Source of the DNA: a virus
Lineage: Duplodnaviria > Heunggongvirae > Uroviricota > Caudoviricetes
Direction: 5' to 3' (one strand)
Length of the DNA stretch: 12,434 bases
IMG/VR virus record: IMGVR_UViG_3300023203_000736
A model generated the notes under the pieces. The model saw only the letters and a list, made by a program, of their open reading frames with translations. It was not told the DNA's origin and searched no databases. Both the position numbers and the translations under genes were made by a program. Shown piece after piece: positions 1-12,434 of this stretch. The first letter of the stretch is position 1. Every line of letters begins with the position of its first letter.

Positions 1-1077
1 ATGCGCGTCCCCAAGCCCTTTTACGTCAAGAAACGCAAGACCTGGTACGTCCAGATCGACGGCAAACAGCACAACCTCGGCAAGGACAAGACCGAGGCCA
101 TGAACCAGTACAAGGAATTGCTGGGCGACAGCGCCAAGGTTGCCGCCGAAAACGTCAAGGCCACCGCGCCGGTCCTAGACCTCTTGGCCGAGTTCCTGGC
201 CTGGAGCGAGCGGAACAATGGCGAGAGCAACCACGAGTCGCTGCAAAACCACATTTCACACTTCTCGAAATGGCTGTCTGAGACGGGGCAGGGTCGATTG
301 CGGGTCCGCGATCTCAAGCCCTTCCACGTAACCAGATGGTTGGACGCTCGTTACAAAAACGGTGCGTCGGACACCACCCGCGCCGGGGCCATCCAGTGCG
401 TCAAACGACCGTTCAACTGGGCCGTCGATGAAGGTTACATCCCCATCAATCCAATTGCGCGCATCAAAAAGCCCCGTTACACCCCACGGGGCGACGAGGC
501 ATACATTACTGAGGAGCAATTCAAGGCTCTGATCGAGGCCGCCCGAGACACCTACAAGCCCTACGAGGCCGAGCCGTTCGTGGACTACCTGATGATGGTC
601 CATGATACCGGCTGCCGGCCCCAGGAGATTCGTCAGGTGGAGGCCCGGCACTTCGACGCCGAGAACCGCCTGTGGCGATTCCCGGTCAAGGAGTCTAAAG
701 GGAAGCTGCGTGGGCGGATCGTCCCATTACAGACAGAGCGGTCCTTCGAGATATGCCGCCGACTGGCCCTGAAATACCCCGAGGGACCGATCTTTCGCAA
801 CTCAGACGGTAAGCCCTGGACGGCCTACGCCGTTAGCTGTCGGTTCAAGCGGCTGAGAAAGAAGTGTGACATCGACGCCTGCGCCTACAAGTTCCGGCAC
901 ACTTTCGCCACGAATGAGATTCTCAAGGGCACCGACCTGGTGACTCTCAAGCACATGATGGGCCACGCCGATCTCCAGATGCTCGGCAAGGTCTACGAGC
1001 ACATCCAAGCGGTCAAGAAGGTGTCGGAGGCAGCGAAACCCAAGAAGCCTAAACGCCAAGATACCGACGCCGCTTAG
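1..1077 (+). CDS. int: Tyrosine recombinase / phage integrase (358 aa)
   Basis: Catalytic motifs TGCRPQEI (R), ESKGK (K), YKFRH (Y/H-x-x-R), MGHAD (H) and VYEH (Y). It also has an N-terminal arm-binding-like segment (WYVQIDGKQHNLG) and a core-binding segment (KRPFNWAVDEGYIPINP). Confidence 0.96.
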   Translation: MRVPKPFYVKKRKTWYVQIDGKQHNLGKDKTEAMNQYKELLGDSAKVAAENVKATAPVLDLLAEFLAWSERNNGESNHESLQNHISHFSKWLSETGQGRLRVRDLKPFHVTRWLDARYKNGASDTTRAGAIQCVKRPFNWAVDEGYIPINPIARIKKPRYTPRGDEAYITEEQFKALIEAARDTYKPYEAEPFVDYLMMVHDTGCRPQEIRQVEARHFDAENRLWRFPVKESKGKLRGRIVPLQTERSFEICRRLALKYPEGPIFRNSDGKPWTAYAVSCRFKRLRKKCDIDACAYKFRHTFATNEILKGTDLVTLKHMMGHADLQMLGKVYEHIQAVKKVSEAAKPKKPKRQDTDAA

Positions 1078-1426
1078 CGGAAATGTCGGGCGAGAAGGTG
1101 CGCTCTGCCGGGGCATAGGAATCGAGATCGCCGGCACGGATGCGTATCCTACCGTGTGATGCACCCAAGCGGCGATGGGGCAGCCTCCCTTCTCTGCAAA
1201 GATCGTAGATCGTTTTCGCCGAACACCGTAACCGTTCAGCCGCTTCCGCGACGGTAAGCTCGCTCTTAGATGCGGCGGGCAGGCTGGGGGCCTTTGGAGA
1301 CGAGAGGGTTTCCGCCAAGGTGAGCATGGCGGCGGCGGCCCGATCCCCGCCCGTCACATCAAGGCAGGCGTCGAAAAGCTCGATCGTGACAGGGCTGAGC
1401 CGACGCCCGTGATGATCGTTGGCCAT
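1049..1426 (-). CDS. Excisionase-family HTH (HTH_17/MerR-like) DNA-binding protein with N-terminal helical extension (125 aa)
   Basis: LTVAEAAERLRCSAKTIYDLCREGRLPHRRLG..IRI is the typical xis-like winged HTH, and it sits next to the integrase. Confidence 0.88.
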   Translation of the reverse strand: MANDHHGRRLSPVTIELFDACLDVTGGDRAAAAMLTLAETLSSPKAPSLPAASKSELTVAEAAERLRCSAKTIYDLCREGRLPHRRLGASHGRIRIRAGDLDSYAPAERTFSPDISAKRRRYLGV

Positions 1427-1446
1427 AGGGTTTCACTACCATCCCT

Positions 1447-1812
1447 TCAGTATGGATTCATGCAGTAAGCGGCATACGCCAGTCCGCACGCTTCGCTGCA
1501 ACAGGTGTTACCGTCGTATACGTTCTCGCCGCAATTCGGGCATACCCCGGTCGGCTCCGGTGAGCCTTCGATCCAAGCTGCATACTCGCCGCAGCCTTTC
1601 GACGGGAATTGCTCGGCCGTGGGATCGACGATTTCGCCATGCTCATCAACAAGCCACCAATGCGCCCGCTCGCCCCAGGACCAGCAGTAATAGTGGCCTC
1701 GGACCCGAGCAAGCTCCGGGAAGGCGGCAACCATCTGCTCGGTGACTTCCTTGCAGCGGCCGTAGGGGTTCCTGACGTTGGCGGTGATCCAGGCGGCGTA
1801 CTCTGGCTTCAT
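1447..1812 (-). CDS. Hypothetical protein with a putative Cys-His-Asp papain/transglutaminase-like core and a C-terminal Cys cluster (121 aa)
   Basis: GRCKEVT...AHWW...IVDPTAEQF pattern; C-terminal CPNC...CCSEAC; ATGA overlap with the upstream stop at 1809-1812. Confidence 0.7.
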   Translation of the reverse strand: MKPEYAAWITANVRNPYGRCKEVTEQMVAAFPELARVRGHYYCWSWGERAHWWLVDEHGEIVDPTAEQFPSKGCGEYAAWIEGSPEPTGVCPNCGENVYDGNTCCSEACGLAYAAYCMNPY

Positions 1813-2231
1813 TCAGCGAAAATCCCGCAGGCGTACCATACGCCATTGCTTCCGAGGCACATTGCGTAGCCAAAGTACCGGCAACGGCCGTTGACGGCCG
1901 ACCAATGGCCGGGTGACAGCTTCCAGGATCGGTACATCTCCCTGGCAGCGGCCTCTTGGCTCTGGCCAGGCCAGCTTTCGTTCACGACTTCTGCGAAGGT
2001 ATGGCACTCGGGAATCTGAGGACGCATCCGAGGATAGCGCAACTGCTCCCACCAGAAATGGCCCTGTCGATGAATCTGGGCCTGGTAGGCGGCATGGGCC
2101 TCAGCTTCGGCCTGGAGGACCGGATGCACCTGGCCGGTCATAATCGACCGAACCTGGAGATCGCGGCCGGTTTCAAGAAGCTGTTCGTTTGGCGTCATCG
2201 CCAGAAGCAACACGGCAATCAAATATCTCAT
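1809..2231 (-). CDS. Secreted CAP (SCP/PR-1/antigen-5) domain protein (140 aa; start re-called at 2231)
   Basis: SD GAGG upstream and ATGA overlap at 2228-2231. Hydrophobic leader MRYLIAVLLLA. CAP motifs AEAHAAYQA..GH, AEVV..SW, WKLSPGH and FGYAM....GVWYACGIF. Confidence 0.85.
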   Translation of the reverse strand: MRYLIAVLLLAMTPNEQLLETGRDLQVRSIMTGQVHPVLQAEAEAHAAYQAQIHRQGHFWWEQLRYPRMRPQIPECHTFAEVVNESWPGQSQEAAAREMYRSWKLSPGHWSAVNGRCRYFGYAMCLGSNGVWYACGIFAE

Positions 2232-2491
2232 GGTTTCCTCTTGTGGCGTCGAACCTGCCCGGTACTCCGCTCGTTGCGGCGGACACGGAATTCGACCTGG
2301 TAGTCTCTGGATGAAAGGACTTCGCCTTCGTTTATGCCGTTGCAGTGTCGCTTCACGACTTTCACGACTCGGAAGTCGATGTCGTGGACCAGGCCGCAGT
2401 CGCAGCAGCCTAATCGGTAGCCACGCATCACCGGCCTCTGCCAATCAGTCCAGCCGTTCTTGCCGGCCGGCGGCTCATACATGCGAGGCAT
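2228..2491 (-). CDS. Hypothetical protein with a CCDCGLVH putative metal-binding motif (87 aa)
   Basis: Fills the gap between coupled neighbours, with short overlaps at both ends; WTDW..P...YRLGCCDCGLVH pattern. Confidence 0.7.
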   Translation of the reverse strand: MPRMYEPPAGKNGWTDWQRPVMRGYRLGCCDCGLVHDIDFRVVKVVKRHCNGINEGEVLSSRDYQVEFRVRRNERSTGQVRRHKRKP

Positions 2492-2900
2492 CGGGCGGTC
2501 TCTGGATAGCGTGCTTGTGGAACCGCCTGAGCAAGCCGTCTACGCGATTCTCGATTCCTCGGTGATTCATTGCCTTCTCATCTCGCCACTGCTCGTAATG
2601 GACGAACTCATGGGCGAAGTTTCCGAGGAGAAACGCAGTCTGTAGCCCTCGATCGGGCAGCCGACCGTCGATTCTCGGGCGTCCGCAAGCAAGCGTGATA
2701 GTTGGTTGCCGTCCGGGATGAAAGCAACCCCAGCATCGCCGTCCGTCGTTTGTCGGCAGGGAGACGTTGGGCGCAAGATGGACCGCGATTGTGTGCGGAA
2801 TCGGATAGTGATCCGCGAGCCAGTTGGCCAGCGCGATGTGGATTCCGGCCACCCAGCGGGGCACACGGTTGTAGTGTTTGATCGAGAACGCTATCGGCAT
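2475..2900 (-). CDS. HEXXH (zincin-like) putative metallopeptidase (141 aa; start re-called at 2900)
   Basis: SD GGAG before the ATG at 2900; AHEFVHYEQ motif in a helix after beta-strand-like segments (CWGCF, TITLAC). Confidence 0.7.
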   Translation of the reverse strand: MPIAFSIKHYNRVPRWVAGIHIALANWLADHYPIPHTIAVHLAPNVSLPTNDGRRCWGCFHPGRQPTITLACGRPRIDGRLPDRGLQTAFLLGNFAHEFVHYEQWRDEKAMNHRGIENRVDGLLRRFHKHAIQRPPDASHV

Positions 2901-2989
2901 ATCAGACTCCAATCGGGTTTGCGCAGGCCAAGGAGCGCGCGATCGGCTTGGCAAATCGCCACACCGATGCCAATTCCTGGCCGTTTCAT
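2891..2989 (-). pseudogene. Truncated Nudix-hydrolase-like N-terminal fragment (32 aa: MKRPGIGIGVAICQADRALLGLRKPDWSLICR)
   Basis: Not in the ORF track. The ATG is 2 nt after the upstream TGA. RPGIGIGV...LLGLRK..WSL resembles the Nudix N-terminus (RPxVGVGV...VLLGxRK...WxLPGG), but the ORF stops before the Nudix box. Confidence 0.5.
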
Positions 2990-2991
2990 GG

Positions 2992-3270
2992 TCAGTCTAG
3001 TTCGTCGTAACGAAATCCTTTGACAGCCGGCCGCACTCCACGCGCTTCGCGTTGTTCGATATGACGAAGAAAACGCGGGTCGGATTCAGCCACATGGACA
3101 CGATTCGTGAGAAACCTGCGGATTGGCGGCCCTTTGGGGTTGTAGGGATTCGTGCTTACGATGTCCGGCACAAGCAACTCGTTGATGAGATTCTCCGACC
3201 AGCCCCGTGCTTTCAGTTCGGTTTTCGTGAAGTATTGTTTGCCCTTGCCCCAGAATTGTGTTGGTATCAT
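2992..3270 (-). CDS. Conserved-looking phage hypothetical protein (92 aa; start re-called at MIPTQF)
   Basis: SD GAGG and ATGA overlap at 3267-3270. TKTELKARGWSENLI...PD...NP...P..RV..AE is a pattern I recall from phage hypotheticals. Confidence 0.7.
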   Translation of the reverse strand: MIPTQFWGKGKQYFTKTELKARGWSENLINELLVPDIVSTNPYNPKGPPIRRFLTNRVHVAESDPRFLRHIEQREARGVRPAVKGFRYDELD

Positions 3271-3482
3271 CGGTCTATTTTCCTCACGGGCGCGTCCCAC
3301 TGGGTTCCCCGGAGGATTGAGGTCTTGGTTGTCAGATTGTCAAATGCCTGGTCGCGGCCCTTCTCCGTTGCGTACCAGGAGCGATGGCACCACTTCTTAA
3401 ACCACCGGCTCCACTGCTCGATGCCAAATCGCTTATGCCGTGGTGTCTTTTTCCGGTAGCGTGGAACATCATCTTCACGCAT
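3267..3482 (-). CDS. Small basic Trp-rich hypothetical protein (71 aa)
   Basis: SD GGAG before the ATG at 3482; its stop overlaps the next start (ATGA). Confidence 0.6.
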   Translation of the reverse strand: MREDDVPRYRKKTPRHKRFGIEQWSRWFKKWCHRSWYATEKGRDQAFDNLTTKTSILRGTQWDAPVRKIDR

Positions 3483-3562
3483 CACCAACTCCAGGTGGCG
3501 GCTTCATCAAGCACGGCCAGCAGCCGTGCCCACGTCTGCGGATGCAGCTTCACCCTACGCAC
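3482..3562 (-). CDS. Possible 26-aa mini-protein (MRRVKLHPQTWARLLAVLDEAATWSW)
   Basis: Exactly fills the gap. The GTG overlaps the upstream TAG by 8 nt with AAGG upstream, and the TGA overlaps the downstream ATG (TGATG). Confidence 0.4.
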   Translation of the reverse strand: MRRVKLHPQTWARLLAVLDEAATWSW

Positions 3563-4175
3563 ACGATGCCTTCTGATCCCACTCCCAGGCACCGTTGCGC
3601 ACTCGCATCTGGGACGTGCAATAGCGACAGTGCAACGTGTCGCCCTCATTCTCGGTCAAGAGGGCTTCGTCGAGAGTGGCCATGCAACACTGCATCAACC
3701 CGCCGATCCGCGCGGGCAGCCGACGCTTGTGCGGGGCAGCGATACGTTCGATGCGCAGCATGTCGCCCGGATTGAGCGAGAGTGGTTGATCGAGAGTCAC
3801 CACGATGCCCTTACCGGCAGCCTCCGGCCGGAATACCAGACCGAATTCTTCTCCGTCTCGAACACGAGTTAGGCTCAGACACGAAGGCTTGAGAGAGTCG
3901 TAGGCAGACGTGTCAAGCACATCGGCCATATTCTTTCCGGTGAAGCCGATGTACCGATACTGCGTCTGGCGGCCCTCGCCGGGTGCCCGCGCACTGTCCG
4001 GCACGTCCTCGCAACGAATGTCATGCCCTGCTGCCCGGAGATTGCTGATTCTTGCCGTATGGTTACGGCTGATTTCAGCCAATCGGGCAGTGGGAACGGC
4101 CTCGCCCTTCGCGGCAGCCTCGGTCAGCATTGCCAGGAACATCCGGCAATGCTCGCTATGCAGACTGTTTTTCAT
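3555..4175 (-). CDS. Winged-HTH (HTH_39-like) protein fused to a beta-rich middle part and a C-terminal Cys/Zn-ribbon-like domain (206 aa)
   Basis: SD GGAG. ARISNLRAAGHDIRCE matches the phage wHTH RIxxLRxxGxxI pattern. C-terminal MQCC...HCRYC...GAWEWD. Confidence 0.7.
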   Translation of the reverse strand: MKNSLHSEHCRMFLAMLTEAAAKGEAVPTARLAEISRNHTARISNLRAAGHDIRCEDVPDSARAPGEGRQTQYRYIGFTGKNMADVLDTSAYDSLKPSCLSLTRVRDGEEFGLVFRPEAAGKGIVVTLDQPLSLNPGDMLRIERIAAPHKRRLPARIGGLMQCCMATLDEALLTENEGDTLHCRYCTSQMRVRNGAWEWDQKASCA

Positions 4176-4192
4176 TGTGTTGATCTCCCAAG

Positions 4193-4268
4193 TAGCCCCG
4201 GCGAGACTCGAACTCGCATCTCCGGGTTGAAGGCCCGGTATCCTGGCCTGTTAGAATGAGACGGGGCC
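4193..4268 (-). tRNA. tRNA-Glu (anticodon TTC), atypical, CCA not encoded
   Basis: Minus-strand sequence GGCCCCG TCTC ATTC TAACAGGCCA GGAT A CCGGG CCTTCAA CCCGG AGAT GCGAG TTCGAGT CTCGC CGGGGCT A. It has a 7-bp acceptor stem, a 5-bp anticodon stem with a 7-nt loop, and a perfect T-arm with TTCGA. Confidence 0.85.
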
Positions 4269-4273
4269 AAAAT

Positions 4274-4320
4274 GAGCCGGCCCTAGACAAGGAGCCGGCT
4301 CGCGCGGCCACTTGGTCGCG
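4274..4320 (-). terminator. Two adjacent hairpins just upstream of the tRNA 5' end (possible weak terminator or processing site)
   Basis: GAGCCGGC (4274-4281)/GCCGGCTC (4294-4301) is a perfect 8-bp stem followed by ATTTT on the minus strand. A second 7-bp stem at 4303-4320 has one non-Watson-Crick pair. Confidence 0.4.
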
Positions 4321-4332
4321 GCAGAAAGGATT

Positions 4333-4680
4333 TCAGACGGTGTTGGGTTCCGGTTCGCTCTTCGGAGTTCCGTTCCGCAGCTTGGCCCAAACACGCTGCT
4401 GGTTGCGCTCGCAGTACAGCTTCTTCCAGATGCGCTCCAGAGCAGCCGTCGCCGTCGCTTCGGCCTTGCCAAGCTCGGACAGCGCAGTAACGAGGGTTTC
4501 AATCGCGGCGGCACGTTCCGATACGGCTGTGTAGTTGGGCTGCGCTTGGGCCAACATCTCTTCGACCGAGCCGCGCACGGCGGCGATCAAGTTACCCAGT
4601 TTGTCGCGGGCCGCGCTGAGCGTGGCAGGCGAAGCCTGATCCAGTTCGGCAACGATCTGTCCGACGAGATTGGTATTCAT
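4333..4680 (-). CDS. Ala-rich helical/coiled-coil hypothetical protein (115 aa)
   Basis: SD GGAG before the ATG; amphipathic Ala/Leu/Glu-rich helices. Confidence 0.75.
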   Translation of the reverse strand: MNTNLVGQIVAELDQASPATLSAARDKLGNLIAAVRGSVEEMLAQAQPNYTAVSERAAAIETLVTALSELGKAEATATAALERIWKKLYCERNQQRVWAKLRNGTPKSEPEPNTV

Positions 4681-4701
4681 AGGTTCTCCAGGGTTGGGTG
4701 G

Positions 4702-4839
4702 TTAGTCTTTCTGGTACAAGGGATCGAAGTCTTCGGGATAGGAGACCCGCAGGTCGTCTTCCCAGTCGTCGAAGTCATCATCCAGGTCATCTTCGATGTC
4801 TGACGAATTGAACATGCCGGCGATCCTGTCGAACAACAT
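4702..4839 (-). CDS. 45-aa highly acidic mini-protein
   Basis: Not in the ORF track. Strong SD AGGAG before the ATG at 4839. Sequence MLFDRIAGMFNSSDIEDDLDDDFDDWEDDLRVSYPEDFDPLYQKD, ending in TAA at 4702-4704. Confidence 0.7.
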   Translation of the reverse strand: MLFDRIAGMFNSSDIEDDLDDDFDDWEDDLRVSYPEDFDPLYQKD

Positions 4840-4849
4840 GGTCGAACTC

Positions 4850-5371
4850 CTAGAAGACTGGCTTCTTATGGACCTCGATTTCCGCGAGTTCGGCGGTCCA
4901 AGGAATGGGCAGCCCTTTTGCCTCGCGGATGGCGTTTGTTGTGGTCACGTCGATCGTGCCGTTGCGGTGATCCTGGACGACTTTGGTGTAGGGATTCCAG
5001 CGCACTGGCCGGTACGGGAACCAGATGTCAAGTTCCCGCTCGGCAGTCAGGACCGAATCGGAGGCATGAACCAGGTTCCGTGGCCCTGAAACGTACTGGC
5101 GAAAGTGCCGCCGGATGCCCATTGCAATGCTGCGAATGGCATCCACTGGTCCTTCCACGGCCAAGGCACAGACCGGCGCGGAACACATGAACTCTTCAAG
5201 ACCAGGGTAGAAGTCCTTCATCAGGTGGTCAGCGTAATGTTGCCGGCAAAGCTCCTCGTCCATCTGCACCATGCCGATGTCGCCGACGCCCTGATGCTCG
5301 AAGCAGGCGATACACCACCCAAGCAACTTGTGCTGGATTGCATCAGGCTTGATAAGGACGAGGCTGCTCAC
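4850..5371 (-). CDS. ndk: Nucleoside diphosphate kinase with shortened Kpn-loop region and C-terminal extension (173 aa)
   Basis: LVLIKPDA, RQHY..H..KDFY..L.EFM.S.PV.ALAVEG, active-site RNLVHASDS and AERELDIWF; GTG start overlapping the upstream TGA. Confidence 0.92.
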   Translation of the reverse strand: MSSLVLIKPDAIQHKLLGWCIACFEHQGVGDIGMVQMDEELCRQHYADHLMKDFYPGLEEFMCSAPVCALAVEGPVDAIRSIAMGIRRHFRQYVSGPRNLVHASDSVLTAERELDIWFPYRPVRWNPYTKVVQDHRNGTIDVTTTNAIREAKGLPIPWTAELAEIEVHKKPVF

Positions 5372-5709
5372 GCGGGCACCTTGACCTTCTCGATCTTGAG
5401 TACGGCCTTGTCGCCCAGATCACCCAGTTCCCGCTGCCGCTCCTCAGCATGGTATTCCTCGTCGAAGACCTGCTCGAAGGGGCTGCCGCAGAGCGTGCCG
5501 GAGAGGCGGTACTTCTCGACCGTCGCCGGTATCAAGGCACGCATTCCGCTGTACTCTCCCTTGATGATTCGCAGCGAATTGCCTTTGCCGTCGCGGACGA
5601 TGATGCTCTGAACGTTGCTGCTGTCGGTCCAGTCGAGTTCGACATCGACGCCTTCCAGCACGATGTCGCTGGGCTTCTTCACCTGCGTCCATTGAACGTT
5701 GGTCAGCAT
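5368..5709 (-). CDS. Hypothetical protein (113 aa)
   Basis: SD AAGGA; fills the gap; GTGA overlap with ndk. Confidence 0.75.
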   Translation of the reverse strand: MLTNVQWTQVKKPSDIVLEGVDVELDWTDSSNVQSIIVRDGKGNSLRIIKGEYSGMRALIPATVEKYRLSGTLCGSPFEQVFDEEYHAEERQRELGDLGDKAVLKIEKVKVPA

Positions 5710-5712
5710 GAG

Positions 5713-5913
5713 TTATCCTTTCGTGGTTGTGGGCCAGAGGCAGCGAACCAGGGCGAACAGGCCCAGGGCTTGCCAGAACGTGATCGCCGGCAGCCCGAAG
5801 ATCACCGGGCAGAGCCAGTTCCAGAGCAGCATGATCGGCAACGCGATCAAGAGGCCCAGGACGATCAGGAAACCGAGGACGACGAGTCCTCCTACGACGA
5901 ACTTCTCGAACAT
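5713..5913 (-). CDS. Small two-TM membrane protein (66 aa; start re-called at MFEKF)
   Basis: SD AAGGAG; hydrophobic helices; LLWNWLCPVIFGLPAITFWQALGL is a pattern I recall from small phage/bacterial membrane proteins. Confidence 0.8.
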   Translation of the reverse strand: MFEKFVVGGLVVLGFLIVLGLLIALPIMLLWNWLCPVIFGLPAITFWQALGLFALVRCLWPTTTKG

Positions 5914-6013
5914 CAAAAGCTCCTTGTATGAGAGAATGCCGGCCGTCGATCGACGCGCCCCGGCACTGGACTGATTCCAACCCATGAGGTATGGGTTTGG
6001 TCGTTTGACAGGC

Positions 6014-6721
6014 TCAGACGGCGCACCTGAGACGCTTGACGCCCATGCGGATCAGCCTCACGACTGCCAGGGCGTCCTCAACAGCGGTGTGCGCAACCTT
6101 CGGGTCCATTCCTGCCCGCTCGTAGCACGTCTTGCTATCCGGCAGCTTTTCGTCAGTGACCTGCCAGTACAGGATGGCGGGATCGAGTGTACGATGATGC
6201 AGACGCACCACCTGCTCGAATCGCGGCAGCCTCTTGAGGAACTGCCGGTCGAAGGATGCGAAGTTTTTTCCAGCCGGCGTGATGCCGGTTTTCCCGTCCC
6301 AACCGCACGACTTGAGCCATTCGGCCAGGTCGTCGGCAACCTTGTCCTCGTCAAGGAACCAGGGCTGCCGCTCGCCCCATAGCTGCTTGAGCAATTCAGC
6401 GTTCATTGCCAGGGCATAGGCGTTGCCACGGTACTCGTCGTGGAGGACCAGCCGGCGATACGTCGGAAGCTCGTTCAGCGGCCGGGTCCAGTCCTCCCAG
6501 ACGGCCCCGATTTCGAGTATCTGGCAAGTAGCCGGGTCCAGACCCGTCGTCTCGATGTCAATGCTCACGTAGGGCATCCTCGGCGGCGTGGCCGGGAGCG
6601 ACGGATCACGGAGGGCTGTGCCCAGATGGCCGCTCCAGCCGCAGCCAGTGCAGTAGCCTTGTGAAGGATCACGCTGGTTGGCCTTGAGCAGTTCTTCGCA
6701 GTTGGGGCAGAGCTTCTTCAT
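6014..6721 (-). CDS. DEDDh 3'-5' exonuclease (DnaQ/oligoribonuclease-like) with N-terminal Zn ribbon (235 aa)
   Basis: Exo I SIDIETTGLD, Exo II NFASFDRQFL and Exo III HTAVEDA; N-terminal CPNC...CTGC; ATGA overlap. Confidence 0.9.
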   Translation of the reverse strand: MKKLCPNCEELLKANQRDPSQGYCTGCGWSGHLGTALRDPSLPATPPRMPYVSIDIETTGLDPATCQILEIGAVWEDWTRPLNELPTYRRLVLHDEYRGNAYALAMNAELLKQLWGERQPWFLDEDKVADDLAEWLKSCGWDGKTGITPAGKNFASFDRQFLKRLPRFEQVVRLHHRTLDPAILYWQVTDEKLPDSKTCYERAGMDPKVAHTAVEDALAVVRLIRMGVKRLRCAV

Positions 6722-6960
6722 CGAACGTCAATCAATCGGTTCAAGGTTTGGCTTCGTTGAGCCAGGTGTTTGAGCGCCACAGTCAAGATTCGGTTAGTGT
6801 CCTGGCGATGCCCACTGATACGGAGTGGTCGTGGCAGATCAGGATGAGAGACTCGCAACTCCCCTGTGCGGCGAATCGGCTTGACATCGCAGCCAAGTGC
6901 CTTGGCGACTCCCATCGCAGCACGTCGGTTCATTCCCGGCACTACCGTCACTTGTCTCAT
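6718..6960 (-). CDS. Small basic HicA-like-fold protein lacking the usual catalytic His (80 aa)
   Basis: LGCDVKPIRRTGELRVSHPDLPRPLRISGHRQD...L..L resembles HicA spacing (G....R..GSH..F.HP.....V.VP.H..D) with GEL in place of GSH. Confidence 0.55.
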   Translation of the reverse strand: MRQVTVVPGMNRRAAMGVAKALGCDVKPIRRTGELRVSHPDLPRPLRISGHRQDTNRILTVALKHLAQRSQTLNRLIDVR

Positions 6961-6969
6961 TTTCCACTG

Positions 6970-6989
6970 AGAGCTAGACTCCTAGCTCT
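6970..6989. other. Perfect 8-bp inverted repeat AGAGCTAG-ACTC-CTAGCTCT covering a stop codon
   Basis: Seen directly. It spans the TAG at 6982-6984, with no U-tract on either side. Confidence 0.6.
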
Positions 6990-7689
6990 TCGATTGCCTC
7001 GACTTCTTTTTTGCGCTAGGCTTGGATCGCCTTGCAGGCTTGGATCGCGTCGATGTACGCCGCGCGGCGCGCTTCTTTAGTGCCTTCGCCGGTTCCTCCA
7101 CAGGCGTCACAAGAGTGTCTTTCTTCGCGCTCGCTGAACAAGTCACAGGGATCGTAGACGAGTCCTTTTCCCCGGCAGGCGAGGCAGGGGCAGGTACAGC
7201 CAGTCTCGGCTCCGTTGGCTCAGCAGAACAGTCCGAATGCGTTGTAAGGTTGTCGGGAGTTGGTTCGCATTCGTCTTGGTACTTTGCTGTTCGTGGTCGA
7301 GTCAGAATCTCCAGCACCTTGCGAGGCAGCTTCTTCCTTGCCCAAACGGGGATGCCCATTGGCAGCTTCCCGAAGATTTCGAGCAGGCCCCGGAGTCCGG
7401 TTGCCTCGCAGGCTTTGGTCCAGAGGCGCTTGTGGCGTTCGCAATCCTCTTGGGCAGCTTTGAGCGTCTTGTAAAGGCGGGGTTTCGTCACGAAGTCCCA
7501 CATCTCGAATGATTTGCCTTCCTCGCCGCCGTAGTTCGGGATGATCGTGCGGACGCACGCCTGGAAACGAGCCGGCACTTGCACTCCCCAGACTTCACGC
7601 CTCCAAGTAACTCTGTAGCCTTCCGAGGAGAGCCAATACCTGCGAATCTTCTGGCTCTCGCCCCGTTTCTTCTTGCGATTGAAGTCCAT
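6982..7689 (-). CDS. Hypothetical protein with Pro/Ala/Thr linker and Lys/Arg-rich C-terminal tail (235 aa)
   Basis: TGATG overlap with the upstream gene; globular-looking N-terminal half; tail AKALKKRAARRTSTRSKPARRSKPSAKKKSRQSKS. Confidence 0.8.
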   Translation of the reverse strand: MDFNRKKKRGESQKIRRYWLSSEGYRVTWRREVWGVQVPARFQACVRTIIPNYGGEEGKSFEMWDFVTKPRLYKTLKAAQEDCERHKRLWTKACEATGLRGLLEIFGKLPMGIPVWARKKLPRKVLEILTRPRTAKYQDECEPTPDNLTTHSDCSAEPTEPRLAVPAPASPAGEKDSSTIPVTCSASAKKDTLVTPVEEPAKALKKRAARRTSTRSKPARRSKPSAKKKSRQSKS

Positions 7690-7880
7690 CAGCCTCTTCC
7701 GCGATTCTTTCGTGGATGCCCATCACGGTAGTTGTCAAAGACCGCCGGAGCTTTTAACAACACCCGGCGGACTTTGCGCCTGCCACACTTCCGGCAGCGT
7801 GTCGGTCGGCTGGCGTTCATCTTCTGGAATGCCTCAGTCCGATCGCCGCACGCACTGCACTCCAGGTCATACCAGGGCAT
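7689..7880 (-). CDS. FmdB-family (CxxC...CxxC) Zn-ribbon protein (63 aa; start re-called at MPWYDLEC)
   Basis: MPWYDLECSACG...E......CRKCG..KVRRVL fits the MPxYEYxCxxCG...CPxCG family signature; the ATG is 2 nt after the upstream TAA. Confidence 0.85.
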   Translation of the reverse strand: MPWYDLECSACGDRTEAFQKMNASRPTRCRKCGRRKVRRVLLKAPAVFDNYRDGHPRKNRGRG

Positions 7881-7882
7881 GG

Positions 7883-8827
7883 TTAGACGCCGCAGCACAC
7901 CCTTGGGTGGCTGTTCATGCGGCTGGTTGTGCAGCCGAGCGTGTTGAGCTTCGGAGCGTCCATCGCTTTGGCGCGATTGCTCAGCTTTTTCTCCAGCATC
8001 CGCTTCAACTGGCGGCTTGCCGTCTCGGCCAGATCGCACTCGATCGGCTCGTAGTCGTCGGTGTCCATGTCATCGAGGCGTTCGATGAACTCCTGCACGA
8101 ACTCGTCGTCATCGTAGGAATCGACGATGCTGATCTGCTTGTCATCGAGGGCGAGCGGGAGGCGAACGACCTCAAGGCCGGCTTTGCAGCACGTCGTCCT
8201 TATTCCATAGAGGGAGTCTGGCGTCTGCTGAACGACGATGTACTCGCCGCTCTCGCCGTCGCCCTCATCGCACTCCAGCGGAATCTCGATGAACGCGAGC
8301 TTGCCGACGTAGCTGGGATTCGCGCCGACCATCTCCTTCGGAAGCATCGAGTCCTGAATGTCGCCGACAACGGCTAGGTCGCCGGCAAAGAGTTCGTCAA
8401 ATACCCGGTCCAAGGCGGAACGGGTTTCCTTGCTCGGCGTTGGCCGACTCACGGCCGTCGGCTGGTCGCCATCAAGCGATTCCAAGCGGGCTAGATTCCG
8501 CTCGACGCCACGGCGCGTACCGCTGAGCGCACTGGGAGGGAACAGGAAGGAGAACATGGCGCGTCCTTCTTCCAGTCCACGAATCACGGACTCGCAACGA
8601 TCCTTTACGCGCCGGATCAACGCCGCATCCTCGCGGCTGTCGTAGACCACTCCCACAAGGCCCGGACCCGAGAGCGGGATCGGAGGAAAGACCATCCCTT
8701 CGGTGCCAGGACGGGTCGGCACGATCTCGATATGATCGCAGTAATGCGCCGTGCAGATGTAGTCGCTGCAACGGCCGCCCTCGCCGGTGGGCGAGATCGT
8801 CAGAATCTTTCCTCGAAGGTTGGTCAC
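7883..8827 (-). CDS. Hypothetical protein with a strongly acidic C-terminal segment (314 aa)
   Basis: SD AGGAG before the GTG; long ORF filling the gap; no family recognised. Confidence 0.8.
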   Translation of the reverse strand: MTNLRGKILTISPTGEGGRCSDYICTAHYCDHIEIVPTRPGTEGMVFPPIPLSGPGLVGVVYDSREDAALIRRVKDRCESVIRGLEEGRAMFSFLFPPSALSGTRRGVERNLARLESLDGDQPTAVSRPTPSKETRSALDRVFDELFAGDLAVVGDIQDSMLPKEMVGANPSYVGKLAFIEIPLECDEGDGESGEYIVVQQTPDSLYGIRTTCCKAGLEVVRLPLALDDKQISIVDSYDDDEFVQEFIERLDDMDTDDYEPIECDLAETASRQLKRMLEKKLSNRAKAMDAPKLNTLGCTTSRMNSHPRVCCGV

Positions 8828-8845
8828 GGTCGATCTCCTGTTGGG

Positions 8846-9022
8846 TTAGTAGCCCCGCCCTCGATTGCGGCGAGGATGCAGCGGGCTGTAGGTGTTACGG
8901 ATCACCGGCGGCCGGCGAAGGGCCAGAAGCTCGGCCATCTTGTGCGATGCGCCGTTCTTGCGGCACAACTCGTAGTGAGCCTGAACCTTCTCGTCATCGC
9001 TGATCTTGGGATACTTGGACAT
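8846..9022 (-). CDS. 58-aa small protein ending in HPRRNRGRGY
   Basis: Not in the ORF track. Sequence MSKYPKISDDEKVQAHYELCRKNGASHKMAELLALRRPPVIRNTYSPLHPRRNRGRGY. It fills the 8828-9044 gap and shares a tail motif with the 7689..7880 protein. Confidence 0.75.
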   Translation of the reverse strand: MSKYPKISDDEKVQAHYELCRKNGASHKMAELLALRRPPVIRNTYSPLHPRRNRGRGY

Positions 9023-9044
9023 TGGAGAACTCTTTTACCGCCGG

Positions 9045-9287
9045 CTACGCGACAGTCTCGTACTGGACACCGAGGGGAACGATCACGACCGCCATATCGA
9101 GGTTGTGAACATTCACTCGGCGACCATCCTTGTTGAAGCCCGACACGTAGGCACCCTTGCTCACAGTCCCAGGGACCACCTGCTGGACCTTCATTGTCGC
9201 CTGCCACATGCGAGAGCCACGGCGCACGGGATAAAGGATGGAGCACCCGGCCTTGATCTCACGGCCCACACAATCTGTCGCTGTCAC
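9045..9287 (-). CDS. Small beta-rich (SH3/KOW-like) hypothetical protein (80 aa)
   Basis: SD AAGGAG, GTG start overlapping the upstream TGA; D..G.EI..G..I.YP.R.GS pattern. Confidence 0.75.
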   Translation of the reverse strand: MTATDCVGREIKAGCSILYPVRRGSRMWQATMKVQQVVPGTVSKGAYVSGFNKDGRRVNVHNLDMAVVIVPLGVQYETVA

Positions 9288-9586
9288 TTCGTCTCTCCTT
9301 TGGATGACGTAGGTAAATTGGATTTCCGTTCACATTTTCCCAGACCATTACGGCTTCCCAGGATGTTGTGGAGCGCGCGTGCCAGTAAATCCCATGCAAG
9401 CAGTCTTTTGCGCGGGAACCCTTCAACTACACCTGACTTCCAGGGGCGGCCGAGGGCATCTTTGAGTTCCACCCGGTAGTTGCCTTGGGTGCTTGTTCCT
9501 GCGCCGGTGTTGACAATCTTGCCGGTCGCAATGTTCTTAACCTCGCCGGTAACGGCCGAATGCAGTTCGATCTTCACGACGAGCAC
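9284..9586 (-). CDS. Conserved-looking phage hypothetical protein (100 aa; start re-called at GTG, MLVVKIELHSA)
   Basis: SD GAGG; short overlap with the end of the upstream MTase. MLVVKIELHSAVTG...GNY.V...VEGFPRK...W.L..RAL is a pattern I recall from phage genomes. Confidence 0.75.
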   Translation of the reverse strand: MLVVKIELHSAVTGEVKNIATGKIVNTGAGTSTQGNYRVELKDALGRPWKSGVVEGFPRKRLLAWDLLARALHNILGSRNGLGKCERKSNLPTSSKGETK

Positions 9587-10320
9587 GACCAGCCCTCTTT
9601 GTTTGGTTTGAGTCCGTTCTCTTCTGCGATCTTTTCGCAGTAGCCCCGGTCGATTTCGATGAGTGTGCATGGGTTGCCGGCCTGCCTGCACACTCGGAGC
9701 GTGGTGCCGGTGCCGCCGAACGGGTCCAGGACCGGCTCGCCAGACGGTGTGGTCAACCTGATGCACCGCTCGACCAAGCCCTCGTTGAGTTGCGTCGGGT
9801 GCCAAGGACGGCGCTGCTTGGAGTTGCCGACGACTCGCGTGAAATCGAACACGTCGCCGGGCACCCGGCCGCGCGGATCGGCACGCTTGTCGCCATTCTC
9901 CTGCCGCCAACTCTGCACGCGGATGGCGTCAGGGAGCAGCGGGGCATCATGCCAACGAAGTCTGAGCAGGGGACGATGATTATTGCCCAGATCGCGGTGG
10001 TTGTGCTGCCCGAACGTGAACACCTGGACGCAGGGCTTTGCTTCCACGTCGCCGCAATAACGACCAAGGACTTGTTTGACGGCTGCCCCGATCTCAAACG
10101 TCCATTTCGAGTTGTAGGAGAACCAGACCGTCTTGGCCTTTCGGATGAGCACGTTCAGCCACTCGTGGAGCAAGCGAACATACTCTTCGTCTGGCTGACG
10201 ATCCTTGTAGGTGTCGTAGCCCAAACCGATATTATCAGGAGGGTCGGCGATGCAGGTGCTCCACTGCTCCTCGGTAGCCTTGAGGTATTCGAGGCAGTCG
10301 GCGTTTATCAATCGGTGCAT
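9574..10320 (-). CDS. DNA amino-methyltransferase (N6-A/N4-C, beta class), motif IV variant DPPD (248 aa)
   Basis: LINADCLEYL, IADPPDNIG (motif IV), HPTQLNEGLVERCI, VLDPFGGTGTT (motif I) and IEID..YC, in beta-class order. Confidence 0.9.
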   Translation of the reverse strand: MHRLINADCLEYLKATEEQWSTCIADPPDNIGLGYDTYKDRQPDEEYVRLLHEWLNVLIRKAKTVWFSYNSKWTFEIGAAVKQVLGRYCGDVEAKPCVQVFTFGQHNHRDLGNNHRPLLRLRWHDAPLLPDAIRVQSWRQENGDKRADPRGRVPGDVFDFTRVVGNSKQRRPWHPTQLNEGLVERCIRLTTPSGEPVLDPFGGTGTTLRVCRQAGNPCTLIEIDRGYCEKIAEENGLKPNKEGWSCSS

Positions 10321-10571
10321 GGATCAACGGCCTCCTCCATATCCCAGCCCTCGTATTCGCAGTCGCGGCGAGACTCCAGGATGTGCCGAATGGAGCGGGC
10401 ATCGCCTTCCCTTGCCTTCGCCAACGTCAGGCTGCGAACCTCGTCCTCGACGTAGCAGCCCAATTCATCGAATAGACTGAACAGATGCCGCATGGCCGCA
10501 TTCAGCCGTTCGGGCGTGTCGGCCAGCAGGTACTCGTCGCCGTGCTTGCCATGATGGATCAGGATTTGCAT
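10308..10571 (-). CDS. Hypothetical protein (87 aa; start re-called at MQILIHH)
   Basis: SD GGAG, ATG 1 nt after the upstream TGA; C-terminal ILESRRDCEYEGW. Confidence 0.7.
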   Translation of the reverse strand: MQILIHHGKHGDEYLLADTPERLNAAMRHLFSLFDELGCYVEDEVRSLTLAKAREGDARSIRHILESRRDCEYEGWDMEEAVDPCTD

Positions 10572-10572
10572 G

Positions 10573-11376
10573 TCATGCTCCAAGGGCGAAGTGAGACAAC
10601 CACTCCTCGTTGGCCGAGGCACGGTTGCCGGAGATGCCGCCACGTGTGCGGCTCTTGCTATCAGCCAAGCGAACAGCTTCCCCGCTCAGCGGCTTGGCTT
10701 CGGATACCCAGCAATCACGCTGGGAGGCGTAAGCGACCACATCGAAGTCGTCACCATAGCCAGTCATGCCTGCGTATGGTGGGTCAAGGTAGACCGCACC
10801 CTTGCCTGGATCGAAGTCTCGGACATCGCAGTGACGGCCATGTATGCCACGCATCCGCTCGCAGATCGCCACGACACGCTCGTAAAGCGTGTCGGGCATC
10901 GGCATCATGGGATTGACGACGGACTTGCGCTTGGCAATTCCGTTGGGCTGCCAGAAACTCCGAAACGTTGTGTTCTGCCAACGATCATCCTTGATCCAGA
11001 TGGCCTTGCCTCCGAACGCGCAAGCCTGCAAGATCAGATACACGTAGGGCGTGTCGATATGGGCTGGCCGCCGGGAAAGCTCCTTGGCGTGGTCCCGGAT
11101 GAAGGGGCGATTGGGAATTTCATTGAGGAGACGACGGAAGCGGGACGGATCGAAGCTGCCCTCGCCTACCGCCTGCCAGAAAATGCCCCACGGCCCGGAA
11201 TCGACCATGTGGAGCAGCTTCGGATTGAACCCACGATTCACCAGTTCGATGGAGACCGTGCCGCTGCCGCAGCACAAGTCATAGAACGGCTCATCGAATC
11301 GTGGCTGGATACGATCCAGGATGGCGGCTGCATATCGGTGCTTTGCGCCCTGGTAAGTCACAGGGGCGGTAATCAT
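10573..11376 (-). CDS. Dam-like (D12-class, alpha-order) DNA adenine methyltransferase (267 aa)
   Basis: PVTYQGAK (motif X), FYDLCCGSGTVS (motif I) and VYLDPPYAG (motif IV); ATGA overlap. Confidence 0.88.
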   Translation of the reverse strand: MITAPVTYQGAKHRYAAAILDRIQPRFDEPFYDLCCGSGTVSIELVNRGFNPKLLHMVDSGPWGIFWQAVGEGSFDPSRFRRLLNEIPNRPFIRDHAKELSRRPAHIDTPYVYLILQACAFGGKAIWIKDDRWQNTTFRSFWQPNGIAKRKSVVNPMMPMPDTLYERVVAICERMRGIHGRHCDVRDFDPGKGAVYLDPPYAGMTGYGDDFDVVAYASQRDCWVSEAKPLSGEAVRLADSKSRTRGGISGNRASANEEWLSHFALGA

Positions 11377-11786
11377 CGGCCGGTGCTGGAGAAGCCACCC
11401 TCCCCTCGTTTCGTGTCGGTCAACTCCTGGACCTCTTCGACTGCTTCCTGCATGACTTGCTGGATGACGAATTGTGCTACGCGATCATGGCGATTGACGG
11501 TGTAGGCTTCGGCTGTCGAATTGAACAGCATTACCCACCATTCACCTCGGTAGTCCTCGTCGATGACGCCCCCGAAGACGGTCAAGCCCTTCTTGCCCAT
11601 ACCGCTGCGGTCCCAGACCAGGGCGGCGTGCCCCGGTGGTAACTCGGTGGCAATGCCGATGGGCACCATCGTCACCTTGCCTGGTGGGCAGTCGGTCGTC
11701 TCGGCGGCGAAAAGATCGTAGCCGGCCGAGTGAAACGACCGGGTGGGCAGCTTGGCGTCGGGACTCAGTAACTTGACTCTAATCAT
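11373..11786 (-). CDS. dut: Trimeric dUTP diphosphatase (137 aa; start re-called at MIRVKLL)
   Basis: All five motifs: AGYDL, DRSG, GGVIDEDYRGE, DRVAQ and RGEGGFSSTG; ATGA overlaps at both ends. Confidence 0.96.
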   Translation of the reverse strand: MIRVKLLSPDAKLPTRSFHSAGYDLFAAETTDCPPGKVTMVPIGIATELPPGHAALVWDRSGMGKKGLTVFGGVIDEDYRGEWWVMLFNSTAEAYTVNRHDRVAQFVIQQVMQEAVEEVQELTDTKRGEGGFSSTGR

Positions 11787-12265
11787 GGATACCAAACCTC
11801 TCCATTGATGAGGGCGGTGCATTCGCCGATCGGCCCGTCGTATTGGAGCGTCTCGACGCCGGCCTCACGGAACATCTCGTTGCCGTAGGCGATGGTTTCT
11901 CGCCAGTGTTCCGGCGTGCGATCGAACATCTGCTTGTGTCCGATTACTCGGACGATACCCGCCTGGATGATCGCGCGGGCGCAATCGGCGCACGCATACC
12001 ACGGGCAATAGAGCGTCGCGCCTTCCGTAACCTCGCCCTTGCGGGCCGCAGAGAAGATGACGTTCCGTTCCGCGTGCTCGATGAAGGCGTATTTCTTCGG
12101 CCGCTCCAAACGCGGAACAACGCCGCTCGGGAAACCGTTGGCTGCGCTGGCGATTGGTCGGCCTTCTCGGTTGACCAAAACCGCTCCGTTCTTCGTGCTC
12201 GGATCGTCCGAGTAGAACTGCGCGACACGATAGGCTTTTTGCAGCATCTCTTGGGCGTACTTCAT
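11783..12265 (-). CDS. dCMP deaminase family protein (160 aa; start re-called at MKYAQEML)
   Basis: S.DPSTKNGAVLV, NGFPSG, HAERN (Zn His + catalytic Glu) and CPWYACADC..AIIQAGI; SD GGAG and ATGA overlap. Confidence 0.93.
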   Translation of the reverse strand: MKYAQEMLQKAYRVAQFYSDDPSTKNGAVLVNREGRPIASAANGFPSGVVPRLERPKKYAFIEHAERNVIFSAARKGEVTEGATLYCPWYACADCARAIIQAGIVRVIGHKQMFDRTPEHWRETIAYGNEMFREAGVETLQYDGPIGECTALINGEVWYP

Positions 12266-12434
12266 ACTCCACACACTCCCCCATGATTGGTCAGGGAGCA
12301 CACGTCATGCGTCTCAATGGCCTCCTCGAACTCCTTGCCAAGATTCTCCACGGCCTCTTGATAGCTCACCGTCGTGAGCGGCTGGCCGCCGCGCGCCCCA
12401 TCGGGGTAGCAGGTGAAGCCGCGAAGACGCGGGG
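12262..12434 (-). CDS. Ribonucleotide reductase C-terminus (phage-type, probably class II), truncated by the window edge
   Basis: Not in the ORF track. Translation PRLRGFTCYPDGARGGQPLTTVSYQEAVENLGKEFEEAIETHDVCSLTNHGGVCGV: RNR-type LRGFTCYPDG.RGGQP plus a terminal Cys pair. Its TGA overlaps the dCMP deaminase ATG. Confidence 0.8.
   Translation of the reverse strand, partial: PRLRGFTCYPDGARGGQPLTTVSYQEAVENLGKEFEEAIETHDVCSLTNHGGVCGV

Follow-up and report, generated by a model that had tools for sequence, protein, structure and literature searches.

Docking peptides of the kind exemplified by the C-terminal tip of SSB and by the beta-clamp-binding motifs are acidic and hydrophobic (D-D-D-I-P-F) or follow the pattern Q-L-x-L-F, and they are carried by many different enzymes. 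R-G steps with aromatic and basic flanks are a typical feature of proteins that bind RNA, DNA or acidic pockets. Encapsulin cargo-loading peptides are another case of a C-terminal peptide common to unrelated proteins in a virus-related system. Canonical members of the FmdB family carry a short conserved motif, F-K-G-S-G-F-Y-x-T-D-Y, after their zinc ribbon, together with a Ser/Lys-rich tail; no functional study of this family was apparent in the literature found under its name.

The stretch of DNA analysed here (12,434 nucleotides; hereafter the window) encodes a 63-aa FmdB-type zinc-ribbon protein and a 58-aa helical protein that have a common C-terminus, Y-x3-H-P-R-[KR]-N-R-G-R-G. Like the SSB tip and the clamp-binding motifs, this tail is a short conserved terminal peptide found on unrelated carriers among replication and recombination genes, but it is strongly basic, longer (13 near-invariant residues) and confined to two tiny scaffolds. 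With RG/RGG boxes and the AT-hook it shares the R-G-R-G step, the aromatic and basic flanks and the position beside a zinc ribbon. In contrast to an RG/RGG box, however, it has one di-RG unit and invariant non-basic residues (Y, S, P, H, P and N), which make it a specific motif and not a low-complexity region. The R-G-R-G step is present in 33 of the 45 tails and the remainder have R-G-[KSTQM]-G; among the forms that define an RG box, a lone di-RG is the weakest. An AT-hook (R-G-R-P) could be rejected, as the core reads R-G-[RKS]-G and is followed by proline in none of the 45 sequences. Encapsulin loading peptides differ from the tail in their consensus, in their linked shell gene and in their cargo, the 'cargo' here being only 35–42 residues long. 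No published description of the motif was found and the motif strings were absent from the literature searched, in line with the original prediction, whose author knew of no described family with it.

Two carriers of a common tail

The zinc-ribbon gene (positions 7689–7880, minus strand) encodes a C4 protein with the M-P-x-Y-x-x-x-C-x-x-C ... C-x-x-C ribbon of the FmdB family, and it scores above both curated cut-offs: 47.5 bits against 34.4 for PF09723 (Zn_ribbon_8) and 51.3 bits against 31.3 for TIGR02605 (CxxC_CxxC_SSSS), the latter match covering residues 1–44 only. A 116-aa form of the ORF with a GTG start was rejected because every homologue begins with M-P-x-Y-D. The gene ends in a stop codon that overlaps the start of the following gene. 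As in canonical FmdB members, the ribbon is followed by a short conserved motif, but in the phage proteins this is Y-S-P-[LM]-H-P-R-[KR]-N-R-G-R-G; all 30 phage zinc-ribbon sequences lack the canonical segment, whereas FmdB paralogues encoded by the hosts (genomes G001 and G002) have it. Judging by these sequences, the tail was not borrowed from the host paralogues, whose tails differ. Among the cultured phages in INPHARED there was only generic zinc-ribbon similarity, with the tail absent, and neither the 58-aa protein nor the 80-aa protein described below had a match.

The 58-aa protein (8846–9022, minus strand) consists of a helical N-terminal part of roughly 35 residues and the tail. It matched no Pfam, NCBIfam or PHROG family. 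Membership in FmdB was dismissed since the protein has no zinc ribbon, no Pfam or NCBIfam match and no profile similarity before the tail, and a zinc site was rejected because Cys and His are not conserved across the family. The tail is kept in homologues with 71–95% identity. The dN/dS ratio of this gene is about 0.05 in the N-terminal part and in the tail alike; with purifying selection of this strength, the ORF is very likely translated. Of the three observations that the original prediction had named as counting against it, none was made: homologues of both proteins have the motif, there is no sign that the 58-aa ORF is untranslated, and full-length paralogy left no signal.

The zinc-ribbon protein ends in KAPAVFDNYRDGHPRKNRGRG (7692–7754, minus strand), followed by a TGA stop codon, and the 58-aa protein ends in RPPVIRNTYSPLHPRRNRGRGY (8849–8914, minus strand), followed by TAA. 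Both minus-strand ORFs and their shared C-terminal motif were as originally described, and the tail coordinates given then were essentially right, though a few bases short. A BLASTP comparison of the two window proteins gave an E-value of 6e-7 (single comparison), with the signal coming from the tail. The tail is basic and conserved over 13–22 residues, with the core Y-S-P-[LM]-H-P-R-[KR]-N-R-G-R-G-[YH]; the family-wide consensus, [KR]-[PA]-P-[AV]-x4-Y-S-P-[LM]-H-P-R-[KR]-N-R-G-R-G-[YH], shows a closer agreement between the families than the window pair does, the window zinc-ribbon tail being a variant with R-D-G in place of the usual S-P-[LM]. Core position 3 varies (K, R, A, V or H), as does position 4 (N, G or T). 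From these variable positions and from the missing S-P-[LM] in the window zinc-ribbon copy, part of the motif is evidently dispensable. Some variants terminate in G-[SK]-G-I-G-R-K, and between 0 and 11 residues separate the motif from the stop codon.

Several lines of evidence show that the tail is a real module, maintained by selection on the peptide. It is retained in homologues of both families. Across loci, each of its invariant residues is encoded by two to six different codons and synonymous sites vary freely, so selection acts at the peptide level. This had been proposed on the basis of five codon differences between the two window tails (CCA/CCT, CGA/CGC, CGC/CGA, GGA/GGG and AGA/CGG), all of which are correct, and the proposal is borne out by the homologues. 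In total, 9 of 27 core bases differ between the two window tails, which, together with the use of all synonymous codons across loci, rules out a recent DNA duplication or gene conversion; the same base differences and synonymous variation rule out that the tail codons form a conserved element of RNA or DNA. The dN/dS check suggested earlier for the tails gave 0.27 for the zinc-ribbon tail, beside the 0.05 of the 58-aa gene. The mean pairwise identity of the tail core is 77%, a figure partly inflated by sequences gathered in motif-based searches, and it is likewise 77% between the zinc-ribbon and helical families. Elsewhere the mean identity is 43% (zinc ribbon) or 46% (both the 80-aa neighbour and the domain of the 235-aa family).

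One gene slot in phages of Planctomycetota

The tail genes occupy a slot that follows the gene for an 80-aa beta-rich protein and usually precedes a member of the 235-aa family. Individual phages have in this slot the zinc-ribbon gene only, the helical gene only (L001, L012 and L040) or both (the window and L014). The zinc-ribbon and helical proteins are thus interchangeable occupants of one slot, and where a near-invariant short peptide persists while its carrier domain is swapped for an unrelated one, the peptide is the functional unit. The slot lies in an early operon, close to methylase, exonuclease or integrase genes, on the replication side and not among the structural genes. When loci of the 235-aa family were chosen without regard to the tail, a tail gene was found just upstream in 24 of the 25 contigs; one of these 24 genes had been overlooked by gene callers. 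In many phages the zinc-ribbon gene directly abuts the gene of the 235-aa family and at many loci its stop codon overlaps the start of that gene. The gene 3' of the tail gene differs from locus to locus, belonging to the 235-aa family, the 314-aa family or others.

The most constant neighbour is the 80-aa protein (9045–9287, minus strand), whose family has an invariant loop, Y-P-x-R-R-G-S-x-M-W. Its gene is directly upstream of the tail gene at 25 of 27 loci, with gaps of -8 to about +70 nt, its stop codon often overlapping the start of the tail gene, and it is retained even in distant phages where the 235-aa family is missing (L067). The family appears to be distantly related to DUF7205: its profile matched an L067 protein with a precomputed PF23835 (DUF7205) match (E = 8e-19), and an Atlas feature search with the 80-aa protein gave DUF7205 with a score of 0.92; the window copy itself had no Pfam match at E ≤ 1.

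The 235-aa ORF (6982–7689, minus strand) is the usual downstream neighbour. In its AF2 model (pLDDT 84), a conserved beta-sheet-plus-helix domain is predicted for the N-terminal 135 residues or so, and the remainder is basic, of low complexity and overlapped by a conserved ORF in another frame. A fold search with the N-terminal domain gave nothing convincing (Foldseek E ≥ 0.03, VIA Z ≤ 4.3). Its homologues form 115 clusters, all unnamed and all from Planctomycetota wherever the source is named.

Between the two tail genes of the window lies the gene for a 314-aa acidic protein (7883–8827, minus strand; pI 4.7), which only some phages have in the slot. The acidic segment noted previously in this protein is real and comprises residues 226–265. 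In the AF2 model (pLDDT 67) the conserved C-terminal half (about residues 167–290) is predicted to form a small beta barrel and a helical hairpin, with fold matches to LSm/Hfq-like barrels at Z-scores of 6.5–6.8, under the level considered trustworthy, and to generic helical hairpins. The original prediction treated this protein as a candidate partner of the tails. However, of 27 distinct loci only 10 have a relative and 17 have none, so the protein is not an obligatory partner; moreover, the zinc-ribbon gene often abuts a gene of the 235-aa family instead. Probably, therefore, the partner of the tail is not its acidic neighbour.

A search of 1.84 billion representative proteins with the tail profile retrieved just 24 clusters, all of 50–81 aa and all of the same two types, in which the part before the tail spans 35–42 residues; no third type of N-terminal domain, no enzyme and no long protein with the tail was found among these representatives. 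The clusters come only from prophages and from phage contigs linked to Planctomycetota. The pattern search in IMG/VR that had been proposed at the outset, run with a degenerate DNA motif, returned 14 matches, of which 13 are the C-terminus of either protein type and one is due to chance; this is far beyond random expectation. A pattern scan of a genome collection yielded three true matches, all in Planctomycetota MAGs, and three chance ones. The phages concerned are temperate and form an uncultured lineage that infects Planctomycetota (Thermoguttaceae, Pirellulales). Mimicry of the C-terminus of a host protein was considered and rejected, as the prophage copies were the only matches to a relaxed motif in two Thermoguttaceae genomes. 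Given this narrow distribution, the tail is a well-defined lead and not yet a discovery.

Possible targets of the tail

The tail makes up one third of each mini-protein and is its best-conserved portion, from which we infer that it is the working end of both proteins, a role that fits better than that of an address label. The reading that we favour, with a probability of roughly 45%, is that two non-homologous, interchangeable mini-proteins act through the tail, which would bind a slowly evolving host machine or nucleic acid. The N-terminal modules (the zinc ribbon and the putative helical hairpin) would only present the tail, and the contact would be made by its invariant residues (Arg, His, Tyr, Pro and Gly). 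The target would change more slowly in evolution than the proteins of the phage itself, the likeliest choices being a central machine of the host cell or a nucleic acid (RNA or DNA), and the binding may contribute to regulation or to an early takeover of the host. The 77% identity of the tail core, as opposed to 43–46% for the neighbouring proteins, points indirectly to such a slowly evolving target. The composition of the tail, with two R-G steps flanked by Tyr and His and with a zinc ribbon as one carrier, would suit an RG-type protein that binds nucleic acid or acidic pockets. As a counterpoint, the near-universal coupling to the 80-aa gene fits a phage-encoded partner equally well.

We consider it possible, if unlikely, that the tail docks on such a partner encoded in the same operon. 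The likeliest candidate would be the 80-aa DUF7205-like protein, which stays next to the tail gene even in L067 where the 235-aa family is missing; others are the N-terminal domain of the 235-aa family, given the overlapping stop and start codons at many loci, and, when present, the barrel and acidic helix of the 314-aa family, whose members or look-alikes directly follow the tail gene at 10 of 11 loci (counting L040 and the unconfirmed L069; the exception is L014, with a 300-nt gap). In addition, 31 of the 45 tails contain a class II SH3 ligand pattern, P-x-x-P-x-[KR], and the neighbours resemble small beta barrels. These barrel assignments are weak (Z ≤ 6.8), however, and the window zinc-ribbon tail, which reads D-G-H-P-R-K at this site, lacks P-x-x-P. 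More generally, the tail core is far better conserved than the neighbours, whose identities go down to 28–46%, no co-variation was seen, and both the 235-aa family (in L067) and the 314-aa family (at most loci) can be missing.

In its most specific form, our preferred reading of a host or nucleic acid target would make the tail a new host-takeover peptide of phages, its 13-residue Arg/His/Tyr/Pro motif engaging a conserved Planctomycetota machine (ribosome, RNA polymerase, nucleoid or replisome) from either mini-scaffold. This version is doubtful as it stands. Phages of Planctomycetota are almost unstudied, and a conserved early-gene peptide would be a ready probe for host targets.

The original prediction saw in the tail a portable docking or addressing tag on different cargo domains, which might direct them to a virion or a compartment or serve as a modification site. 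Such a tag, leading its cargo to one of these places or to an enzyme that modifies it, would be comparable to the loading peptides of encapsulin cargo. A strictly conserved C-terminal motif on two unrelated N-terminal parts would suit such a role, and the variants that terminate in G-[SK]-G-I-G-R-K faintly recall encapsulin loading peptides. Yet the variety of cargo did not materialize: among the 1.84 billion proteins only the two tiny, mutually replaceable scaffolds bear the tail, and they share one slot. Their genes are in the early replication-side operon near the integrase and not with the structural genes, and neither an encapsulin shell-like gene nor a linked gene for a modifying enzyme was found among the neighbours at the loci read. 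This makes an addressing role improbable.

Whether the carriers are related before the tail bears on the origin of the module. They could be full-length paralogues of great age; in that case the helical protein would derive from a zinc ribbon whose cysteines disappeared, and the tail would be common by descent. Both families frequently start with M-P-x-Y-[DE], the window pair has C-R-K-x-G in common before the tail, and the two proteins use the same gene slot. In hhalign comparisons, however, the tails of the two families were matched with a probability of 99.2% (E = 1e-19), whereas for the parts before the tail, a comparison of only about 35 columns and hence of low power, the probability was 0.3%, with no homology detected, and 55 of 100 column shuffles reached an equal or better global score. 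Nor does the helical family conserve its cysteines. We therefore regard paralogy as quite improbable, and the unrelated N-terminal parts of the original prediction stand.

Hardly credible is a function of the nascent tail within the ribosome, as a peptide for arrest or coupling that would adjust how the next gene is translated: the tail ORFs are very short, their stops abut or overlap the next start codon and conservation is in the peptide rather than the RNA, but the spacing from motif to stop is not fixed, the following gene is not constant, the motif is unlike known arrest motifs of the R-A-[PG]-P type, and conservation of the zinc-ribbon ligands and of the helical part implies selection for a folded product.

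The carriers define two previously unnamed groups, a subfamily of FmdB-type zinc ribbons and a 58-aa family that gene callers sometimes overlook.

The shared C-terminal tail

As originally predicted, the 63-aa zinc-ribbon protein and the 58-aa helical protein of the window finish in the same tail, Y-x3-H-P-R-[KR]-N-R-G-R-G (BLASTP of the pair, E = 6e-7). All homologues of the 58-aa protein (71–95% identical) end in Y-S-P-[LM]-H-P-R-R-N-R-G-R-G-Y and most zinc-ribbon homologues (67–78% identical) in Y-S-P-M-H-P-R-K-N-R-G-[RKS]-G; the tails of the latter are closer to the 58-aa tail than is the window's own zinc-ribbon copy. A degenerate DNA pattern of the motif retrieved 14 stretches from IMG/VR, 13 of which were the C-terminus of one or the other protein type, and one IMG/VR contig (L014) carries both tail proteins in the same arrangement as the window. 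Against one-genome-per-species contigs, the same pattern gave three true matches (two Thermoguttaceae MAGs and one Planctomycetaceae MAG) and three chance matches, none of them C-terminal.

No other element of the module is as well conserved as the tail core, which has a mean pairwise identity of 77%, both overall and between the two families, compared with 43% for the ribbon and 46% for both the neighbouring 80-aa protein and the N-domain of the 235-aa family, although motif-based sampling accounts for part of this gap (77% versus 43–46%). A divergent subclass of tails ends in Y-S-L-M-H-P-R-H-M-R-G-[QM]-R (loci L033, 2749-2949, and L057, about 1500-1683; protein P0028); the Thermoguttaceae genome G002 contains two prophages, one with a tail of this subclass and the other with a canonical tail.

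Gene neighbourhood and likely target of the tail

The window is apparently an arm of a temperate phage or a prophage, in which an integrase gene (1-1077, plus strand) is followed by a long series of minus-strand genes, including those for an NDK-like protein, a DnaQ-type exonuclease, two DNA methylases, a dUTPase and a dCMP deaminase. Both tail genes lie in a tightly packed block of five minus-strand genes, which encode, in order, the 80-aa protein (9045-9287), the 58-aa protein (8846-9022), an acidic 314-aa protein (7883-8827), the 63-aa zinc-ribbon protein (7689-7880) and the 235-aa ORF (6982-7689). The successive spacers are 22, 18, 2 and -1 nt, the stop codon of the zinc-ribbon gene overlapping the start codon of the 235-aa ORF.

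Gene context, obtained by tblastn and profile searches for 27 distinct loci, revealed one conserved slot with the order methylase, PHROG 8231 protein, 80-aa protein, tail protein(s), optional inserts, 235-aa family, exonuclease. The zinc ribbon is the sole occupant of the slot in most loci and the helical protein in L001, L012, L040, L070 and L072; both are present in the window and L014. Among 25 contigs fetched via the 235-aa family, with the tail not used for selection, 24 had a tail gene just upstream. The 80-aa protein, whose gene is the most closely linked of all to the tail proteins, is encoded directly upstream of the tail gene in 25 of the 27 loci and is retained in a distant phage lacking the 235-aa family (L067), where it has a Pfam DUF7205 hit. 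It carries an invariant loop, Y-P-x-R-R-G-S-x-M-W (family alignment A5), and belongs, as a distant member, to the DUF7205 group of phage proteins. The slot region appears to be an insertion hot spot: in L029 a 377-aa ORF that looks transposon-associated (TnpB-like; 1790-2923) separates the tail gene from that of the 235-aa family, and further inserts are an SPFH/Band-7-like gene (L014 and L070) and a gene for 190–202 aa (L010 and L038).

All phage-encoded neighbours drift to 30–45% identity whereas the peptide stays fixed, and this near-constancy would be most simply explained by binding to a target that hardly changes, either core host machinery or a nucleic acid. The tail has two Arg positions at which Lys never occurs, an R-G-R-G step, flanking Tyr and His, and many fixed non-basic positions, features that would suit a peptide with a specific docking function better than a basic tail without specificity. 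The main alternative, that the tail docks on the 80-aa neighbour or another protein of the operon, is favoured by the gene coupling and by the occurrence of P-x-x-P-x-[KR] in 31 of the 45 tails; the lack of co-variation speaks against it.

Scaffolds, selection and range

Residues 1-44 of the zinc-ribbon protein form a bona fide FmdB-type ribbon (PF09723, 47.5 bits; TIGR02605, 51.3 bits), and on the strength of this ribbon, though not of its tail, the protein is a member of the FmdB family. The 58-aa protein, with no match in family database searches, falls outside every described family. The parts preceding the tails had been considered unrelated, and profile–profile comparison agrees: it gives the tails a probability of 99.2% (E 1e-19) and the preceding parts one of 0.3%, and the global score of the latter was equalled or beaten by 55 of 100 column shuffles. 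That test is a weak one, covering only ~35 columns, so very old paralogy of the two proteins is kept as a minor alternative. The helical family is not a cryptic zinc ribbon, because its Cys and His residues are not conserved. The ribbon also matches, far below the cut-off (E 2e-7), the N-terminal part of NF053663 ('RPWMISH domain-containing protein'), another family that takes its name from a motif situated after an FmdB-like ribbon, so that pairing such a ribbon with a short conserved motif may be a design that recurs.

In the 19 loci compared, two to five codons are used at each of the invariant Y, H, P, R, N, R, G and G positions, and six for the nearly invariant Arg that comes next. This variety rules out a DNA repeat, gene conversion or an RNA element under the tail and bears out the proposed selection on the peptide. 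The dN/dS of ~0.05 in both halves of the 58-aa gene argues that this gene is very likely translated; the values for the zinc-ribbon gene, at saturated dS, are 0.27 (tail) and 0.45 (ribbon).

A 32-column tail profile searched against 1.84 billion representative proteins (E <= 1e-3) found 24 clusters, all of 50–81 aa and of the two types, except for one 81-aa protein (P0010) in which the first half of the 80-aa protein seems to be joined in frame to the second zinc knuckle and the tail; no enzymes or long proteins with the tail were found in this set. Cultured phages showed generic ribbon similarity only. In the two searchable host genomes the motif is confined to prophages, and the hosts' FmdB paralogues have a canonical F-K-G-S-G-F-Y-x-T-D-Y segment in place of the tail. 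No description of the motif was found in database families or papers, and the tail resembles known portable terminal peptides in principle only. We conclude that it is a real, undescribed and narrowly distributed peptide module. The idea of a portable tag survives as a real peptide on two unrelated scaffolds, but probably not as a label for cargo: as these only two scaffolds are tiny and mutually replaceable, the tail would be the working end of both proteins. In L017 (2956-3054), the open frame with the tail has only 32 codons, possibly through truncation, frameshift or a MAG assembly error. A tail-bearing zinc-ribbon gene in L038 and L039 (NCBI and ENA contigs of identical sequence, both among those fetched via the 235-aa family; about 1890-2084, plus strand) was left uncalled by gene callers, and the family is therefore under-counted in protein databases.

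The acidic 314-aa and 235-aa families

The original prediction, whose observation is confirmed and whose interpretation is partly supported, is unsupported in its choice of the acidic 314-aa protein as partner: that family occurs in only 10 of the 27 loci (314-family or 314-like genes were seen in 11, L040 and the unconfirmed L069 included), and is therefore optional and cannot be a general partner. Its gene, almost always directly 3' of a tail gene, comes in two forms, a long one after the helical protein (six loci) and one of ~200 aa after the zinc ribbon (five loci). In a model of moderate quality (pLDDT 67), the conserved C-terminal half (residues ~167-290) is predicted to form a small Sm/LSm-like barrel followed by a helical hairpin carrying the acidic stretch; the best fold matches, the EDC3 LSm domain and an archaeal Hfq-like protein, score below the trustworthy level (Z 6.5–6.8).

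In a good model (pLDDT 84), the N-domain of the 235-aa family is predicted to be an antiparallel sheet that packs against a long helix. No fold match to it was convincing (Foldseek E >= 0.03; VIA Z <= 4.3), the weak ones including AP2, WGR and integrase-arm domains. Under the basic, low-complexity C-terminal third of the ORF lies a second reading frame (7016-7290, minus strand, frame of 7558), whose conserved product carries two zinc-finger motifs of the form C-x-x-C-x-G-x-G. This frame is intact in L001 (8198-8638) and L014 (3113-3460), where it is better conserved than the 235-aa frame; in the window it is broken by a single in-frame TGA (7220-7222) right after F-C. This could reflect two overlapping genes, a frameshift, a nonsense mutation or recoding of the TGA. 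Homologues of the 235-aa protein end at 130–155 aa in several phages.
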